Virus record (IMG/VR): IMGVR_UViG_3300010430_000025
Coordinates: 1 to 64,000 of that record
Reading direction: 5' to 3' (one strand)
DNA length: 64,000 nt
Origin: a virus
The first letter of the stretch is position 1. Every line of letters starts with the position of its first letter. Position numbers and translations under genes: made by a program. Shown one piece after another: positions 1 to 64,000 of this stretch. The notes below the pieces were generated by a model, which worked only from the letters and a program-made list of their open reading frames with translations, was not told the origin of the DNA and did not search any database.

Positions 1-300
1 CCTTTTTTCACAATCAATAAAGTATTGGCGGGCTTGCTTGCCTTTGGCGTTACCTTCTACCATAGCCAGTTCTTTAGCAGCATCTATTGTCAGTACATAA
101 TCGATTGAAGGCCTGCCGCCTAATGGGTTTACCCCCGATTGGGTGAAAACTGTATAGTCTTGGTTTTCAACTAAGCCATATTTGTCTATACGGTTTTTAA
201 TCCATGCTGAGAAGTCTTTTTTGCTTCCTAAAAACAAATGCAGGTCTTTTGCGCTTATTGCAGCATTTCCATTTTGGGTAGATATTTTTATCAATTCCAT
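1..300 (-). CDS. AntA/AntB-family phage antirepressor (3' end runs off the window)
   Basis: Manual translation (not in ORF track): MELIKISTQNGNAAISAKDLHLFLGSKKDFSAWIKNRIDKYGLVENQDY...GGRPSIDYVLTIDAAKELAMVEGNAKGKQARQYFIDCEKR, the typical AntA/B pattern. Confidence 0.9.
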   Translation of the reverse strand, partial: MELIKISTQNGNAAISAKDLHLFLGSKKDFSAWIKNRIDKYGLVENQDYTVFTQSGVNPLGGRPSIDYVLTIDAAKELAMVEGNAKGKQARQYFIDCEKR

Positions 301-304
301 GTTA

Positions 305-312
305 CAAATGTA
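305..312 (-). promoter_or_regulatory. Bacteroidota sigma70 -7 box (TACATTTG), 4 nt before antirepressor ATG
   Basis: Matches TAnnTTTG. Confidence 0.6.
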
Positions 313-388
313 AACAAAACACTTGTAATACCCAAATAAAATGTTTTACTTTGCTACGTATTATTAAAAGCCATCGAGAAAACATAAC

Positions 389-592
389 ATGGAGGTATTT
401 AAAGAGAAGAGAAAAGATAAACATTTGCGTTTACAAGATATAGCCGAAACGATAAAGGTTCCACGCCAAAGAATAAGCCTTTTTGAAAAGGGCGAAGACT
501 CAATGAGTTTTAAAGAAGTTCTTAGCTTATGCAGGGAACTTGGTTTTAGGGTAACAATAAGCGACGAGAGAACAACATTTGATTGTAAGTAA
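389..592 (+). CDS. XRE/Cro-like HTH regulator
   Basis: FKEKRKDKHLRLQDIAETIKVPRQRISLFEKG HTH_3 pattern; divergent from antirepressor. Confidence 0.8.
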   Translation: MEVFKEKRKDKHLRLQDIAETIKVPRQRISLFEKGEDSMSFKEVLSLCRELGFRVTISDERTTFDCK

Positions 593-659
593 ACACCTAA
601 ACGCAACAATGTTGCAAAAAACAAAATGCTATTACAATTAATCACTAATAAATAATAAT

Positions 660-845
660 ATGACAGACAAAGAATTAAGAATGCAATGCTTACAGTTAGC
701 CGCAGGAAGTAGTTTAGGCAACGACGAGAAAGAGACAATTAAAACCGCTAAAGAGTTTTATGATTTTGTAAGGACTGGTGTAAGGAAAAAGACTGAGGAA
801 GAAGTATCTGAGGCTAACAGCCCAAGAGGAGGCTCACACGATTAA
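660..845 (+). CDS. hypothetical protein
   Basis: ORF with A-rich start context. Confidence 0.6.
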   Translation: MTDKELRMQCLQLAAGSSLGNDEKETIKTAKEFYDFVRTGVRKKTEEEVSEANSPRGGSHD

Positions 846-889
846 ACCCTACATGGTGCAATGCCCTGTTTCGATTACAGGGTAGGGTG
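846..889 (+). ncRNA. tRNA-like minihelix (acceptor stem + T-arm only)
   Basis: ACCCTAC/GTAGGGT 7-bp stem stacked on CCTGT-TTCGATT-ACAGG; 12-nt linker replaces the D and anticodon arms. Confidence 0.45.
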
Positions 890-913
890 CAAAACAGAAT
901 AACTTATGAGAAA

Positions 914-1066
914 ATGAGCGACTTTGAACATTTCACAAAACGTATAGAATCACTCCACAAACGTATCGACATATTAAGCAGTCAACTGTGGTTTGCTTAT
1001 ACTATTGCTGTTATAGCTATTTTGTTTGGGCTTATCTCCATTACGGGCTTATTTATAAAACAATAA
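914..1066 (+). CDS. small membrane protein (50 aa)
   Basis: MSDFEHFTKRIESLHKRIDILSSQLWFAYTIAVIAILFGLISITGLFIKQ; TAATG overlap with next gene. Confidence 0.5.
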   Translation: MSDFEHFTKRIESLHKRIDILSSQLWFAYTIAVIAILFGLISITGLFIKQ

Positions 1067-1236
1067 TGGATAACCTTAAAATATCCCCCTGCGAGACTAT
1101 AACAGATATAGAAGGCTTTATAAAGGGGCATGAAGCTATAGTAAACGGTGGAACTGAGAAGTGGCGATTGATTTACAAGGAACGATTAGAAAAAGTAAAA
1201 GCAATGATAAAAAATGAACCACACTATAGTAGCTAA
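1066..1236 (+). CDS. hypothetical protein
   Basis: ORF 988..1236; ATG at 1066 overlaps the upstream stop. Confidence 0.55.
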   Translation: MDNLKISPCETITDIEGFIKGHEAIVNGGTEKWRLIYKERLEKVKAMIKNEPHYSS

Positions 1237-1474
1237 AAAAATTGGCTTTGATACTCAGAAAGAAAAGCCTGAGCTTATGACTTATTATATTCCGATAAGT
1301 GAAATAAAATACATTTCAGAAAAGAAGGGTGAGTTTGTTCAAATACATTTTAAGCCTTCTTTTTTTGAGATAAGCAAATCTTATAGCGAGAAACCATATT
1401 ATTTGCAAAGCGAATCCCCTAACGAATTTGAAATTATTACAAAAAAAATAGATGAGCAAACCAAAACTACCTAG
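1214..1474 (+). CDS. hypothetical protein
   Basis: ORF in tightly packed operon. Confidence 0.55.
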   Translation: MNHTIVAKKIGFDTQKEKPELMTYYIPISEIKYISEKKGEFVQIHFKPSFFEISKSYSEKPYYLQSESPNEFEIITKKIDEQTKTT

Positions 1475-1748
1475 ACCACAGACAAAAAGCGAAACAGTAA
1501 AACAGCTTAGAGAAGACATGAAAGAGCTTCAAAAAGTTATATTCGCTCAAAACCAAAACATAATGGTAATAAGTGAAAACTATCTTTTGATAGTCGATAT
1601 GATAAAAAGCATTGTGCCAAAAGTCAAGTTTGAAAAAAAAGAAAAGGGAGAAAAGGCGTTACCTCTTTATAATGAAAAGGGACGTGTTATTTACCTTGAA
1701 GACAGTAAAATATTTGAGTATAAAGAAAAAGAGGAAGAAAATAAATAG
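1452..1748 (+). CDS. hypothetical protein
   Basis: ORF in tightly packed operon. Confidence 0.55.
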   Translation: MSKPKLPRPQTKSETVKQLREDMKELQKVIFAQNQNIMVISENYLLIVDMIKSIVPKVKFEKKEKGEKALPLYNEKGRVIYLEDSKIFEYKEKEEENK

Positions 1749-1765
1749 TTTAGTACATTTGTACT

Positions 1766-2563
1766 ATGGCTTTAGTACCTAAAAATTCTGCTACACCAAC
1801 AACCAACCCCAACTTAATACTCTTTAATGATATTACTGGGGAATATGATGCTACTACTAACCCTACAGGTTTTGGAACACCTAACCCTGATAGGGCAGAT
1901 GTAACAGCAGTATCTTTGAGCGTGCTAAAACCTAATTCAACTACAGCTTTAGTCGTTGATGTTTTGCCATTTCCATATAGGTTATTTAGGCTTAATACTG
2001 TTTTATATGTTACCCCTGATTTATTTGGAGGGAGCGTTATAGGGACAGAAATAACAGGCGCATCTAACGCAACCCCTATTGTTATAACAACTGACACAGC
2101 ACACGGTTTAACTACTGGGCAAAATGCTACGGTACAAAATGTTATAGGCAATTTAGCTGCTAATGGCTATTGGCAAACAACAGTATTAACGAGTACAACA
2201 TTTTCTTTAGACGGTAGCGCAGGTAGTGGTGCTGATGGGGGTAGCGGGGAAGATGCTGTTACGAGACTAGCTACGCAAACAGATTTTGTAGATGGTGTTT
2301 GGAAGTTTGATATAGCCACTACTATAGACAGCGTAGACTATACCACCACCACATATTATCTTCACACAGCATTAATAGAATGTTGTATATCAAAAGAAGT
2401 GGCGAGGGCGGCAGATGCAGGGTGTAAAAACTTTGATAAGTATGCTGAATATGAGAATACATTACAATACGCTAGGGATGCTTTTGATTGCGGCTTATAC
2501 GATATAGCCCAAGATACTATAGATAGATTAACCAAATTATGTAATTGCGATTGTGGCTGCTAA
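1766..2563 (+). CDS. putative virion/tail protein with E1-FCCH-like beta domain and Cys-rich C-terminus
   Basis: ITGASNATPIVITTDTAHGLTTGQ motif; C-terminal CNCDCGC; first gene of the structural block. Confidence 0.6.
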   Translation: MALVPKNSATPTTNPNLILFNDITGEYDATTNPTGFGTPNPDRADVTAVSLSVLKPNSTTALVVDVLPFPYRLFRLNTVLYVTPDLFGGSVIGTEITGASNATPIVITTDTAHGLTTGQNATVQNVIGNLAANGYWQTTVLTSTTFSLDGSAGSGADGGSGEDAVTRLATQTDFVDGVWKFDIATTIDSVDYTTTTYYLHTALIECCISKEVARAADAGCKNFDKYAEYENTLQYARDAFDCGLYDIAQDTIDRLTKLCNCDCGC

Positions 2564-2879
2564 ATACCCTTTTACAACAACCGACCTTTTAAGAAGTATT
2601 TTAAACCTAAAATGTGCTATTGGCACAGAGGTGGGAAATATGAATACTGATTTAAAAAACGGTAAGGACGTAACTAAAAGACAGATTAAACTAAGCGATA
2701 TGCGGGTAGTGTTAATCTCTTTAGAAAGGTATAACCCCTTTTACTATGCAGATACGTCTATAAATTGTTTAACCATAGACCAAGTTGGTATATTAATGCA
2801 AAAAGCAAAGCAATACGGTGAAAGCTGTAATTGCAATTCCCCTACTCGACCAGTTACTATCCCCTCTTTCTATTATTAA
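2553..2879 (+). CDS. hypothetical structural protein (Cys-containing)
   Basis: Overlaps the preceding gene; CNCNS motif. Confidence 0.55.
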   Translation: MAAKYPFTTTDLLRSILNLKCAIGTEVGNMNTDLKNGKDVTKRQIKLSDMRVVLISLERYNPFYYADTSINCLTIDQVGILMQKAKQYGESCNCNSPTRPVTIPSFYY

Positions 2880-2915
2880 TAAGATATATTCCTATAAAAA
2901 TACTAAATTTGAAGA

Positions 2916-3632
2916 GTGCAAGTAAAACATATACCTTCTTCACAAGTATTAGCGATAGTAAAGCAAAGGCTTAGATTATCTACGGAAAACTATGATGGGT
3001 TTTTAAACTTAGAATTAGAGTTAATACTACAAAATATTTATTCTCCTGCGGTATATAATAGCTATGAAAGAGTAGTAGAGGTGTGTGATAGCTCTTTTAA
3101 AGTTGCTGGGGCAAAACGATTGTGGGGAGTTCAACTGTGTAGAAATGAAGGCACAGACTCTTCTCTATCACTAATAGACCTTTCAGGAGCTTTTTTTATG
3201 CTATATGATTTAGCTAAGACAACAGTTCCTGTATATGGGGGTTGTTTATTAGACGATTACGTTGTTTATCAAGATGGGTACTGGAAGTTTCATAACGAAA
3301 CTGACGAACTATACGCTAAAGTTTGGTACGAAGGATTTGCTATTGACGATGAAGGGTTTGTTCTTATACCAGAGAATTACCAAAGTTTTCTAGGAAACGA
3401 GTTATGCAGTAGATTTCTGACGAGCTTCCCTAATTATATGAATAACAACCCTAATCTTTCTTTACAATTAGCAAGGACATATAATAGAAAAGCAAGTTTA
3501 GAATACCTTAATGTTAATGGGCAAGACCAGCAGGTAAGAGCCGACGAGACTAAAAACCAATGGAGGTTTGCTAATAGTAAGATAAGAATGAACAGTCCAT
3601 ATTGGAGCGGATATGCTTTTAACAGGATTTAA
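2916..3632 (+). CDS. putative tail ring/adaptor-like protein
   Basis: Size and YEGFAIDDEGFVLIPE motif resemble crAss-like ring proteins. Confidence 0.45.
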   Translation: MQVKHIPSSQVLAIVKQRLRLSTENYDGFLNLELELILQNIYSPAVYNSYERVVEVCDSSFKVAGAKRLWGVQLCRNEGTDSSLSLIDLSGAFFMLYDLAKTTVPVYGGCLLDDYVVYQDGYWKFHNETDELYAKVWYEGFAIDDEGFVLIPENYQSFLGNELCSRFLTSFPNYMNNNPNLSLQLARTYNRKASLEYLNVNGQDQQVRADETKNQWRFANSKIRMNSPYWSGYAFNRI

Positions 3633-3634
3633 TT

Positions 3635-4411
3635 ATGAGTATTGGATTTCGATTTGGGTTACAAAAAAAAAGGCGCAGACTTGACCCTGATGCAGCTAAC
3701 TTTTTTACTGTGACGGGTATAACAGACCCAACACAAAAAGAGGCTGTAAATTATTTAGCAACAGAGTTAAAGTCTGAGAGTTTGTGGAGCAAAATGGATG
3801 TGATTTCTCCCTTTGTAGGCGGCAATGCGTCTGCCCATAGTTATAATTTAAAAGATACTTCTCAAAATCAAATAACTTGGAGCGGGACAGTAACACATAA
3901 TGCAAACGGAATAACAGGAAACGGAGTTGATGGTTATGGCGATACAGGTTATATAATAGACCCTGCAAACCAAAACGATTTACACATGAGCATATACCAT
4001 CGAAATAATATTACTACAGGGGTAACAATAGGTACTTTGGGTGCAGCTAATGTTTCTTTTATCATTATACCGTATAACGGCATCGAATATGAGTCTCGAA
4101 GCAATAGCTTTGCGGGCGGCAATACGGCAAACGCAAATTCTACAGGTTTTTTTCTTTCTTCAAGAAACGGATTGACGGATGCAAAGTCATACAAAAATGG
4201 CTCTGTAATATTAACCGATGCGCAGGGTACTAATACGCCTTCTCTATTCCCAACATACATTTTGGCACGAAATAACAATGGAACGGCAGATTTTTTTACT
4301 TCTTCTAACTTAGCTTTTGCGAGTATCGGTGAAAAATTAAATGATGCAGAAGCCTTGCTGTTTTATAATATCGTTCAACAATATCAAACATTATTATCAC
4401 GTAACGTCTAG
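3635..4411 (+). CDS. putative tail-associated lectin-like protein
   Basis: DPDAANFFTVTGITDPTQKEAVN..LK..LWSKM N-terminus common in Bacteroidota phage tail regions; beta-rich C-terminus. Confidence 0.55.
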   Translation: MSIGFRFGLQKKRRRLDPDAANFFTVTGITDPTQKEAVNYLATELKSESLWSKMDVISPFVGGNASAHSYNLKDTSQNQITWSGTVTHNANGITGNGVDGYGDTGYIIDPANQNDLHMSIYHRNNITTGVTIGTLGAANVSFIIIPYNGIEYESRSNSFAGGNTANANSTGFFLSSRNGLTDAKSYKNGSVILTDAQGTNTPSLFPTYILARNNNGTADFFTSSNLAFASIGEKLNDAEALLFYNIVQQYQTLLSRNV

Positions 4412-4415
4412 GATT

Positions 4416-6395
4416 ATGCCAACAAAACCAATACAAACAGAATTTTTAAAGGGACTTACCGAAGCTCCTTCAAGTATAGTATCAGGATTATCTTTCGTTA
4501 CTCAATCAGGAGGTAAAGAGTTAGCCTACAAGGTTGAGATAGCAAAAATAGCGGAATACATTAATTCTTCTACTGTTATACCTGTAAACCAAGTAACCTA
4601 TTCAGAGGCAGCGACTAAAGTTAGTAGTAATACCCTAAGCGCAGGAGAGATTTATGAGATAACAGACGCAACGCAAGCAAACGGAGGGAAAGGAAGCGTT
4701 TTCTTAACAGCAATTAATGGTAATATATTCTCTAATGACGCTATATGGAAGATAACCTCAGACTTTAAAGGCTTTGCTTGGATTGACTTAGGAGGAACTA
4801 TGACGGGTGGCGATACCGTTACAGTAGTTAGTATAGATAGTGTAAACCAGCTTTCAGCACCCGTAGCTTTTGCAACAGATTATGATGCCTTAGCGATAGC
4901 TATTGCCGCAGATATAAACGCTAACGCTAGTGCTACATATACTGCTTTTGCTATTCAAAGAAGAGTTATATTGATAAATAAGAACACAGGTTCTGCGTCA
5001 AATGGAGATACGGTTGCGGCAACAGGAACTAATTTAACATTACAAGACACTCAAGATGTTACAAACGGTCAAGAGGATGAAATACTCTACATTGATATAA
5101 ACTATGATTTCTTAAAAAACCAAATATATTCAGCGTATTATAATTTTTCCAACGTAAACATAACTACTACAGACAGAAATATATCAGACTTAGGGCATAA
5201 CCCTATTTATTATTTCCCTTTTGGAGATAAAAATAGTGCTTATGGGAGTAGTAGAGACACATTTGAAAATAGTAATTTTAATGGGCAAACATTTAAAGAT
5301 GTTTACTATGTAGATTCATATTTTAATGATAGCAACTTTCATTCAAGTTTAACATGGACGGTAACAGACGGATGCGCTTTAAGAAAAGCAGTATTTGAGA
5401 AAGCAGAATATATAGGGGGAACAATAAACCTAAGTGGAAGTATACATACATTTACAGGGGCAACGGACTATTTTAACCTTAGCAGGTGTATTTTTTATAA
5501 TGATAGTAATTATGATTTCTCTAATACAATAATTGGAGGGAAAGACTTTTCTTTTGGTAGGGAAATGGGAGACGTTAACCTAGATTTAAGCGGAAGCACC
5601 ATAACTCTAGCGCAGAATAGTAAATACGTTGCTAAAACAAACGGTAGTTTTACAATGACAGATACCGTTTTTAACGGGACGTTATTAATACAAGCAGAAG
5701 ACAATATTACTATTGATGCGACTGGAATAACTACAACAAGTGAAATCAAAGTAGATAATTATCTTACAGAAAATATAAATATAGACTTATCAGGGGCTAC
5801 ATTATCAGGAAACTTCAACCTCACAGGGGTAATAACCGATTCGGTAATGGATTTTAGTGGCTGTACAATCGGTGGCGTTTCTATAGTAGATAGCCATCTA
5901 AGAAATTTTGATATTACCGCTACACAAAACTATGGGTCAAAAACAATTACTATACAAAACAGTAATTTATCTGATTATAGCTGGACTGTTCCAGTTTCAG
6001 TAGCCGAAAATATATTTATAAATAAAACTGAGTGGGCTAATGATGTATTTAACTTTAATGTAGATTTAACTTTAGATGGTAGCGCGGGAAGTGGCGAGGG
6101 AGGTGATTCACTAACAGTAGAGCAAAGTGTCCCAGATAACTGGTTTGTAACATCTTCATTTAGCGAGGGTAATTTAGCGGGGTCAGGAAACGTTGAGGTG
6201 GGCATGACAGGGGCTACTACGACTATTATTCCTGCAACCGCAGCAACCTCTTTAAATTCTATTATAGAGCAAACAGTAATAAAAACTAAATCTACTGATA
6301 TTATTAGGGTTTTAGGAGCGATAAGCGGGTCTACCCCTACTAACGACGTTACAGGACAATTAAAAATTTGGGTACAAGGTAAAATAGGAATATAA
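4416..6395 (+). CDS. putative tail fibre/spike (beta-helix-like)
   Basis: Thr/Asn/Ser/Gly-rich repetitive beta segments; ATG 4416 follows the previous stop (ORF track start 4341). Confidence 0.6.
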   Translation: MPTKPIQTEFLKGLTEAPSSIVSGLSFVTQSGGKELAYKVEIAKIAEYINSSTVIPVNQVTYSEAATKVSSNTLSAGEIYEITDATQANGGKGSVFLTAINGNIFSNDAIWKITSDFKGFAWIDLGGTMTGGDTVTVVSIDSVNQLSAPVAFATDYDALAIAIAADINANASATYTAFAIQRRVILINKNTGSASNGDTVAATGTNLTLQDTQDVTNGQEDEILYIDINYDFLKNQIYSAYYNFSNVNITTTDRNISDLGHNPIYYFPFGDKNSAYGSSRDTFENSNFNGQTFKDVYYVDSYFNDSNFHSSLTWTVTDGCALRKAVFEKAEYIGGTINLSGSIHTFTGATDYFNLSRCIFYNDSNYDFSNTIIGGKDFSFGREMGDVNLDLSGSTITLAQNSKYVAKTNGSFTMTDTVFNGTLLIQAEDNITIDATGITTTSEIKVDNYLTENINIDLSGATLSGNFNLTGVITDSVMDFSGCTIGGVSIVDSHLRNFDITATQNYGSKTITIQNSNLSDYSWTVPVSVAENIFINKTEWANDVFNFNVDLTLDGSAGSGEGGDSLTVEQSVPDNWFVTSSFSEGNLAGSGNVEVGMTGATTTIIPATAATSLNSIIEQTVIKTKSTDIIRVLGAISGSTPTNDVTGQLKIWVQGKIGI

Positions 6396-6799
6396 TGGCA
6401 ATAGAAAGTGATTTTAAGTTTCTCGGAAATACAACCGATAAATTAAAGGTTAGAGCAACCCTTGAAGAGTTGCAAGATAATATGTCTCCGACAGAAAGTT
6501 CGGAAAACACTACGGAAAATCGTTCGGTCTCTGTTCCTGCGGGGTATGTAATAAATCAAATTATTATACAGAACACTACTGCTAACCTAGTAACAATAAA
6601 TATAGGAACGACAGATGGAGGCTCTGATGTGGTGAGTGGATTAATAGTGGCTATATCTTCTTTGGGGGCACTCTTGGATTCTTTAATTTTAAAAAGAGTT
6701 TTTAATTTAGCAGCATCACAAACATTGTATATAACATCTTTGAATTGGAATAGTGCTTCCTTAAATGTTTATATAAAACTAGAGAAGCTAATATATTAG
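6395..6799 (+). CDS. hypothetical structural protein
   Basis: TAATG coupling; INIGTTDGGSDVV beta-sandwich-like segment. Confidence 0.55.
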   Translation: MAIESDFKFLGNTTDKLKVRATLEELQDNMSPTESSENTTENRSVSVPAGYVINQIIIQNTTANLVTINIGTTDGGSDVVSGLIVAISSLGALLDSLILKRVFNLAASQTLYITSLNWNSASLNVYIKLEKLIY

Positions 6800-6851
6800 A
6801 AAATAGCTTTTGACCTTTGAATAAGTATAAACTTTGTACTTATATTTGGGA

Positions 6852-7220
6852 ATGAAAAAAATATTTTATCTGCTACTATTTCTAGGAATAAGTTATAGCG
6901 CAAACTCACAAACACTTACAGACACCCTGTATGTAGAGGTGATTGAAGGAGCAAAAACAGATTTCACCTCCACAGTTACCCTTACTAAACGTGTAAAAAT
7001 ATCCGATACTTTAGGGGCAAAAGTTGTAATTTTAAATGAGACCTCTCAGATTACCTCTGACAACGATATTATTTTGTTTAAGTCTAATGGGATAGGGTTG
7101 CCTCAACTCACATCCGCGCAACGCCTAGCGTTAATTAGTGTAACTATTGGAACTGCGGTATTTGACACTACAATTAATCGCCCTTTATTTTATGATGGAG
7201 CTAATTGGATAATTTATTAA
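6852..7220 (+). CDS. signal-peptide-bearing fibre-like protein
   Basis: MKKIFYLLLFLGISYSANSQ signal peptide; GIGLPQLTSAQRLAL..VFDTT..YDGANW motif. Confidence 0.6.
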   Translation: MKKIFYLLLFLGISYSANSQTLTDTLYVEVIEGAKTDFTSTVTLTKRVKISDTLGAKVVILNETSQITSDNDIILFKSNGIGLPQLTSAQRLALISVTIGTAVFDTTINRPLFYDGANWIIY

Positions 7221-7222
7221 CT

Positions 7223-9190
7223 ATGAGAAAAATACTACTAATAGGATTTCTGTTTACAGTACTAAATGGATTTTCACAAACGATAGATTATTCTACTCGA
7301 CAGATATTAGAGAGAGAAGATTCAAAAAACAAGTTGTGGATGCAGTATGATTATTACCAAAACAAATACGACTTAGATTCTTTAAAAGGAAATAATTATT
7401 TCTTTTGGAGCAACGTAATGATGATTGATGACACCCTGAATCATATTGTATGGGTTAGGAAACATCATGGAGATATAGGTAATGGATTTATGCCGCAAAC
7501 TAAAGTAATTATAGGGGCTGATACCACACGAAGCTACTATGAAACAAAAGTAACTGAAGGAGGTGTTGATATACCAATTTTAAATAGGTCTTTAGCTTAT
7601 AGCGATATAGACGGCACGGGAGACACCATTATAGGCTTACAGCATAATCCAGTTACGTATGCTCAGGACACACTATTGTATTTAAACAGAAACATGGGGC
7701 TTCTTAAAAAAGTATATTTCGATAAGGCTTCTCTAGGGTTTACTAGGTTATGGGATATGTCCCCTATAATTTCTGCTTATGGAAAATGGTGGATGGCTGC
7801 ATACCAGCCTTTAACAGCAACAAACTATACTACATACATATTAAGCAGCCCAAATAGAGGCTTATCTTGGAATATTGTAGATAGCGTATTACCTGTAATA
7901 AACAGGTTTCGACCCGAAGAGCCAAGTATAACTTTGGCAGCTAATGGCGATTTATTGGTTTTTAGTAGAAGCGATATAGGAAACTATACTTGGGTAAGTA
8001 GAAGTATAGATAGCGGTCAATCTTGGCTACCTCCCGTAAAAGCATTTCGAGGAGGAAACCATCCAATGTCTATAGCTACTAACTCTGGAGTTCTAGTGGT
8101 TGCCCCCTCAAGGCATATTGCACAAAACAGTCAAGGAGAACCATTAAAAGAAATGAATGACACTTTCTTTTATGACAACCTTATTCTACAAAATGGATTT
8201 ACGTATTACACTAATGTACAGGTATCATGGGATAACGGCTATACTTGGCATGAGTATATAGTAGACAAAGAGAGGGCGGAGAGACAATGGAACTTACCTG
8301 ACGGGGCAAGTGTAGTAGAATTGCCAAACGGAAGGGTAAGAATATATTGGAGTACAGGAGTAGGAGGATTTACAGGGAATGACGTTGCAGACCACAGGTA
8401 TGCAGATATGGAAATAGGGACACTTGAAGGCGATGTTAGATTTGTTGGTGGTACTAGCGTATTAGATTACCACGTAAGCGACCCTAATAACGGAACAAAA
8501 GTATTCTTTGAAGTAGATAGCAATGAGTTTCATACTAAAAAAATAGGAGTAGACAAATACATGTTAGATACTACTTTAATAATAAAAGGCAAGCTAGGAA
8601 TAGGGACAGACACGCCAATATATGATTTCGACTTTAGCTCTGATGGCTCCGCAAGATGGAACAACTTTCAAAACATGAGGGGTTTTTTCTTTCAGAATGG
8701 GGCGGGAACTTTTATAGGAAGAATAATGCGTAACGATTTATTTGGGATGCAATATACTTCATTTGACGGGTTTGGGTGGAGTGTAAACGACCCTACAGGG
8801 ACTTCTAATACAGCGCAAATGACTTTAAATAGTCAGGGAGAGTTAAGTATAGAAAATGTCCCTACAAGCACCTCTTCAAACGACACAGCATTGTACATTG
8901 ATTCTAACAACAGGGTAGTAAAAAGAGCAATACCTCCTTCTCAGTTAACAGGGAGCGCAACACTCGATTTTGCCACTACCCCTGCGCAGCAAAGCGCAGA
9001 TTTAACAATTTCAGTTGTAGGGGCAGCAATAGGAGACCCAGTAACCATAGGATATAACCCCACGAATAATGATGTTACATTCACAGCATTTGTTAGTCCC
9101 GCTAACTTTGTTACGATTAGGTTTAACAACTATAGTACATCCGCAGTCAATCCTTCGCCAATGCTTTTTAAAGCAATAGTTTTCAAATAG
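7223..9190 (+). CDS. sialidase-like (BNR/Asp-box) tail spike-like protein with N-terminal signal peptide
   Basis: Asp-boxes SPNRGLSW, SIDSGQSW, SWDNGYTW; LGIGTDTP repeat; C-terminal GSATLDF...GAAIGDPV domain; MRKILLIGFLFTVLNGFSQ. Confidence 0.7.
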   Translation: MRKILLIGFLFTVLNGFSQTIDYSTRQILEREDSKNKLWMQYDYYQNKYDLDSLKGNNYFFWSNVMMIDDTLNHIVWVRKHHGDIGNGFMPQTKVIIGADTTRSYYETKVTEGGVDIPILNRSLAYSDIDGTGDTIIGLQHNPVTYAQDTLLYLNRNMGLLKKVYFDKASLGFTRLWDMSPIISAYGKWWMAAYQPLTATNYTTYILSSPNRGLSWNIVDSVLPVINRFRPEEPSITLAANGDLLVFSRSDIGNYTWVSRSIDSGQSWLPPVKAFRGGNHPMSIATNSGVLVVAPSRHIAQNSQGEPLKEMNDTFFYDNLILQNGFTYYTNVQVSWDNGYTWHEYIVDKERAERQWNLPDGASVVELPNGRVRIYWSTGVGGFTGNDVADHRYADMEIGTLEGDVRFVGGTSVLDYHVSDPNNGTKVFFEVDSNEFHTKKIGVDKYMLDTTLIIKGKLGIGTDTPIYDFDFSSDGSARWNNFQNMRGFFFQNGAGTFIGRIMRNDLFGMQYTSFDGFGWSVNDPTGTSNTAQMTLNSQGELSIENVPTSTSSNDTALYIDSNNRVVKRAIPPSQLTGSATLDFATTPAQQSADLTISVVGAAIGDPVTIGYNPTNNDVTFTAFVSPANFVTIRFNNYSTSAVNPSPMLFKAIVFK

Positions 9191-9212
9191 TATCACGACG
9201 TTAATCTTTAAT

Positions 9213-9246
9213 ATCCCTTTACAAATATTTCTGTAAAGGGATTTTT
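9213..9246 (+). terminator. intrinsic terminator
   Basis: ATCCCTTTACA/TGTAAAGGGAT 11-bp stem + T-tract. Confidence 0.75.
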
Positions 9247-9260
9247 ATTATCTTTGGTGA

Positions 9261-9758
9261 GTGAAAAATAATACAAAAAACAGCCCTAAGACTAATCTAA
9301 TAGGATATATCCTATTAGGAACGGGTATATTAATATTTATTCTTTCTATATTTTCTGAGGTAAAATTAGACTTATCGGAATACGGGGGGATATTTGGCTT
9401 AATAGCTGCGGGCGTTTTATTCCTTTTAGGAATGAGTGATGAAGCACTTTTAATATTAAAACTAAATAAATCAAGTAATCAAACAGAATCAACAATGGCA
9501 TACGAAGAAACAACTAGAACCACAGGGTTTTTAACAGATGGGACAGAGGTAGAAGTTTTTTCATGGAGAGAAGAATCTACTGACCCTTACACGGATGAAG
9601 TTCAATTAATAGAAAATGATGCTAGTTCATCAACTGGTATATGGGTGTATTGGAATAGTAATACTTCTAATTATATAGGGCAGACAACTGCGCAATTTAA
9701 AGCGGCTAGTTTCCCTCGTAAACCAATTAAAAGGGGCGGAACACCACCATCAGCATAA
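9261..9758 (+). CDS. holin-like membrane protein, possibly with internal start at 9495
   Basis: Two N-terminal TM segments; near amidase. Confidence 0.45.
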   Translation: MKNNTKNSPKTNLIGYILLGTGILIFILSIFSEVKLDLSEYGGIFGLIAAGVLFLLGMSDEALLILKLNKSSNQTESTMAYEETTRTTGFLTDGTEVEVFSWREESTDPYTDEVQLIENDASSSTGIWVYWNSNTSNYIGQTTAQFKAASFPRKPIKRGGTPPSA

Positions 9759-10129
9759 TGCACTACGTTATTATAATAGGGTCAATCCTTTCTACTCTTA
9801 TAGGGTGGAGCATTACATACGAACCTTTTGGTAAAATAAGTGATGTAAATTATTGGTATATTTATGATAACGCTAAGTCTATTCCTTTATTTTTGGGATT
9901 TATATTGCCTTTTTTAAGGAAGCCAAATAATAGAGAAAGGAAATTATTACTATTATTGTGTATTTACTTTGGAATTAATGCTGTTGCAGATGTTTTTGGG
10001 GTAAATGAAAAAGGCAACTGGTTTACTTATATGTCAGGGGCTTTATTTATATATATTATATTTGCATTGTTGACCCCTAAAAGATGGGCATTTTACTTGA
10101 AATCATTAATAGGTATGGAGAAGCCTTAA
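9758..10129 (+). CDS. multi-pass membrane protein
   Basis: About 4 hydrophobic segments. Confidence 0.55.
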   Translation: MHYVIIIGSILSTLIGWSITYEPFGKISDVNYWYIYDNAKSIPLFLGFILPFLRKPNNRERKLLLLLCIYFGINAVADVFGVNEKGNWFTYMSGALFIYIIFALLTPKRWAFYLKSLIGMEKP

Positions 10130-10207
10130 CTGTTACTCAAATAATAGCTTTTACCGCTTTTGCTTTATCTCAAGCGTTAACAGCCATAGATAAAATAATA
10201 ACATGGT

Positions 10208-10435
10208 ATGAAAGACAGCGTAATAAATAACTCATTTTTTGAAGTGTTTAATAGCAACCCTATACTAGCAGTAATCCTTTCGGTTTTCGCTGGGTTCTTA
10301 GCTGAATACGAGCCTATTATAAGGTTTGCTTTTTACAGTATTGCGGGGCTTATAAGTGTATTTACACTACTAAACAAGATGTGGGATTTTTATATAAGGA
10401 TTAAAAAAAATCAAAGAAGAAGAAAATCTAAATGA
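10208..10435 (+). CDS. putative holin
   Basis: 75 aa, 2 TM segments, basic C-terminus (KKNQRRRKSK), overlaps the amidase start. Confidence 0.6.
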   Translation: MKDSVINNSFFEVFNSNPILAVILSVFAGFLAEYEPIIRFAFYSIAGLISVFTLLNKMWDFYIRIKKNQRRRKSK

Positions 10436-11019
10436 AACAAACTAACATATTCCTTTCTGCTGGGCACTCAAATACAGTAGGCAAGGATAGGGGGGCAGTT
10501 GGCAACGGTTATATAGAAGGCGACCTTACAGTAGAATTAAGAAACATTGTAGCTGACAACCTTAGGTGTTACCCTGACAAGTTTTATATAGTAGAAGATA
10601 AGGACGATGAAACAACTGGCGATAGCACAAGAAGATTTGACCTTTTATTAGGCAGAACAAAAGATAAGGATATTGTTTTAGATATACATTTTAATGCAGA
10701 TGTCCCTTCTGCAAACGGCACAGAGTGCGTAATAAGAAAAGACTATACCGTTCAAGAGCATAAATTAGCTACTATGCTATCGAAAGCGATAAGCGAGGAA
10801 TTAGGCACTAAAAACAGAGGCGTAAAAACAGTAGACCAAACAGCAAGAAAAAAACTATACATAACAGACCGTATAGACAAAGGAGAAGCTATTGTTATAG
10901 TAGTAGAGGTATGCTTTATTTCTAATCTACCTGACCTAGAAAAATATATCCCTAATACAGCAGGGACAGGGAAAGCAATAAGTAATACCACAATAGAGTT
11001 TACTAATTCGTTAAATTAA
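10432..11019 (+). CDS. endolysin, N-acetylmuramoyl-L-alanine amidase (Amidase_3)
   Basis: LSAGH, E, DIHFNA, GTE and VVEVCFISN zinc-amidase motifs. Confidence 0.9.
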   Translation: MKQTNIFLSAGHSNTVGKDRGAVGNGYIEGDLTVELRNIVADNLRCYPDKFYIVEDKDDETTGDSTRRFDLLLGRTKDKDIVLDIHFNADVPSANGTECVIRKDYTVQEHKLATMLSKAISEELGTKNRGVKTVDQTARKKLYITDRIDKGEAIVIVVEVCFISNLPDLEKYIPNTAGTGKAISNTTIEFTNSLN

Positions 11020-11037
11020 TTATATCTTTGAAAGGAA

Positions 11038-11580
11038 ATGACTACTACTCCAAAAACACTACAAGAAATACAGGCTGCTGAAACTGCTAAATGGCTAATG
11101 GGAACTAATTATAGTGGTTCTTCTAAGCCAAAGTTTTCTTTTACAAGACCTGCTGATACTACTGCTTACACCCTAGGAGACACCGTAGGGAGCATAACAG
11201 CCCCTAACTCTTATATTTCTGTCCCGTCAGCTTCTTATGGCGTTACAGGGCTTATACAAGGAGGGCAGCTTATATCAGACGATATTGTCTCTGGAATGGA
11301 AATAAATTGTTTTCTTTTTTCAGAAGACGTTACAAGGGTTGCTGATAATTTAGCCCCAACAGAAACATTTGCTAATATAAGTGATAGGCTGGTTGCCGTG
11401 ATAGTATTTACTTCTGCTTATCCTTTTGGAGCGTCAAATGTTTTAACGGGAGATGTTACGAGTTATAATTCTTTTTTAAGAAAAGGTAACGAAACTAAGC
11501 TATATCCATATTTTACGGCTGGAAGTGCTTTTACGCCAACCTCAGCACAGGGATTTACATTATTGTTAGACACTATATAA
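11038..11580 (+). CDS. hypothetical (probably structural) protein
   Basis: FTRPADTTAYTLGD motif common in phage structural regions. Confidence 0.55.
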   Translation: MTTTPKTLQEIQAAETAKWLMGTNYSGSSKPKFSFTRPADTTAYTLGDTVGSITAPNSYISVPSASYGVTGLIQGGQLISDDIVSGMEINCFLFSEDVTRVADNLAPTETFANISDRLVAVIVFTSAYPFGASNVLTGDVTSYNSFLRKGNETKLYPYFTAGSAFTPTSAQGFTLLLDTI

Positions 11581-11943
11581 TTATCTTTCTATGCCTCTCA
11601 TTCTATCAATAGACTCAATGTTTTGCGACATAAATGAGATTAGAGAGACTTTAGCGTAGGCTGCGGCAGCGCACCATATAAGAATATCAAAACGCTGTCT
11701 TTTTACCTTTAATGCTGGATTACGATAGTTTATTATTTGGTCTATATGATTTTTTCTTAATCGAGCGCATTGACCGTGTTTTGACAATACCTCTGTAAAC
11801 TGCTGTAATGTTCCTCCTTTTTCTCTAAACTTTAAGGCGAGATATGCTAAATTCACAGATGCGTACTCTATTATTTTTCTTGTTTCTTCATAATCTTCGT
11901 AAGTAGATGCAAATGCCGAAGCTGCTATTATATGTTTTGCCAT
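11581..11943 (-). CDS. hypothetical protein, lone minus-strand gene in the late block
   Basis: ORF fills the gap exactly; TATTTTTG box at 11950-11957 upstream of ATG 11943. Confidence 0.55.
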   Translation of the reverse strand: MAKHIIAASAFASTYEDYEETRKIIEYASVNLAYLALKFREKGGTLQQFTEVLSKHGQCARLRKNHIDQIINYRNPALKVKRQRFDILIWCAAAAYAKVSLISFMSQNIESIDRMRGIER

Positions 11944-11983
11944 TGTTTTCAAAAATAAAGATTTAAAACGCTAAATTTGAAAA

Positions 11984-14092
11984 ATGGAGACTAATTTTTT
12001 AGCGGTAAAAACTGAGGAAGAAAAAAATGCAGACAACGGTAAATGGTACACCGAGTATGCTAAGTTTATCTTATCAAGATATAACACTCAGACAAGTATT
12101 GATTCCAATAATTTAATTAATGAAGAGACGGGCGGTAATGTAGCTTCTTTTTCCCCCATAGAAGCCATAAGGAGGAACTTTTCTTATTTTGCTAATAAGC
12201 AAGACAATAAGCAGTTTGGATTCATTACACAAGATAATTCAGGGGAGGCATTAGATATTGGAGTAGTTTGGCAAAGGGTTCCCCGCATACAACAGTTGGT
12301 AAATGATTTTGTTGGAGACATACAAAAATCAATGAAGTATTACGATATGTATGTGTATTCCGTTAGCCCCTCAGCGCAAAATGAAAAAACAAATAAACTT
12401 GGATTAACACGATTAAAACAGCAGAATAACGAAAGATTTAAAGCTCTTGAAGAGTTGGGGGTGGTTTTTAGCCCTTTAGGGGATATAGAAGAAGATTTTG
12501 ATTCTATTGATGATATTGAATCGTTTATAGAGAATGATTACAAAACACCGCTAGAAATATATGCTGATATAATAAAAAAAGATATTTTAGACCGTAATGA
12601 CTATATCACGTATTGCGACAAAGCATTAAAATATGCTACTATAGCAGGGATAATAGCCACAGAAATAAGGAAAAAAAATGGCAAAGTTTATTGGCATATA
12701 TATATGCCAGACAGAATAATATGGGACAATAGCGTAGATACTCAACACCATAAAGATATAAGGTATATTGGCTTAATAGATTATATGACCCCCTCTGAAA
12801 TAATAGAAACTTGGGGCGAGGAGCTAAGGTCTACCGACGAAGGTATTGAGGCTCTTGAAAAATTAAAACAAATAACAACAGATAGAGGTGTAAACGGAGA
12901 TACAGGGTTTAACACAACACTTCCATTAACTTCACGGTCTAACAATATTCCGTTAATTACTGTTGTAAAAAACTATTGGAAAGCTCTTAAAAAAACCGAA
13001 GAGGAACAATACGACACCTACTATCAATGCGTACAAATTGCTGATATTATAACGGTAGAGAAAAAAGAAGTAGAAAACTTAGTAGAAAACTATAAAGACA
13101 GGAAAGTGGTTTATCCTCCTGTCTCTATATGGACACCAGAAGTGGTGCAAGGAGAAGCGCACAGCCTTGTGGGCAGAATGATACATAATGCTGACCTAAT
13201 AGACTTTTATAAAAACAGAATAAACCAACGTATTTTACAGTCAAAAGGAAGGGTAGCTATTATTGTTGCCGAAAATTTAGGCTCTAAAGGTATGGTTGAG
13301 ATTACTAATGATTGGGAAAGAATGGGAGCGACTGTTATTAACAGGCAAAACCCATTAGACTATGAAGCGGTAAATTCTGGACGGTTCGCAGAGGTTTTGG
13401 ACTTCTCTAATACGCAAGAAATACAGATGTTAGTATCGATACTTGACAGGGAGGAGCAAATGATGGAAAGAATAACTAACGCAACTGATATTACGTTAGG
13501 AGAGCAACAGCAATACGTCAGCACCGTAACACAGGGACGTTCTATTGAGCAAAGTAAAAAGGGTGTTTTTGGATTTTACGAAGGCTTTTTAAAGCATATA
13601 GAGCATTTAACATTACTAAGCGTTAATATACAAAAAGACTTAGTCGCTGACGAGAACAATAATTACGCTATCCCTTTATTGAGCCGATTTGGGCAGGATT
13701 TCTTAAAGAAAATAAGAAACATTACCCTCGAAGATTTTAACGTATCTTTTAAATTTTTAGACCCTATTACCGAAGCAAAATCACAGGCTATACTTACTTA
13801 TATAGAAAGAAAAGCCTCAGACCCTAATAGTGGTTTTACTGACGAAGATTTTGCAAATGCTATTTCTTTCAGAACACTTACTCAGTTACAAAAGTATTTT
13901 AAGAAAATAACTCGTAGGCAGAAAAAAGAAAGGGAAGAACAAGCAATGCTTGCGGCACAACAACAGCAACAAGCTATTGAAGCAAAAAACAATACTGATA
14001 TAGAAAAGGCTAATGTTAGTGCAGGTGGAGTAGTTGAAGCAGCAGAAATAAAAGCGGAAGCAGACTTAGCAAAAGAAGCTATGAAAAGCTAA
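11984..14092 (+). CDS. portal protein (P22/crAss-like)
   Basis: 702 aa, helical, C-terminal Q-rich coiled coil; sits before scaffold and capsid genes. Confidence 0.75.
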   Translation: METNFLAVKTEEEKNADNGKWYTEYAKFILSRYNTQTSIDSNNLINEETGGNVASFSPIEAIRRNFSYFANKQDNKQFGFITQDNSGEALDIGVVWQRVPRIQQLVNDFVGDIQKSMKYYDMYVYSVSPSAQNEKTNKLGLTRLKQQNNERFKALEELGVVFSPLGDIEEDFDSIDDIESFIENDYKTPLEIYADIIKKDILDRNDYITYCDKALKYATIAGIIATEIRKKNGKVYWHIYMPDRIIWDNSVDTQHHKDIRYIGLIDYMTPSEIIETWGEELRSTDEGIEALEKLKQITTDRGVNGDTGFNTTLPLTSRSNNIPLITVVKNYWKALKKTEEEQYDTYYQCVQIADIITVEKKEVENLVENYKDRKVVYPPVSIWTPEVVQGEAHSLVGRMIHNADLIDFYKNRINQRILQSKGRVAIIVAENLGSKGMVEITNDWERMGATVINRQNPLDYEAVNSGRFAEVLDFSNTQEIQMLVSILDREEQMMERITNATDITLGEQQQYVSTVTQGRSIEQSKKGVFGFYEGFLKHIEHLTLLSVNIQKDLVADENNNYAIPLLSRFGQDFLKKIRNITLEDFNVSFKFLDPITEAKSQAILTYIERKASDPNSGFTDEDFANAISFRTLTQLQKYFKKITRRQKKEREEQAMLAAQQQQQAIEAKNNTDIEKANVSAGGVVEAAEIKAEADLAKEAMKS

Positions 14093-14134
14093 TATCAAAC
14101 AATATTATACCCCTGTTAGTAATCGTTTGCCTTA

Positions 14135-14231
14135 ACATTTGTATATACAAATTATACATTTACAATTATTGTTAATAAAACACAAGTAATTTTAACATTT
14201 GTATTTCCAACATTTGTATATACATTTGTAT
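14135..14231 (+). repeat. four ACATTTGTAT direct repeats and a 16-bp palindrome upstream of the head operon
   Basis: Copies at 14135, 14195, 14210, 14222; ATTTGTATATACAAAT at 14137-14152; last copy overlaps a TACATTTG -7 box. Confidence 0.75.
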
Positions 14232-14247
14232 AAAAAATATATAACGA

Positions 14248-15288
14248 ATGATAACCGCAAGTGAAATCGACAAAGAAGCCGAAGAAATATTAGCCGAAAC
14301 TCAAGGGGCGGTAGTTGAAGAAACTACAACCGAAACAACAGTTGAAGAGACAGCCCCTAAAGTAGTAGATGAAACTACTGAGGATAAAACCCCTGCCGAT
14401 GAGGCAATAGAAGAAGCTAAACAAGAAGAAAAGGCAAAAGAGGAAACTGTAGAAACAGATGCAGAAAAAAAGAAAAATCCTTTTTTAGAAACGGAAGAAG
14501 AAGAGAAATCTTCTGTAAATGTCGAAAGTATTATTGCTGAAAAAAACGAACTACAAGAAAAATACGACTCTCTATTAGAAATTGTTAATAATGATGGAGT
14601 TCGTTTTTTATTAGACGCAATGGAAAAAGGGAAAAACCCTTTTGATGCTTTAAAAGAAATTGCTCCTCTTGATGTTGACAGAATACCCTACGAAGAGTTA
14701 TTAGAAATTCGTATAGATAGAATAAAAGAAAGCAAAAGGCTTTCTAAAGATGAAGTAGAAGCGGAGAGAGAAAGATATGAAAACATGAACGCTCGTGATA
14801 GAGAAGAATTGTTGGAGATTGAGAGAGATAGAATAAGAAAAGAGCAGGACAGCAAGCCTAAAGAGTTTGAGTTTAAGGTAGAGGATAAAATCAATAAAGA
14901 AAAAGAGTTTAAAGCCAAGCTAAAACAACTTGAAGAGTCTTCATTGAAAGAACTAGAGAACGAAGTAGAAAGATTAATAAAAGGCGAATATATTACCCCT
15001 GAGCAGAAAAAAGAGTTTTATACAGAACTTGATAACGTTCCTCCTTTATACTTTGTTTCAGACGGTATTGCCACGCCTAACCAAAAAGTAGCTGCAGAGC
15101 TTGTATACCTAAGAAAGTTCTACACCAATTCGGTAGAGAAGGCAGTCTCTGAGGCTGAAACTGAGGTACGTATACAAGAGGCTAACAAAAGAAAAAATAA
15201 TAATACCGATAAGAATCCACAAACTATTACACCCCCAAGTGAATCACGAGAAGATTTAATAGAGTGGGCAATAAAGCAACCTAATTAA
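14248..15288 (+). CDS. capsid scaffolding protein
   Basis: Very acidic N-terminus, coiled coil; between portal and capsid genes. Confidence 0.65.
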   Translation: MITASEIDKEAEEILAETQGAVVEETTTETTVEETAPKVVDETTEDKTPADEAIEEAKQEEKAKEETVETDAEKKKNPFLETEEEEKSSVNVESIIAEKNELQEKYDSLLEIVNNDGVRFLLDAMEKGKNPFDALKEIAPLDVDRIPYEELLEIRIDRIKESKRLSKDEVEAERERYENMNARDREELLEIERDRIRKEQDSKPKEFEFKVEDKINKEKEFKAKLKQLEESSLKELENEVERLIKGEYITPEQKKEFYTELDNVPPLYFVSDGIATPNQKVAAELVYLRKFYTNSVEKAVSEAETEVRIQEANKRKNNNTDKNPQTITPPSESREDLIEWAIKQPN

Positions 15289-15302
15289 CAAACAATTTAT
15301 AA

Positions 15303-16673
15303 ATGGCAACTTCAACAGGACTCAATAGTAAATCTCTATATAATAATATAGATTATTTGAGATTACAGAAACCTTCAAAAGCAAGGAACGCTTACAAGGA
15401 CTTGCTTACCAACTATGACAGGATTACCATGTTTATAAACATGATGAACCCTGCGGGAAGTATTAGAGAGGACAACTTTAAATACGACTTTTTTACTTCG
15501 ACTGGTTTATATACCCCGCTTTATGCAAGCTCTAATTCAACGTTACTTCCAAACAAAAACTTAGAAGTAAATGTTGCGTTACCAGCAGGTGTTACCGACT
15601 TACGGGAAACAATAAGGGAAACCAATATCCTTTCAGACGGAAACAACAAGCAAGGGCGAGTAGTAAAAGTAAATACTACGTCTGTAGAGTTAGAAATTAG
15701 TGGGGCTACTACCTCGTGGGATGCCGCTACTGATTTTACCTCTAATACTTCTGTTACAATAGAGGGTAATGCTCAACCCTTTATTTCTGGTGGTATATCT
15801 TCTTTACATACTATTCCAACAGAAGACTTTAACTACCACCAAATTTCAAGAGACGGGCATCAATTTGGTCGTAACGAAATAATACAGCCTACGTGGGCTA
15901 CTTATGGTGAAAAAACATGGCAAAATTATGATATAACCAGAGCGGCTTATCGTGTTTTTAAAGACATTGCAAGAACAGACTATTATGGACAAAGGTCTTT
16001 AACAGGTTCTGGCTCTAACAGGGTTTACAGAAGTAGAGGAATAAGAGAATCTATTATACAAAGAAACCCTGAGTTATACTTCCCATTAAGTTCTGTTTTA
16101 AACGAAACAAAACTAAGAGAAATGATAACTAAGTACCGTGCACTTACAGGTGGTGTTGTAACAGAGCTTATATGCTGCACAGGAAGTTACCAGCTTGCCA
16201 ATATTCAGAGTTTCATGTCTCAATATATCGTTACTGCGGGTAATACAAATACTTTTGGCGGAATGGATGTATCAGGACTGAATATAGTAATGTACAATTT
16301 CTGCGGTATAAAAATCATGTTTGAGATTGCAGGAATATTTGACGACCCTATAAAAGGTCAAATAAGCCAAATCACACAAGAGCCAAAAGAAAGTGGTAAC
16401 ATGTTTTTCTTCACAAATAAAAAAGTTGAGAAAGTAAACGGACTTGCTCCATCGATTACTATTAAACATGCGGGACCAAAAGAAATACAAGCAACCTTCT
16501 TACGTGGTATGGTAGAAAAAGAACTTTTAGAGGGACACGACCTTTCAGGGATAACCTTAGAAGGCGGAATGCCAGTAACAAGTTTAACTGACGGAGCTAC
16601 TTTTGGAGTGTATTCTACTCGCTCTTTAGAGATTGACCCTAAATACATGATGCTTGCAGAATACATTAACTAA
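15303..16673 (+). CDS. major capsid protein (HK97 fold, crAss/P22-like)
   Basis: 456 aa; FNYHQISRD and SRGIRESI segments; follows scaffold. Confidence 0.7.
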   Translation: MATSTGLNSKSLYNNIDYLRLQKPSKARNAYKDLLTNYDRITMFINMMNPAGSIREDNFKYDFFTSTGLYTPLYASSNSTLLPNKNLEVNVALPAGVTDLRETIRETNILSDGNNKQGRVVKVNTTSVELEISGATTSWDAATDFTSNTSVTIEGNAQPFISGGISSLHTIPTEDFNYHQISRDGHQFGRNEIIQPTWATYGEKTWQNYDITRAAYRVFKDIARTDYYGQRSLTGSGSNRVYRSRGIRESIIQRNPELYFPLSSVLNETKLREMITKYRALTGGVVTELICCTGSYQLANIQSFMSQYIVTAGNTNTFGGMDVSGLNIVMYNFCGIKIMFEIAGIFDDPIKGQISQITQEPKESGNMFFFTNKKVEKVNGLAPSITIKHAGPKEIQATFLRGMVEKELLEGHDLSGITLEGGMPVTSLTDGATFGVYSTRSLEIDPKYMMLAEYIN

Positions 16674-16694
16674 CCCTTTAATAATAATAATAAA

Positions 16695-17993
16695 ATGACA
16701 TATACACCAGTTAGTCAAGAGTTTGATATAAAAAACACTATAGCAGGAACCGATGCTTATTATAAGGATGGTCGCCTTTCTATACTTGACACAGAAAATG
16801 GATTTCCTCAAATATGGACAAAGGGGATAACCAACGCCCCTTATTTTACCAAAAGTTTGCAGGAAATTTTACAAGCTCGCACATATACGTTTGTAGCGGC
16901 AGTTAATACAGTTTATTCTGTGGACATTTCTCAAACCATAAAAAAAGACGGCAGTAGAACCACCAAAAAAATATCTTTTGATAGTACGGGCACATCTGCT
17001 ACTAACGCTGTTATTTTAGCGGGGCTTATTGCTTCTGCTAATAATTTAGGGTTAGAAATAACTGCGGCAGGTGCTTCGGCTACCTCCTTTACTGTTACTG
17101 CTAAAACAGGTTATGCTACTTTCTATGAAAGCGGCTTGACAAATTTAACAGTAGCAAGCGCACAAACAACGTATGCCCCAAGTGGTACTGCTAGTGCGGC
17201 TATAACAACTGTTATTGCCCCTGCAAGTACTGCGGCTGATAGGATTAGCGGAACTAATGTTGTTACTGTAGAAACTGCTGCTGCACATTTACTTCGCCCA
17301 GGCGATTATGTTCAGATAGCTACAACTACTGGTTTTTTAATGACTTATACCGATAATGTCCCCTTGTCTAATAATACTGATTTTGGAAAAACGTTTTCGG
17401 GAGCAATAGGAGGTAAATTCAGAGTAGCTACCGTTCCTACATCAACTACTTTTACACTTGATGGAGTAACAGGGAATGGCGGCACAAACACAGGAGCCTG
17501 TACTATTAACACTATCAATGTAGCGTTTTTAACTACTTTAGGTTCTGAAACTATAGCAACAGGTAAAACATTAAATGTTGTAGATGTAGCTACTATGACT
17601 GTAGCCTCTGTATCAAGTAATGACACGGTTGGAACAGCAGGAACAAGCGGTTCTTTTAGAGTAGGTGTTGGTGGAACAGGAACACGATTCTTAATCGAAG
17701 GTATAAACACTAACGGTTCTTTGAATAGTGGAACAATAACAATAACTGAGGTAGCTCAAAACTCAAGATTTACTTACAACGATTTAACTAATCTTATAGG
17801 GCAACCTTCTGCTATAAGCGGAGACACTTATTCTACTATTAGTTTTACTTATAGTGAGTCTGACGGTAATTTTGTTGGGAGCAACGGGGGTATGGGTAAA
17901 TTTGTTTCGCTTTATGTGAACGAAAGCCAAACAGCCTCTTCTTTGTTTATGTTCAATCTTTATAAGGCTCTGGAATCAGGCAACGTTCGATAG
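16695..17993 (+). CDS. auxiliary capsid/decoration protein
   Basis: Thr/Ala/Gly-rich, follows the MCP; FCCH-like insert AAAHLLRPGDYV. Confidence 0.55.
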   Translation: MTYTPVSQEFDIKNTIAGTDAYYKDGRLSILDTENGFPQIWTKGITNAPYFTKSLQEILQARTYTFVAAVNTVYSVDISQTIKKDGSRTTKKISFDSTGTSATNAVILAGLIASANNLGLEITAAGASATSFTVTAKTGYATFYESGLTNLTVASAQTTYAPSGTASAAITTVIAPASTAADRISGTNVVTVETAAAHLLRPGDYVQIATTTGFLMTYTDNVPLSNNTDFGKTFSGAIGGKFRVATVPTSTTFTLDGVTGNGGTNTGACTINTINVAFLTTLGSETIATGKTLNVVDVATMTVASVSSNDTVGTAGTSGSFRVGVGGTGTRFLIEGINTNGSLNSGTITITEVAQNSRFTYNDLTNLIGQPSAISGDTYSTISFTYSESDGNFVGSNGGMGKFVSLYVNESQTASSLFMFNLYKALESGNVR

Positions 17994-18006
17994 TTATATT
18001 TTTTTT

Positions 18007-18030
18007 AAAAGGGGTTTATAGCCCCTTTTT
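18007..18030 (+). terminator. intrinsic terminator after the head operon
   Basis: AAAAGGGGT-TTATA-GCCCCTTTTT. Confidence 0.7.
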
Positions 18031-18065
18031 ATACAATCCATAAAACAAAATAATTTTTTAAAAAA

Positions 18066-19097
18066 ATGACAAAAACAGAATTAAATTCTTTTGTATCATT
18101 ATACAATAATTGGGAAGGCAAAAAGGGAGTTCAAAGGGTTTTAATACACACTTTGAATGAGATTGGAGCTAATTTAAGTGCTGACTACAAGCTAACCTTA
18201 CAAAACGAAAAAGGGCAAACAACTTTCAACAACAATATTACTATGTTGTATAACCCAGACAGGGTTGTTATTGGAGAGAATAAAGAACAAACACTGTCTA
18301 TATTTATACGCAAAGGTGCACCATTGGTAAAAACCATAGACTTTGATACAGATGAAGGGAAAGCGTTTTGGCTTGCGCTAATAATGCATCCTATGGTAAG
18401 GGCTAAAGGCGAAAAAGAGCTAAACAAAAAATCAACGTTATCGTTTGAGGCGGAAGTTCCTGCTGAAACAGCTACAAAAAACGTTAAGCTAATTAAAGAA
18501 AAAAATGCTTTTTCTATTACTTTATTTTCATACCCTGAAAAGGATTTGCAAAATTTAGCATTCTATCTTAAAAAATCTCCCTTTTCAGCCCCTAATATTT
18601 ACATGAATAGAGAAGAGCTTTTAAGCGCATTAATAGGTGTTGATTATCAAGGGTGGGCAATGACAGACTTAGAAAACTATAAAAAATTCCACACCTCTTC
18701 TGACACAAAAGAAAGAGCGGCATTAGTGCTTTTACAAAAAGGAATGGCTTATGGATTTATTACTATAAAAAGTGGGTTATATGAGTTTGACGGCTCTGAC
18801 ACTATTGGAAGTAGCGAAAGCGAAAGCGTACAGTTTATCCTAAGCGAGGATAACGTTTATTTAAGGTTAAGCCAAAAAGTGGCGTATATTGAAAATAGAA
18901 TGGATGGAGAACCCTTATCTAAAGACGATATTTTAAGTAAACTAAAGGAATTAAATATAACGGATGAAAAACTAATTTCTAAAGTAAGAGAACGAAAAGA
19001 AAAAGGAATGACCGCAGCCGCCATTTCAAAAGAGCTAAAAGAAAACCCTATAGCGGTTAGTCAAATTTACAAAGAACTACGAAATGAAGGAAGCTGA
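18066..19097 (+). CDS. hypothetical protein with C-terminal HTH-like segment
   Basis: 343-aa ORF; GMTAAAISKELKENPIAVSQIY. Confidence 0.6.
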   Translation: MTKTELNSFVSLYNNWEGKKGVQRVLIHTLNEIGANLSADYKLTLQNEKGQTTFNNNITMLYNPDRVVIGENKEQTLSIFIRKGAPLVKTIDFDTDEGKAFWLALIMHPMVRAKGEKELNKKSTLSFEAEVPAETATKNVKLIKEKNAFSITLFSYPEKDLQNLAFYLKKSPFSAPNIYMNREELLSALIGVDYQGWAMTDLENYKKFHTSSDTKERAALVLLQKGMAYGFITIKSGLYEFDGSDTIGSSESESVQFILSEDNVYLRLSQKVAYIENRMDGEPLSKDDILSKLKELNITDEKLISKVRERKEKGMTAAAISKELKENPIAVSQIYKELRNEGS

Positions 19098-19395
19098 AAA
19101 ACTTAAAGATTTTTCTATAGGTGATTTAAAAGAAGATTACATTAATTCATTAATTCGATGCGTAAAAAGGTTTACAAAAGAATTAAATGAGGAGATGGAT
19201 AATGATGCTTCATTAATCACTTGTGAAGATAAAAGGTTTGAACGCATAAGAGCATTAGTAAATGATAGCAACAAAACAATAGAAATGTTGGGGGCTATTG
19301 ACAAATCTTTAACTGGCGGGGAGGAGGGGAAACATATAACTACCCGTAACGGTAAAAGAATCCGTACCGCAGATACAGAAAAAGTCCATATATAA
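19084..19395 (+). CDS. possible terminase small subunit
   Basis: Helical 103 aa, translationally coupled to TerL. Confidence 0.4.
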   Translation: MKEAEKLKDFSIGDLKEDYINSLIRCVKRFTKELNEEMDNDASLITCEDKRFERIRALVNDSNKTIEMLGAIDKSLTGGEEGKHITTRNGKRIRTADTEKVHI

Positions 19396-21218
19396 TGTTG
19401 TTAAATAGGAAAAAAAACGGGGGGTATGAGTATGTTCCGCCCCCTAAGTTTTTTAAAACCACCTTAGAGGCTCAACGCTTTTACATGAAAGAGAAAGAAG
19501 CGTGGATAGAAGGATTTGAAGACCTTTGCGGCAGACATTATAGATTCTTAACGCAGGGTATAGTAGAAAGCGGTAGGGGGGGCTTTAAAAGACCTTCATA
19601 CAGGTTTGACGACAGGGCTGTATTTGAAGAAATAACAAAAGGGCTGAATAACTGTGAAGACCTGCTTGTATATTCAGGTAGGGGGGTGGGGAAATCATTA
19701 TGGCAATCAGATGCTGTTGGGTATAATTCTAACGTATTCCCGGGCTGTACACAAATAATAACGGCTTGTGATTTAGACCGTATAACAAAATTTTTTAACA
19801 ATAAAATAGACGGAAACTTTAAACATGTTGACAAGCATATATCGCCAACACTAAGGGGGTATAGCAATGCAAAAGGTTATCCCGAAAGAGAATATACTTA
19901 TAATATAATTAACAATTTCGGAGAAGAGGATTTAGCGCACTCTAAAGTTTTTGGTCGACAAACCAGTCTTTCCTCAAAAGATGTTACAAATATTTCTGGT
20001 TCTCGTGGTATTTTAATTGCGGTAGACGAGCCGTTTCTACATCCTTATTTAAAAGAATTAATAGCTACATGCGTTGAGGTTTTAACAGAAAATAAAGAGC
20101 GTATAGGAAGTATGTTCATGGCTGGCACACTAGAGCATGATAGCCCTCAATCGTGTATAGAGCAGCTAAAGTTTTTATTAGAACACAAAGAAAAGCTAAA
20201 CATAAGAGATTTATTTCTGCCGTTTTATCATGGGGGAGCATTAAGAGACGACGGAACCTCAGACCATAAAAAACTAATAGATGAATGGGAAAAGAAGTGT
20301 GAGGAATACGAAAAGATGGAGGATAAAACATTTTTATATAACTATAAGAAAAATAATCCCCTTACCGAAGAAGACGTTTTAACCTTATCTATGGAGGGAG
20401 CGTTGCCAGCAGAGGTGTACGCAAATATTGAAGAGCAAAAAAAAATAATCTTAAATACAAAGCCGCCTATTGACAGGGTAAGGGTAGGCAAAGAAGGGTT
20501 TAGTTTAAGCTCATCAGGAAAAATATTATTGTATGAAAAACCAAAAGAGGGAATTAAGTATATAGCTGGTACAGACCCTATTCAAGCGGAAAACACCGCA
20601 AGCAAAGAGGGTTCTCAATTAGTAACAATAATATATAATACTTTTACTAATACACCTGCTGCTCTTTATGCAGAAAGAACACCTTATTCGGATATTTTAG
20701 CTAATAACGTTATAAACCTTTGCGACCATTACAATAAGGCGGTTAATATGATAGAGGCTAATGCGGGGCATATACTAATAGGTAAAATAAAGGAGTTAAA
20801 TAGGAGGGATTTGTTAGCAAAGCAACCTAAAAGAACAGGTTTAGCGGTGAAAGCAACATCTAAAGTACCCATATATGGTGTTCGTATAACGGGAAGTACG
20901 CAAGCGCAAGAACTTGCTCACGAACTGCTAATAAAAGAGATGCTAAATAACTCAGGGAATATATGGCACTTAGATATATTAAACGACTTTGCAAATTATT
21001 TAGCAGGGAACTCTGATTATGTGGACGCTTATAAAACACTTCTTATTTATAAAAAAGAGATAGAACTCCGTTCTGCGGTAATGAAAAAAATTAACACAGA
21101 ATATAAATATGTTCCTCTAACCAAGATAGACCATACAGGAAGAAGGGTTAGAACGCTTGTTAAATTTCCTGTGCAAAAAGAAGAAGTTATAAAAAATAGA
21201 CGTGATGAAGAAAGTTAG
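19395..21218 (+). CDS. terL: terminase large subunit
   Basis: Walker A GRGVGKS, Walker B LIAVDE, nuclease IAGTDP and DYVDA. Confidence 0.85.
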   Translation: MLLNRKKNGGYEYVPPPKFFKTTLEAQRFYMKEKEAWIEGFEDLCGRHYRFLTQGIVESGRGGFKRPSYRFDDRAVFEEITKGLNNCEDLLVYSGRGVGKSLWQSDAVGYNSNVFPGCTQIITACDLDRITKFFNNKIDGNFKHVDKHISPTLRGYSNAKGYPEREYTYNIINNFGEEDLAHSKVFGRQTSLSSKDVTNISGSRGILIAVDEPFLHPYLKELIATCVEVLTENKERIGSMFMAGTLEHDSPQSCIEQLKFLLEHKEKLNIRDLFLPFYHGGALRDDGTSDHKKLIDEWEKKCEEYEKMEDKTFLYNYKKNNPLTEEDVLTLSMEGALPAEVYANIEEQKKIILNTKPPIDRVRVGKEGFSLSSSGKILLYEKPKEGIKYIAGTDPIQAENTASKEGSQLVTIIYNTFTNTPAALYAERTPYSDILANNVINLCDHYNKAVNMIEANAGHILIGKIKELNRRDLLAKQPKRTGLAVKATSKVPIYGVRITGSTQAQELAHELLIKEMLNNSGNIWHLDILNDFANYLAGNSDYVDAYKTLLIYKKEIELRSAVMKKINTEYKYVPLTKIDHTGRRVRTLVKFPVQKEEVIKNRRDEES

Positions 21219-21495
21219 ATTTATAGCTAATAGGCAATATATAGAAGAAAAAATTGACTGCATATACCCTTTAATGAAATTGGTAAAAGGATATAGTTAT
21301 ATAGCAAATAAAGTTAACGCTCGATTAAAAAAAGAAGGAAGTACAAAAAAAACAACTACAGATGAAGTTTATAGGTGTATAAATAAGAAACACTTAGTTG
21401 ACGAGTATATACCCTTAATAATAATTGAAGAAACATTTTTATTTTTTAAACAAATAAAAAAGGCTATCCCCACCGAAGCATTAGACAAAGGATAA
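21202..21495 (+). CDS. hypothetical protein
   Basis: Basic 97-aa ORF after TerL. Confidence 0.5.
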   Translation: MMKKVRFIANRQYIEEKIDCIYPLMKLVKGYSYIANKVNARLKKEGSTKKTTTDEVYRCINKKHLVDEYIPLIIIEETFLFFKQIKKAIPTEALDKG

Positions 21496-21534
21496 TAATG
21501 CTATATTTGTGTATAAAGAAAATAAAGATTAAAA

Positions 21535-22578
21535 ATGTTGACAGGAGCCGACTTAGCAAAGTATCTTAACCTTAGACTTGATAAAGACTATAGCGGTTAC
21601 TTTAACCCTTCTAAACTAAACGCTGCTATAAGGGCGGGTTTTTATAAGATTGTAGAGAGAAAATACCAAGAGCTTAGTTCTCAAAAAACATACGATGAAT
21701 TAACGGGATTTATAAAGACTAATGTTGCAATAGACCTTTTTAATTCGCTGTTATTTATAGACCCCTTGCAGATTATAAATGTAACGGGAAGTTCCCCTGC
21801 TACAATAACCACTTTAAACGCACACAGGCTTGTTAACGGGCAATCTGTTACTATATCTGGTGTTGATGGCATAACAGGCGTTAACGGAACTTTTGTAGCC
21901 ACAGTAACAGGTGCTAATACGTTTACTATACCCCCAGCTACCACAGGGACATATACGGCAAATACAGGTAGTATTGTTCCATCAAACGGATTGTCGGATT
22001 ACCTACACCACCTAACTTCTTTTTCATATATATTAGGGCAAGATATTAACATATCATCTGTAACGGCAGGGACTAATACTATAGTAGCGACTTCTCAGCC
22101 TCACAATTTAAGAACAAAAGATAGTGTTTTTATAGAAAATGTTGTCGGTATAACAGGCATTAATCAGGAGCATACTAATATTACTGTGCTAAACAAAACA
22201 AAGTTTTCTATAGGGACGACAACAGGGACATATACTTCTGGCGGAACGGTAAATTTAGTAAATAATAACTCTACAAAACTAAGGAGAAGCAATGCAAAGG
22301 GATATTATGCTACTGAGCCTACAAATATATTTCCTACCCACGAAATGACTAATGGTACAATAGTTTTTTCACCAACTGCGAGTAAAGTAACATTAGATTA
22401 TATTACTAAACTACCTGTAGAGATAGATGTTAATGATGATGTTATTGACTTAGAAATAACCTATAACCCGAAATTTCTTTACTACTTAATAGATAATGTA
22501 GTATTTGATTTAAGTGGAGATAATAGAGACAGCCAATTAAGGGCAACAACATCACAAGATGTTGCTATGAACCCATAA
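21535..22578 (+). CDS. tail ring/tubular adaptor protein with two FCCH-like inserts
   Basis: N-terminal LNLRLDKDYSGYFNPSKLN; C-terminal LDYITKLP; immediately before the muzzle gene. Confidence 0.55.
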   Translation: MLTGADLAKYLNLRLDKDYSGYFNPSKLNAAIRAGFYKIVERKYQELSSQKTYDELTGFIKTNVAIDLFNSLLFIDPLQIINVTGSSPATITTLNAHRLVNGQSVTISGVDGITGVNGTFVATVTGANTFTIPPATTGTYTANTGSIVPSNGLSDYLHHLTSFSYILGQDINISSVTAGTNTIVATSQPHNLRTKDSVFIENVVGITGINQEHTNITVLNKTKFSIGTTTGTYTSGGTVNLVNNNSTKLRRSNAKGYYATEPTNIFPTHEMTNGTIVFSPTASKVTLDYITKLPVEIDVNDDVIDLEITYNPKFLYYLIDNVVFDLSGDNRDSQLRATTSQDVAMNP

Positions 22579-22632
22579 GCTGTTGTAATGTCAAAATAAT
22601 AATTCTTTTCTTTTAATTAGTTACCTTTGATT

Positions 22633-25600
22633 GTGGCTTTTGAAGAAAAAATAACGCCCCGAGGGGGCATGGACAGCGAAACTGATTTAACAGACATCAG
22701 CAACGGTAACTATTTGCCCACAGCTTATAATATTAGGCATAAAACAACTGACGGCAACTCAACTAATCCCCCTCAAAACATATTAGGAAACGAGTATGTA
22801 TATACTGGAGGTTCTGTTACACGGCAAAATAAAAGAGTAGCTATAGCTATAAACGCTATTGCTGCTGGAACAGGAACTATAGTTTTTAAATCTTCGGGAA
22901 ACGGAACTGCTATAACAACCACGTCTTTTACAATACCTATTAATGATGTAGAAACAGCTATAGATAATGCCGTTTCGGCTGCTAATACTGCACTAACCTC
23001 TTATGGAGGTGTTACTGAAATAGCCTCAGAAAGAATTGTTAATAGCAACACCTCTGCTTCTTATGTTATAGAGATGGGGGGGCTATCACAGAACAATCAA
23101 GGGATAGACTGGCAGGTATCGGTTACGGGAAGTCAAACATTTTTATTCACTACGCAAGAAGCTATCCCAGAGGGATTGGCAGGAGACCTTATAAAAACAG
23201 CACATTTAGTATTAAACAATAATAATTTTCAGTATTGGACAACGCAACAGCTTTTACCTGAAACTAGACAGGTAGTGGAGGCTTCTAACGCTTCTCCTAT
23301 ACGGATAACAGAAGATACAGCACACGGGCTTAGTGTTGGCGACTTAGTAAATATTAGTGGTGTTAAAAGAAATACTAATGCAAATGGGTTATGGTTTGTT
23401 TCCTCAGTAGCGGATAATTTCACTTACGACTTAGCAGGGAGTGCGAGTTCGGGGACAACTGCTAGTATAGGAATATCAAGCGGTACACAATACCTATCAA
23501 CAGGAGAAATATTAATAACTACTAGCGGAGCGCATTCTATTAGTAATGGAGCGACTGTTTTTATAACAGGTTCTGATGCTAGTGCAAATGGAGAATGGGA
23601 AGCGTTAGTAATATCTACTACAACTTTAGTATTAAAAAGCAGTACTTACACGGGTAATTTTGGCGCAGGAGGAACGATAGTTCAAATAGCTAACGCTACT
23701 CATAACCCTGTTGGATTAGGAGAGATAGGAGTAGTTACTGTAGATTCTAATGACCTGCATACATATACAAGGCTAATTAGAAGTACTGAGTTTAATTTTA
23801 GAACTAAAAAACAACAAGATATTCGTGGGCAATTTTATAATGACACCTACGCCATTTACTGGGATGATGATTTTAATACAGGAAGGGTATTTTACTATGA
23901 CTATGTCGCCGCTAATGGCTTTGTAACTGACGGGGCAATAAATTATATTGATACCAACGGTAGATACACCTATGGAGACATATCTACAGGTTTAAACTTA
24001 ATATTAGTGCCTGACACCGTTGATATTGCTTTTGAAGGGCAATTACAAAGCGGGGGCGCATTAACAGCAGGAAATAAAAGGTATGCGGTAAGCCTAGTAA
24101 CAAGTTCTTTAGAGGGGACAGCCTTTTCTAAGCTATCACCCCCTATACCAGTTTATTCGGCTAATACTAATAACCCTACTAATATTCTAGGAAACGAAGC
24201 AGGGGAAGGTACATCAAAAGCAAACCAAATAAGGATAAGCGGTATAGACCCCGACGTATTTCCTTTTGTTCAAGTAGCGGTAGTAGATTATAGCGGTGGC
24301 TCTTTTTCAGGAACAATAATAGACAGGTATGAAGTGCCTGTAGGGGGTGAGTTGGTGGTAACACATTTTGGGAATGAATCTACCGCCCAAGACTTAGACC
24401 TTACTTTACTAAACCAAATTACAGCAGATATACAGTCTGCTAAAAACATAGAGATATTAGAAAATAGGCTTATAAGGAGTAATATTACCGCAACAGCAGA
24501 ATATGATTTAAGTGAGTGGGCACAGAATTCGAGTTATAGGCTAAAAAGAGGCTCTATGACCTCCGTAGGGAGTGGAGAAGCACCTGTATTTGGAGAGTAC
24601 CAAGACCCTTCCAATGTGTTTAATTTTACATCGGCTATGCTTAATGAAACCTATAGAATGGGTATTCAATTAGAAGATAGAGATACAGGGGTATGGACAA
24701 GAGTTTATCATGTGGGTGATTTTAAATTTGATACTTCTGCAATAGGAGGCAGAAAGCTAGAAACACTAACGGATTATAATTTAACTAATACTCCAACGCC
24801 ACCAGCAGATGCTACTGAAACATATTATTTTTATTTAACCTTAGAAGGGTTTGATTGGGATTATGTACTGCCTAACGGTAAAACGATAAGGGAACAATAT
24901 AAAAGCAGGAGGTTTAGTAGGGCTGAAATTAACACAAGAACTATTTTGCAGACGGGCATAGTTTGTCCAAAGTCTGACAAAGACCCTCTTGTGTTTTTTG
25001 GACCCGCATTAAACTCTTGTGTATTAAGTTCTACCACAGCCGTAACCTCGCCTAGTTTCCCTTACGCTCTGGGGGCGACAGATACAAGAAGGCAGTCAGG
25101 GGTGTTGTTTTCTCCAGATTATATCTTAGGAAGTGTTCAGCCAGAATACGTGAGTGGAGACGAGCTTTATACTTTTGGGCAGCCTCTTTTTCAAAGAATA
25201 AAAGACACAGGGACAGGCGCAGGGACAAGACCTACCGCTGGATATTCAACAATGACAGAGCTTTATGGGGCTGTTGGCACTTCTTTTGACACACATGATT
25301 TAGACGGAATTACCCCTATTACGAGTGATGAAACAGTTGTTATTTCGGGAGTAACAATAGAGGGGCTTGCTTTTTTAAACGGACTGAATACCCCCACTTT
25401 TAATAGAGTTCCGTCAGGGCTTGCTTTTGCCATTAACACCACCTTCATAACTGATACAGCGGGGTTGATGGCTAGTGATTATGCTGTTTATTATTATCAA
25501 TATTACCGTGCTTCATCTAACCAATATGGAAGCCCTGAAAATAATCAATGGATAGATTTAAGTGCTATTTACGAAATAACAAACGATACTTCTAGCTCTA

Positions 25601-27474
25601 CACAAGATGTAGTTTATTTACAAGACTGCTTTACTCAGAAAAGTTATATACGCATTTATGATGCTGCATTTACAGGGCAAAACGGAAAAGTTCTAGGGTT
25701 TTATTCGCAAAACTTAATTAATTCTCAACTAAGGAACGAAACAGGAGAAACAAATCAATTTATTTTTCCGAAAGGGAATGGGAGTAATAGTGGTTTTGAT
25801 GGCAGAATAAATGAAGTTACAGTATTTGAAAATACTGAACCGTTTGAATACAACTTAGGCTATAACCTTCCTGTGCAAATACAGTCGGAAGTGGGATATG
25901 ACTCTTTATTTCCAAAACAGACTAGATACCCTTCACGGGTATATTATAGTGCGTTTAAACCAAGTGGTTCATTAGTAGATTATTTTAGGACATTTTTACC
26001 TTTAGATTTTTACGACCAAGATGAAAAGTTTGGTGAGATTAACGGTATGCTTGCTGTTAACGGGGAACTTTATACATGGCAGGAATTTGCCCTTTATAGA
26101 CAATTCTTTAGCACACGAGCAGAGTTTAATAGTAGCGACGACACCCAAACAATAGTAGTAGGTAGTGGTAATGTATTTGCTCAGAGAGGAAGAATGGTTA
26201 ACTCTATAGGGTTAACCCATAAATGGGGAATTAATATAGTAAAAACAAACGAAGGACGAGACGCTGTTTACTGGATTAACGCTAAGTTAGGTAAGCTAAT
26301 GCGATTTGCGGGTGATGGGGCGAGAATTATTAGTGAAAACGAAAAAGGAGAAGGTAGAATGAGAGCCTTTTTAGCAAATAACCTTAAATGGACTATTGGT
26401 AAAGATACCCCCGCAGACAGTCAAGGAATACATATTGGTATTAACCTGCGATACTCTGAAATATACTTAACAGTAAGAGCAAAGAAAGAAACATCAGCAT
26501 ACGACAATTCTACCACCTATAGCGCAGGAGATAGTGTGCTTTACACCCCTAATTTATATGAACGCAACTTTGAACAAACAGGTGAAATATACGAGTATAC
26601 TAACCCTTCCCCTGCGTCAGGGAACCTGCCTACAGACACCGACTACTGGAGAAAGATACCTCACAGCGACAATAACTACTACAATGAATATACATTGGTG
26701 TATGACGAAGACAGAAATACTTTTGAATGTTTTTACCACGTAAAACCTACAATATGGGAATCGTGGAACGATAAAATATACAGCCCCAGACCTGTAACAA
26801 CTCGTTCACGTATGTACTTACATGAAAAAGGGTATTATGGAAGATGGTATGTAGAGAACGGAGAAACGCTAGGCTCTATAACAAAATCAGCAGGTTCTGT
26901 TTCTGTAAGCGGTTCTGGCACATCGTTTTTATCAGAGTTTCAAGATGGTTACGGGTTGTTAGTAAACGGAAATACTTTAATTGTAATAGCTGTTTCTGGT
27001 GATACAGGGTTGCGTATTGATGATATTTATATTGATGCTAACGGAGATGTGCAAACAGGGGCTACAGCATTAAGTTTTACAGGGGCTTCTTATGTTCCAA
27101 TAAGCCAACAGCTAAGACATTCTTATGTAGAGCCAATAGCTAATATGGAAAATGTTAGTATAAAGTGGTATAAAGCTATTCTTTTTTCCACTCTAATTAT
27201 GCCGTATTATGTGAATTTTAAAACCACTTCTCAGATTAGCTATTTAGATAGCGGAGACACTTCTTATGGAGACCCACAATTTATAGACAGAGAAGGGCTT
27301 TGGTTTAGCCCTATTCAAAACGACAGCACTTTATTAGGGATAAACAACGGAGACAGCTCCCAGCTATACGGGAAATGGCTAAGAATAAAACTAACATACA
27401 GATATTTGCTTTTTCAAGTTTTGGAAGACATAATTGTGAAACAAAATATTTCTAATAGAAATCACAGAAACTAA
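22633..27474 (+). CDS. tail stabilisation/muzzle (nozzle) protein
   Basis: About 1610 aa; N-terminal GGMDSETD...AYNIR; RVYYS..K, GEIN, LYTWQE, GKWLRIKL segments as in crAss/P22 gp10-like proteins; likely GTG start at 22633. Confidence 0.7.
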   Translation: MAFEEKITPRGGMDSETDLTDISNGNYLPTAYNIRHKTTDGNSTNPPQNILGNEYVYTGGSVTRQNKRVAIAINAIAAGTGTIVFKSSGNGTAITTTSFTIPINDVETAIDNAVSAANTALTSYGGVTEIASERIVNSNTSASYVIEMGGLSQNNQGIDWQVSVTGSQTFLFTTQEAIPEGLAGDLIKTAHLVLNNNNFQYWTTQQLLPETRQVVEASNASPIRITEDTAHGLSVGDLVNISGVKRNTNANGLWFVSSVADNFTYDLAGSASSGTTASIGISSGTQYLSTGEILITTSGAHSISNGATVFITGSDASANGEWEALVISTTTLVLKSSTYTGNFGAGGTIVQIANATHNPVGLGEIGVVTVDSNDLHTYTRLIRSTEFNFRTKKQQDIRGQFYNDTYAIYWDDDFNTGRVFYYDYVAANGFVTDGAINYIDTNGRYTYGDISTGLNLILVPDTVDIAFEGQLQSGGALTAGNKRYAVSLVTSSLEGTAFSKLSPPIPVYSANTNNPTNILGNEAGEGTSKANQIRISGIDPDVFPFVQVAVVDYSGGSFSGTIIDRYEVPVGGELVVTHFGNESTAQDLDLTLLNQITADIQSAKNIEILENRLIRSNITATAEYDLSEWAQNSSYRLKRGSMTSVGSGEAPVFGEYQDPSNVFNFTSAMLNETYRMGIQLEDRDTGVWTRVYHVGDFKFDTSAIGGRKLETLTDYNLTNTPTPPADATETYYFYLTLEGFDWDYVLPNGKTIREQYKSRRFSRAEINTRTILQTGIVCPKSDKDPLVFFGPALNSCVLSSTTAVTSPSFPYALGATDTRRQSGVLFSPDYILGSVQPEYVSGDELYTFGQPLFQRIKDTGTGAGTRPTAGYSTMTELYGAVGTSFDTHDLDGITPITSDETVVISGVTIEGLAFLNGLNTPTFNRVPSGLAFAINTTFITDTAGLMASDYAVYYYQYYRASSNQYGSPENNQWIDLSAIYEITNDTSSSTQDVVYLQDCFTQKSYIRIYDAAFTGQNGKVLGFYSQNLINSQLRNETGETNQFIFPKGNGSNSGFDGRINEVTVFENTEPFEYNLGYNLPVQIQSEVGYDSLFPKQTRYPSRVYYSAFKPSGSLVDYFRTFLPLDFYDQDEKFGEINGMLAVNGELYTWQEFALYRQFFSTRAEFNSSDDTQTIVVGSGNVFAQRGRMVNSIGLTHKWGINIVKTNEGRDAVYWINAKLGKLMRFAGDGARIISENEKGEGRMRAFLANNLKWTIGKDTPADSQGIHIGINLRYSEIYLTVRAKKETSAYDNSTTYSAGDSVLYTPNLYERNFEQTGEIYEYTNPSPASGNLPTDTDYWRKIPHSDNNYYNEYTLVYDEDRNTFECFYHVKPTIWESWNDKIYSPRPVTTRSRMYLHEKGYYGRWYVENGETLGSITKSAGSVSVSGSGTSFLSEFQDGYGLLVNGNTLIVIAVSGDTGLRIDDIYIDANGDVQTGATALSFTGASYVPISQQLRHSYVEPIANMENVSIKWYKAILFSTLIMPYYVNFKTTSQISYLDSGDTSYGDPQFIDREGLWFSPIQNDSTLLGINNGDSSQLYGKWLRIKLTYRYLLFQVLEDIIVKQNISNRNHRN

Positions 27475-28157
27475 TGAAAGAAAAAACCTTAAAAGAACTT
27501 ACGCAAGATAGTATTGCTCAAGTTTCAGGTGCAGCGAAGGTAGATGAAAGTAAGTTTTATGAGCCTACCGTAGATAATTTAATACACGAAGTAAGGGCTT
27601 CTATATTATCTAAACAACAGAATATAATGAAGTCTTGGGTAAGTGAGTTTTTTCCTACTTACTCTACAGAATTGCAAGAAAATGATTATTGTACTATAAA
27701 AATAGAATCCCCCACGCCTATAATATTTCCAAATCAGGGTGAGGCTTTTATTTATGTAGGCTCTAAGAACGGCATTACACCTTTTAGAAGGATAGGAATG
27801 ATGGGGAGTATTGCTACTGATTACGCTCATCCTGCTACAAAGCCATCTCAAAAAAGAGTTAGCTATGATTTTTCTAACGAAGGAACGGGCTACACCTATA
27901 TAAGGGTGTACGGTAATGTAAGCATAGAAAATATTTTAGTAAAACTGATAGCCTTTAACCCAACGCAAATCCCAACTTTTAGAAGAGATACTGATATATA
28001 CCCAATAAGCGGAGAGCTAATACCCGAATTAAGATTAGGTGTTTTTAATAAACTTATGCAGCAAATGGCACAAACGCCACAAGATACTATTGCGGACGGT
28101 GAAGACCCTTTAAACGCTATTTATAGGGCAGCAAACGCAATGAAAAGGAATAGGTAG
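27474..28157 (+). CDS. tail ring protein
   Basis: Coupled to muzzle; C-terminal IAFNP...DIYPISGELI...PQDTIADG pattern. Confidence 0.55.
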   Translation: MKEKTLKELTQDSIAQVSGAAKVDESKFYEPTVDNLIHEVRASILSKQQNIMKSWVSEFFPTYSTELQENDYCTIKIESPTPIIFPNQGEAFIYVGSKNGITPFRRIGMMGSIATDYAHPATKPSQKRVSYDFSNEGTGYTYIRVYGNVSIENILVKLIAFNPTQIPTFRRDTDIYPISGELIPELRLGVFNKLMQQMAQTPQDTIADGEDPLNAIYRAANAMKRNR

Positions 28158-28189
28158 ATATATATGTAATTATTTAATTAACTTTGCTT

Positions 28190-28867
28190 ATGCCAATACC
28201 ATTAGCCGTGCCCATAGCAGGAGCCGTTGTAAAAGGAGCTACAGGAGCTTTTCAGACTTACAATGCAAATAAAAGAATAAAAGCATTAGGGAAAAGACCC
28301 TCTTTTTCTATTACTCCAGAGCAAGATAAAAGCTATAAAAGAGCAGAAAGAGAAGCTCTTTTTGGCTTTAGCCCCGAAGAAACAAATGCTTTTCAACAAA
28401 GAATAGCAAGGCGAAACAATACTATATTTAATCGAGGATTGGCAATAGGTGGGGGAGGCGTTAGTCAAGCTATTAATGCGGCTGTAATGGCAGGAGAATT
28501 GGGCGCAGAAATGGATTTTGCTTCTCAAGGGGCACGACTAAGAAGGGATAAAATACGTTATGCAGACCAAAGAGGTGATGTAATCTCTAACCAAAGAAAT
28601 AGAGATACTCAAGAGCGCATTTCTTATAGAAACGCTGTAGAACAGGCTTTAGGCAGGGCAAAGAGCGACGGAATGCTTAATTTTTCAGAAGCATTAACAG
28701 ATATACCCAACGCTTTTTTATTAAAAGATTACTACGATAATCCATTAATTATGGATTACTTAAAATCCCAAAACCAACCCACAGGTAGTGCTTCTTTGCC
28801 TAAATACGGAAAAGATAATTTTAGATACGCCCAACCTATATTAGGATATAACCAAAGAAAAACTTAA
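28190..28867 (+). CDS. putative ejection/internal virion protein
   Basis: Ala/Gly-rich N-terminus, helical; follows tail genes. Confidence 0.5.
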   Translation: MPIPLAVPIAGAVVKGATGAFQTYNANKRIKALGKRPSFSITPEQDKSYKRAEREALFGFSPEETNAFQQRIARRNNTIFNRGLAIGGGGVSQAINAAVMAGELGAEMDFASQGARLRRDKIRYADQRGDVISNQRNRDTQERISYRNAVEQALGRAKSDGMLNFSEALTDIPNAFLLKDYYDNPLIMDYLKSQNQPTGSASLPKYGKDNFRYAQPILGYNQRKT

Positions 28868-30426
28868 TGGCAGAATTAGCAGGAGCAATAGGGCTACAAG
28901 GTAGACTAAGGGGAGACACTACAAAGAGTTTCCTTAATGATGCTATCCGTATAGGCGAAATACAAAAAAGAGACAGAGCCGCCCAACAAGCCCTTGTGCA
29001 AAAAGAAAAAAAAGGGTTAGACGATTTAATTGGAGGTTCTATAGGTGTTGACTACAATAAAATACACCCTTTTAATAGGGATAATGCTTTGCAAGCAACA
29101 AAAGATTTCGTTTCAAAATCTTACGAAACATCTCGCTCAGGCGACCCTCAAGCGAGGGTAAGTATTACAAACAGAGGAAGCGACCTTGAAAAGTATATAG
29201 CAGATTTAGGGGCTGCCAGTAAAAATCTTTATGCTTTTGAAAATTACGCTAATTCAGGGGGGTATTTGAACGAAGAAGACCAGAAATTTATGGCTTATGT
29301 TAGAACTAAGAACCCTAAGTATATAGAAAATCTTGACTTAACAAAAACAGCAGCAATAAAAGCGTTTGACCCAGAAACAGGAGATGTTGTTTTTACTCCT
29401 TTTAAAAGAGTTGATATAAAAAACGCAGGAATAAAAAAATATTTTAAGCCTAAAGAAAGAGATATAGGAGATTCAGGTAGATTTGATATTATAGGAGAAG
29501 TTTACGACCCGCAAGAGGTAAAAGCATCTGCAATGGCAGATTTTGCCGCCATGCAGGAGGACGACCCTTACTATCAAAACGCCTTAGTAATGTTTAAAAA
29601 ACAGGCATTAGAAAATTTACAGAAAAAAGTTAACCCTATTACAGGTGAAAAGATGTATGAAAACATCGATTCATACTCAATGAAAGACCCTTCCTTTTTG
29701 GAAGATTTAGACGCTGAAATAGCAGAGTTATACGGGAATTATTTTGCTGAAATGACACTTCCTAAAAAAGAAAAACTAAGGGCAAAACCAAAATCTGGTT
29801 CTAGGTCTTCAAGCAAAACAACAAACTACGGCTCTACCTTAACAGACTTCGGGTGGGAGCAGGGTTCTGACGGGTATTATAATGACGGAACAGGAGAGAG
29901 GAAATATACTTCTACATGGAAGGGAAGTACTCAGCCTGTATCTATGAACTTATCAGGGAGCCAAGATTTATTTAGGGCTTCTGACGGCACGTTTGAAAAC
30001 AAAACAGGTATTCAATCGTATGAAACGGGGCAGCCAGAAATAACACCTGTATATACTGAGGGTATCAATAAAGGTAAACCTGTGCCAGACGATAGATTAG
30101 AATTAGATAAGGGCAAGTACAAATATCAAGCGTTAATAAACTTATCGCAAACAACAAAAACTGGAAGTGGAGTAACAGCAGAGACGGTAGTAACACCGTA
30201 TTTAGCTCCTTTAAGTAAAGTTAAAACAGCATATTTATTGAAGTTAGATAAGAGCGAAAAGGAAGCTACACAAGCTCAGTTTTCTGTTATGGATAAAGAA
30301 ATAGAGAGATTAAACAGGGAGCTTAAAAACAGCACAACAACAAAAATCCCGACTACTAACAATGCAGACCCTTTTAGAAAAGAGTTTAATAACGCCAACA
30401 ATAAAAAAGCCCCAAGACCTAGATAA
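28867..30426 (+). CDS. putative ejection/internal virion protein
   Basis: 519 aa, coupled; precedes the giant protein. Confidence 0.5.
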   Translation: MAELAGAIGLQGRLRGDTTKSFLNDAIRIGEIQKRDRAAQQALVQKEKKGLDDLIGGSIGVDYNKIHPFNRDNALQATKDFVSKSYETSRSGDPQARVSITNRGSDLEKYIADLGAASKNLYAFENYANSGGYLNEEDQKFMAYVRTKNPKYIENLDLTKTAAIKAFDPETGDVVFTPFKRVDIKNAGIKKYFKPKERDIGDSGRFDIIGEVYDPQEVKASAMADFAAMQEDDPYYQNALVMFKKQALENLQKKVNPITGEKMYENIDSYSMKDPSFLEDLDAEIAELYGNYFAEMTLPKKEKLRAKPKSGSRSSSKTTNYGSTLTDFGWEQGSDGYYNDGTGERKYTSTWKGSTQPVSMNLSGSQDLFRASDGTFENKTGIQSYETGQPEITPVYTEGINKGKPVPDDRLELDKGKYKYQALINLSQTTKTGSGVTAETVVTPYLAPLSKVKTAYLLKLDKSEKEATQAQFSVMDKEIERLNRELKNSTTTKIPTTNNADPFRKEFNNANNKKAPRPR

Positions 30427-30428
30427 TT

Positions 30429-33400
30429 ATGCCACAAGAACCTTCATATAGCCAACAAATTTATGATTATTTAGGGACGCTGGATAACACATACCAAAAA
30501 GACGTCTCTTTTGATAAATTTGAATCTTCTATGCAAGATAGAAATTTTGCACAAGAAACTTATGACTGGATAAACAGCGCAGACAACACATTTGGGAAAG
30601 ATGTTCCTTTTGAAAAATTTTATAGTTCGTTAAAAAAAAAAGACCTTTCGCTTCAAGAGCGATTACGACCTTCTGCAAATGGCTCGCAGACTATTTCAGC
30701 GTCTACTAAGGAAGTAGCAGAAATTCCTTTTCAAGAAAGGGAGGGAACCTTTAAAGAAAAACTACAGCCGACTAAAAAGCAATCTGAATGGTGGGAAATA
30801 ACGCCAAAGCCTGTTACAGAAGATGAAAAACCTTTTGACCTTACTACAGGCATACAAAACGCCCAAAGGATAAACGCTAAAAACATAATAGAATCATCTG
30901 TTAGAAAAAAACTAGAGCCTACAACGCCACCCGAATTGTTAGACCAGCAAGTTAGGGAGTATATAGATGAAAACACGGGAGAAAAGGCTGAGGAGAAGCT
31001 AAAAAATAGCAGAACACCAAAGTTTGTTGAGATAAGCCAAACCGAAATGGGCTTTGGTGAAGACTTGATTGGCAATTATAAGAAAACTATGACCCCTGAT
31101 GTGTTTAATACACTAACGCAAAGGGTTATTATTGATAAGCCTTATTTAAAACAGGCTGAACTTGATGAATACCCAAGTGAGATTATAGCTTTAAACGGCT
31201 TTGATAGAAACTCTTTAAGCGAGCCTGTAACAAGGAAATTACTACAACTACTTCAAGACAACCCTGTATATAAGAAAGATATACTAAGGGCAATGTCTCG
31301 AAAAGGTGATGATTATAAGAGTTTTACTTTATCTGCTAAAGACCAAGAAAAATATTTAAGGTTAGCAACGGTAGCGTCGCCAAGTACGCAAAAAGCTCAA
31401 GAGAATTTAAGAAATATAGAAAACTCTCCAATATATAAAGAGCAATTAAAACCTTTTTTTGAAGCCAAAACACAACTTGATAAAGATGCGGCGTTGTTTA
31501 ACGCAAAATACCCTAATCTAAAAGATGTGGAGCAAAGATTTGCTAAAAACCCTAACGACCAAACAGCAGCTTTATTTTTAAGGGATGTTTATGAAAACCC
31601 AGAATATCAAAGTTTATTACAAAGGCAGCAGGAATTAAACGCTGTAGAAAGTGGATTGTCTTCTGATATAGATAACTACATATCTAATGCAAAAACTGTT
31701 TACGAGGCTCAAAACCAATATCAAAAAGCAACTAATAATAGCAAGGCTATTTCTCAGGCTCGAATTGATGCTGATGTAAAAGAAATTAGCGATAGGGTTG
31801 AGGGAGTGATACCCAACATGATGAAAAAGTTTAGCAACGCTACTATTGACCTTGTAAAGGGGATAGAAACGGCTATACCTGAACTGTACAAAGGAGCGTC
31901 AGAAGCTGTATTAGGCGCAGAGGGTTCACGGGAAGACCCTCTATATAGGGGGGCTGATTTAATAAGTGATTATTTAGCGGAAGGTGTAGATACGTGGAAA
32001 ATGGGTGATAAGCCTACAGGAGGCTTTATGAATGAGGACGGCTCTTTTAATGGAGAAAATTTACTGTATAGTATTGCTGAGGCAGCACCATTGTTTTTAA
32101 CCTTAGCAGCAGGGAATCAATTAGCCGCTCCTAAAATAATGCAAACACTTGGAGTAGGGCAAAGAGCAGCTAATACTATAGCTACTGTTGGCGGAATGTA
32201 TGTTACTACCTACGCACAAAATGCTGACATAGCAGACCAAATGGGTATAACAGGCAGGGCTAAAACCTTATACGCCCAATCTATGACCTTAAACGAGGCG
32301 TTATGGGAAAGTATATTGCCGAACAACAAAGTATTTGGTAGAAGCCTTAAAAAACAGCTAATAGAAGAGTTTTCAAAAGAGCTTGTAGAGAAAGGCGAAA
32401 AGTATGCTGTAAAATCATTACTGAAAAAATCAGGAATGGTTATAGGTAGAATGGGGCTTGATGGTGGATTAGAAGGTATAGAAGAAATAGGCGTAAACTA
32501 CACACAACCCTTAATAAACGAGGCGGTGAATAACGTTAAGGATATGGGTCAAAATCTAAACACAGATATGCCTACCCTTGCACAAAATGTTAATGCCTTC
32601 GCTCCTGCATTTTTTATGAGTTCTATACCAAGTGGAGTATCAAGTGCTGCCAGTTTAAACTTAAGTCAATCACAATTAGCTGAAATGGCTGCTCAGGATA
32701 TTGAAGGCACATTAAAGATGCTTGAGAAAAGTGGTTTAAGCGTTGAAGATAAAAAGAATATAGCAGTAATATTAGAAACGTATAATGTATTAGGTAAGCA
32801 AATGCCCGATGCCAGTCAGGGTAAAAGGGCTTATGCTATACCGCGTATAACACGTATAGAAGAGTTACAAGCACAGGCGACTACAGAAGGTAGAAACCCA
32901 ACATTAGTAAAAGCTGATGAAAACGAAATCTCTAAACTTCAAAAAGAGGTAGAAGACGCTTTAGCTATGAGTGATGAGGAGTTTAAAAGCATTTACGATA
33001 AAGAAATGGCTGCTTCTATAGAAAAAGAATATGGCGCGCCTGACGAGGTGGAAGATGTAGTTGACTCAAAAGAGTCTACCGTCAAAGAAGAAAAAGTTTC
33101 AGAAACTATTGAAACTCCAACAGGTGAAGCTACTTTATCGGAAGAGCAAAAGGCAGAAAAATCAAAAGAAACACCTGCTAATACTGATGAGGTAATTGAA
33201 GATAAAATTAAACCAAACAATGAAGATACTAACACTAAAACAGTACAAGAGACTACACAAGTTGAGAAGCCTACAACACAACAGCCAGAGCAAGTCGTTG
33301 AGGCAAGTAGCGAAAACGTTTCTGAACAGCCTACTACAGTAGATAAACCAGTTAGTGCAAAAAATGCACCTACTGAAAAACCTAACATTATTCGCCCCAA

Positions 33401-36400
33401 TAAAAGCATAATTTTAGAAGAGCCAATAGTTTCAAAAGAAAAAGAAAAAATTTCTATTAGGATTGACGGGGGAGAAGAAATTGTAAGTGGACAAAAAGTA
33501 ACCATACCATATTACGAAGCCCTTGAATTATTTGCCGTAAAGGACGGAAAGCAATACATTATATATGAGAAAAACACAGGGATGTCTTTAGCCGCAAATG
33601 ATACCGTTCAAAAAGCAGCAAACAACGTATATCAAACTCTTTTGTATCAGCAAGCATTTAATGATAACGGATATCTTTCTATCTATCAAATTATTAATGA
33701 TAACATTGATAAAAATGGAGGAACTGTAAATAATGGCAAAAAATACACAGAAACCCCTATTGTTATCCCAATAACAGAAGATAAAATAAAAATACTTGAG
33801 AGGACAATAAAAGAAACGCAAAGTAAAATATCGGAAGAGGAAGCTCGTGCCAAAAACTATATGGCTCAGCCAAACACCGAATTTTTAGAGCAATATGTAA
33901 AAGAAACAAAAGAAAAAATAGAAAGGCTTAAAAAGCCAACAGCACCTACTGAAAAACCTGCTATCACCCCCGAAGAAACAGAAACCTTAAATAAGGAAGC
34001 TGAAAAATTAGGGTATGAAAATATTTTCAAGGCTACGAACTCGATTAATAAACGCTTAGGTACTGACTACAAAGACTACCGTGATATACCCAAAGAGGAC
34101 TTGCAAAAAGTTAGTGAGCAAAGAAAGGCAGAAAAAACACCTGTTGTAGAAGCAAAGGCTAAGTCTAAAAAGGGGAAAACGTATTCTAAAACAGTACAAA
34201 ACTTCGAGCCACAAGACATTACAGACCATATTGCTGAGTTCTTTTTAAAGGGGAGGGCAAGTATAGACAGTTATAAAAGCAATGGCGATAGTGTTGATAT
34301 AGAGCCTTCAAAATATATAAAATTCTTAAAAAAAGAAGGGCAACCGATAGACCAAATAGCGCAGGACTTAAAGTTTCTACCTCAATTTGAAAATATTGAC
34401 GAAAAAGAAATTATAGAAGCCATAGTTGACTTTATTAAAAACGAGCCTTCACCAGAAGGTTATATACAAAGAAAGGCTGATGAAAAAGAAATTGCAGAAA
34501 TCTACGAGCAAATTAAGCCAGAAGTTGAAGCAATAGACCAAACAACTACCGCAAACGAAGAGCGTATAAATAAGTTTTTAGAAAAATTTGATTACTTAGA
34601 CGAACTTGGGAATATTGATGCTGAAAAAGTATTACAAAACCTTGATGAATTTAACAATGACCCGACATATTTCGGGAATATACTTGATTTAAACGAGAAT
34701 GAAAGAGAACAGCTTAGACAAATCGCGGAAGAAAGAAAGTCCAGCGATGCAACTGGCGAGACTGCTAAAATTAGTAAAAGCACGAGCAGCGAAGAACCCA
34801 CCAAAGAATCCGAAGGACAATTAGACTTAAAAGCTAAAACCTTTTCTCAATCAAAGCCTGAGTTTATTGATAAAAATAGTTCTGAGTTTAAAAGTAAAGA
34901 AGAAGCAGGTAAATTCTGGGAGGACAGCAGGAATAAAGGCTCTGATACATTTTATTCTGAAAACCCTCAATACTTTGTTTTAGGGGCTACATCTAATATT
35001 AAAGGGCAAATAAATATTGACCCAATATATAATCAAACACCTAAAAAACTAAACGAAATAGTATTAGATTTAACCAAAAATTTCGAGAAAGATGTTTTAT
35101 ATACTAAAACAAAATCTAAAGGGCGTAGATATTTAGGGTATTATAAACCAAGTAATGCCGCCCTAGTTATAAAACACATTAACGACCTTAATACAACCGC
35201 GCACGAAATTGGGCACGCCTTAGATGATAGGTATGGGTTTTTAGAAAAACTGTTATCAAAAGAAGGCAGCCCGATAAAAGAGGAATTGTTACAGCTATCT
35301 AAAACGGGGTCAAAGCCGCCTAAAGATTTGCAAGACAAAAAGCAATACAAACTTGGAGAGGGAGTAGCTGAATGGATAAGAGCATTTATAATAAACCCTG
35401 ACGAAACAATAAATAAATACCCTGAAATATATAATTGGTACAAAGAAACTGTACCAGAAAAAGGACAAAAAGCAATAGATGTATTTAGTAATGATGTTAG
35501 GGTGTTCGCGGGAAGTACTGCTATAAACAAGATACAAGCAAATATAGTGTTTGACCCAGAAAAGAAAAAGGGCTCTATTGTAGAGTTTTTCAAACCTTCA
35601 GCAGCTTCTCAAGAGGGGTTTAACTTAAATTGGGGGGATAGATTATCTGTAAAATGGATTGATAGAACACAAGCTATAAAAACAGCTACTGATTACGCTA
35701 CAAACATTAACGGAACAGAATTGTTACCCAAAAATAACCCTGTTTTACTTGCTAGGCTAGTACTAGGAATAAATGAAAAGATGGATAACATCTTTGAAAA
35801 TGGAATGGTGGACGCTAACCTTAAAAGAATAGTAGATAAAAAAACAGGCAAGAATTTAAACATAGAATTTTTAATAGAGAATTTTGATAGCAGCAGCCTT
35901 GAATCAATAAAAGAAGAGCAACAGTTTACAGCGTCTGTCATGGTTGCTCAAAGGGTAAAAGAACTGTATAATCGGTTTGAAAAAGAAAATAGTGAAGCAA
36001 AAGAAAAAGGGTTACCTATTCCACATAGTAATATAGACAGGATTATAAATGCAGGGGGTGGATTGTTTAAAAACATGGATGTAGTTAATGAGGCTCTTAA
36101 TGAATTTGAGCAACTAAAAACAGATAACCCAGAAAAGGCGAAAAGAATTGAAGAAAGCGCAAGGAGATTAAGAGTATTTGCTGACGCATCATTACAATAC
36201 CTTAAAGATAACGGTAGAATATCCGAAGATTTTTATGAGCAAATAAAAGCAAACGGGATGGAGTATGTTGGGTTAGGCAGGGTAATGGAAGCTAATCCAA
36301 ACGAAAGGGTAACGGGATTTAAAAACAATAATGGAGGAGCGTTAGGGACTGTAGCTTCTTTTGAAAAAGTAAGTGGTAGCGAAAGAATGCTTAAAGACCC

Positions 36401-38138
36401 TTATTCTTTTTTAATTGAAACAGTTTATAAATCTGTAAAAGAGGGGGATAGAAACAAGGTTGCTTTGTCTTTTGTTAATATGCTTGAATCTACTCGACAA
36501 ATGTACGAGGGAGAACCAAATGCTTTAGCAACAGTAGGCAGACCCTCTAAAAAAGGCGAGCCAAATACTATAGAGGTTTTTAGAAACGGAGAACCTGAGT
36601 ACTGGCAGCTAAACCCTGATATATACGATGCCTTTAAAAACCTAAACTCATTAGCGGGTAAAATCCCTGCTGTATTTACTTTTTTACCCTCTATAATGCG
36701 ATGGACTGTAACTAACAGTCCCGTATTTGCTTTGCGAAACAGGGCAAGGGATTTACAGCAAAAAGCTATTTTAAATAAGGACGGGTTTAGATTTAGCGAC
36801 TGGCTAAATAAAAAAGAATATAAGGACAGGTATGCTTTATTTGGGGGGGGGCAAGCGGGCTACCATTTACTTAACGAAGATTTCTATTATAGAACGCTAA
36901 AAGAAAAAATGGAGGAGTTAGCGAAAGATAAGAATACTCTTTTGTTAGCCCCTAAAAAAATAGGGCAAGCGTATTCTAATCTATTAGCAAATAGCGAGAG
37001 AGCAACCCGACTAGAACAATATACGGCTACTTATAGAAAGGCTAAGAAAAAAGGGCTTGATGATTATGATGCAAATTTAGTAGCCGCTTATGAATCGAGA
37101 GACTTAATGGATTTTGCTGTTGCAGGGACATGGATGCAGTATATTAACCAGATAATTCCCTTTAGTAACGCAGCAGTAAGAGGAACAGAAAAAGCCATAA
37201 GAACAGCGTATAAAGACCCTGTAGGGTTTTCTGTAAGAATGATGTTGTACTCTGTTATTCCGTCTGTTTTAACGCTTTTAATAGCAAAAGAAATGGGTGG
37301 GGACGAGGATGATGATTGGTATTCTCAACTACCTGCATGGAGAAGAGATTTATTTTACAATATAAAAACGGGAGATAATTTAGTTATAGCTATTCCTAAG
37401 CCTTTTGAATTAGGAGTGGTTGGAAGTGGCGCAGAACGAGTGATAGATAGGACTGTTTATAAAAATGAAAAAGCCTTTGAAGGATATGGAGGGTCAGTTG
37501 CTACCTCTTTGTTCCCTTTTGATGAAAGTGCTATAGCGGGACCATACGGAACATTGGTAGAGATGGCAGCTAACTATGATTTCTTTAGAAAGAAAAACAT
37601 TATACCCTCTTACGAAGCTAATAAAAAACTCTCTTTAAGAGAGGGCGACAAATACGCAAGTAACTTAGGAAAAGTTATACAAAACGCTACTGGCGTAGAT
37701 GCCAGAAAAGTAGACTTTCTTATAAAAGATATGTTTACTTATTATGGTGATTGGGCAACAAAGGCTTCAAATATTGGAGACAGTACTAAAAGGTCGTTTG
37801 ATTTGCCTACTACTGGTTTTTTAAGAAACGATGCGGTATCTCAAAACTTAGATGTTAAATGGGTAGAGAATGCTGCCGAAAGTTATGGTATAACACAAAA
37901 ACTACCTTATAGATTAACTACAAGTAGGGATTTAGCTGTTTTACACGCAAGGTTAAGGTCAGATTTCTTTGCTTTGAAAGACGCTGAAAAGAAGTATTAT
38001 AAAATTAAGACTGATGAAGAAAAAGACTTAGCGGCAAAAGAGTTAAGAAAATTAGCAACTCTATTAAGGAAATCTTGGGAGAAAGACGTAAAAGAACTTG
38101 AAAAGTTACAGGTAGCGGTTCTTAAAGCGCAGGAATAG
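30429..38138 (+). CDS. large polyvalent internal virion protein (zincin HExxH module, C-terminal LPD38-like domain)
   Basis: TTAHEIGHALD...GEGVAE metallopeptidase motif; IIPFSNA...IPKPFELG typical of LPD38. Confidence 0.7.
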   Translation: MPQEPSYSQQIYDYLGTLDNTYQKDVSFDKFESSMQDRNFAQETYDWINSADNTFGKDVPFEKFYSSLKKKDLSLQERLRPSANGSQTISASTKEVAEIPFQEREGTFKEKLQPTKKQSEWWEITPKPVTEDEKPFDLTTGIQNAQRINAKNIIESSVRKKLEPTTPPELLDQQVREYIDENTGEKAEEKLKNSRTPKFVEISQTEMGFGEDLIGNYKKTMTPDVFNTLTQRVIIDKPYLKQAELDEYPSEIIALNGFDRNSLSEPVTRKLLQLLQDNPVYKKDILRAMSRKGDDYKSFTLSAKDQEKYLRLATVASPSTQKAQENLRNIENSPIYKEQLKPFFEAKTQLDKDAALFNAKYPNLKDVEQRFAKNPNDQTAALFLRDVYENPEYQSLLQRQQELNAVESGLSSDIDNYISNAKTVYEAQNQYQKATNNSKAISQARIDADVKEISDRVEGVIPNMMKKFSNATIDLVKGIETAIPELYKGASEAVLGAEGSREDPLYRGADLISDYLAEGVDTWKMGDKPTGGFMNEDGSFNGENLLYSIAEAAPLFLTLAAGNQLAAPKIMQTLGVGQRAANTIATVGGMYVTTYAQNADIADQMGITGRAKTLYAQSMTLNEALWESILPNNKVFGRSLKKQLIEEFSKELVEKGEKYAVKSLLKKSGMVIGRMGLDGGLEGIEEIGVNYTQPLINEAVNNVKDMGQNLNTDMPTLAQNVNAFAPAFFMSSIPSGVSSAASLNLSQSQLAEMAAQDIEGTLKMLEKSGLSVEDKKNIAVILETYNVLGKQMPDASQGKRAYAIPRITRIEELQAQATTEGRNPTLVKADENEISKLQKEVEDALAMSDEEFKSIYDKEMAASIEKEYGAPDEVEDVVDSKESTVKEEKVSETIETPTGEATLSEEQKAEKSKETPANTDEVIEDKIKPNNEDTNTKTVQETTQVEKPTTQQPEQVVEASSENVSEQPTTVDKPVSAKNAPTEKPNIIRPNKSIILEEPIVSKEKEKISIRIDGGEEIVSGQKVTIPYYEALELFAVKDGKQYIIYEKNTGMSLAANDTVQKAANNVYQTLLYQQAFNDNGYLSIYQIINDNIDKNGGTVNNGKKYTETPIVIPITEDKIKILERTIKETQSKISEEEARAKNYMAQPNTEFLEQYVKETKEKIERLKKPTAPTEKPAITPEETETLNKEAEKLGYENIFKATNSINKRLGTDYKDYRDIPKEDLQKVSEQRKAEKTPVVEAKAKSKKGKTYSKTVQNFEPQDITDHIAEFFLKGRASIDSYKSNGDSVDIEPSKYIKFLKKEGQPIDQIAQDLKFLPQFENIDEKEIIEAIVDFIKNEPSPEGYIQRKADEKEIAEIYEQIKPEVEAIDQTTTANEERINKFLEKFDYLDELGNIDAEKVLQNLDEFNNDPTYFGNILDLNENEREQLRQIAEERKSSDATGETAKISKSTSSEEPTKESEGQLDLKAKTFSQSKPEFIDKNSSEFKSKEEAGKFWEDSRNKGSDTFYSENPQYFVLGATSNIKGQINIDPIYNQTPKKLNEIVLDLTKNFEKDVLYTKTKSKGRRYLGYYKPSNAALVIKHINDLNTTAHEIGHALDDRYGFLEKLLSKEGSPIKEELLQLSKTGSKPPKDLQDKKQYKLGEGVAEWIRAFIINPDETINKYPEIYNWYKETVPEKGQKAIDVFSNDVRVFAGSTAINKIQANIVFDPEKKKGSIVEFFKPSAASQEGFNLNWGDRLSVKWIDRTQAIKTATDYATNINGTELLPKNNPVLLARLVLGINEKMDNIFENGMVDANLKRIVDKKTGKNLNIEFLIENFDSSSLESIKEEQQFTASVMVAQRVKELYNRFEKENSEAKEKGLPIPHSNIDRIINAGGGLFKNMDVVNEALNEFEQLKTDNPEKAKRIEESARRLRVFADASLQYLKDNGRISEDFYEQIKANGMEYVGLGRVMEANPNERVTGFKNNNGGALGTVASFEKVSGSERMLKDPYSFLIETVYKSVKEGDRNKVALSFVNMLESTRQMYEGEPNALATVGRPSKKGEPNTIEVFRNGEPEYWQLNPDIYDAFKNLNSLAGKIPAVFTFLPSIMRWTVTNSPVFALRNRARDLQQKAILNKDGFRFSDWLNKKEYKDRYALFGGGQAGYHLLNEDFYYRTLKEKMEELAKDKNTLLLAPKKIGQAYSNLLANSERATRLEQYTATYRKAKKKGLDDYDANLVAAYESRDLMDFAVAGTWMQYINQIIPFSNAAVRGTEKAIRTAYKDPVGFSVRMMLYSVIPSVLTLLIAKEMGGDEDDDWYSQLPAWRRDLFYNIKTGDNLVIAIPKPFELGVVGSGAERVIDRTVYKNEKAFEGYGGSVATSLFPFDESAIAGPYGTLVEMAANYDFFRKKNIIPSYEANKKLSLREGDKYASNLGKVIQNATGVDARKVDFLIKDMFTYYGDWATKASNIGDSTKRSFDLPTTGFLRNDAVSQNLDVKWVENAAESYGITQKLPYRLTTSRDLAVLHARLRSDFFALKDAEKKYYKIKTDEEKDLAAKELRKLATLLRKSWEKDVKELEKLQVAVLKAQE

Positions 38139-38338
38139 CCTTATTCTTATAGTGCTGTAAATTTCTTTACAAACGATTATTTATAAGTGCATAAAAGCTG
38201 TTCTATATTTGTCTCTTTCCTCAGTAACTTTTTTAAGTTTCTCTTCAAGTTCTGAATTTCTATTTCTCAGGTACTTTATGCGTTGCCACATCTTATATTC
38301 TCTTAGAGTGTGGCTTGAAATAAGTTTGAATTTCATAA

Positions 38339-38923
38339 TCAATTGTTTTTAAGTTCACTACTAACATTAATATGATTAGTTTTTAATTTGGGTATATCAA
38401 CATTCCAGTCTACAAAGTTATCACCACTATCCCAACGTAAAAATGTATTAGGGCTTATAGCAAAGTAACCGTTTTCTAATTGCAATACGTGATGTCCTTT
38501 AACGCTCTTATCATTAGCATAACCAAAAGGATATGTACTATTATAAACTTCTTCTATAGTAAATAGATACTTGCCCCTATACTTGCTTTTATTCCTTGAG
38601 GTAAATACAGCTTCGCAGTTATGTAGATACCAATATACTATACACTCAGCAGAGGAGCCCTGACTATCCCACCATGACAAGTTTTGCTGTATAGTTTCTA
38701 ACTCATCGCTTTTAAAGTCCTCTGCATTCTCATTCCATACAAAAGATGATATTGGCAGGTTATTGTATATAACACCGCTTTCAAGCATAATGTGAAAGGT
38801 TAAGGCGTTATTAAGGGCTATTTTAGCCGCAAATATCTCACAGGGTAAATACCCTTGCTCATTGCTTATAACGTCCTTACGGACAAAGCATGGGACAACT
38901 GGAGTGTTTATGTTGCTTGTCAT
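38339..38923 (-). CDS. conserved phage hypothetical protein
   Basis: FHIMLESGVIYNNLPISSF, GKYLFTI, LENGYFAISPN pattern common in aquatic phages. Confidence 0.65.
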   Translation of the reverse strand: MTSNINTPVVPCFVRKDVISNEQGYLPCEIFAAKIALNNALTFHIMLESGVIYNNLPISSFVWNENAEDFKSDELETIQQNLSWWDSQGSSAECIVYWYLHNCEAVFTSRNKSKYRGKYLFTIEEVYNSTYPFGYANDKSVKGHHVLQLENGYFAISPNTFLRWDSGDNFVDWNVDIPKLKTNHINVSSELKNN

Positions 38924-39423
38924 TAATCAAATTTAGGTAGTGGAGCGTTTAAAATACTACCTGTAGGGGCAGAACCAATGGGGTATCCCTCAAAATCAAC
39001 AGGGGTATTGCTTTCCATTTCTTTAGCGCATATCTCCCTTTGCTCTTTACACTTTTGTTCAGCGTAGGCTATTATTAACTCTTTTAACCCTCTTTCGTGA
39101 AGAGTGTTTACTTCATCTAAAATATCTCCAGTTCCTACACCTATTAAGTGCGCTGCATCGTAATTAGATAATATATCTTCAAGATGCTCACTAAATTGTT
39201 GTCCTTCTTGTTTTTGTAAGTTTTCCAGTGTCATTTTTTCTTTAAAAATTATTATACTCCCTTTTTTGTAGTGTTCTACTATATCAAAAAAATCTTTTTC
39301 AAACCCCTCTTTTGTTTTAAGTGTTTTTGAGTGTATTACCTCATTTGTTTTGTTGTCAACAGCTAAATACTCTGTATTATCTTCTTTATACGGGTCAATC
39401 ACCATAGTATATCTATTTTTCAT
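38923..39423 (-). CDS. hypothetical protein
   Basis: Coupled ORF. Confidence 0.5.
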   Translation of the reverse strand: MKNRYTMVIDPYKEDNTEYLAVDNKTNEVIHSKTLKTKEGFEKDFFDIVEHYKKGSIIIFKEKMTLENLQKQEGQQFSEHLEDILSNYDAAHLIGVGTGDILDEVNTLHERGLKELIIAYAEQKCKEQREICAKEMESNTPVDFEGYPIGSAPTGSILNAPLPKFD

Positions 39424-39434
39424 TATCTATACTT

Positions 39435-39683
39435 TTAGTTTAATTTTACAAATCCCAAAACACAATACCCCTCTTTTATTCCCCATTCTTCACCTGTAAG
39501 AACATAAGATACATCTAAAGTTATTCGCTGCCCTGTATATTCGTTTGTGTTGGGTAAAAACTCTTGTAACAAGAGCGCGTCTCCAACTTTAAAATCCCTA
39601 TCGTTTTTTCTAACTTCAAAGGTTTTATCACCTAATTGAACATCCTTAAAATAAGGTGGTATTGTTTTTAACTCGTGTATCAT
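39435..39683 (-). CDS. DUF3850/ASCH-like (PUA-fold) protein
   Basis: HELKTIPPYF..V..GDKTFEVRKNDRDFKVGD. Confidence 0.85.
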   Translation of the reverse strand: MIHELKTIPPYFKDVQLGDKTFEVRKNDRDFKVGDALLLQEFLPNTNEYTGQRITLDVSYVLTGEEWGIKEGYCVLGFVKLN

Positions 39684-39697
39684 ACTATTAATAGTAT

Positions 39698-39904
39698 TTA
39701 AGTTTTCTTAAAAAATGTTTCTGGCTTCATTTCTAACCATGTTACTATCTTAGTAAAGGTTTTCATATCAACAGTTTTTTTGTTTATAGCTCTATTAACA
39801 GTCATACTGCCAATACCTATTAACTTAGCGACCTCTCTAACTCCCCTACCCTCAGACTTTAATTCTATAGCTATTGAAAACTTATCCTTATCAAACTCTA
39901 TCAT
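39698..39904 (-). CDS. HTH DNA-binding protein
   Basis: GVREVAKLIGIGSMTVNRA. Confidence 0.7.
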   Translation of the reverse strand: MIEFDKDKFSIAIELKSEGRGVREVAKLIGIGSMTVNRAINKKTVDMKTFTKIVTWLEMKPETFFKKT

Positions 39905-39919
39905 AAATATATATTTAAG

Positions 39920-40348
39920 TTAATCAGTGTATGCAATAAATTTAAAATGACCTCCCGAAAACCTATCAAACCTTCCGCCAAAAGTTCCTTTAACCTTTTC
40001 AAAAACATCCTCTTTAGTAATCCCTTCGGGATATACACCTTCACATATTTGAGTAAAAGATGTGTGACCACTCACTATATAATCAATCTTAGTATTATCT
40101 AAGTCTTGATAAGTTTTTATCTTGATAGGTGTGTATTTTACTTCAGCACGTTCGTTTTCTTTTTCTATTTGCTCCTCTCTACCGTCCCATTCGCAAGCGG
40201 GGCAATATTCAGAACTATTTACACAATAGCTGCAAGGAGGGTTAATATGGCAGCTACAAGAGCCTTCTTTTTCGTATTCATCTATAATACCAATACATCC
40301 GCCTCTATTACATGTTTCTCCTTTTAAATACCCTATTTCAATATTCAT
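39920..40348 (-). CDS. Cys-rich hypothetical protein
   Basis: CNRGGC, CSCHINPPCSYC, CPAC; own -7 box at 40353-40360. Confidence 0.65.
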   Translation of the reverse strand: MNIEIGYLKGETCNRGGCIGIIDEYEKEGSCSCHINPPCSYCVNSSEYCPACEWDGREEQIEKENERAEVKYTPIKIKTYQDLDNTKIDYIVSGHTSFTQICEGVYPEGITKEDVFEKVKGTFGGRFDRFSGGHFKFIAYTD

Positions 40349-40386
40349 GATTCAAAGATACAGCTTATCTTTAATAATACAAGTGT

Positions 40387-40851
40387 TTAATCTACATAAT
40401 ATCTTTCGTCAATAGAATAATCAGCATCAGCATCTGGGATAACAACACCTAATTCCTCTGCTGCCCATCGGTGTATCTTGTCAATATACTCACTCATAAT
40501 ATCTGTACTAACTTCTCCTTTGTTAGACATACTAAGGGGGATTTTATATATTTCTGCTGTATCTTCATTAATTACTTCTTTGAATAAGAATTGTGATTTT
40601 AAGAATTGGTGTACCTGCTCTTGCGAAAACTCATTACCCATATCATTAAGGGCTTTTTTTACAAAACCAACACACACGAAGTAATACCTAAGTTGTGGTG
40701 AGGTACGTCTTTTAACTGCTTTTCTAAGTGTTAGTTCAATATTCTGCCCTTCAAACTCTGTAAGGTGTTTTAGGAACTTATCTCTTTTGTCGAGGGTTAG
40801 TTTACCTTCTTTTACTGTGCCTGTAAAGGCGTATATTAGTTTTTCAGGCAT
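40387..40851 (-). CDS. NinB/Orf-like recombination protein
   Basis: RTSPQLRYYF, VHQFLKSQFL, MSEYIDKIHRWAAEELGVVIPD. Confidence 0.65.
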   Translation of the reverse strand: MPEKLIYAFTGTVKEGKLTLDKRDKFLKHLTEFEGQNIELTLRKAVKRRTSPQLRYYFVCVGFVKKALNDMGNEFSQEQVHQFLKSQFLFKEVINEDTAEIYKIPLSMSNKGEVSTDIMSEYIDKIHRWAAEELGVVIPDADADYSIDERYYVD

Positions 40852-41171
40852 TACAATAGGTTGTTTTTAGAAGTCCACACAGGGCAATTTATACATAAAT
40901 CACTTGCTTTTTCATGTGCTGGGGTGAAGTGCTTATCATAATTAAAGTTTGGATTGGTACAATACCATTCCTTCCATGTTTGTAAAAATTGCGTCTCGCT
41001 CTCCATGCCGTTAGTGTTAATAGATTGTTTGCCGTGTTTACAGGTTTTACAAGTTCTGTATTTTGGATTAGTCCAGCACTTGCAGTTTTTTTCGTGGTTT
41101 AAGCAACTTTTTTTATCCCAATACCCTTTCCCGCAATCAGCGATATACCTTGTTACTTTTTTAGACTTCAT
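40851..41171 (-). CDS. Cys-rich hypothetical protein
   Basis: Multiple CxxC motifs. Confidence 0.55.
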   Translation of the reverse strand: MKSKKVTRYIADCGKGYWDKKSCLNHEKNCKCWTNPKYRTCKTCKHGKQSINTNGMESETQFLQTWKEWYCTNPNFNYDKHFTPAHEKASDLCINCPVWTSKNNLL

Positions 41172-41178
41172 AATTATA

Positions 41179-41823
41179 TTATCTATTTATTGTAAGGTTA
41201 GTTTTTTGAAACATATCTTGCTGTAACAGGTGGTTTTCAATTCTATTAACAGCCGCATCAAAATAATCACTATCTAATTCGTAAGCATCTAAGTCAAAGC
41301 CGTAATCTGCACAAGCTATTCCTATTGAAAGGCTTCCGAAATGTGTATCTAATATCTTATCGCCCTCTTTAGCGTAGTTTTTTAAAAGCCATTTGTATAA
41401 GGCAACGGGCTTTTGAGTTGGGTGGATTTTGTTTTTTGAACTATTAGGGCTGTATAAAAACCCTTTTGGTACGGTATCAAAAGAAGTCCACGCAAATTCG
41501 TACATTGAAAAACTTACATTTTCAGAAAAAAGTTTGTCCCAAACAAGCAAACACTTTGTAGGTGGTAAATTAAAATAGTTTCCTCCCCAAATAATTTGAT
41601 TTTTAGAAACCCTAAATAGTTCTGTAAAAAATTCAGGTGTTGGAGGTTTGCTATCCCAATTAACTTTTTTGTGTCCGCTATGCGCATCGCCTTTTCTCCT
41701 GCCTATATTGTGATTAATGTTTATCCCATATGGCGGGTCAACAATAGCCAAATCAAAGGCATTATCGGGCATTTTTGCCATAGCCTCCATACAGTCGCCC
41801 AAGTGTAGGTTTATGTTATTCAT
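41179..41823 (-). CDS. DNA N6-adenine/N4-cytosine methyltransferase (beta class)
   Basis: GDC, IVDPPYG, HPTQKP, ILDTHFGS motifs; no cognate endonuclease adjacent. Confidence 0.92.
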   Translation of the reverse strand: MNNINLHLGDCMEAMAKMPDNAFDLAIVDPPYGININHNIGRRKGDAHSGHKKVNWDSKPPTPEFFTELFRVSKNQIIWGGNYFNLPPTKCLLVWDKLFSENVSFSMYEFAWTSFDTVPKGFLYSPNSSKNKIHPTQKPVALYKWLLKNYAKEGDKILDTHFGSLSIGIACADYGFDLDAYELDSDYFDAAVNRIENHLLQQDMFQKTNLTINR

Positions 41824-42074
41824 TATATTATCTTTTTCTTTTTTAAGAACTCCATACTAAAAAAAGCAGTAGTAGCACCTGATGCAGCACCAAAGGCATA
41901 AACGATTTTATCGTATTCTGTACCTATGCTTATTTCTTTTACATTGCCAGCCCAAAGCCAACTAATAATAAATCCCGATATAAATATTATCAAAACTTTT
42001 TTATTAGCAAAAGCCCATGTGCTTACACCTACAAAAAATACTTGTAAGAAGCCTGTTAGGAAGAGTAATGTCAT
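41823..42074 (-). CDS. small membrane protein
   Basis: Three hydrophobic segments. Confidence 0.6.
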   Translation of the reverse strand: MTLLFLTGFLQVFFVGVSTWAFANKKVLIIFISGFIISWLWAGNVKEISIGTEYDKIVYAFGAASGATTAFFSMEFLKKKKII

Positions 42075-42078
42075 AATA

Positions 42079-42492
42079 TTACTCCTCGTAGTGTTTAGTT
42101 TGGTTTAAAATATCAGTAATTGTTTTGTTGTCTAAAAACACGTACTCAATATCTTGGTCTGCATTGCCACTATCTATAGTTAATAGACGGCTTCTCAACT
42201 CTATTATATCCTTTTGCATTTGCTCTGTCTGTGTGTTCAATTTAGAAATAACAGTATTTTGGTTGTGTATTATTCCATCAACTCCTAATTGAGTTGTGTT
42301 GTTTAAAACAGCTTCTGCGTAGCGTTCTGATATTTCATTGTAGATTTTATCTCTATCTAATAAAAATTCTACCATAGCTTTTTTAGATGTTATTCTACAT
42401 CTTGAATCGTTTTTTTGAGCATCTTCCCAACTGTCAAATCCCCATTCAGTAGCAATGTCGTCCTTAATTTTTTCTAATAATTCTTTACTCAT
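42079..42492 (-). CDS. hypothetical protein (paralog of 59154..59477)
   Basis: Shares MSKE.L..IK, QMQKDI.ELR and TKHYE. Confidence 0.6.
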   Translation of the reverse strand: MSKELLEKIKDDIATEWGFDSWEDAQKNDSRCRITSKKAMVEFLLDRDKIYNEISERYAEAVLNNTTQLGVDGIIHNQNTVISKLNTQTEQMQKDIIELRSRLLTIDSGNADQDIEYVFLDNKTITDILNQTKHYEE

Positions 42493-42505
42493 AATATTAT
42501 TGTTG

Positions 42506-42865
42506 TTATTGTAATTCTTCTACTTCTTTTTTAAGTTCTTTAATCTCGTCTTCTAAATGAGCTATATCGTTTTCAAGGTTTGATATAGTGTCTTGCGCTT
42601 CTCTTAATTGTTCATAGGTTTCATTGCCAAAATCTCTTAGGCTAACATTTGCGTCTCGCAACTTTTCTAAGGTCATTCGCTTTGCATATCTGTTTTCAGT
42701 TGTTATATGTAAAAGCTCTTTAATAACAAGCTCTAAAAAGTAGTTTTCGCCACCCAAATCATCTTTAATAACTGAGTTAATTTCTTCTACCTGTTTTTCT
42801 ATAACTTCTATTATAGAATCTATGTCTCCGCAGGTGTGTGGTACTCCTGTGTAATCCTTACTCAT
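42506..42865 (-). CDS. coiled-coil hypothetical protein
   Basis: HTCGDID...LEKLRDANVSLRDFG. Confidence 0.6.
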   Translation of the reverse strand: MSKDYTGVPHTCGDIDSIIEVIEKQVEEINSVIKDDLGGENYFLELVIKELLHITTENRYAKRMTLEKLRDANVSLRDFGNETYEQLREAQDTISNLENDIAHLEDEIKELKKEVEELQ

Positions 42866-42868
42866 AGC

Positions 42869-43294
42869 TTAATCTATTTGTTTAATTATTTTACTAACGA
42901 TTTTTGCTTCTTTACCGTTTTTATGGTTAGAACTCCAAGTATATGCTTTCCCCAAAGCAGCATCTTTATCATAAGCATGTCCACTCCATACCCATAAAGA
43001 AAAAATGTCTTCATAAGTGTTTTGTAGAAAACCATGATTAACTTTTCTACACCTCATTAAAAGAGAAACTACAAAATAAGGTTCGCTTACTCCTTTTTTA
43101 TTACAGTAGTAGTTGTTTAGCGTACAAATCTTCTCGAAAGAGGGGTTTTTAGTTCTACCTCTTTCTATATCCCCAATTTGTTTTTCTGTTAAGCCAGTAG
43201 CTTCTGAAACGTCTTTTAGAGACAGATTAAGGTCGTTCCTGTAGTTTTGTAAGTCCTTAGCGGATAAGTGCTGTATTGTTTTTAGTTTATTCAT
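42869..43294 (-). CDS. XRE-family HTH protein
   Basis: LSLKDVSEATGLTEKQIGDIERGRTKNPSF. Confidence 0.75.
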   Translation of the reverse strand: MNKLKTIQHLSAKDLQNYRNDLNLSLKDVSEATGLTEKQIGDIERGRTKNPSFEKICTLNNYYCNKKGVSEPYFVVSLLMRCRKVNHGFLQNTYEDIFSLWVWSGHAYDKDAALGKAYTWSSNHKNGKEAKIVSKIIKQID

Positions 43295-43770
43295 AATATT
43301 GGTTTATATGGATTAGTTGGTAATGTAGTAGCATCTATAGCTTGGTTGGTGGAGATGAGGTTGAATAGGTCGAAATGTTGACTTAATAAATGAATCATTA
43401 TTTTAGGTGCAAAAACATCTAAATATAGAGTGCGGTCTTTGCCATTATAATAATCATAATTTACAACTAGGTCATATTTTGGATTGTCTCTAGGTCCGTA
43501 CTTCTGTTTCCATAAACGTACATTACTAACTAAACCAGAAATTCCTCTAGTTAGTTTTATAAACTCTATCAACTCCTCATCTGTTATAGATGATAAGGGG
43601 CGAAGAATAGGCTTAACACCTTTAAAATTTTTTCGACTGTATTGTAAAAACCATGTAGGATTAAGTGTTCTTATGTAAATCAAAGGTTTGCTTGTGTCCG
43701 TGCTTATACTTTCAACTTGAACCTTACAGCCCATATACAAATGCCAGTCTTTAAATTGTGTTTCTTTCAT
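43291..43770 (-). CDS. Bacteroidota phage hypothetical protein
   Basis: KPILRPLSSITDEE ... HFDLFNLI..QAID. Confidence 0.65.
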   Translation of the reverse strand: MKETQFKDWHLYMGCKVQVESISTDTSKPLIYIRTLNPTWFLQYSRKNFKGVKPILRPLSSITDEELIEFIKLTRGISGLVSNVRLWKQKYGPRDNPKYDLVVNYDYYNGKDRTLYLDVFAPKIMIHLLSQHFDLFNLISTNQAIDATTLPTNPYKPIL

Positions 43771-43894
43771 GGTTTTTATTGTTTTATTGTTTTCTATAAT
43801 CTGTTGTTTCGTTCTTTTTCATTATGGTTTTTACATTTCTTCCCCTTTATCCTGACCTTACTAATTAATACACTCTAAGTATAAGAGAAATATT

Positions 43895-44140
43895 AAAAAA
43901 GGGTCTCGGAACACTGTTTACCCAAGCATTGACACTTCCTTCCTGTGCCTCTCGTGAGGTTTTTAGGTCATATATAACACACGTTATTGTTTTTTGTCAG
44001 GACTTGCTCGAAGGGGTCAAACGAAGCAAGATTTTATACGTGCCCTTAGTTATATAAGGTCAATGTGAGTGGCTATTTTTATCATCCCTAACTATTCCAA
44101 TAGGGCATTGAGGCGGTACAGCCCATATAGAACCGCCATT
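43895..44140 (-). ncRNA. candidate structured non-coding RNA
   Basis: No ORF; four nested helices plus flanking hairpins; strand inferred from context. Confidence 0.4.
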
Positions 44141-44152
44141 ATGCTGTTAAAC

Positions 44153-44185
44153 AAAAAACCCTCTCTAACCGAAGTTAGAAAGGGT
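44153..44185 (-). terminator. intrinsic terminator with UUCG loop
   Basis: ACCCTTTCTAAC-TTCG-GTTAGAGAGGGT-TTTTT. Confidence 0.8.
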
Positions 44186-44223
44186 AACTAAACTATATTA
44201 TGAAATACTAAGAAAGGGAACTT

Positions 44224-44275
44224 AAAAAAAGAAGCGCCCTCACTATGTATACCAAAACAAAGAGCAGAAGGCGCT
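44224..44275 (-). terminator. large-loop terminator-like hairpin
   Basis: AGCGCCTTC...GAGGGCGCT-TCTTTTTTT. Confidence 0.55.
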
Positions 44276-44350
44276 ATATAATTTCGAAGATTTACTTCAA
44301 AGATAATACATGTTGTGCGAAATATTCTCATTTCTCTTTGTTTTGGTATA
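44248..44350. repeat. perfect 17-bp inverted repeat
   Basis: TATACCAAAACAAAGAG (44248-44264) / CTCTTTGTTTTGGTATA (44334-44350). Confidence 0.9.
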
Positions 44351-44396
44351 GCAAAGATAACGGTAAATAAATTTAAGATGCAAGAAAAAGTTTTTG

Positions 44397-44481
44397 TGAG
44401 GCTAATTGGATTCGAACCAATTGTGTATCAAAGTACCAGTTTTACAGACTGGCGCAACTCCACCATCGTTGCCGTAACCTC
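44397..44481 (-). tRNA. tRNA-Tyr (GTA)
   Basis: GAGGTTA/TAGCCTC acceptor, CCAGT-CTGTAAA-ACTGG anticodon arm, TTCGAAT T-loop, long variable region; CCA not encoded. Confidence 0.9.
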
Positions 44482-44486
44482 ATTTG

Positions 44487-44571
44487 CGGAGAGTGAAGGA
44501 TTCGAACCCTCACCAGTGTTACCTGCACTCCGTTTTCAAGACGGGGGCATTACCGTTAATGCTAACTCTCC
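44487..44571 (-). tRNA. tRNA-Ser (TGA)
   Basis: GGAGAGT/ACTCTCC, loop CTTGAAA, long variable arm, G73. Confidence 0.9.
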
Positions 44572-44575
44572 GTTG

Positions 44576-44662
44576 CGGAAGAAAAGAGAATTGAACTCTT
44601 GCCGCTTTTACACGGACTACTTTAGCAGAGTAGCGCAACAAACCAACATTTGCCTTCCTTCC
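44576..44662 (-). tRNA. tRNA-Ser (GCT)
   Basis: GGAAGGA/TTCTTCC, CTACT-CTGCTAA-AGTAG, long variable arm, G73. Confidence 0.88.
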
Positions 44663-44666
44663 ATTG

Positions 44667-44739
44667 TACTCGGAGCGGGATTCGAACCCGCAGCATACAG
44701 ATTTTAAGTCTGTCGTGTTTACCTTTTCACCACCCGAGC
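44667..44739 (-). tRNA. tRNA-Leu (TAA), short variable region
   Basis: GCTCGGG/TCCGAGT, ACAGA-CTTAAAA-TCTGT, 5-nt variable region, A73. Confidence 0.88.
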
Positions 44740-44744
44740 AATTG

Positions 44745-44819
44745 TACCTTGTATAGGATTCGAACCTATAAAATTTTTGTTCCTAAGACAAACGCGTATA
44801 CCAATTCCGCCAACAAGGC
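44745..44819 (-). tRNA. tRNA-Leu (TAG), short variable region
   Basis: GCCTTGT/ACAAGGT, TTTGT-CTTAGGA-ACAAA, 6-nt variable region, A73. Confidence 0.88.
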
Positions 44820-44821
44820 AT

Positions 44822-44853
44822 AAAAAAAGCCCCAAGATTTCTCAAGGGGCTTT
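44822..44853 (-). terminator. attenuator terminator directly upstream of the tRNA operon
   Basis: AAAGCCCC-TTGAGAAATCTT-GGGGCTTTTTTT ending 2 nt before tRNA-Leu(TAG). Confidence 0.8.
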
Positions 44854-44873
44854 GTATAAATATTATAATTTAC

Positions 44874-44942
44874 TCAATATAGTCCCTTAGCGTGCCGTAA
44901 CGACAAACTTAAATAAAGACTATATAGAGTTGTTATCTTCAT
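44874..44942 (-). CDS. leader (attenuator) peptide MKITTLYSLYLSLSLRHAKGLY
   Basis: Codons 6-15 CTA TAT AGT CTT TAT TTA AGT TTG TCG TTA are all Leu/Tyr/Ser; lies between a promoter box and the terminator. Confidence 0.8.
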   Translation of the reverse strand: MKITTLYSLYLSLSLRHAKGLY

Positions 44943-44947
44943 GGCAA

Positions 44948-44955
44948 CAAAGATA
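44948..44955 (-). promoter_or_regulatory. -7 promoter box of the leader/tRNA operon (TATCTTTG)
   Basis: TAnnTTTG, 5 nt before the leader ATG. Confidence 0.7.
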
Positions 44956-45012
44956 AAACAAGAATTTATAAAAGCAAGTGAAAAATAAATTTTGTTTTTA
45001 GTTTTTTATTCA

Positions 45013-45020
45013 TACCTTTG
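45013..45020 (+). promoter_or_regulatory. -7 promoter box of the rightward early operon (TACCTTTG)
   Basis: TAnnTTTG, divergent from the tRNA operon promoter. Confidence 0.6.
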
Positions 45021-45042
45021 AAGTGTTTAAAATTAAAACATT

Positions 45043-45303
45043 ATGAATATAAATATAGATTTGGATGAGTTTAGCGATGAAGAAGTGGTGAAATACGTTA
45101 TTAATAGGTATGAAAACAAAAGCCATTTTCCTCTTAATGAAGAGTTAAAACAGAAACTTGTAGAATCGGTTTCTGGAGTACAGCCCATTTCTGTATTATT
45201 TAATATTGAGTGTCAAAGCGTAGAGGGGCAAATAAAAATAGAACTACTACAAACAGCATTTGAAAAGTATAGTTTAGTTGAACTTGAAAATAAATTAAAA
45301 TAA
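45043..45303 (+). CDS. hypothetical protein
   Basis: First ORF of the rightward operon. Confidence 0.6.
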   Translation: MNINIDLDEFSDEEVVKYVINRYENKSHFPLNEELKQKLVESVSGVQPISVLFNIECQSVEGQIKIELLQTAFEKYSLVELENKLK

Positions 45304-45304
45304 T

Positions 45305-45499
45305 ATGATTTTAGATACAGAAAAACTAAAAACGGTATCGAACTACGCTCACGACAACAGAATATCTATGCGATGGGTGTATGATTGTTTAAACAACGAC
45401 AAACACCCTTTAGAAGGCGTTTATATAGACGGTGTAAGGTTTGTGGTGGTTGATGATTCTATAAAAATGAAACCTAACAGCAAACAAAAAACAAACTAA
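45305..45499 (+). CDS. small excisionase/MerR-like HTH protein
   Basis: TVSNYAHDNRISMRWVY...IDGVRFV. Confidence 0.5.
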   Translation: MILDTEKLKTVSNYAHDNRISMRWVYDCLNNDKHPLEGVYIDGVRFVVVDDSIKMKPNSKQKTN

Positions 45500-45503
45500 T
45501 ATT

Positions 45504-45884
45504 ATGGGAATGTTTGATACATTATATATTGATACAGATAAGTTGCCCCTTTCTGATAAAGAAAAAAAGCTACTTGGTAAAAATCCCGACTTTCAAACAA
45601 AGGATTGGGACTGTGTAATGACAGAAATATTTATTACCGAGAACGGAGACTTAGAGGTGAATGAGTGGGAATATGAGGTTGTGCCAGAAAAAGATAGACC
45701 ACACCCTAACGATAAAGGAATACTTGGGATTATAGGTTCTTTAAAAAGGGTAGGAGAAAGGAGAGTTAAGCAAGACTATACGGGCTGTATTAATTTTTAT
45801 ACAGGCGGTAAATTAGGGTGGATAGAGTTTAATGCTAATTTTATAGAAGGTAATTTGAAAAGCATAGAAAAGATTAATGATTAA
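45504..45884 (+). CDS. conserved phage hypothetical protein
   Basis: MGMFD...FQTKD.DC...YTGCINFY...WIEF.A.F.EG.L. Confidence 0.65.
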   Translation: MGMFDTLYIDTDKLPLSDKEKKLLGKNPDFQTKDWDCVMTEIFITENGDLEVNEWEYEVVPEKDRPHPNDKGILGIIGSLKRVGERRVKQDYTGCINFYTGGKLGWIEFNANFIEGNLKSIEKIND

Positions 45885-45894
45885 AAACTAAATT

Positions 45895-46341
45895 ATGTAC
45901 AAAGAAGATATAATAATCTGCTATTGTGGAGACCCTAAGCATCAAGTGCTATTACAAGTGGTAGAAGACGGAAAGAACCACGAGTTGACATTTACCCCGT
46001 TACTAAATACTAGTAAAAACCTTTTTCAAAGGATATGGGTATCTTTAAAGTATATATTTAAGGCTAAAGGATTTTATTACCATTGGGACACTCTTATAGT
46101 TTCAGATGAAGCAAGGCAAACACTATTAGCGTATTTAACAGAACACCCAAAATACACTCTTTATGTAGACGAAGAAGATTACAAAAGATATTTAGGAGAT
46201 AAGTGGTCGAGTAATGATTTTGACGATTTAGAAAAGCTTAAAATCAAAGCAGCTAAATTGAAGTGTTATGAAGCCGCAGCACACCTTAGAGAGGCGCAAG
46301 AAAAAATTGGTGTAAGCAACTTAATGAGCGAAACAACCTAA
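45895..46341 (+). CDS. hypothetical protein, C-terminal UvrB/C-like motif
   Basis: CYEAAAHLRE. Confidence 0.55.
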   Translation: MYKEDIIICYCGDPKHQVLLQVVEDGKNHELTFTPLLNTSKNLFQRIWVSLKYIFKAKGFYYHWDTLIVSDEARQTLLAYLTEHPKYTLYVDEEDYKRYLGDKWSSNDFDDLEKLKIKAAKLKCYEAAAHLREAQEKIGVSNLMSETT

Positions 46342-46352
46342 AAACTAATATT

Positions 46353-46688
46353 ATGATAAAAATAAACGGAATTACAATAGAAGGAAACTTATCTGGCGGA
46401 AGCTTAACTATAAAAAACAATAAGGTTTTTATAAACGGGAAAGACGTTACACCAGAAAGTACCACTATAAATATAGAGGTATCAGGACATTGTAGTAAAA
46501 TAGAAGCGGATTGCGTAGAAACCATTTCTGTAAAAGGAGGAGCAGGCTCTATTTCTACAACATCAGGAGATATTAACGTAGAAGGTAATGTAACGGGCTC
46601 TATTAGCACTATGAGTGGAGACGTGGACTGTTATAACGTAAACGGGAACATACAAACCATGAGCGGAAATATTAAGCATAAAAACTAA
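46353..46688 (+). CDS. DUF4097-like beta-solenoid protein
   Basis: Repeated ISTTSGDI/ISTMSGDV/IQTMSGNI. Confidence 0.65.
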   Translation: MIKINGITIEGNLSGGSLTIKNNKVFINGKDVTPESTTINIEVSGHCSKIEADCVETISVKGGAGSISTTSGDINVEGNVTGSISTMSGDVDCYNVNGNIQTMSGNIKHKN

Positions 46689-46692
46689 TATT

Positions 46693-46980
46693 ATGGAGTA
46701 CAGAATATTATCAAAACCAAAAAATAGTAAAGACTGGAAACTTTCAACTGCTTATTCAGGACAAAATTGGAAATTGCTATACGAGGGGACAGATGCTAAT
46801 GCAATACTTGAGTTTTTAGATACTCACTCAGCGAAGAACGTATTACAAGTTCAAATTAATAAAGACAAGATTTGGGATTCTTATCAAATAGGCACGTTTG
46901 ACGGAGAGAACTTAGAAATAGTGCAAGTATACGCAAAAGCAAAAAAGTACGACTTGATAAAAGAAACATTAACAAACTAA
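46693..46980 (+). CDS. hypothetical protein
   Basis: ORF with conserved start context. Confidence 0.55.
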   Translation: MEYRILSKPKNSKDWKLSTAYSGQNWKLLYEGTDANAILEFLDTHSAKNVLQVQINKDKIWDSYQIGTFDGENLEIVQVYAKAKKYDLIKETLTN

Positions 46981-46984
46981 TATT

Positions 46985-47221
46985 ATGGAATGGATAGATG
47001 TAAAAACTAAATTACCAAAAATGCATGAAGAGGTTTTGGTTTGGGTAAAATTTGATGGTGATTCTGAGTTTGATTGGAGCGAGGCTTGGCTTGATAACCA
47101 AAACACTCAAAAAAGCAAGTTTTCATACAAAGAACCAATAACAAATAAATATTGGCAACTGGGAAGTGCTAAAAACTATGTGATTACACATTGGATGGGA
47201 ATAACACCGCCTAAAAACTAA
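46985..47221 (+). CDS. DUF551-like protein
   Basis: MEWIDVKTKLP...EVLV...ITHWM..PP. Confidence 0.75.
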   Translation: MEWIDVKTKLPKMHEEVLVWVKFDGDSEFDWSEAWLDNQNTQKSKFSYKEPITNKYWQLGSAKNYVITHWMGITPPKN

Positions 47222-47225
47222 CCTA

Positions 47226-47531
47226 ATGGAAAACAAAACTAAAGAGCAGGTCGAACCGCTAATCCACGCACTTGTGCTAAAGGCAAAAATAAAGGAAGAA
47301 ATAAAAGCGGCAGAAAAGAAACGGCTTATAATTAATAATAGTGGCGACAAATACAAATGGTTAGAATCATCGGGAATACATTACTATATAAAGGGTTTAA
47401 AAACGGCTCTAAAGTATATAAAAGACTTAGAAGCCATAACAGGCTTAGAGCACACTTATATAGCTGATATTAAAATGCCTGATGCTTATAAAAAAGCAAT
47501 AGAAGAATTAAAGGAGCGTCAAAAAAAATAA
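47226..47531 (+). CDS. hypothetical protein
   Basis: ORF in operon. Confidence 0.5.
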   Translation: MENKTKEQVEPLIHALVLKAKIKEEIKAAEKKRLIINNSGDKYKWLESSGIHYYIKGLKTALKYIKDLEAITGLEHTYIADIKMPDAYKKAIEELKERQKK

Positions 47532-47534
47532 AAA

Positions 47535-47720
47535 ATGACAGGATTTTTAAAAAGATTTACAGTGCTTTTTTCGATTTGTAACCTTGTTTTTGGAATGATA
47601 TACGTACAAGATGTAAGCGAATCACAAGATACGGTTTATTTTGTTGGCGCATCAATAGCGCCTATACTTTTTTACATAGCTCTTTTACTTAAAGATATAA
47701 AAGACAAAATGAACCAATGA
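47535..47720 (+). CDS. small membrane protein
   Basis: Two TM segments. Confidence 0.55.
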   Translation: MTGFLKRFTVLFSICNLVFGMIYVQDVSESQDTVYFVGASIAPILFYIALLLKDIKDKMNQ

Positions 47721-48214
47721 AACCAATAATATTAATCTTAGCCATATTCCTAACAGGGTGTTACACAAAAAAGAAGTGTGCACAGTTTTGCCCTGTGCCG
47801 ACAAAGCAATCCGATACGGTTATTATTGTAAAAACAGACAGCGTATTTACAACAGACAGCATTACTATTGTAAAACCTGTTAAGAATACCATATACATAA
47901 CCAACCCTTGCGACAGCGCAGGCAAGTTAAAAAAAGGAACTTACAAAACAGGTAGTGGAGAAGCTACTACAGAAGTAAACGTAACAGATACAGGTATAAA
48001 TGTAGTTAGCAAGTGTCCTGAGCAAATAAACAGGCTAAGGAAGGAGTATAAAAGCACGGTAGACAGTTTAATACGAATAACCGAAACAACATCAACAGAG
48101 CCAGTATCGGTATGGAGAGAGTTTTACTACAATATGAGGCTTGTAAGCTGGGGGCTGCTGTTGTATGTATTGTTACACATTTTATTTAAGGTATTAAAAT
48201 TTTTTAAAATATAA
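47717..48214 (+). CDS. lipoprotein with C-terminal TM helix (unimolecular spanin-like)
   Basis: Lipobox MKPIILILAIFLTGC; C-terminal LVSWGLLLYVLLHILFKVLKFF. Confidence 0.6.
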   Translation: MKPIILILAIFLTGCYTKKKCAQFCPVPTKQSDTVIIVKTDSVFTTDSITIVKPVKNTIYITNPCDSAGKLKKGTYKTGSGEATTEVNVTDTGINVVSKCPEQINRLRKEYKSTVDSLIRITETTSTEPVSVWREFYYNMRLVSWGLLLYVLLHILFKVLKFFKI

Positions 48215-48218
48215 TATT

Positions 48219-48584
48219 ATGGATATAGTAAAATTTGAATGGGATACGGGGTTACATGAAGATTATAACGGGAAGTCTCTAATAATAGGAGTGCCCCTAC
48301 CAAACTCGATTAGTGAAGAGGAATTAGAGAGGTTTGTTCCAGTTTATGGGTTTAGTATTGACATAAAAGATGAAAGCAAAGATTTTAGGCTAAAGCGGTT
48401 AAGCTGTTCCAGAAAATATGTTACAAGCGAAATAGCTAAAATAACTAAAGAAGAGGCTCGAAAACTTTGTATTAAATATATTGATGAGCAATTAAATATT
48501 CTTTATAGCAAAGAAGAAAATATATTAGCAAAAGAATATTTAGACAAAAAAAGCGAAGAAGAAAACGAAGGTGAAAATGATTAA
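48219..48584 (+). CDS. hypothetical protein
   Basis: ORF in operon. Confidence 0.5.
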   Translation: MDIVKFEWDTGLHEDYNGKSLIIGVPLPNSISEEELERFVPVYGFSIDIKDESKDFRLKRLSCSRKYVTSEIAKITKEEARKLCIKYIDEQLNILYSKEENILAKEYLDKKSEEENEGEND

Positions 48585-48618
48585 CCAAACAACGCTCTTA
48601 AAATTAAACCAATAAACC

Positions 48619-48927
48619 ATGAGCATATTAGAAAACCCAGAGTTTAAAGCCTTTATTAAAGATAGAGCAAAAGCAAAAGAGGATAAAAAAGTTTTATTTG
48701 GTCATGTTGAGGGCTGTATTGACGGTGCAGAAAAAGCTGAAGAAATCCTAACCAAACAGTTTGAGGAGGAGTTAAAAAACTACATATCTCTAAATGATAT
48801 GTTTGCTTTTCAAGAATGGTTAGATAAAAAAGCAAATTCACCTGATGAAATGACTTTTTGTTTTATAGATAAGGAATACCCTGAACTCTACCAACTATAC
48901 TTTAAAGAAAAGGAGAACAAGAAATGA
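48619..48927 (+). CDS. hypothetical protein (paralog of 56897..57199)
   Basis: Shares N.EFK, GA..A..IL.K, F.EW...K, Y.EL..LY..EKE. Confidence 0.55.
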   Translation: MSILENPEFKAFIKDRAKAKEDKKVLFGHVEGCIDGAEKAEEILTKQFEEELKNYISLNDMFAFQEWLDKKANSPDEMTFCFIDKEYPELYQLYFKEKENKK

Positions 48928-49319
48928 GCGAAATTAAAATTGATTTTATAGAGGATTTTGGCACGAAGTACGCTAAAAGATACCCGTTAACAGCTGCAGG
49001 AATATCTGAGTGCATGAATAATAATGAAGATGTTTTTTCTTGTTCTATTGGAGAGTATTTAGACAGAATATTAAAGGGTCATTACTCAAATATAAAAGCA
49101 ATAAGAGCAACTGGCATACAAGATAAAAACGGTAAAGATGTTTTTGAAGGGGATGCTGTAAAAAACTCCGCCGCAAAGTTTGTGGTTGTATTTAACAAAG
49201 GTTGTTTTGCCGTAAAACAAATTGGGCTACCAGATAGAGAGACGTATCTTGCTTTAAGAGCGGCAAAAGAAATTGAAATTATTGGCAATATTAACATCAA
49301 CCCAGAACTTCTAAAATAA
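48924..49319 (+). CDS. YopX-family protein
   Basis: TGIQDKNGKDVFEGD...EIIGNININPELL. Confidence 0.8.
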   Translation: MSEIKIDFIEDFGTKYAKRYPLTAAGISECMNNNEDVFSCSIGEYLDRILKGHYSNIKAIRATGIQDKNGKDVFEGDAVKNSAAKFVVVFNKGCFAVKQIGLPDRETYLALRAAKEIEIIGNININPELLK

Positions 49320-49346
49320 AAAACCTCCTGCGGTTAAACAAGAGGC
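49318..49346 (-). terminator. minus-strand intrinsic terminator (candidate sRNA end)
   Basis: GCCTCTTG-TTTAACCG-CAGGAGGT-TTTTT. Confidence 0.6.
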
Positions 49347-49420
49347 TAAACTTTTATTATGAATACAAAAGGAGACGTTTCCCAACGGTCATTTGTAGAT
49401 ACAGCAAAGATACACAAACA

Positions 49421-49783
49421 ATGGGAATAACCAAAATAGATGCTAAAACAGCGAAGTGGTACTTAGAAAGTGAAATAAAAGATATACAATGGGTTTTTGA
49501 ACACAGGTTCCACCCAAAGAGAAGGTGGAGATTTGATATGGCTAATATAGAAAACAAAATAGCTATTGAGATTGAGGGAGGAATATTTAGCAAAGGAAAT
49601 GGGCAAAAAGGGAGTGGGGCGCATAGCAGCGTAACTGGCATATTAAGGGATATAGAAAAGTACAACAATGCCACAGCATTAGGATGGAGGGTCATAAGAG
49701 TAGTACCAACAGTATCAAAACTTAATGATATTAAAGAACTTGTAATGGCTATAAAAAGTTTAGATAATGGAGTACCCTTATAA
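49421..49783 (+). CDS. PD-(D/E)XK (Vsr/DUF559-like) endonuclease
   Basis: EHRFHPKRRWRFDMA...IAIEIEGG...RDIEKYN.A..LGWRV. Confidence 0.8.
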   Translation: MGITKIDAKTAKWYLESEIKDIQWVFEHRFHPKRRWRFDMANIENKIAIEIEGGIFSKGNGQKGSGAHSSVTGILRDIEKYNNATALGWRVIRVVPTVSKLNDIKELVMAIKSLDNGVPL

Positions 49784-50048
49784 TATTTTAATATTAAGTG
49801 CTGATTGCAAGCACATTAGAGAAAAAATGATGCTCAAAAAACAAAAGAAAGAGCAAATAAAAACGGATATGGAAAAGTTCCCTGTAGGGAGCAGGGAAAA
49901 GGAGGCGGTAGAAACAAGATATACCAACATAAGTTCAGGGTGCAGAGCATTAAAAGCCCTTTTGTGTAAAAGGGAAGACAAGCTAACAGCTATGGTATTA
50001 GAATTTGAAAAACAATTAGAGTACGACAAACTTTTTAAAAACAACTAA
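49767..50048 (+). CDS. hypothetical protein
   Basis: ORF in operon. Confidence 0.45.
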   Translation: MEYPYNILILSADCKHIREKMMLKKQKKEQIKTDMEKFPVGSREKEAVETRYTNISSGCRALKALLCKREDKLTAMVLEFEKQLEYDKLFKNN

Positions 50049-50055
50049 ATAAATT

Positions 50056-50304
50056 ATGACAGATTTTAGGGGGCTAACAGAAGAGCAGAAGGTAGAACTA
50101 GCTAATTATTTAAGCGAGGGGGCGGACGACATACAGCTAAACAACAACGTAGTAACATTATACTTTGATGAACACGCTTTTAACAAGGTAGAAGCGGTAC
50201 ACTTTGATAATGAAAAAGTATATATATCAGGAAGGTTTAGCGACAATAGAGACAAGACAGAGCTAGCTGAGGAATGGTTAGAAAACAACAATTACACAGA
50301 TTAA
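50056..50304 (+). CDS. hypothetical protein
   Basis: ORF in operon. Confidence 0.5.
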   Translation: MTDFRGLTEEQKVELANYLSEGADDIQLNNNVVTLYFDEHAFNKVEAVHFDNEKVYISGRFSDNRDKTELAEEWLENNNYTD

Positions 50305-50523
50305 GAATAGGATTATGAGAAAAATATTCATGTTAATACTAAAACTATTATTCCTTTATGCAATGTGCGCTTTACTGGGTGCTTCATTTAACCCTTTTGA
50401 GTGGGATTGGTATGCTAGGGTGTTTGCAGTAATAGGATTAGTAGCTTTTTATCTATCAAACGTAAGCGACTAACCCTTAACTAACCCCTTTACTATTAAA
50501 GAAAACACGTATAAAACTTAATT

Positions 50524-50856
50524 ATGAATTTACTATTAGAACAAATCAAAAAAGATTTTAGAAAAAACAACAGCTTGCCTGAAAATGCAAGGTTATCCGA
50601 ATCCCAGCGAAACGAAATCGCTATTATATACGGCAATGAGTTTGCAAAAGAATATGTCGACTTTATTGATTATAAAGACTATAAACTTGCAGATGATGGT
50701 TTTTGGCGTGTCAACGGCAAAGGGGAAACATTTGAGTGCGATGATGTTATTGCTCAGTTACACCAACACCTTAATAAAGCTATAAAACAACATGGAATAA
50801 GCTATACAAATTATGGAAACAAAAAAAACAAGGGCTTTACCATCTCCAAAACTTGA
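50524..50856 (+). CDS. hypothetical protein
   Basis: ORF in operon. Confidence 0.5.
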   Translation: MNLLLEQIKKDFRKNNSLPENARLSESQRNEIAIIYGNEFAKEYVDFIDYKDYKLADDGFWRVNGKGETFECDDVIAQLHQHLNKAIKQHGISYTNYGNKKNKGFTISKT

Positions 50857-50880
50857 TAACAAATAAAAGCTCTAAATAAT

Positions 50881-51294
50881 ATGAACCCAATATTTTACAC
50901 AACACTAGAACAGAGTAAAAAGCTAAAGGAACTAGGTATAGTTCAAGAGAGTGAGAATGCTTGGTTTACTTACGAAAAAATGGGTAATGAACAAACCCCA
51001 TCACTTCATTCTTTTTACCATAAGAACTGGCAAGAAGAAGAACAGAGAGCGTACAGAAACTACAAGTTTATAGCCTCAGCCTTTTCAGTAGGTGAATTAG
51101 GGTTGATGCTACAAAGGGGTACGCCTAATTATATTTCGTATATGCAAATGTGGTCTTACAGAGATGCAGGGGAACAGATTAGAAGCTATGACTACGAAGC
51201 ACAAGCAAGAGGTGAAATGCTTTTAGATTTTTTAGAGGCTTATTCTGGTGAAATTAAAACCATCAACCAAAGGTATTTAGAAGCTATTAAATAA
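50881..51294 (+). CDS. Bacteroidota phage hypothetical protein
   Basis: TTLEQSKKLKELG...SAFSVGELG. Confidence 0.6.
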   Translation: MNPIFYTTLEQSKKLKELGIVQESENAWFTYEKMGNEQTPSLHSFYHKNWQEEEQRAYRNYKFIASAFSVGELGLMLQRGTPNYISYMQMWSYRDAGEQIRSYDYEAQARGEMLLDFLEAYSGEIKTINQRYLEAIK

Positions 51295-51512
51295 TGATAG
51301 AAGATGAAGAAAAACCAAAGCTAGTTGGATATTTAAACCGAAAATACGGATATAACGGTTTTGAACCAATAGAAGCAGGAACACCAGTATATGAATTGAA
51401 TAATAGATATTTTTTTGAAATGAAAATCACATTACCATCACATAATAGAAGCCTTGTTAGACAATGGTTTAGAAAGGATAGCGGACTACTTAATCACATA
51501 AACATCACATAA
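51294..51512 (+). CDS. hypothetical protein
   Basis: Coupled ORF. Confidence 0.5.
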   Translation: MIEDEEKPKLVGYLNRKYGYNGFEPIEAGTPVYELNNRYFFEMKITLPSHNRSLVRQWFRKDSGLLNHINIT

Positions 51513-51525
51513 AAACTATAAAATT

Positions 51526-51933
51526 ATGAACGAATACCAAAAAAGAAACTTTTGCAACCACGACGCTAGTTTAGCTTTGAGGGGATTGGGGTATAAGGAA
51601 AAAAGCATCGCTGTACATTACAGCGAGAGTCTCTTTGAAGTTTGGCAAAAAGATATTTATATGAACTCCGTTCCAAACTGTATAGCCGCCCCCACTTTCT
51701 TAGATGCTATTGCTTATCTATGGATAGAGCACGGGATAGATGTGGTTGTGCATGTGTTAACCTATACTGCTGCAATGGAAGGGTATTATCATTGGAGCGT
51801 AGATGAGTTGATAGAAGATAAATTTGATATGTTTACACAATTAGAAGGTGAAGAAAAAACACGTCATCAAGCCTACAACACATCTATAATAAAAGCCTGT
51901 GAGTACATTAAGAAAGGAGAGAAAGATGAATGA
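51526..51933 (+). CDS. Bacteroidota phage hypothetical protein
   Basis: F...SLALRGLGY...AAPT...YLW..HGI. Confidence 0.6.
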   Translation: MNEYQKRNFCNHDASLALRGLGYKEKSIAVHYSESLFEVWQKDIYMNSVPNCIAAPTFLDAIAYLWIEHGIDVVVHVLTYTAAMEGYYHWSVDELIEDKFDMFTQLEGEEKTRHQAYNTSIIKACEYIKKGEKDE

Positions 51934-52171
51934 ATTGCCGCATTATAAAATAAAGTTTGACACAGCAGAATCTAGTAAGGAATTTCAAGAATATTGTTTT
52001 AATAATGGCTTTACAACGTGGTTTAGAAAACCTATTGATATAGATAATAGCCAGTATTTTCACATTTACCCAAATAAAGTATTAACTAAAATAACACCCG
52101 AAACATATCGAACAAGTTTTTATGAAGAGATAACATTTCAAAAGTTTAAAGAGAAAGAAATAACTAAATGA
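51926..52171 (+). CDS. hypothetical protein
   Basis: ORF 51899..52171; likely ATG at 51926. Confidence 0.5.
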   Translation: MNELPHYKIKFDTAESSKEFQEYCFNNGFTTWFRKPIDIDNSQYFHIYPNKVLTKITPETYRTSFYEEITFQKFKEKEITK

Positions 52172-52269
52172 CTAAAACAATAGAGATACCATTAAAGCTA
52201 TGGAGGGCTAACAAGTGAAATCGACAAAAAACTTTTTAAATTTACATTATAATATATTATATTTGAACA

Positions 52270-52458
52270 ATGGAATTAGATAAAACCTATGAGTACACTA
52301 TAAGCGAATATGCTACCCTTAAAAAGGTACACGTCCAAACTGTTTACGCATGGAAAGACGGGGGAAATCTTAATCGCCAGCCAGACTACATTTCCCACAA
52401 AAGAATTGGAACGGTTTGGATAATAATATCTTCTACTCCTAAAGAAATAAATGGGTAA
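52270..52458 (+). CDS. small HTH regulator heading the replication operon
   Basis: TISEYATLKKVHVQTVYAW; TATATTTG box 4 nt upstream. Confidence 0.6.
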   Translation: MELDKTYEYTISEYATLKKVHVQTVYAWKDGGNLNRQPDYISHKRIGTVWIIISSTPKEING

Positions 52459-53197
52459 ACTACCTGCACTTCAATTTTATCCTGCCGACTGGAGAAAAGA
52501 TATTGGCGTTCAGAGCCTTAGCCTTGAAGATAGAGCTATATGGTTTGAAATGATTTGCATTATGCACGAAAGTGAGCAGAGGGGGAAATTAGTAATAAAC
52601 GGAAAACCAATGACTGATGAAATGGTGGCAAGATTAATAGGAATTTCTGAAAAAAAATACAAAAAATCAAAAGAAAAAATGGAAAATTTCGGAGTTTTTT
52701 CTGTTTCAGATGGAGTAGTATTTAATAGAAGAATGGTAAGGGATGAATATATAAGAAATGTAAGAATAGCGGCTGGCTCAAAGGGTGGGAATCCTAATTT
52801 GACTAAAAATTTGGATAACCAAAAAATAAACCAAACACACGAGCAAACCGACAAGCAAAACACAACCCCTTCATCTTCATCTTCATCTTCAACTTCGATA
52901 AAGAAAGATAAGAGAGTTTCTACTCTTTTGGATTTTAGTAATTATGAACCTGAATTGGTAGATGCTTTAAAAATTTGGGTTGACTACCGAAAAGGGAGGG
53001 GAGGAAAACTTACAGTTAAAAACCAAAAATCACTCGACTTTCAAAGAGATAGATTAAAAAGACTGAGTAATAACAATAAAAAATTAGCGGATGCGATTGT
53101 AAAATGCGCTACCGAAACTAATTGGGACGGCTTATACCCTATTCCAGAAAATTTAAAAAGCGTGTATTTACCCGAAGAAAAAAGGATGGTAGTGTAA
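52451..53197 (+). CDS. phage replication initiator (YdaU/DUF1376-like N-terminus)
   Basis: LPALQFYPADWRKD...NRRMVRD...AGSKGGNP, Ser run, C-terminal WVDYRK...NWDGL; precedes primase-helicase. Confidence 0.75.
   Translation: MGKLPALQFYPADWRKDIGVQSLSLEDRAIWFEMICIMHESEQRGKLVINGKPMTDEMVARLIGISEKKYKKSKEKMENFGVFSVSDGVVFNRRMVRDEYIRNVRIAAGSKGGNPNLTKNLDNQKINQTHEQTDKQNTTPSSSSSSSTSIKKDKRVSTLLDFSNYEPELVDALKIWVDYRKGRGGKLTVKNQKSLDFQRDRLKRLSNNNKKLADAIVKCATETNWDGLYPIPENLKSVYLPEEKRMVV
52817..52891 (+). repeat. iteron-like 12-bp periodic repeats and (TCATCT)n inside the initiator gene; candidate origin
   Basis: AACCAAA, AACCAAA, GAGCAAA, AAGCAAA at 52817/52829/52841/52853. Confidence 0.45.
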
Positions 53198-55044
53198 TGA
53201 TAGATAACGCAGTAATAGAAGAATTGTTATCTGCCGCAAAAATAAAAACGGTGGTAGAGTCTTATATTCCTTTAAAAAAGAAAGGAATAAATTGGGTGGG
53301 GCTTTGTCCTTTTCATGAAGAAAAAAGCGGGAGTTTTACAGTAAGCGAAGCAAAAGGCATTTACAAATGTTTTGGCTGCGGGAGGTCGGGCAACGCTATA
53401 AGTTTTTTAATGGAAAGGGGCGATACTTTTTTAGATTCTGTCAATTCATTAGCAAAAACTTTCGGGGTAGAAATTCCTGATTCAAAACCAAAAGAATATT
53501 TTAAACCACAAGAGGTAAAAACAGGGTTAACAGAAAAAGCAGAAAAATACTTAACTCAAACAAGGGGAATAAGTAAAAACACCTTGCTAAGATTTGAAAT
53601 ATGCTCTAAAAAGGAGTTTATGCCGCAAATAAGTAAGGAAACCGACTGTATATTGTTTAAGTATTACCGAAAAAAAAACCTTGTAAATATAAAATATAGG
53701 GACGGAGCAAAAAACTTTAAACTTGAAAAAGGGGCTGAGTTAATTTTTTATAACCTTGATGCAATAGAAAAAACAAAAGAGTGTATTATAGTTGAGGGGG
53801 AAATAGACTGTTTAACAGCTTACGACTGCGGAATACACAATGTAGTAAGCGTGCCTAACGGAGCTTCAAAAGGAAGTCAAAGACTTGAGTACTTAGACAA
53901 CTGTGTAGAATACTTTATTGATAAAGAAAAAGTAATAATAGCCACTGACAACGACCAAGCTGGGAAAACACTAAGAGACGAACTAACTAGGCGATTTGGG
54001 GTAGATAGATGTTGGCACGTAAACTATCCAAGCGGGTGCAAAGACTTTAACGATGTTAAAACAAAATTAGGGGCTGAAAAAGTTGTTGAATGTATAAAAA
54101 ACGCAGAACAACCACCCCTTGCGGGAGTTTTAACTGTAGCTGACATAGAAAAAGAGTTAGACACACTGTTTGTAGAAGGCTATCCTTCTATAGACGGGAT
54201 TGACTGGGTATATTTTGACGAGCTAATAAAATTTTCCTTTGGGAGACTAACCATAATTACAGGAATCCCAAATTCTGGGAAAAGCGATTTTATCGACCAA
54301 ATATCAGTTAGGCTAGCTAACAGGAGGGGATGGAAATTTGGCGTGTTTAGTCCTGAAAGGCTACCTTCCGAAATACATGTTTCAAAATTAGCTTCGGTTT
54401 ATATAGGGATGCCCTTTGTTGACTATCCAGATAGAAAAAAAATGTCAACAGACCAATATGTGCAGGCAAAGTATTTTTGTAATGAACATTATTATTTTTT
54501 GAATGTAGAGGAGGTTGATTGCACAATAGACGGCATTTTATCAAAGGCAGAAGAAATGGTTTTACGGTTTGGCATAAACGGGTTGATTATAGACCCGTAC
54601 AATTATATTGAAAGTAAAAGACCGAATGGAATGAGCGAAACCGAATATGTATCCCTTGTTTTAGGTAAAATTAAAATGTTTAGCTATAAGTATAAAGTTC
54701 ACCCGTTTTTAGTTGCTCATCCAACAAAAATGAAGAAAAACGCAAATGGAAAATACGATATAGCTACTTTATATGACATAAGCGGGAGCGCAAATTTTTT
54801 TAACAAGACAGACAATGGAATAAGTTTATACAGGAATTACGACACGGGGCTATTAGATGTGTATGTTCAAAAAGTAAAATATTTTTGGGAAGGAAAGGTA
54901 GGTTATACCTCTTTTAAATACGACCCTTATACTTCACGATACAGCACAGAAATGGGAGATTTTGAGCAAGAGTATAAATACGCCCCGTACTTTGCGCAGC
55001 CTACCGTAAAACAATTAGAAATTGAAGAAAAAGAACCTTTTTAA
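53197..55044 (+). CDS. DNA primase-helicase (CHC2 zinc finger + TOPRIM + SF4 helicase)
   Basis: CPFHEEKSGSF..CFGC, IVEGEID, ATDNDQAG, GIPNSGKS, IIDPYN, VAHP; ATG 53197 overlaps the initiator stop. Confidence 0.92.
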   Translation: MIDNAVIEELLSAAKIKTVVESYIPLKKKGINWVGLCPFHEEKSGSFTVSEAKGIYKCFGCGRSGNAISFLMERGDTFLDSVNSLAKTFGVEIPDSKPKEYFKPQEVKTGLTEKAEKYLTQTRGISKNTLLRFEICSKKEFMPQISKETDCILFKYYRKKNLVNIKYRDGAKNFKLEKGAELIFYNLDAIEKTKECIIVEGEIDCLTAYDCGIHNVVSVPNGASKGSQRLEYLDNCVEYFIDKEKVIIATDNDQAGKTLRDELTRRFGVDRCWHVNYPSGCKDFNDVKTKLGAEKVVECIKNAEQPPLAGVLTVADIEKELDTLFVEGYPSIDGIDWVYFDELIKFSFGRLTIITGIPNSGKSDFIDQISVRLANRRGWKFGVFSPERLPSEIHVSKLASVYIGMPFVDYPDRKKMSTDQYVQAKYFCNEHYYFLNVEEVDCTIDGILSKAEEMVLRFGINGLIIDPYNYIESKRPNGMSETEYVSLVLGKIKMFSYKYKVHPFLVAHPTKMKKNANGKYDIATLYDISGSANFFNKTDNGISLYRNYDTGLLDVYVQKVKYFWEGKVGYTSFKYDPYTSRYSTEMGDFEQEYKYAPYFAQPTVKQLEIEEKEPF

Positions 55045-55064
55045 CAACATAAACAATAAAAACA

Positions 55065-55706
55065 ATGGCAATTACAGCAACAAGCGAAGGAAGTACAAAT
55101 TTTGAACCAGTACCAGCAGGAACTTTCCCTGCAAGATGTTTTAGCATGATTCACTTAGGAACCATGAATGAAAACATTATGGGAACTGAAAAACAGTTAA
55201 ACAAAGTAAGGATAAGCTGGGAGCTACCTACAGAACTAAAAGTGTTTAAAGAGGAAAACGGGGAACAGCCTTTGGTAATAAGCAAAGACTTTACCCTATC
55301 TATGAATGAAAAAGCCACCCTCCGAAAATATATGGAAAGCTGGAGAGGTAAAAGCTACACAGAAGAAGAAGCAAAAAGCGTGGATATAACAAAATTGTTA
55401 GGAGTGCCGTGCCTTTTATCCATAATACACAAAACCAGTAAAAACGGTAAAAAATATGCGGATATATCTTCTGTTACAACTCTGCCAAAAGGGATGGAAG
55501 TTCCATCACAAATCAACCCTACTTTTGAGCTTAATTATGAAAACTTTGATAACGTTTTGTTTGAAACACTACCTGATTTTATTAAGGATAAAATGAAAAA
55601 AACACCTGAATATCAAAAGGCTATTAATCCAGAGAGCGAAAACCTTGAGGGAACTGATGACGATGTTCCTTACGTAGATGATGAGCAGGATGGATTGCCC
55701 TTTTAA
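55065..55706 (+). CDS. putative ssDNA-binding/replication protein (NGO0469-like)
   Basis: FEPVPAGTFPARC..IHLGT; acidic tail ending DGLPF. Confidence 0.65.
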   Translation: MAITATSEGSTNFEPVPAGTFPARCFSMIHLGTMNENIMGTEKQLNKVRISWELPTELKVFKEENGEQPLVISKDFTLSMNEKATLRKYMESWRGKSYTEEEAKSVDITKLLGVPCLLSIIHKTSKNGKKYADISSVTTLPKGMEVPSQINPTFELNYENFDNVLFETLPDFIKDKMKKTPEYQKAINPESENLEGTDDDVPYVDDEQDGLPF

Positions 55707-55728
55707 ATTAACTGAAAATTAAACACTT

Positions 55729-56202
55729 ATGAATAACATTTTAGATGAACTAAGCATACTCCCTGAAAACTACAGGGAGTTAAATACTGCTATTAAGCAG
55801 ATAAAGGAGGGGGTAAAAAAAGAGGGGGTATCAGCTTTAAGGGTAAAAGCCCAGCTTAAATACATGGAGTTAATGATTAAAAGGGTTAAAGACATTGTAG
55901 ATAAGGCGGCTTTAGAAGAAGCGGACAGCTATGGTGATGAAGCCTTTAATAAATATGGTTTTGAGATACAAAAGTCGGAGAACGCAACTAATTATAATTA
56001 CGATAACTGCGGAGACCCTGAATTAGATTTGTATTTAGAAAAAGAGGCTATACTAAAAAGAGACAAGGAAGCAAGGCAGAACTTTTTAAAGTCATTGAAA
56101 GAAAAGTTTGTTATGATAGATGAAAAAACAGGAGATATACACGAGTTATACCCACCTGTAAAAACCTCTACAACAGGCTTAAAATTCACCTTAAAAAAAT
56201 AA
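55729..56202 (+). CDS. conserved Bacteroidota phage protein
   Basis: YNYDNCGDP...RQNFLKSL...TGDI..LYPPVKTSTT. Confidence 0.6.
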   Translation: MNNILDELSILPENYRELNTAIKQIKEGVKKEGVSALRVKAQLKYMELMIKRVKDIVDKAALEEADSYGDEAFNKYGFEIQKSENATNYNYDNCGDPELDLYLEKEAILKRDKEARQNFLKSLKEKFVMIDEKTGDIHELYPPVKTSTTGLKFTLKK

Positions 56203-56205
56203 ACT

Positions 56206-56373
56206 ATGCACAATTATAAAAGAACAGTAAGCAACCCTCGTATGGCAATAATGCAATGTGAGAACTGCGGAGCAAAGAAAACTGACAGAAACGGGGTATA
56301 TACCTACCAAGAAAAGGATAAGCCTGAACAGAAGGTAGAACCTGAGTGTATAAGCAAGAGAGGTGTAAAATGA
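56206..56373 (+). CDS. small zinc-ribbon-like protein (55 aa)
   Basis: MHNYKRTVSNPRMAIMQCENCGAKK...; fills the gap, ATGA overlap with the next gene. Confidence 0.45.
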   Translation: MHNYKRTVSNPRMAIMQCENCGAKKTDRNGVYTYQEKDKPEQKVEPECISKRGVK

Positions 56374-56894
56374 GAGTACTAACATTTGCAACAAGTTTCC
56401 CCTCAACACACCCACGAAAGGGTGAGCCTACATACTTTGTAGAAAAGATATTAAACTCCATAAACCACAAATATGAAGTTTCGGCTTATGAAGTTGATAA
56501 ACTTTTAGGGTTTAGCTTATTAGACCAGTTTGGAATAAAACTCCTTCCTAAACACCACACAATAAGGGCAGACAGAAAAGATGGGAAAAAATGGAAAGCT
56601 GGCGATTATTTTAGCCCGCGAGTTTGGAGTGGCAGACCACGCGTAAGCAAACAAATAGTAATAGCCCCGCCTATAAAGGTAGAGAAGGTTTGGGATATAA
56701 ATATATACCCGACTTACGATGTATGGATAAACGATGAAACCCTTTTACGTATAGGCTCGGAAGATTGGGAAACATTGGCGACAAACGACGGGCTAAACGG
56801 TAAAGATTTAACAGACTGGTTTATACCTAATCCTAAAAAGTTTAAAGGGTTTAGCGGTCAGATTATATGCTGGAATAACGAAATAAATTACTAA
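56370..56894 (+). CDS. ASCH-like domain protein
   Basis: KHHTIR, W..GD.FSPRVWSG.P..SKQ, LATNDGL. Confidence 0.6.
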   Translation: MRVLTFATSFPSTHPRKGEPTYFVEKILNSINHKYEVSAYEVDKLLGFSLLDQFGIKLLPKHHTIRADRKDGKKWKAGDYFSPRVWSGRPRVSKQIVIAPPIKVEKVWDINIYPTYDVWINDETLLRIGSEDWETLATNDGLNGKDLTDWFIPNPKKFKGFSGQIICWNNEINY

Positions 56895-56896
56895 TC

Positions 56897-57199
56897 ATGA
56901 AAATAACAGATAACGAAGAGTTTAAAAAGGCAAGGCTGTCAAATTTAAAACTTAACAATAGCTCCGCTTATAACACGTCAAAAAGCAGGCATATAGACTT
57001 AGGCGCAACCTTAGCCCAAAGTATTTTAGAAAAAGAACATGAGGCTTTTTGTGAGTGGATAAATCAAAAAATTGCAGAAGATTGCCTAGAGGTGCAAAAT
57101 GAAAAGTGGTGCTATTCTTACGAAAATGGTTTAACTAAACCTTTAAATTACAGTGAACTTAAAGAACTATACCAAAAGGAAAAGGAGAAAACTAAATGA
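56897..57199 (+). CDS. hypothetical protein
   Basis: Paralog of 48619..48927. Confidence 0.55.
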   Translation: MKITDNEEFKKARLSNLKLNNSSAYNTSKSRHIDLGATLAQSILEKEHEAFCEWINQKIAEDCLEVQNEKWCYSYENGLTKPLNYSELKELYQKEKEKTK

Positions 57200-57489
57200 A
57201 ATACGAGATTAAAACAATGTACACGCCTGTTATACAGGCTAACCACAATTTTTGCATAGCAAAGATAATGGAGGACGGTACTGTATATGAAATCGAAAAC
57301 ACTATTATAAATGGTGCTTACAGATGTTCTTTTAATACAAGCACTTCTGCAAAAGAAACCTACGACCAGTTTGGCTCTATAGCTCATATAGACTTATGGA
57401 ATGAAGCTATGGATATATTAATAGCACAGATAGGAGAATTATCAGAGGATATACATAGGACAGGAGAAGATGGGAAGAATAAAGGTTGA
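57196..57489 (+). CDS. hypothetical protein (paralog of 59829..60077)
   Basis: Shares NFC.A.I.E.G...EIE and ETY.Q.G..A. Confidence 0.55.
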   Translation: MKYEIKTMYTPVIQANHNFCIAKIMEDGTVYEIENTIINGAYRCSFNTSTSAKETYDQFGSIAHIDLWNEAMDILIAQIGELSEDIHRTGEDGKNKG

Positions 57490-57703
57490 ATCAGATATTA
57501 TCTACACCGTTATAGGGGAGTTTGACTGTGAATGCGGGAAGCCCTTACTTATTAGTTTAGAAAACGAAAGTAACTATTGGGACACCTCCATATTAGAAGG
57601 AGAAAGAACCACTTGTATTAACAAAGAGTGCTTAAAAGAATATGTTATAGAGAAAGAAGAATACACGGGTGATTTAATAGCAAAAACAACTAATGGGAAC
57701 TAA
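57470..57703 (+). CDS. small Cys-motif protein
   Basis: CECG ... C...C. Confidence 0.5.
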   Translation: MGRIKVESDIIYTVIGEFDCECGKPLLISLENESNYWDTSILEGERTTCINKECLKEYVIEKEEYTGDLIAKTTNGN

Positions 57704-57881
57704 AGAGTACAAAACAGAAACAGTAGCGCAAAGAACTTCAAAAGAGGTTTTAAAGCGAATATTAATGATAAATGCTGCTTCAAAAGCTACAGCTAAAAAA
57801 ATAGCTCAACATTATACTAAAAAAGATTTTGCTTACCACTATGGAGGTACTGCAACACGTATAGAAACAATAGTAAAATGA
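57693..57881 (+). CDS. hypothetical protein
   Basis: Coupled ORF. Confidence 0.45.
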   Translation: MGTKEYKTETVAQRTSKEVLKRILMINAASKATAKKIAQHYTKKDFAYHYGGTATRIETIVK

Positions 57882-58342
57882 TACAGCGCAAACCTAAAAT
57901 ATGTATTGACTGCCAAGAAATGAAGTTAATATGGGCGCATAAAAGGTGTCAAACCTGCGATGGTAAGTATAGAAGCAAAAACACTAAGCCTAAGCCACGC
58001 AAGGCTATAAAGCAAAAGTACAACCCTACAGGTGAGAAAGAAGTGTTTGAAAAGATAGCCTTAGAACGACCTCATGAGTGTTATGTTACTGGAGAAGTTA
58101 TAAAACACTTAGGTATATCTAATTGTGCTCATGTTTTGTCAAAAAAGTCAGCCCCTTTATTTAGGTTAAACCCCGACAACATACAGTTTTTAAGTTTTAA
58201 GGCACACTACCTGTATGATTTTGGCACAAAAAAACAACGAGAAGATTTTGGGTATAGTGAAGGGTGGGAAAAGCTATACCTTTTAAAAGAAAAGTTACGT
58301 GAGGAATATAAGGAGCTTGAAAAAACATTAAAACTTATCTAA
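57878..58342 (+). CDS. HNH/NinG-like nuclease
   Basis: CIDC..CQTC; CYVTG...AHVLSK...RLNPDNI.FL...H..YD. Confidence 0.7.
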   Translation: MIQRKPKICIDCQEMKLIWAHKRCQTCDGKYRSKNTKPKPRKAIKQKYNPTGEKEVFEKIALERPHECYVTGEVIKHLGISNCAHVLSKKSAPLFRLNPDNIQFLSFKAHYLYDFGTKKQREDFGYSEGWEKLYLLKEKLREEYKELEKTLKLI

Positions 58343-58381
58343 TAAAATAATCTTTTTTATTGTATTATTAAAAAGTATTTA

Positions 58382-58389
58382 TATCTTTG
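58382..58389 (+). promoter_or_regulatory. -7 promoter box (TATCTTTG)
   Basis: TAnnTTTG heading an RNA-structure-rich region. Confidence 0.6.
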
Positions 58390-58517
58390 TATTGCAATTG
58401 ATAGTTACCCGTTATGGTAAAAACAAAAGTCGAACCAAGTCTAATGCAAGGAAAGGGTTTAATGCTAAAATGCGGTAGGCGCGCATATAACGGGTTTTAA
58501 ATTTAGTAATAATTAAA

Positions 58518-58754
58518 GTGATGGTAACTGATAAGCAAATAACTGAAATAACTCATAGTTTTGTGCAGTCTACATCAATGAGTAATTCGTTTGCTGAAAA
58601 TGAAAAAGTAGGCAAAAATGGTGTAATTAAAATTACAGAGCATATACCAATGGGGGCTTTAGAAAAACATTACTTTGAGGTTGATTATGATAATGGATTT
58701 ACTAAAATGGTGTTCGAGCCTTATGAGGTAATTTATAAAACAGATAGTCGATAA
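58518..58754 (+). CDS. hypothetical protein
   Basis: ORF between two hairpin modules. Confidence 0.5.
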   Translation: MMVTDKQITEITHSFVQSTSMSNSFAENEKVGKNGVIKITEHIPMGALEKHYFEVDYDNGFTKMVFEPYEVIYKTDSR

Positions 58755-58766
58755 TTGATAGTATGC

Positions 58767-58800
58767 ACTCTATTCAGTTGGGAAATAGAATAGGGTTTTT
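58767..58800 (+). terminator. terminator-like hairpin
   Basis: ACTCTATTC/GAATAGGGT + TTTT. Confidence 0.5.
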
Positions 58801-58804
58801 AAAT

Positions 58805-58877
58805 GGGGCAATGGTGTAACGGTTAACATATTCGGGTCGCTCCCGTTTGAGTTCAGGTTCGAATCCTGATTGCTCCA
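58805..58877 (+). tRNA. atypical tRNA-like RNA (Ala identity G3.U70/A73; nominal anticodon CGC, malformed anticodon arm)
   Basis: GGGGCAA/TTGCTCC acceptor, GTGT/ACAT D-stem, TCAGG-TTCGAAT-CCTGA T-arm; anticodon stem has two T-T mismatches, loop GTCGCTC. Confidence 0.6.
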
Positions 58878-58964
58878 CAAAACTAAAATCAAGGTGAATA
58901 AGAGCGACCTTACGCTTATTGATTAGCTACCAATGAGTGGACAAAGCAACCTTTAATTAAAGTT

Positions 58965-58987
58965 AGGCGGTGTAACAGCCGCCTTTT
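58965..58987 (+). terminator. intrinsic terminator
   Basis: AGGCGG-TGTAACAG-CCGCCT-TTT. Confidence 0.6.
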
Positions 58988-59153
58988 ATTTAAAAATTAT
59001 GATTTGGAAATTAATAGCACTATTTGAGTATTTTATAATAGGGATAATACTTATAGGGAGTCCTAAAGAAAAAGGCGTTAGCAATCTTGTAATGGCGTTG
59101 TTTTGGGTAATATTAATTCCTATTGGAATGTGGCTAGATAGTAAAAATAAATT

Positions 59154-59477
59154 ATGAGCAAAGAAATATTAGACGAAATAAAGAATAATGCGTCAAACAG
59201 GTTGTTTGGTGTAAGTTTTAACGATTTAATAAACTACTTTCAGGATGAAAGTAGTGTTGATGCGGTGGTTGAAGAGATTGTAAATGAATGCACCAATCAA
59301 ATGCAAAAGGATATTAAGGAGTTGAGGCGAAAATTATTTCATTTAAACGCATCAATCGACAATGTTTGGCATAATGGCAAAACCAATGAAAGCGTTAACC
59401 TTGTATGTAAACAACAGCAAAAAGTAAAATCATTACTCGAAAAAACCAAACACTACGAGGATGCTAAACCTATTTAA
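59154..59477 (+). CDS. hypothetical protein
   Basis: Paralog of 42079..42492. Confidence 0.55.
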   Translation: MSKEILDEIKNNASNRLFGVSFNDLINYFQDESSVDAVVEEIVNECTNQMQKDIKELRRKLFHLNASIDNVWHNGKTNESVNLVCKQQQKVKSLLEKTKHYEDAKPI

Positions 59478-59480
59478 AAA

Positions 59481-59717
59481 ATGAATAGAGAAGATATAGA
59501 CTGGCAAAAACTGTCTGAACTTATAAAAGGCAAGGTTGCTATAAAAAAAGCAAAGGGAGAAGATTTAACTGTGTGTTTAGGGGAAATGAAGGTAAGCTAT
59601 AACACTTATCAAGAAATTAAAAACCTAAAGAAGAAAAGTATAAACACGGTAGTTCTTTTTAGGATAACTAATTGGCTAAACATTGAAGCCAAAGAAATTA
59701 TAAAAAAGGTGAAATGA
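59481..59717 (+). CDS. HTH-like protein
   Basis: Resembles 39698..39904 (..ITNWLNI / IVTWLEM). Confidence 0.5.
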   Translation: MNREDIDWQKLSELIKGKVAIKKAKGEDLTVCLGEMKVSYNTYQEIKNLKKKSINTVVLFRITNWLNIEAKEIIKKVK

Positions 59718-59828
59718 AAGCCTTAACTATTATACTATATTCCTTGTTATTATTTATAATAATAGGTATTTTTAGGGTAGTATTTTGGGTTATAAGCAGC
59801 GAGAAAAACAGAATTAAATAAACTTATT

Positions 59829-60077
59829 ATGATATACAAAAAACTAACCACAGGCGAAGTGCGCGAAGGCAAAAACTTCTGTGTTGCCCGTATCGAAGAA
59901 AGCGGACAACTGGCAGAGATAGAAGGCAGATGGACAAAAGGATTGTTTACCGTTAGCCTACTCCACCAACCTGGCTATATAGAAACCTATAAGCAATATG
60001 GAATTGCTGCTACGAAAGGCGAGTGGACAGCCGCAGTTGCTTTATTGCAAAAACAAGTGAAAAGTTTAAAAAAATGA
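59829..60077 (+). CDS. hypothetical protein
   Basis: Paralog of 57196..57489. Confidence 0.55.
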   Translation: MIYKKLTTGEVREGKNFCVARIEESGQLAEIEGRWTKGLFTVSLLHQPGYIETYKQYGIAATKGEWTAAVALLQKQVKSLKK

Positions 60078-60244
60078 ACTACCTAACAGTATATTACCAA
60101 GATGTAGAAACCTTAGAAGTAGAAGAAAAAATCTACTCGTATAGGTTTAAGTGGATGGCTTATATACATATATGGTGGTTAGAAACGTATAATTACGAGG
60201 ACGACCCTAATCCAACAACACGAGTTAAATACGAATTGAAGTGA
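60074..60244 (+). CDS. hypothetical protein
   Basis: ORF 60023..60244; ATG at 60074 overlaps the previous stop. Confidence 0.45.
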   Translation: MNYLTVYYQDVETLEVEEKIYSYRFKWMAYIHIWWLETYNYEDDPNPTTRVKYELK

Positions 60245-60783
60245 AAGAAATACAGGAACAAAAGGAATGGATAAAAAGCGGCGGTATCGGATGCTTGTTT
60301 GCAACAGCACTTTTAAATAGGGCAAATGAAATCGGGTGGGTGTTTCAAATAGAGCCAAAAAGATTAGAAATACCAAAAGACTGTTTCGTTTTGTCAATAC
60401 TATTCCCTAATAGCAACGCTGAAAAGGTTAGGCTGTGGGCATTAGATAATGGATTTTATATTGAGGACATAAACGAAATGTACGAAGGCTTAAGAATAAA
60501 TCTGAGTGAAGGGATTTCTTGGGTGCAGTATTTCGGTAAAGACAGCCATGTAAAAACAAGGCAATCACCTCACCCAATGTTATCGTTTACATGTAAAATG
60601 CCACCACAAACCTATTTTAAAGTTGGTTTTAATGGGGTATTACACTTAGCACACGCTTCTATAAAACATTTAACAAAATTAGCGGCAGATAAAATGTGGG
60701 AGAACTCACATAAAAAAACAGAAAAAATATTAGGGCATAAACCAACCATAAGAGAGGCAGCAAAAACAACATTTATAAAATGA
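60241..60783 (+). CDS. hypothetical protein
   Basis: 180 aa, coupled to the UDG-like gene. Confidence 0.6.
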   Translation: MKEIQEQKEWIKSGGIGCLFATALLNRANEIGWVFQIEPKRLEIPKDCFVLSILFPNSNAEKVRLWALDNGFYIEDINEMYEGLRINLSEGISWVQYFGKDSHVKTRQSPHPMLSFTCKMPPQTYFKVGFNGVLHLAHASIKHLTKLAADKMWENSHKKTEKILGHKPTIREAAKTTFIK

Positions 60784-61211
60784 AAATATTAATTATAGGG
60801 CAAGCCCCTCCATTACAAACGCAAAAAGTCCCTTATGACACCACGCTTTTATACGATATGTTAAGCTGGGTAAATATCACAAAGGAACAAGCTCAAGAAA
60901 TGTTTGAGTTTGAAGCTATGAGCAACACATTAAGAGGTGTAAAAAATGGAAATCATTTACAGCCTTTAGTTGGAGAAATGAGGGAGCGATATTATAACGT
61001 TCTTAGAGAAAAAATAGGAGAGGCTAATAAAGTTATTCTACTTGGTAATGTAGCTAAATACAACTGTTTTAAGTTTGGAATAAATTCAATAAAATTCCCT
61101 CAAAATATTTTGTGCTTAATCCATCCTAGTAGAAGAAATTACAATAAAATAATGGCTAACAAAGAAGAGATAACCAATAAGCTAAAAGTTTTTTTATACG
61201 AACTAAACTAA
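60780..61211 (+). CDS. uracil-DNA glycosylase-like protein
   Basis: ILIIGQAPP, VILLGNVA, IHPSRRN motifs. Confidence 0.7.
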   Translation: MKILIIGQAPPLQTQKVPYDTTLLYDMLSWVNITKEQAQEMFEFEAMSNTLRGVKNGNHLQPLVGEMRERYYNVLREKIGEANKVILLGNVAKYNCFKFGINSIKFPQNILCLIHPSRRNYNKIMANKEEITNKLKVFLYELN

Positions 61212-61217
61212 AATATT

Positions 61218-61505
61218 ATGATAAAAACAGAACCAAACGACGGGGCTTTTGCCTGCGAAGACAACGGAGATTTAGCAGAAGAGGGAATTAAATGTGCTCA
61301 AAAAGGCTTAACAATCCGACAATACTATGCAGGTTTAGCTATGCAGGGCTTACTTGCTGCACATCCAGAAGAAAACGCCTTTAATTACGAACAAACAGCA
61401 ATCAGTAGTGTAGATTTTGCAGATGCTTTAATAGCAGCACTAAACAAAACCACAACCAAAACCCTTCCCGAAGGGACAGAAGTTATAGGGGAAAACATAA
61501 GCTAA
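61218..61505 (+). CDS. conserved phage protein
   Basis: GLTIRQYYAGLAMQGLLA...ADALIAAL. Confidence 0.7.
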   Translation: MIKTEPNDGAFACEDNGDLAEEGIKCAQKGLTIRQYYAGLAMQGLLAAHPEENAFNYEQTAISSVDFADALIAALNKTTTKTLPEGTEVIGENIS

Positions 61506-61509
61506 TATT

Positions 61510-61836
61510 ATGGAAGCAAAAACAAAACATACGCCCGCTCCATGGTTCCCCGTACAGTATGCCTATAAATACAACATTCAAACTGTTGATTGTTATGCAG
61601 AGAATGACGTGTTGGATTTAGAGTATAGCCCAAATGCAGAGGCTAATGCTCAACTAATATCATGTGCCCCTGAAATGCTTGAGGTTTTAATAAAGTTATC
61701 AGAGTGGCAAAGGAAATATCCTCCTCAAAAAGTATTTTCTCACGGGCAGATAGTGAAAATAGCAGAGGAACTTACAGAAATTGTAGAAAAAGGAGATGAA
61801 CTAATAACCAAAGCAACAACATTAAGGGAGGTATAG
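61510..61836 (+). CDS. conserved phage protein
   Basis: KHTPAPW...ANAQLISCAPEMLEVL. Confidence 0.7.
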   Translation: MEAKTKHTPAPWFPVQYAYKYNIQTVDCYAENDVLDLEYSPNAEANAQLISCAPEMLEVLIKLSEWQRKYPPQKVFSHGQIVKIAEELTEIVEKGDELITKATTLREV

Positions 61837-61840
61837 AAAT

Positions 61841-62107
61841 ATGGGGGTTTATATTGATGATTATTTTGCTCCATACGGTAGAATGCTAATGAGCCACATG
61901 ATAGCAGACACACAAGATGAATTATTTGATATGGTTGATAAAATTGGAGTAGAGCGGAAATGGGTACAGGATTTTGATACTTACAGAGAGCACTTTGACA
62001 TATCAAAAGCTAAGAGAGAATTAGCTATAAAAAACGGGGCAAAACAGGTTACAGCTCGTGAGTTAGTATCAATAACATTAAAAAAGAAGGAGGTAAAAGG
62101 TGAGTAA
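61841..62107 (+). CDS. DUF4031-family protein
   Basis: MGVYIDD...MSHMIADT.DEL......IG..R.W.Q...HFDI...KR..AI..GA. Confidence 0.85.
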   Translation: MGVYIDDYFAPYGRMLMSHMIADTQDELFDMVDKIGVERKWVQDFDTYREHFDISKAKRELAIKNGAKQVTARELVSITLKKKEVKGE

Positions 62108-62291
62108 AGGCAAAAAAAACTTAGCGATGTTAGCGGCATTAATAGCTTTAGCAAATCCAAACGACACGCTTTTAAACGAGTTAAAACCCCGTGTAAGAGA
62201 GCATAAATCAACGCTTAATAGTAAGCAAAAAAAAGCACGAAGGAATAAGAACAAAGCCCGTAAACAGGGGCGCAGAAACAGTAAAAAGTAA
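62100..62291 (+). CDS. small basic hypothetical protein
   Basis: Lys/Arg-rich C-terminus. Confidence 0.45.
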   Translation: MSKGKKNLAMLAALIALANPNDTLLNELKPRVREHKSTLNSKQKKARRNKNKARKQGRRNSKK

Positions 62292-62308
62292 AGTTAAACT
62301 AATAACAC

Positions 62309-62342
62309 AAAAGCCACCTATCATCCCGACTGGTGGCTTTTT
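62309..62342. terminator. bidirectional terminator between convergent operons
   Basis: AAAAGCCACC...GGTGGCTTTTT. Confidence 0.8.
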
Positions 62343-62369
62343 AACTTTTATATATGAAATTGAGAGCCT

Positions 62370-62582
62370 TTAATTTTCTTTTTCGTGCATTTCAGCAGAA
62401 TAAGAAGTAATAATATTTTTAAACTCTTCTATGGCTATATCGTGAGAAATTTCACCTATAACAACCGTAACAAATTTAGTAGGCTGTATAGATATTGCTA
62501 CACTATCAACTTCTGAAATAATTGCTGCATCATCTACCTCACGGGTAGCCTCTGCGTTCTTTAGTCTTGTAAATACTTTCAT
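62370..62582 (-). CDS. hypothetical protein
   Basis: ORF with A-rich start context. Confidence 0.5.
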   Translation of the reverse strand: MKVFTRLKNAEATREVDDAAIISEVDSVAISIQPTKFVTVVIGEISHDIAIEEFKNIITSYSAEMHEKEN

Positions 62583-62751
62583 AGTAATTTAGTTTGGTTA
62601 ATTTGAGTTTTTTTAGTACCTTTAGTAACCAGTAACTGCCACAATATACCGTTGTAGTATATTTTTTCTTGCTTGTCGGCAATTTTATCCGTTAAGGCTG
62701 TTATTTTTTTAAGGTTGGTTGGCTGCTCTTTTGCAAATAGTTCTTGTGGTG

Positions 62752-62934
62752 TCATATAGTTTCTATATCAAATGTATATGGTTCTTTTAATTTATCGTTT
62801 TTAAGCCTTGTAATAGCTTTTCTATACGCAAGCACTACATTATCCTCTCGAACGTGTAAAACGTCTTTAGAAGGCTTGTTTTGCGTATTTAAAGCTGTAT
62901 ATTTAATTTTATACGTTGGCATTTGGTTTAGCAA
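62752..62934 (-). CDS. hypothetical protein
   Basis: ORF in minus-strand operon. Confidence 0.45.
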   Translation of the reverse strand: MLNQMPTYKIKYTALNTQNKPSKDVLHVREDNVVLAYRKAITRLKNDKLKEPYTFDIETI

Positions 62935-63097
62935 ATCTACTTATAACAACAAAGCCGTGTTCTTTTGCTATTTTATCAGCCGCAAGCATTGCTTGTGTTT
63001 CGGTTGTAGAAGCTATATCTATAGTAATAGCATTAGTTGTTATTTGACCTTCTTTTTTGTGTACCTGTAGTACTACGGTGTATAGTTTAGTTTCCAT
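62909..63097 (-). CDS. hypothetical protein
   Basis: ORF in minus-strand operon. Confidence 0.5.
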   Translation of the reverse strand: METKLYTVVLQVHKKEGQITTNAITIDIASTTETQAMLAADKIAKEHGFVVISRFAKPNANV

Positions 63098-63107
63098 TTG
63101 TTTTTAA

Positions 63108-63521
63108 TTAAGACCATCTCTCAAATGTTCCGTTTATTAATTTGGCAAAATCTACACTTTCAGAATAATATCCGTTTGATGAGCCGTACCATTTTATAGT
63201 TACAAATCCTTTTTCGGTAGCAATTTTATAAAAAGTCCAAGTATAAGAATCCTCATAATCTTCTTTGGGCAAGCTGCCTTCATCGCTTGGATATGAGCAG
63301 CTTTCTTCTGCTTGTAAAATAGGTGCATTTAGAAGGTCGGCTAAATCGCCATTTATGTCGTCAATACCAACACACTCACAACAATCTTGAGAATGATACA
63401 TTTTGTAAACTTCTCCCTCGCTTGTGTGAAAAATAATAGCATCCTCGCTATTGTCTTTTTCTCCTGCACGCTCTATTTTTAATAGGGTTTTCCCTAAAAT
63501 GTTTTCTATTGAAAAATCCAT
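63108..63521 (-). CDS. conserved phage protein (DUF7448-like)
   Basis: YHSQDCCECV.IDDI.GDL...SYTWTFYKIAT.KG.VTIKWYGSSNGYYSESV; likely ATG at 63521. Confidence 0.75.
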   Translation of the reverse strand: MDFSIENILGKTLLKIERAGEKDNSEDAIIFHTSEGEVYKMYHSQDCCECVGIDDINGDLADLLNAPILQAEESCSYPSDEGSLPKEDYEDSYTWTFYKIATEKGFVTIKWYGSSNGYYSESVDFAKLINGTFERWS

Positions 63522-63597
63522 AATATTAATTTTGTTTTTAATCCTAAGAGCAAAGTGCAAAAAATGCACAATGCTTTCGCTGTTTACACTTCGTCAG

Positions 63598-63906
63598 TTA
63601 GGCTTCTAAGCCGTTTTTATTATATCCAAGAGAAACTAAAGCGTCCTCAACTGTTATGGCGTTTGATCGTACGCTCATTAGATAGTTTCTGCCTTCATCT
63701 AACCGAGCAGCTATTTTGTTCAAAAACTGTATTCTATTTTTAAGGTTTTCTATTTCATTTTTTTGCCCCTCAAAACAAGAGGCGTATCCTTTGTTAGACA
63801 TAGTAGCATCTACTACCATACCTTGCAACCTCATTACAAATTCCTTGTCTGGTTCGTCTTTTCTTTGATCTAAGCTTTCAAAAGCTGATGGATATTTAAA
63901 ACTCAT
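63598..63906 (-). CDS. hypothetical protein
   Basis: ORF 63598..63933; likely ATG at 63906. Confidence 0.5.
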   Translation of the reverse strand: MSFKYPSAFESLDQRKDEPDKEFVMRLQGMVVDATMSNKGYASCFEGQKNEIENLKNRIQFLNKIAARLDEGRNYLMSVRSNAITVEDALVSLGYNKNGLEA

Positions 63907-64000
63907 AATTTTTATATCTGTTACCCTATACACAGAGAGGTTTTAAGTTTAGTTGTTTATTGATTAATAAAAATTTCAGTTGAAAGGTTTAAAGCTATAA

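What the first reader, a model, noticed from the sequence alone, without database searches (positions are those of the whole stretch)
44397..44955. Ribosome-mediated attenuator gating a phage tRNA operon with control codons for exactly those tRNAs
Seen (minus strand): -7 box TATCTTTG (44955-44948), then 5 nt, then a 22-codon ORF MKITTLYSLYLSLSLRHAKGLY (44942-44874), an intrinsic terminator (44853-44822), 2 nt, and tRNA-Leu(TAG), Leu(TAA), Ser(GCT), Ser(TGA), Tyr(GTA). Codons 6-15 are CTA TAT AGT CTT TAT TTA AGT TTG TCG TTA: ten in a row from only these three amino acids, covering all five anticodons. The alternative pairings of a trp/his-type attenuator are present. Protector 1:2 is AUAUAGUCUUU (44925-44915, over the control codons) with AGGGACUAUAU (44887-44877), 11 bp including 2 GU, plus an inner UGUCG/CGGCA hairpin. 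Antiterminator 2:3 is UAAGGGACU (44889-44881) with AGCCCCUUG (44851-44843), 8 of 9 paired, extended by UUGAGUAAA/UUUAUACAA. Terminator 3:4 is AAAGCCCC/GGGGCUUUUUUU. Established: leader-peptide attenuation controls amino-acid biosynthesis and some synthetase operons; anti-phage systems destroy tRNAs (PrrC and PARIS: Lys; retron Ec78 PtuAB: Tyr), and phage tRNAs can rescue. Inference: stalling at the control codons when host Leu/Ser/Tyr tRNAs are cleaved or uncharged frees segment 2 and allows read-through, producing replacement tRNAs in a negative-feedback loop. I do not know of this being described for phage tRNA arrays, but cannot check the literature.
Basis: partly seen in the sequence, partly recalled or inferred. 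Interest (0 to 1): 0.96.

Follow-up and report, generated by a model that had tools for sequence, protein, structure and literature searches.

The report
Leader-peptide attenuator gating phage tRNA genes
A marine phage puts a 22-codon test gene, written mostly in leucine, serine and tyrosine codons, and a switchable transcription stop in front of its Leu, Ser and Tyr tRNA genes, so it probably makes these tRNAs only when ribosomes read those codons slowly.

Summary
These are a Bacteroidota-type promoter, a 22-codon ORF starting at the predicted transcription start, ten consecutive Leu/Ser/Tyr codons, a strong 1:2 hairpin, an intrinsic terminator, and 2 nt later tRNA-Leu, Leu, Ser, Ser, Tyr.

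- **Chance:** the codon run is not chance. It appeared in 0 of 20,000 and 2 of 20,000 shuffles, and only 2 such runs exist in all six frames of the genome.
- **Folding:** folds reproduce the trp-type switch. The antiterminator is weak and can only act kinetically.
- **Homologues:** I found no homologue of this leader.
- **Analogues:** I found independent analogues in other phages. The clearest is the cultured Cellulophaga phage phi4:1, where three leaders each match only their own tRNA block.
- **Own-set test:** leaders match their own tRNAs better than other clusters' tRNAs. P was 0.006 in the first set and 0.001 in a fresh replication set.
- **Same design:** five loci, this one included, share a 22-codon design.
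- **Misses:** misses exist, for example crAss-like phage cr111_1.

This scan has noted the same device before on other DNA. Five literature searches turned up no published account. Nothing here is experimental, and the proposed anti-defence trigger is untested. I rate it a new variant of leader-peptide attenuation, confidence about 0.7.

The parts
44948..44977 (-). Bacteroidota sigma-A type promoter: TTG (44977-44975), 19-nt spacer, -7 box TATCTTTG (44955-44948)
   Evidence: The same TTG-N19/21-TATCTTTG form occurs 6 times in the genome. F. johnsoniae data place the G of the box at -5 and the TSS 4-5 nt after the box (PMC6847099). That puts +1 at C44943 or A44942.
44874..44942 (-). Leader ORF of 22 codons plus TGA (MKITTLYSLYLSLSLRHAKGLY), predicted to be leaderless or to have a 1-nt leader
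   Evidence: 12 of 21 post-Met residues are L/S/Y, against 19.4% in this phage's genes. Binomial P is 1.4e-4.
44898..44927 (-). Control codons 6-15: CTA TAT AGT CTT TAT TTA AGT TTG TCG TTA
   Evidence: The run of 10 is one of only 2 such runs in six frames of the genome. It was reached in 0 of 20,000 shuffles.
44912..44930 (-). Segment 1, the 5' strand of the protector hairpin, lying over control codons 5-10
   Evidence: MFE. The 1:2 duplex is -11.9 kcal/mol.
44889..44909 (-). Inner hairpin at the tip of the 1:2 helix (UGUCG / CGGCA)
   Evidence: MFE.
44872..44889 (-). Segment 2. It covers the last five codons and the stop codon. It pairs with segment 1 or, through UAAGGGACU, with the terminator's 5' arm.
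   Evidence: With a ribosome masked at codon 7, 9 or 11 and the terminator's 3' arm not yet made, 2:3 is the MFE in 9 of 9 folds. One search shows it is the best partner of the terminator's 5' arm.
44822..44853 (-). Intrinsic terminator (segments 3 and 4): AAAGCCCC / GGGGCUUU stem plus U7 tract
   Evidence: hairpin -15.7 kcal/mol. The U tract ends 2 nt before the first tRNA.
44396..44819 (-). Five tRNA genes: Leu(tag) 76 nt, Leu(taa) 74 nt, Ser(gct) 88 nt, Ser(tga) 86 nt, Tyr(gta) 86 nt
   Evidence: ARAGORN. Rfam tRNA scores are 60.4, 68.1, 40.7 and 49.1 bits for the first four. Tyr matched only the related tRNA-Sec model below its threshold.
44904..44911 (-). Second -7-like box, TAAGTTTG, inside the ORF, with no TTG at the -33 position
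   Evidence: Read. If active, it would give a transcript that lacks the start codon and segment 1. This is a caveat, not part of the model.
45013..45020 (+). Divergent promoter box TACCTTTG for the plus-strand gene 45043-45303
   Evidence: It shows that no minus-strand gene lies upstream whose terminator this could be.

Best explanation
This is a ribosome-mediated (leader-peptide) transcription attenuator placed in front of tRNA genes instead of biosynthetic genes.

Host RNA polymerase starts at or 1 nt before the AUG, so a leaderless 22-codon ORF is translated while the leader is still being made.

- **Fast decoding:** if Leu, Ser and Tyr codons 6-15 are read quickly, the ribosome reaches the stop codon and covers segment 2. 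The terminator then forms and transcription ends 2 nt before the first tRNA.
- **No ribosome:** segment 1 pairs with segment 2 and the result is the same.
- **Stalling:** if the ribosome stalls in the control codons for want of charged Leu, Ser or Tyr tRNA, segment 1 is covered and segment 2 is free. Segment 2 pairs with the terminator's 5' arm as it emerges, and polymerase reads through into Leu-Leu-Ser-Ser-Tyr. The new tRNAs speed decoding and shut the switch again, giving negative feedback.

Shown here: the sequence anatomy, its departure from chance, the alternative folds, the use of leaderless starts by this phage, and co-variation of leader and tRNA content in other phages.

Inferred: translation of the ORF, termination at 44822-44828, kinetic antitermination, and the physiological trigger.
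For: 1. Anatomy is confirmed at every coordinate.

2. The L/S/Y run of 10 appeared in 0 of 20,000 and 2 of 20,000 shuffles, and 2 such runs exist in six frames of the genome. 12 of 21 residues are L/S/Y against 19.4% in phage genes, P 1.4e-4.

3. Folds:
- Without a ribosome, the 1:2 hairpin (-19.5) and the terminator (-15.7) form.
- With a ribosome at codon 7, 9 or 11 and the 3' arm not yet transcribed, the proposed 2:3 antiterminator is the MFE in 9 of 9 folds.
- A ribosome at the stop codon covers segment 2.

4. The ATG lies 5 nt after TATCTTTG, and the TSS in F. johnsoniae is 4-5 nt after the box. In this phage the gene 39920-40348 starts 4 nt after the same promoter type. It matches phrog_22771 over its full length at E 2.9e-49.

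5. No minus-strand gene lies upstream. The neighbour is divergent, so the terminator has nothing else to terminate.

6. Analogues in IMG/VR phage loci:
- Among 448 unique tRNA-cluster upstream regions, 12 have a strong terminator plus an ATG ORF.
- Own-set against permuted-set enrichment gave P 0.006, or 0.025 without this window.
- With arrays joined across gaps of up to 200 nt, a post hoc definition, P was 2e-5 and 6e-5.
- A fresh set of 117 loci gave 12 candidates, with P 0.0010 and 0.0015.

7. Cultured Cellulophaga phage phi4:1 has three leaders, each matching only its own tRNA block. Runs of 11, 16 and 10 have P about 1e-5, 5.5e-5 and 1e-5, and off-diagonal P is 0.25 or more. Its unit 1 has the same plan: a -7 box, 4 nt, ATG, 22 codons.

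8. Geometry is shared:
- 22-codon leaders occur in 5 loci.
- The antiterminator strand lies in the last codons.
- The gap from stop codon to terminator is 15-31 nt.
- The 1:2 and 2:3 switches recur.

9. A transcriptome paper on F. psychrophilum reports clues for leader-peptide attenuation upstream of amino-acid operons (PMC9723704, passages).
Against: - No homologue of this particular leader was found, so there is no conservation or compensatory change at this locus.
- The 2:3 helix is weak at -9.1 kcal/mol and not unusual on its own (5.5% of random 19-mers).
- In all 11 full-length folds with a masked ribosome the terminator hairpin persists, so antitermination can only be kinetic.
- Synonymous codon choice is no more cognate than the phage average: 11 of 12 against 0.797, P 0.27.
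- The TSS is predicted, not measured. A start 1 nt further downstream would lose the AUG. A -7-like box inside the ORF (44911-44904) could give an untranslated transcript.
- Across all 385 clusters with 4 or fewer amino-acid types there is no general excess of cognate runs upstream (3.6% at p<0.05).
- Several strong-terminator candidates show no enrichment: L109, L058, L075, L163, L187, L213, L247.
- CrAss-like phage cr111_1 has none at 0 of 8 cluster starts.
Confidence: 0.7

Rival explanations
1. The terminator is read through constitutively at a low level, or under a phage or host antitermination factor that sets timing, in the manner of lambda PR'-tR' with Q. On this view the short ORF is incidental and is not a sensor.
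For: - A second promoter plus terminator unit follows the tRNAs (box at 44359, terminators 44273-44226 and 44185-44158). Serial terminators are typical of antitermination cascades.
- The 2:3 helix is weak.
- The terminator persists in equilibrium folds.
Against: - An incidental ORF does not explain ten consecutive codons for exactly the downstream isotypes.
- It does not explain the same co-variation in unrelated phages.
- It does not explain a stop codon placed right after the antiterminator strand in locus after locus.
- No antiterminator gene or nut/put-like element was identified, though I did not search for one specifically.
Confidence: 0.12
2. The leader is translated and does gate the terminator, but it reports general translation capacity, such as ribosome availability or host shut-off, and not the supply of specific tRNAs.
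For: The same architecture would respond to any slowing of elongation. Known examples respond to global slowing, as noted in passages of PMC2965389 on ermC.
Against: A general sensor needs no particular codons. Yet composition tracks the downstream tRNA set within one genome. This holds for the phi4:1 three-by-three matrix and for the three units of L207.
Confidence: 0.08
3. The unit is a gene of its own, either a 22-residue hydrophobic micro-protein or a roughly 120-nt small RNA with its own promoter and terminator. The tRNAs are then made only by leakage.
For: - Promoter and terminator bracket about 120 nt.
- Attenuator RNAs can act in trans. I saw this only in the abstract listings of PMC6614838 and PMC7968998.
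- The peptide is Leu-rich.
Against: - The hydrophobic stretch is too short to span a membrane.
- There is no promoter between the terminator and the tRNAs, since only 2 nt separate them.
- Analogous leaders in other phages are not hydrophobic (QRLHLQELEQP, TKTYQTKQYQPQGG), so composition follows the tRNAs and not any peptide property.
Confidence: 0.05

Closest known systems
Leader-peptide attenuators of amino-acid operons (trpL, hisL, leuL, pheL; the multivalent thr and ilvGMEDA leaders). Names are recalled.
   Same: - A short ORF with clustered control codons.
- A protector (1:2), an antiterminator (2:3) and a terminator (3:4).
- A stop codon placed so that a terminating ribosome blocks the antiterminator.
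- Several amino acids sensed at once, as in the multivalent leaders.
   Different: - The gated genes are tRNAs, so the output restores decoding directly and not amino-acid supply.
- The ORF is leaderless and sits behind a Bacteroidota -7 promoter.
- There is no sequence membership in any Rfam leader family. Phe_leader scored 24.8 bits against a gathering score of 55, His_leader 19.8 against 49, and the trpB motif 27.2 against 59.
Leader plus terminator units before the tRNA blocks of Cellulophaga phage phi4:1 (NC_021788.1). They are not annotated as such; the record calls one stretch the hypothetical protein gp075.
   Same: - The host phylum is the same, judged from promoter type.
- The plan is the same: TAnnTTTG box, 4-5 nt, ATG, 22 codons beginning MKI, a G-rich tail that copies the terminator's 3' arm, a terminator, then tRNAs.
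   Different: - No detectable sequence homology outside the tRNAs (one search found no leader match).
- phi4:1 has three units covering 22 tRNAs, whereas this phage has one unit covering five.
- The amino-acid sets differ.
Anabaena trn operon, a cryptic tRNA array induced under translational stress (PMC8421152, PMC10272220)
   Same: Extra tRNA genes are kept silent and switched on when translation is impaired.
   Different: - Control there works through repeats that overlap the promoter and a repressor.
- The words attenuat-, leader peptide, uORF and terminator occur 0 times in either text.
- That array is cellular, not from a phage.
T-box riboswitches
   Same: They are transcription attenuators that respond to tRNA charging.
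   Different: - T-boxes bind uncharged tRNA directly and use no ORF.
- No T-box match appears in the list at E up to 10.
- This leader is only about 120 nt.

Membership tests
Ribosome-mediated (leader-peptide) transcription attenuators | A short ORF in the 5' leader with clustered codons for the regulating amino acids | tested here: met
   The ORF has 22 codons and codons 6-15 are all L/S/Y.
Ribosome-mediated (leader-peptide) transcription attenuators | An intrinsic terminator between the ORF and the regulated genes | tested here: met
   The hairpin is -15.7 kcal/mol with a U7 tract, and it ends 2 nt before the first tRNA.
Ribosome-mediated (leader-peptide) transcription attenuators | Mutually exclusive 1:2, 2:3 and 3:4 pairings chosen by ribosome position | tested here: met
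   1:2 and 3:4 form without a ribosome. 2:3 is the MFE in 9 of 9 nascent folds with a stalled ribosome. However, 2:3 is weak and the terminator wins at equilibrium.
Ribosome-mediated (leader-peptide) transcription attenuators | The leader is translated and read-through rises when the cognate charged tRNA is scarce | not testable with these tools
   No RNA run is listed for this phage. This needs a reporter, Term-seq or Ribo-seq.
Ribosome-mediated (leader-peptide) transcription attenuators | The regulated genes make or charge the sensed amino acid | tested here: not met
   The downstream genes are five tRNAs. This is the point of novelty.
Rfam leader families (Leu, His, Phe, Thr, Trp leaders; trpB motif) | A score at or above the family's gathering threshold | tested here: not met
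   The best scores are 27.2, 24.8 and 19.8 bits against thresholds of 59, 55 and 49. At gathering scores the window gives only tRNAs.
T-box riboswitch | Stem I specifier and T-box sequence recognised by the Rfam model | tested here: not met
   No T-box row appears among 24 matches at E up to 10.
   12 of 21 residues and a run of 10 for L/S/Y. At class level, P was 0.006, 0.025 and 0.001.
   Here the strand is at nt 53-63 of a 69-nt ORF, and the stop-to-terminator gap is 20 nt.
Processive antitermination (lambda N/nut, Q, HK022 put). Names are recalled. | A nut, qut or put element and a phage antiterminator protein | not tested
   I ran no specific search. PHROGs hits in the downstream block are a regulator, a methyltransferase and NinB-like proteins.

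The most novel reading that the evidence does not exclude
The switch is an inducible counter-defence. It detects loss of the host's Leu, Ser and Tyr tRNAs. By recall, these are the three bacterial isotypes with a long variable arm. The loss could come from a host tRNA nuclease or from phage-driven host tRNA decay. The switch then turns on replacements, and the two Leu tRNAs have shed the long arm that such a nuclease might recognise. More broadly, phages of several lineages would carry a family of codon-resolved tRNA gauges that nobody has described.
Probability: 0.12. Interest if true: 0.95.

Novelty: new variant of a known kind. Interest (0 to 1): 0.85.

Why it matters
Why phages carry tRNA genes, and when they use them, is still debated. 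A leader that measures how fast ribosomes read the very codons served by the tRNAs behind it would mean the phage tops up a tRNA only when it runs short. That control of tRNA genes did not turn up in my literature searches.

It would also explain many small "hypothetical proteins" annotated inside phage tRNA arrays, such as gp075 of phi4:1.

It gives a direct experimental handle. Changing the control codons should change which shortage switches the operon on.

A cultured system is available in Cellulophaga baltica with phage phi4:1, and Flavobacterium reporter strains could be used.

Tried and rejected
**Homologues of this leader: none found**
- blastn of 44300-45100 against 50,697 phage records matched only tRNA parts in 4 records.
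- An exact terminator pattern in IMG/VR gave 0.
- Neighbour proteins and the portal found 4 distant records (G001-G004). None has this array.
- The metagenome scan with the primase gave 0 relatives among 88 candidate stretches.
- The metagenome scan with a 35-nt tRNA-Leu(taa) stretch gave 0.
- tblastn of the portal against phages gave no match.

**RNA evidence**
- No RNA holder is listed. The 2 DNA runs from marine sediment may be the source of this DNA.

**Known RNA families**
- Only sub-threshold matches were found.

**Codon-level test**
- Synonymous choice is not better matched than the phage average, P 0.27.

**Global test on cluster upstream regions**
- I tested all 385 cluster upstream regions with 4 or fewer amino-acid types, whether or not they have a terminator.
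- There was no excess: 3.6% at p<0.05.
- The signal is confined to units that have a terminator.

**Candidates without enrichment**
- L109, L058 and L075.
- L256, L163, L187, both L213 units, L228 and L247.
- L085, L115 and L068: their LLLL run lies just after an upstream tRNA with no ATG, so I dropped them as unconvincing.
- CrAss-like cr111_1: 0 of 8 cluster starts have a strong terminator plus ORF.

**Rows and definitions**
- Regions shorter than 200 nt, regions with N, and duplicates by their last 150 nt were dropped before counting.
- Only ATG starts were scanned. As a result, phi4:1 unit 2, which probably starts at GTG, was missed by the pipeline and was read by eye.
- The 200-nt array definition was chosen after I had seen L135 and L053.

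**Other checks**
- The tRNA-Ala-like gene at 58805 has no leader or terminator before it.
- Region 43880-44150 folds no better than shuffles, z 0.44.

**Literature**
- Searches returned listings only. None describes leader-peptide control of tRNA genes.
- PMC2965389 has 0 occurrences of "tRNA gene" or "tRNA operon".
- Supplementary files were not opened and could hold relevant tables.
Full report
**What is there.**

The window is the first 64 kb of a complete 73,393-bp virus record with terminal repeats. Its DNA is held by two marine-sediment runs. On the minus strand the sequence reads, in order:
- TTG (44977-44975), 19 nt, then TATCTTTG (44955-44948).
- 5 nt, then ATG at 44942.
- A 22-codon ORF, MKITTLYSLYLSLSLRHAKGLY, with TGA at 44876-44874.
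- A 20-nt gap.
- A hairpin AAAGCCCC...GGGGCUUU with a U7 tract (44853-44822).
- 2 nt.
- tRNA-Leu(tag), Leu(taa), Ser(gct), Ser(tga) and Tyr(gta), from 44819 to 44396.

The next gene upstream (45043-45303) is on the other strand and has its own -7 box at 45013. The terminator therefore cannot belong to an upstream gene.

**Is it more than chance?**

Leu, Ser and Tyr make up 24.3% of all six-frame codons and 19.4% of codons in the phage's 69 long ORFs.
- A run of ten or more occurs twice in all six frames of the genome. One is this run. The other lies antisense to a gene at 10987-10955.
- Dinucleotide shuffles reached a run of ten in 0 of 20,000 trials for the 89-nt leader and 2 of 20,000 for the whole 223-nt intergenic region.
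- Twelve of 21 residues after Met are L/S/Y, binomial P 1.4e-4 against phage genes.
- The 131-nt leader folds at -37.1 kcal/mol against -22.0 +/- 3.1 for shuffles. None of 200 shuffles folded as well.

Synonymous codon choice adds nothing. Eleven of 12 codons are cognate under strict wobble, but so are 79.7% of the phage's L/S/Y codons, P 0.27.

**Does it fold like a switch?**
- Without a ribosome, the MFE has the 1:2 hairpin. Control codons pair with the last codons, with a small inner hairpin. The terminator also forms.
- I masked a 30-nt footprint at codon 7, 9 or 11 and ended the transcript before the terminator's 3' arm. Without the mask, 1:2 forms in 3 of 3 folds.
- Isolated duplex energies are 1:2 -11.9, 2:3 -9.1 and 3:4 -14.7 kcal/mol.
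- A ribosome at the stop codon covers segment 2.

Two results count against the switch. In all 11 full-length masked folds the terminator persists, so antitermination would have to be kinetic. The 2:3 pairing is also not rare. 5.5% of random 19-mers and 27% of random 70-nt windows pair as well.

**Can the ORF be translated?**

The promoter is of the Bacteroidota type.
- In Flavobacterium johnsoniae the G of TAnnTTTG sits at -5, and probable promoters have 4 or 5 nt between the box and the TSS (PMC6847099, passages). That puts +1 here at C44943 or A44942. The mRNA would be leaderless or carry a single extra nucleotide.
- This phage uses TTG-N19/21-TATCTTTG six times.
- One copy sits 4 nt before the ATG of the gene 39920-40348. 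That gene matches phrog_22771 over its full length at E 2.9e-49. Leaderless starts are therefore normal for this phage.
- The primase's best cultured-phage relatives infect Riemerella, Cellulophaga and Flavobacterium, at 31-39% identity. This fits a Flavobacteriia host.
- A paper on F. psychrophilum reports 5.5% leaderless mRNAs and clues for leader-peptide attenuation before amino-acid operons (PMC9723704, passages).

One caveat remains. A second -7-like box (44911-44904), with no -33 TTG, lies inside the ORF.

**Relatives.**

I found no homologue of this leader or of this array. Conservation at this locus therefore cannot be judged.

A tRNA-Leu D-arm pattern and a tRNA-Tyr pattern brought in 148 IMG/VR loci.

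*First set.*
- Of 448 unique regions upstream of tRNA clusters, 12 had two features together, this window among them. The first was a strong terminator, -12 kcal/mol or stronger and within 45 nt of the tRNA. The second was an ATG ORF of 8-50 codons ending within 100 nt before the terminator or inside it.
- I scored each ORF for enrichment in the amino acids of its own cluster and compared that with permuted assignments. The observed sum was 15.1 against 6.9 +/- 3.0. P was 0.006, or 0.025 without this window.
- When arrays were joined across gaps of up to 200 nt, P fell to 2e-5 and 6e-5. I chose this definition only after seeing two cases.

*Replication set.*
- A generic D-arm motif drew a fresh set of 117 loci (577 tRNAs, 327 unique regions, 15 strong terminators, 12 with an ORF).
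- It gave P 0.0010 and 0.0015 under the two definitions.

*Individual cases.*

| Locus | Leader peptide | tRNAs behind the terminator |
|---|---|---|
| L121 | MKTLSLTLLLLSSLLLSWLLRRSLVGTK | Trp, Leu x4, Ser(gct); all five Ser codons are AGY |
| L135 | MMTTKTYQTKQYQPQGGTPKGTTGYVMKSNMIK | Pro, Ala, Lys, Lys, Pro, Gly, Gln, Tyr, Thr; run of 23 |
| L199 | MKNNTQQQYQPQPYPMDSGGSIVV | Tyr, His, Pro, Gln |
| L123 | Leu codons CTA, TTG, CTT, twice each | Leu(tag), Leu(gag), Leu(caa) |
| L207, three units | rich in K/H/F/W, in S/R, and in N | matching blocks |

*Misses.*
- Many candidates show no enrichment.
- There is no excess across all clusters regardless of terminator.
- CrAss-like cr111_1 has none at 0 of 8 cluster starts.

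**A cultured example.**

Cellulophaga phage phi4:1 (NC_021788.1) has three units.

| Unit | Layout and leader | tRNA block |
|---|---|---|
| 1 | TATGTTTG, 4 nt, ATG, 22 codons (MKIQRLHLQELEQPIISGGTGV), terminator | Pro, Glu, Gln, His, Leu, Leu, Arg |
| 2 | contains TKTGITVIDKTKGARA; partly annotated as hypothetical gp075 | Ala, Lys, Ile, Gly, Met, Asp, Thr, Val, Arg, Met |
| 3 | contains YNNSNWSFSY | Tyr, Ser, Asn, Trp, Phe |

In the three-by-three comparison each leader matches only its own block. Runs of 11, 16 and 10 have P about 1e-5, 5.5e-5 and 1e-5. All six off-diagonal run P values are 0.25 or more.

**Shared geometry.**
- Five loci have 22-codon leaders: this one, phi4:1 unit 1, L099, L123 and L032.
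- The segment that best pairs with the terminator's 5' arm lies in the last codons of the ORF.
- The stop codon is 15-31 nt before the terminator.
- The 1:2 protector and the 2:3 switch recur in the folds.

**Mechanism.**

The best-supported reading is a trp-type attenuator whose output is tRNA.
- Shown: the anatomy, its departure from chance, the alternative folds, leaderless usage in this phage, and co-variation between leader and tRNA set across phages and within single genomes.
- Inferred: that the ORF is translated, that transcripts end at 44822-44828, that stalling at Leu, Ser or Tyr codons gives read-through, and that new tRNAs close the loop.

The trigger is open. It could be a mismatch between the host tRNA pool and the phage's AT-rich codons, since TTA is 50.5% of its Leu codons. 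It could be starvation, or tRNA loss to a defence nuclease.

**Rivals.**
- *Factor-dependent or leaky terminator with an incidental ORF, 0.12.* It fits the serial terminators downstream. It does not explain the codon run or the co-variation.
- *General translation sensor, 0.08.* It does not explain block-specific composition within one genome.
- *Micro-protein or small RNA gene, 0.05.* It does not explain why analogous leaders are hydrophilic where the tRNAs are for hydrophilic residues.

**Comparison with what is known.**
- It works like the multivalent leader-peptide attenuators of amino-acid operons. It is not a member of any Rfam leader family, and it gates tRNA genes.
- The nearest published case of stress-induced extra tRNAs is the Anabaena trn operon. 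That operon is controlled at the promoter by a repressor, and none of the attenuation terms I searched occurs in either paper.
- Five full-text searches found no description of leader-peptide control of tRNA genes. A survey of premature terminators does not mention tRNA genes. I saw listings and passages only, and no supplements.
- Earlier notes of this scan describe the same device in phiCbK-like, crAss-like, lake and giant phages. I did not check those loci. My analogues were found independently.

**Verdict.**

The evidence is entirely computational, and this exact leader has no known homologue. I rate it a new variant of a known kind, with confidence 0.7 and interest 0.85.

Noticed in passing
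window 44666-44819 (-): Both tRNA-Leu genes are short, at 74 and 76 nt, with a 5-nt variable region. Ser and Tyr keep the long arm. Short-arm tRNA-Leu genes of 78 nt or less appear in many other phage loci of the control set. By recall, Leu, Ser and Tyr are the three long-arm isotypes of bacteria, and LeuRS depends least on the arm.
   Followed up: partly
window 44158-44359 (-): A second TTG-N21-TATCTTTG promoter follows the tRNAs. A 17-nt stretch just after the box is the exact complement of the loop of a downstream terminator-like hairpin (AGCGCCTTC...GAGGGCGCT plus a T run). A 47-codon ORF runs through that hairpin, and a further terminator lies at 44185-44158. Its function is unknown.
   Followed up: partly
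It folds no better than shuffles: z 0.44, with 123 of 200 shuffles as good. It has no Rfam match.
   Followed up: partly
window 40348-40360 (-), 300-312 (-), 6841-6853 (+): ORFs of 142, 100 and 122 aa start 4, 4 and 3 nt after full TTG-N-TAnnTTTG promoters, so leaderless mRNAs look common in this phage. The 142-aa ORF is confirmed as a real gene by phrog_22771.
   Followed up: partly
window 58805-58878 (+): A lone tRNA-Ala(cgc) call (Rfam 46.1 bits) sits inside a plus-strand gene block. It has no leader ORF or terminator before it, and a strong hairpin plus T run follows it at about 58966-58990.
   Followed up: partly
L160 (NC_021788.1 86900-92500): In Cellulophaga phage phi4:1 the annotated hypothetical gene gp075 begins inside a promoter copy and overlaps what looks like the leader ORF of the second tRNA block. 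The promoter plus first 40 nt of units 1 and 2 are near-identical duplicates.
   Followed up: partly
L207 (IMG/VR contig of 67,251 nt): Three leader and terminator units lie in one contig. All three peptides start with MRTI and two end with DLTTL, but their middles follow their own tRNA blocks (K/H/F/W, S/R, N). This suggests duplication followed by retuning.
   Followed up: no
window 38339-43770 (-): The gene block downstream of the tRNAs encodes an XRE-like regulator, a DNA methyltransferase, a NinB-like protein and a ferredoxin-like protein, which is early-gene-like content.
   Followed up: no
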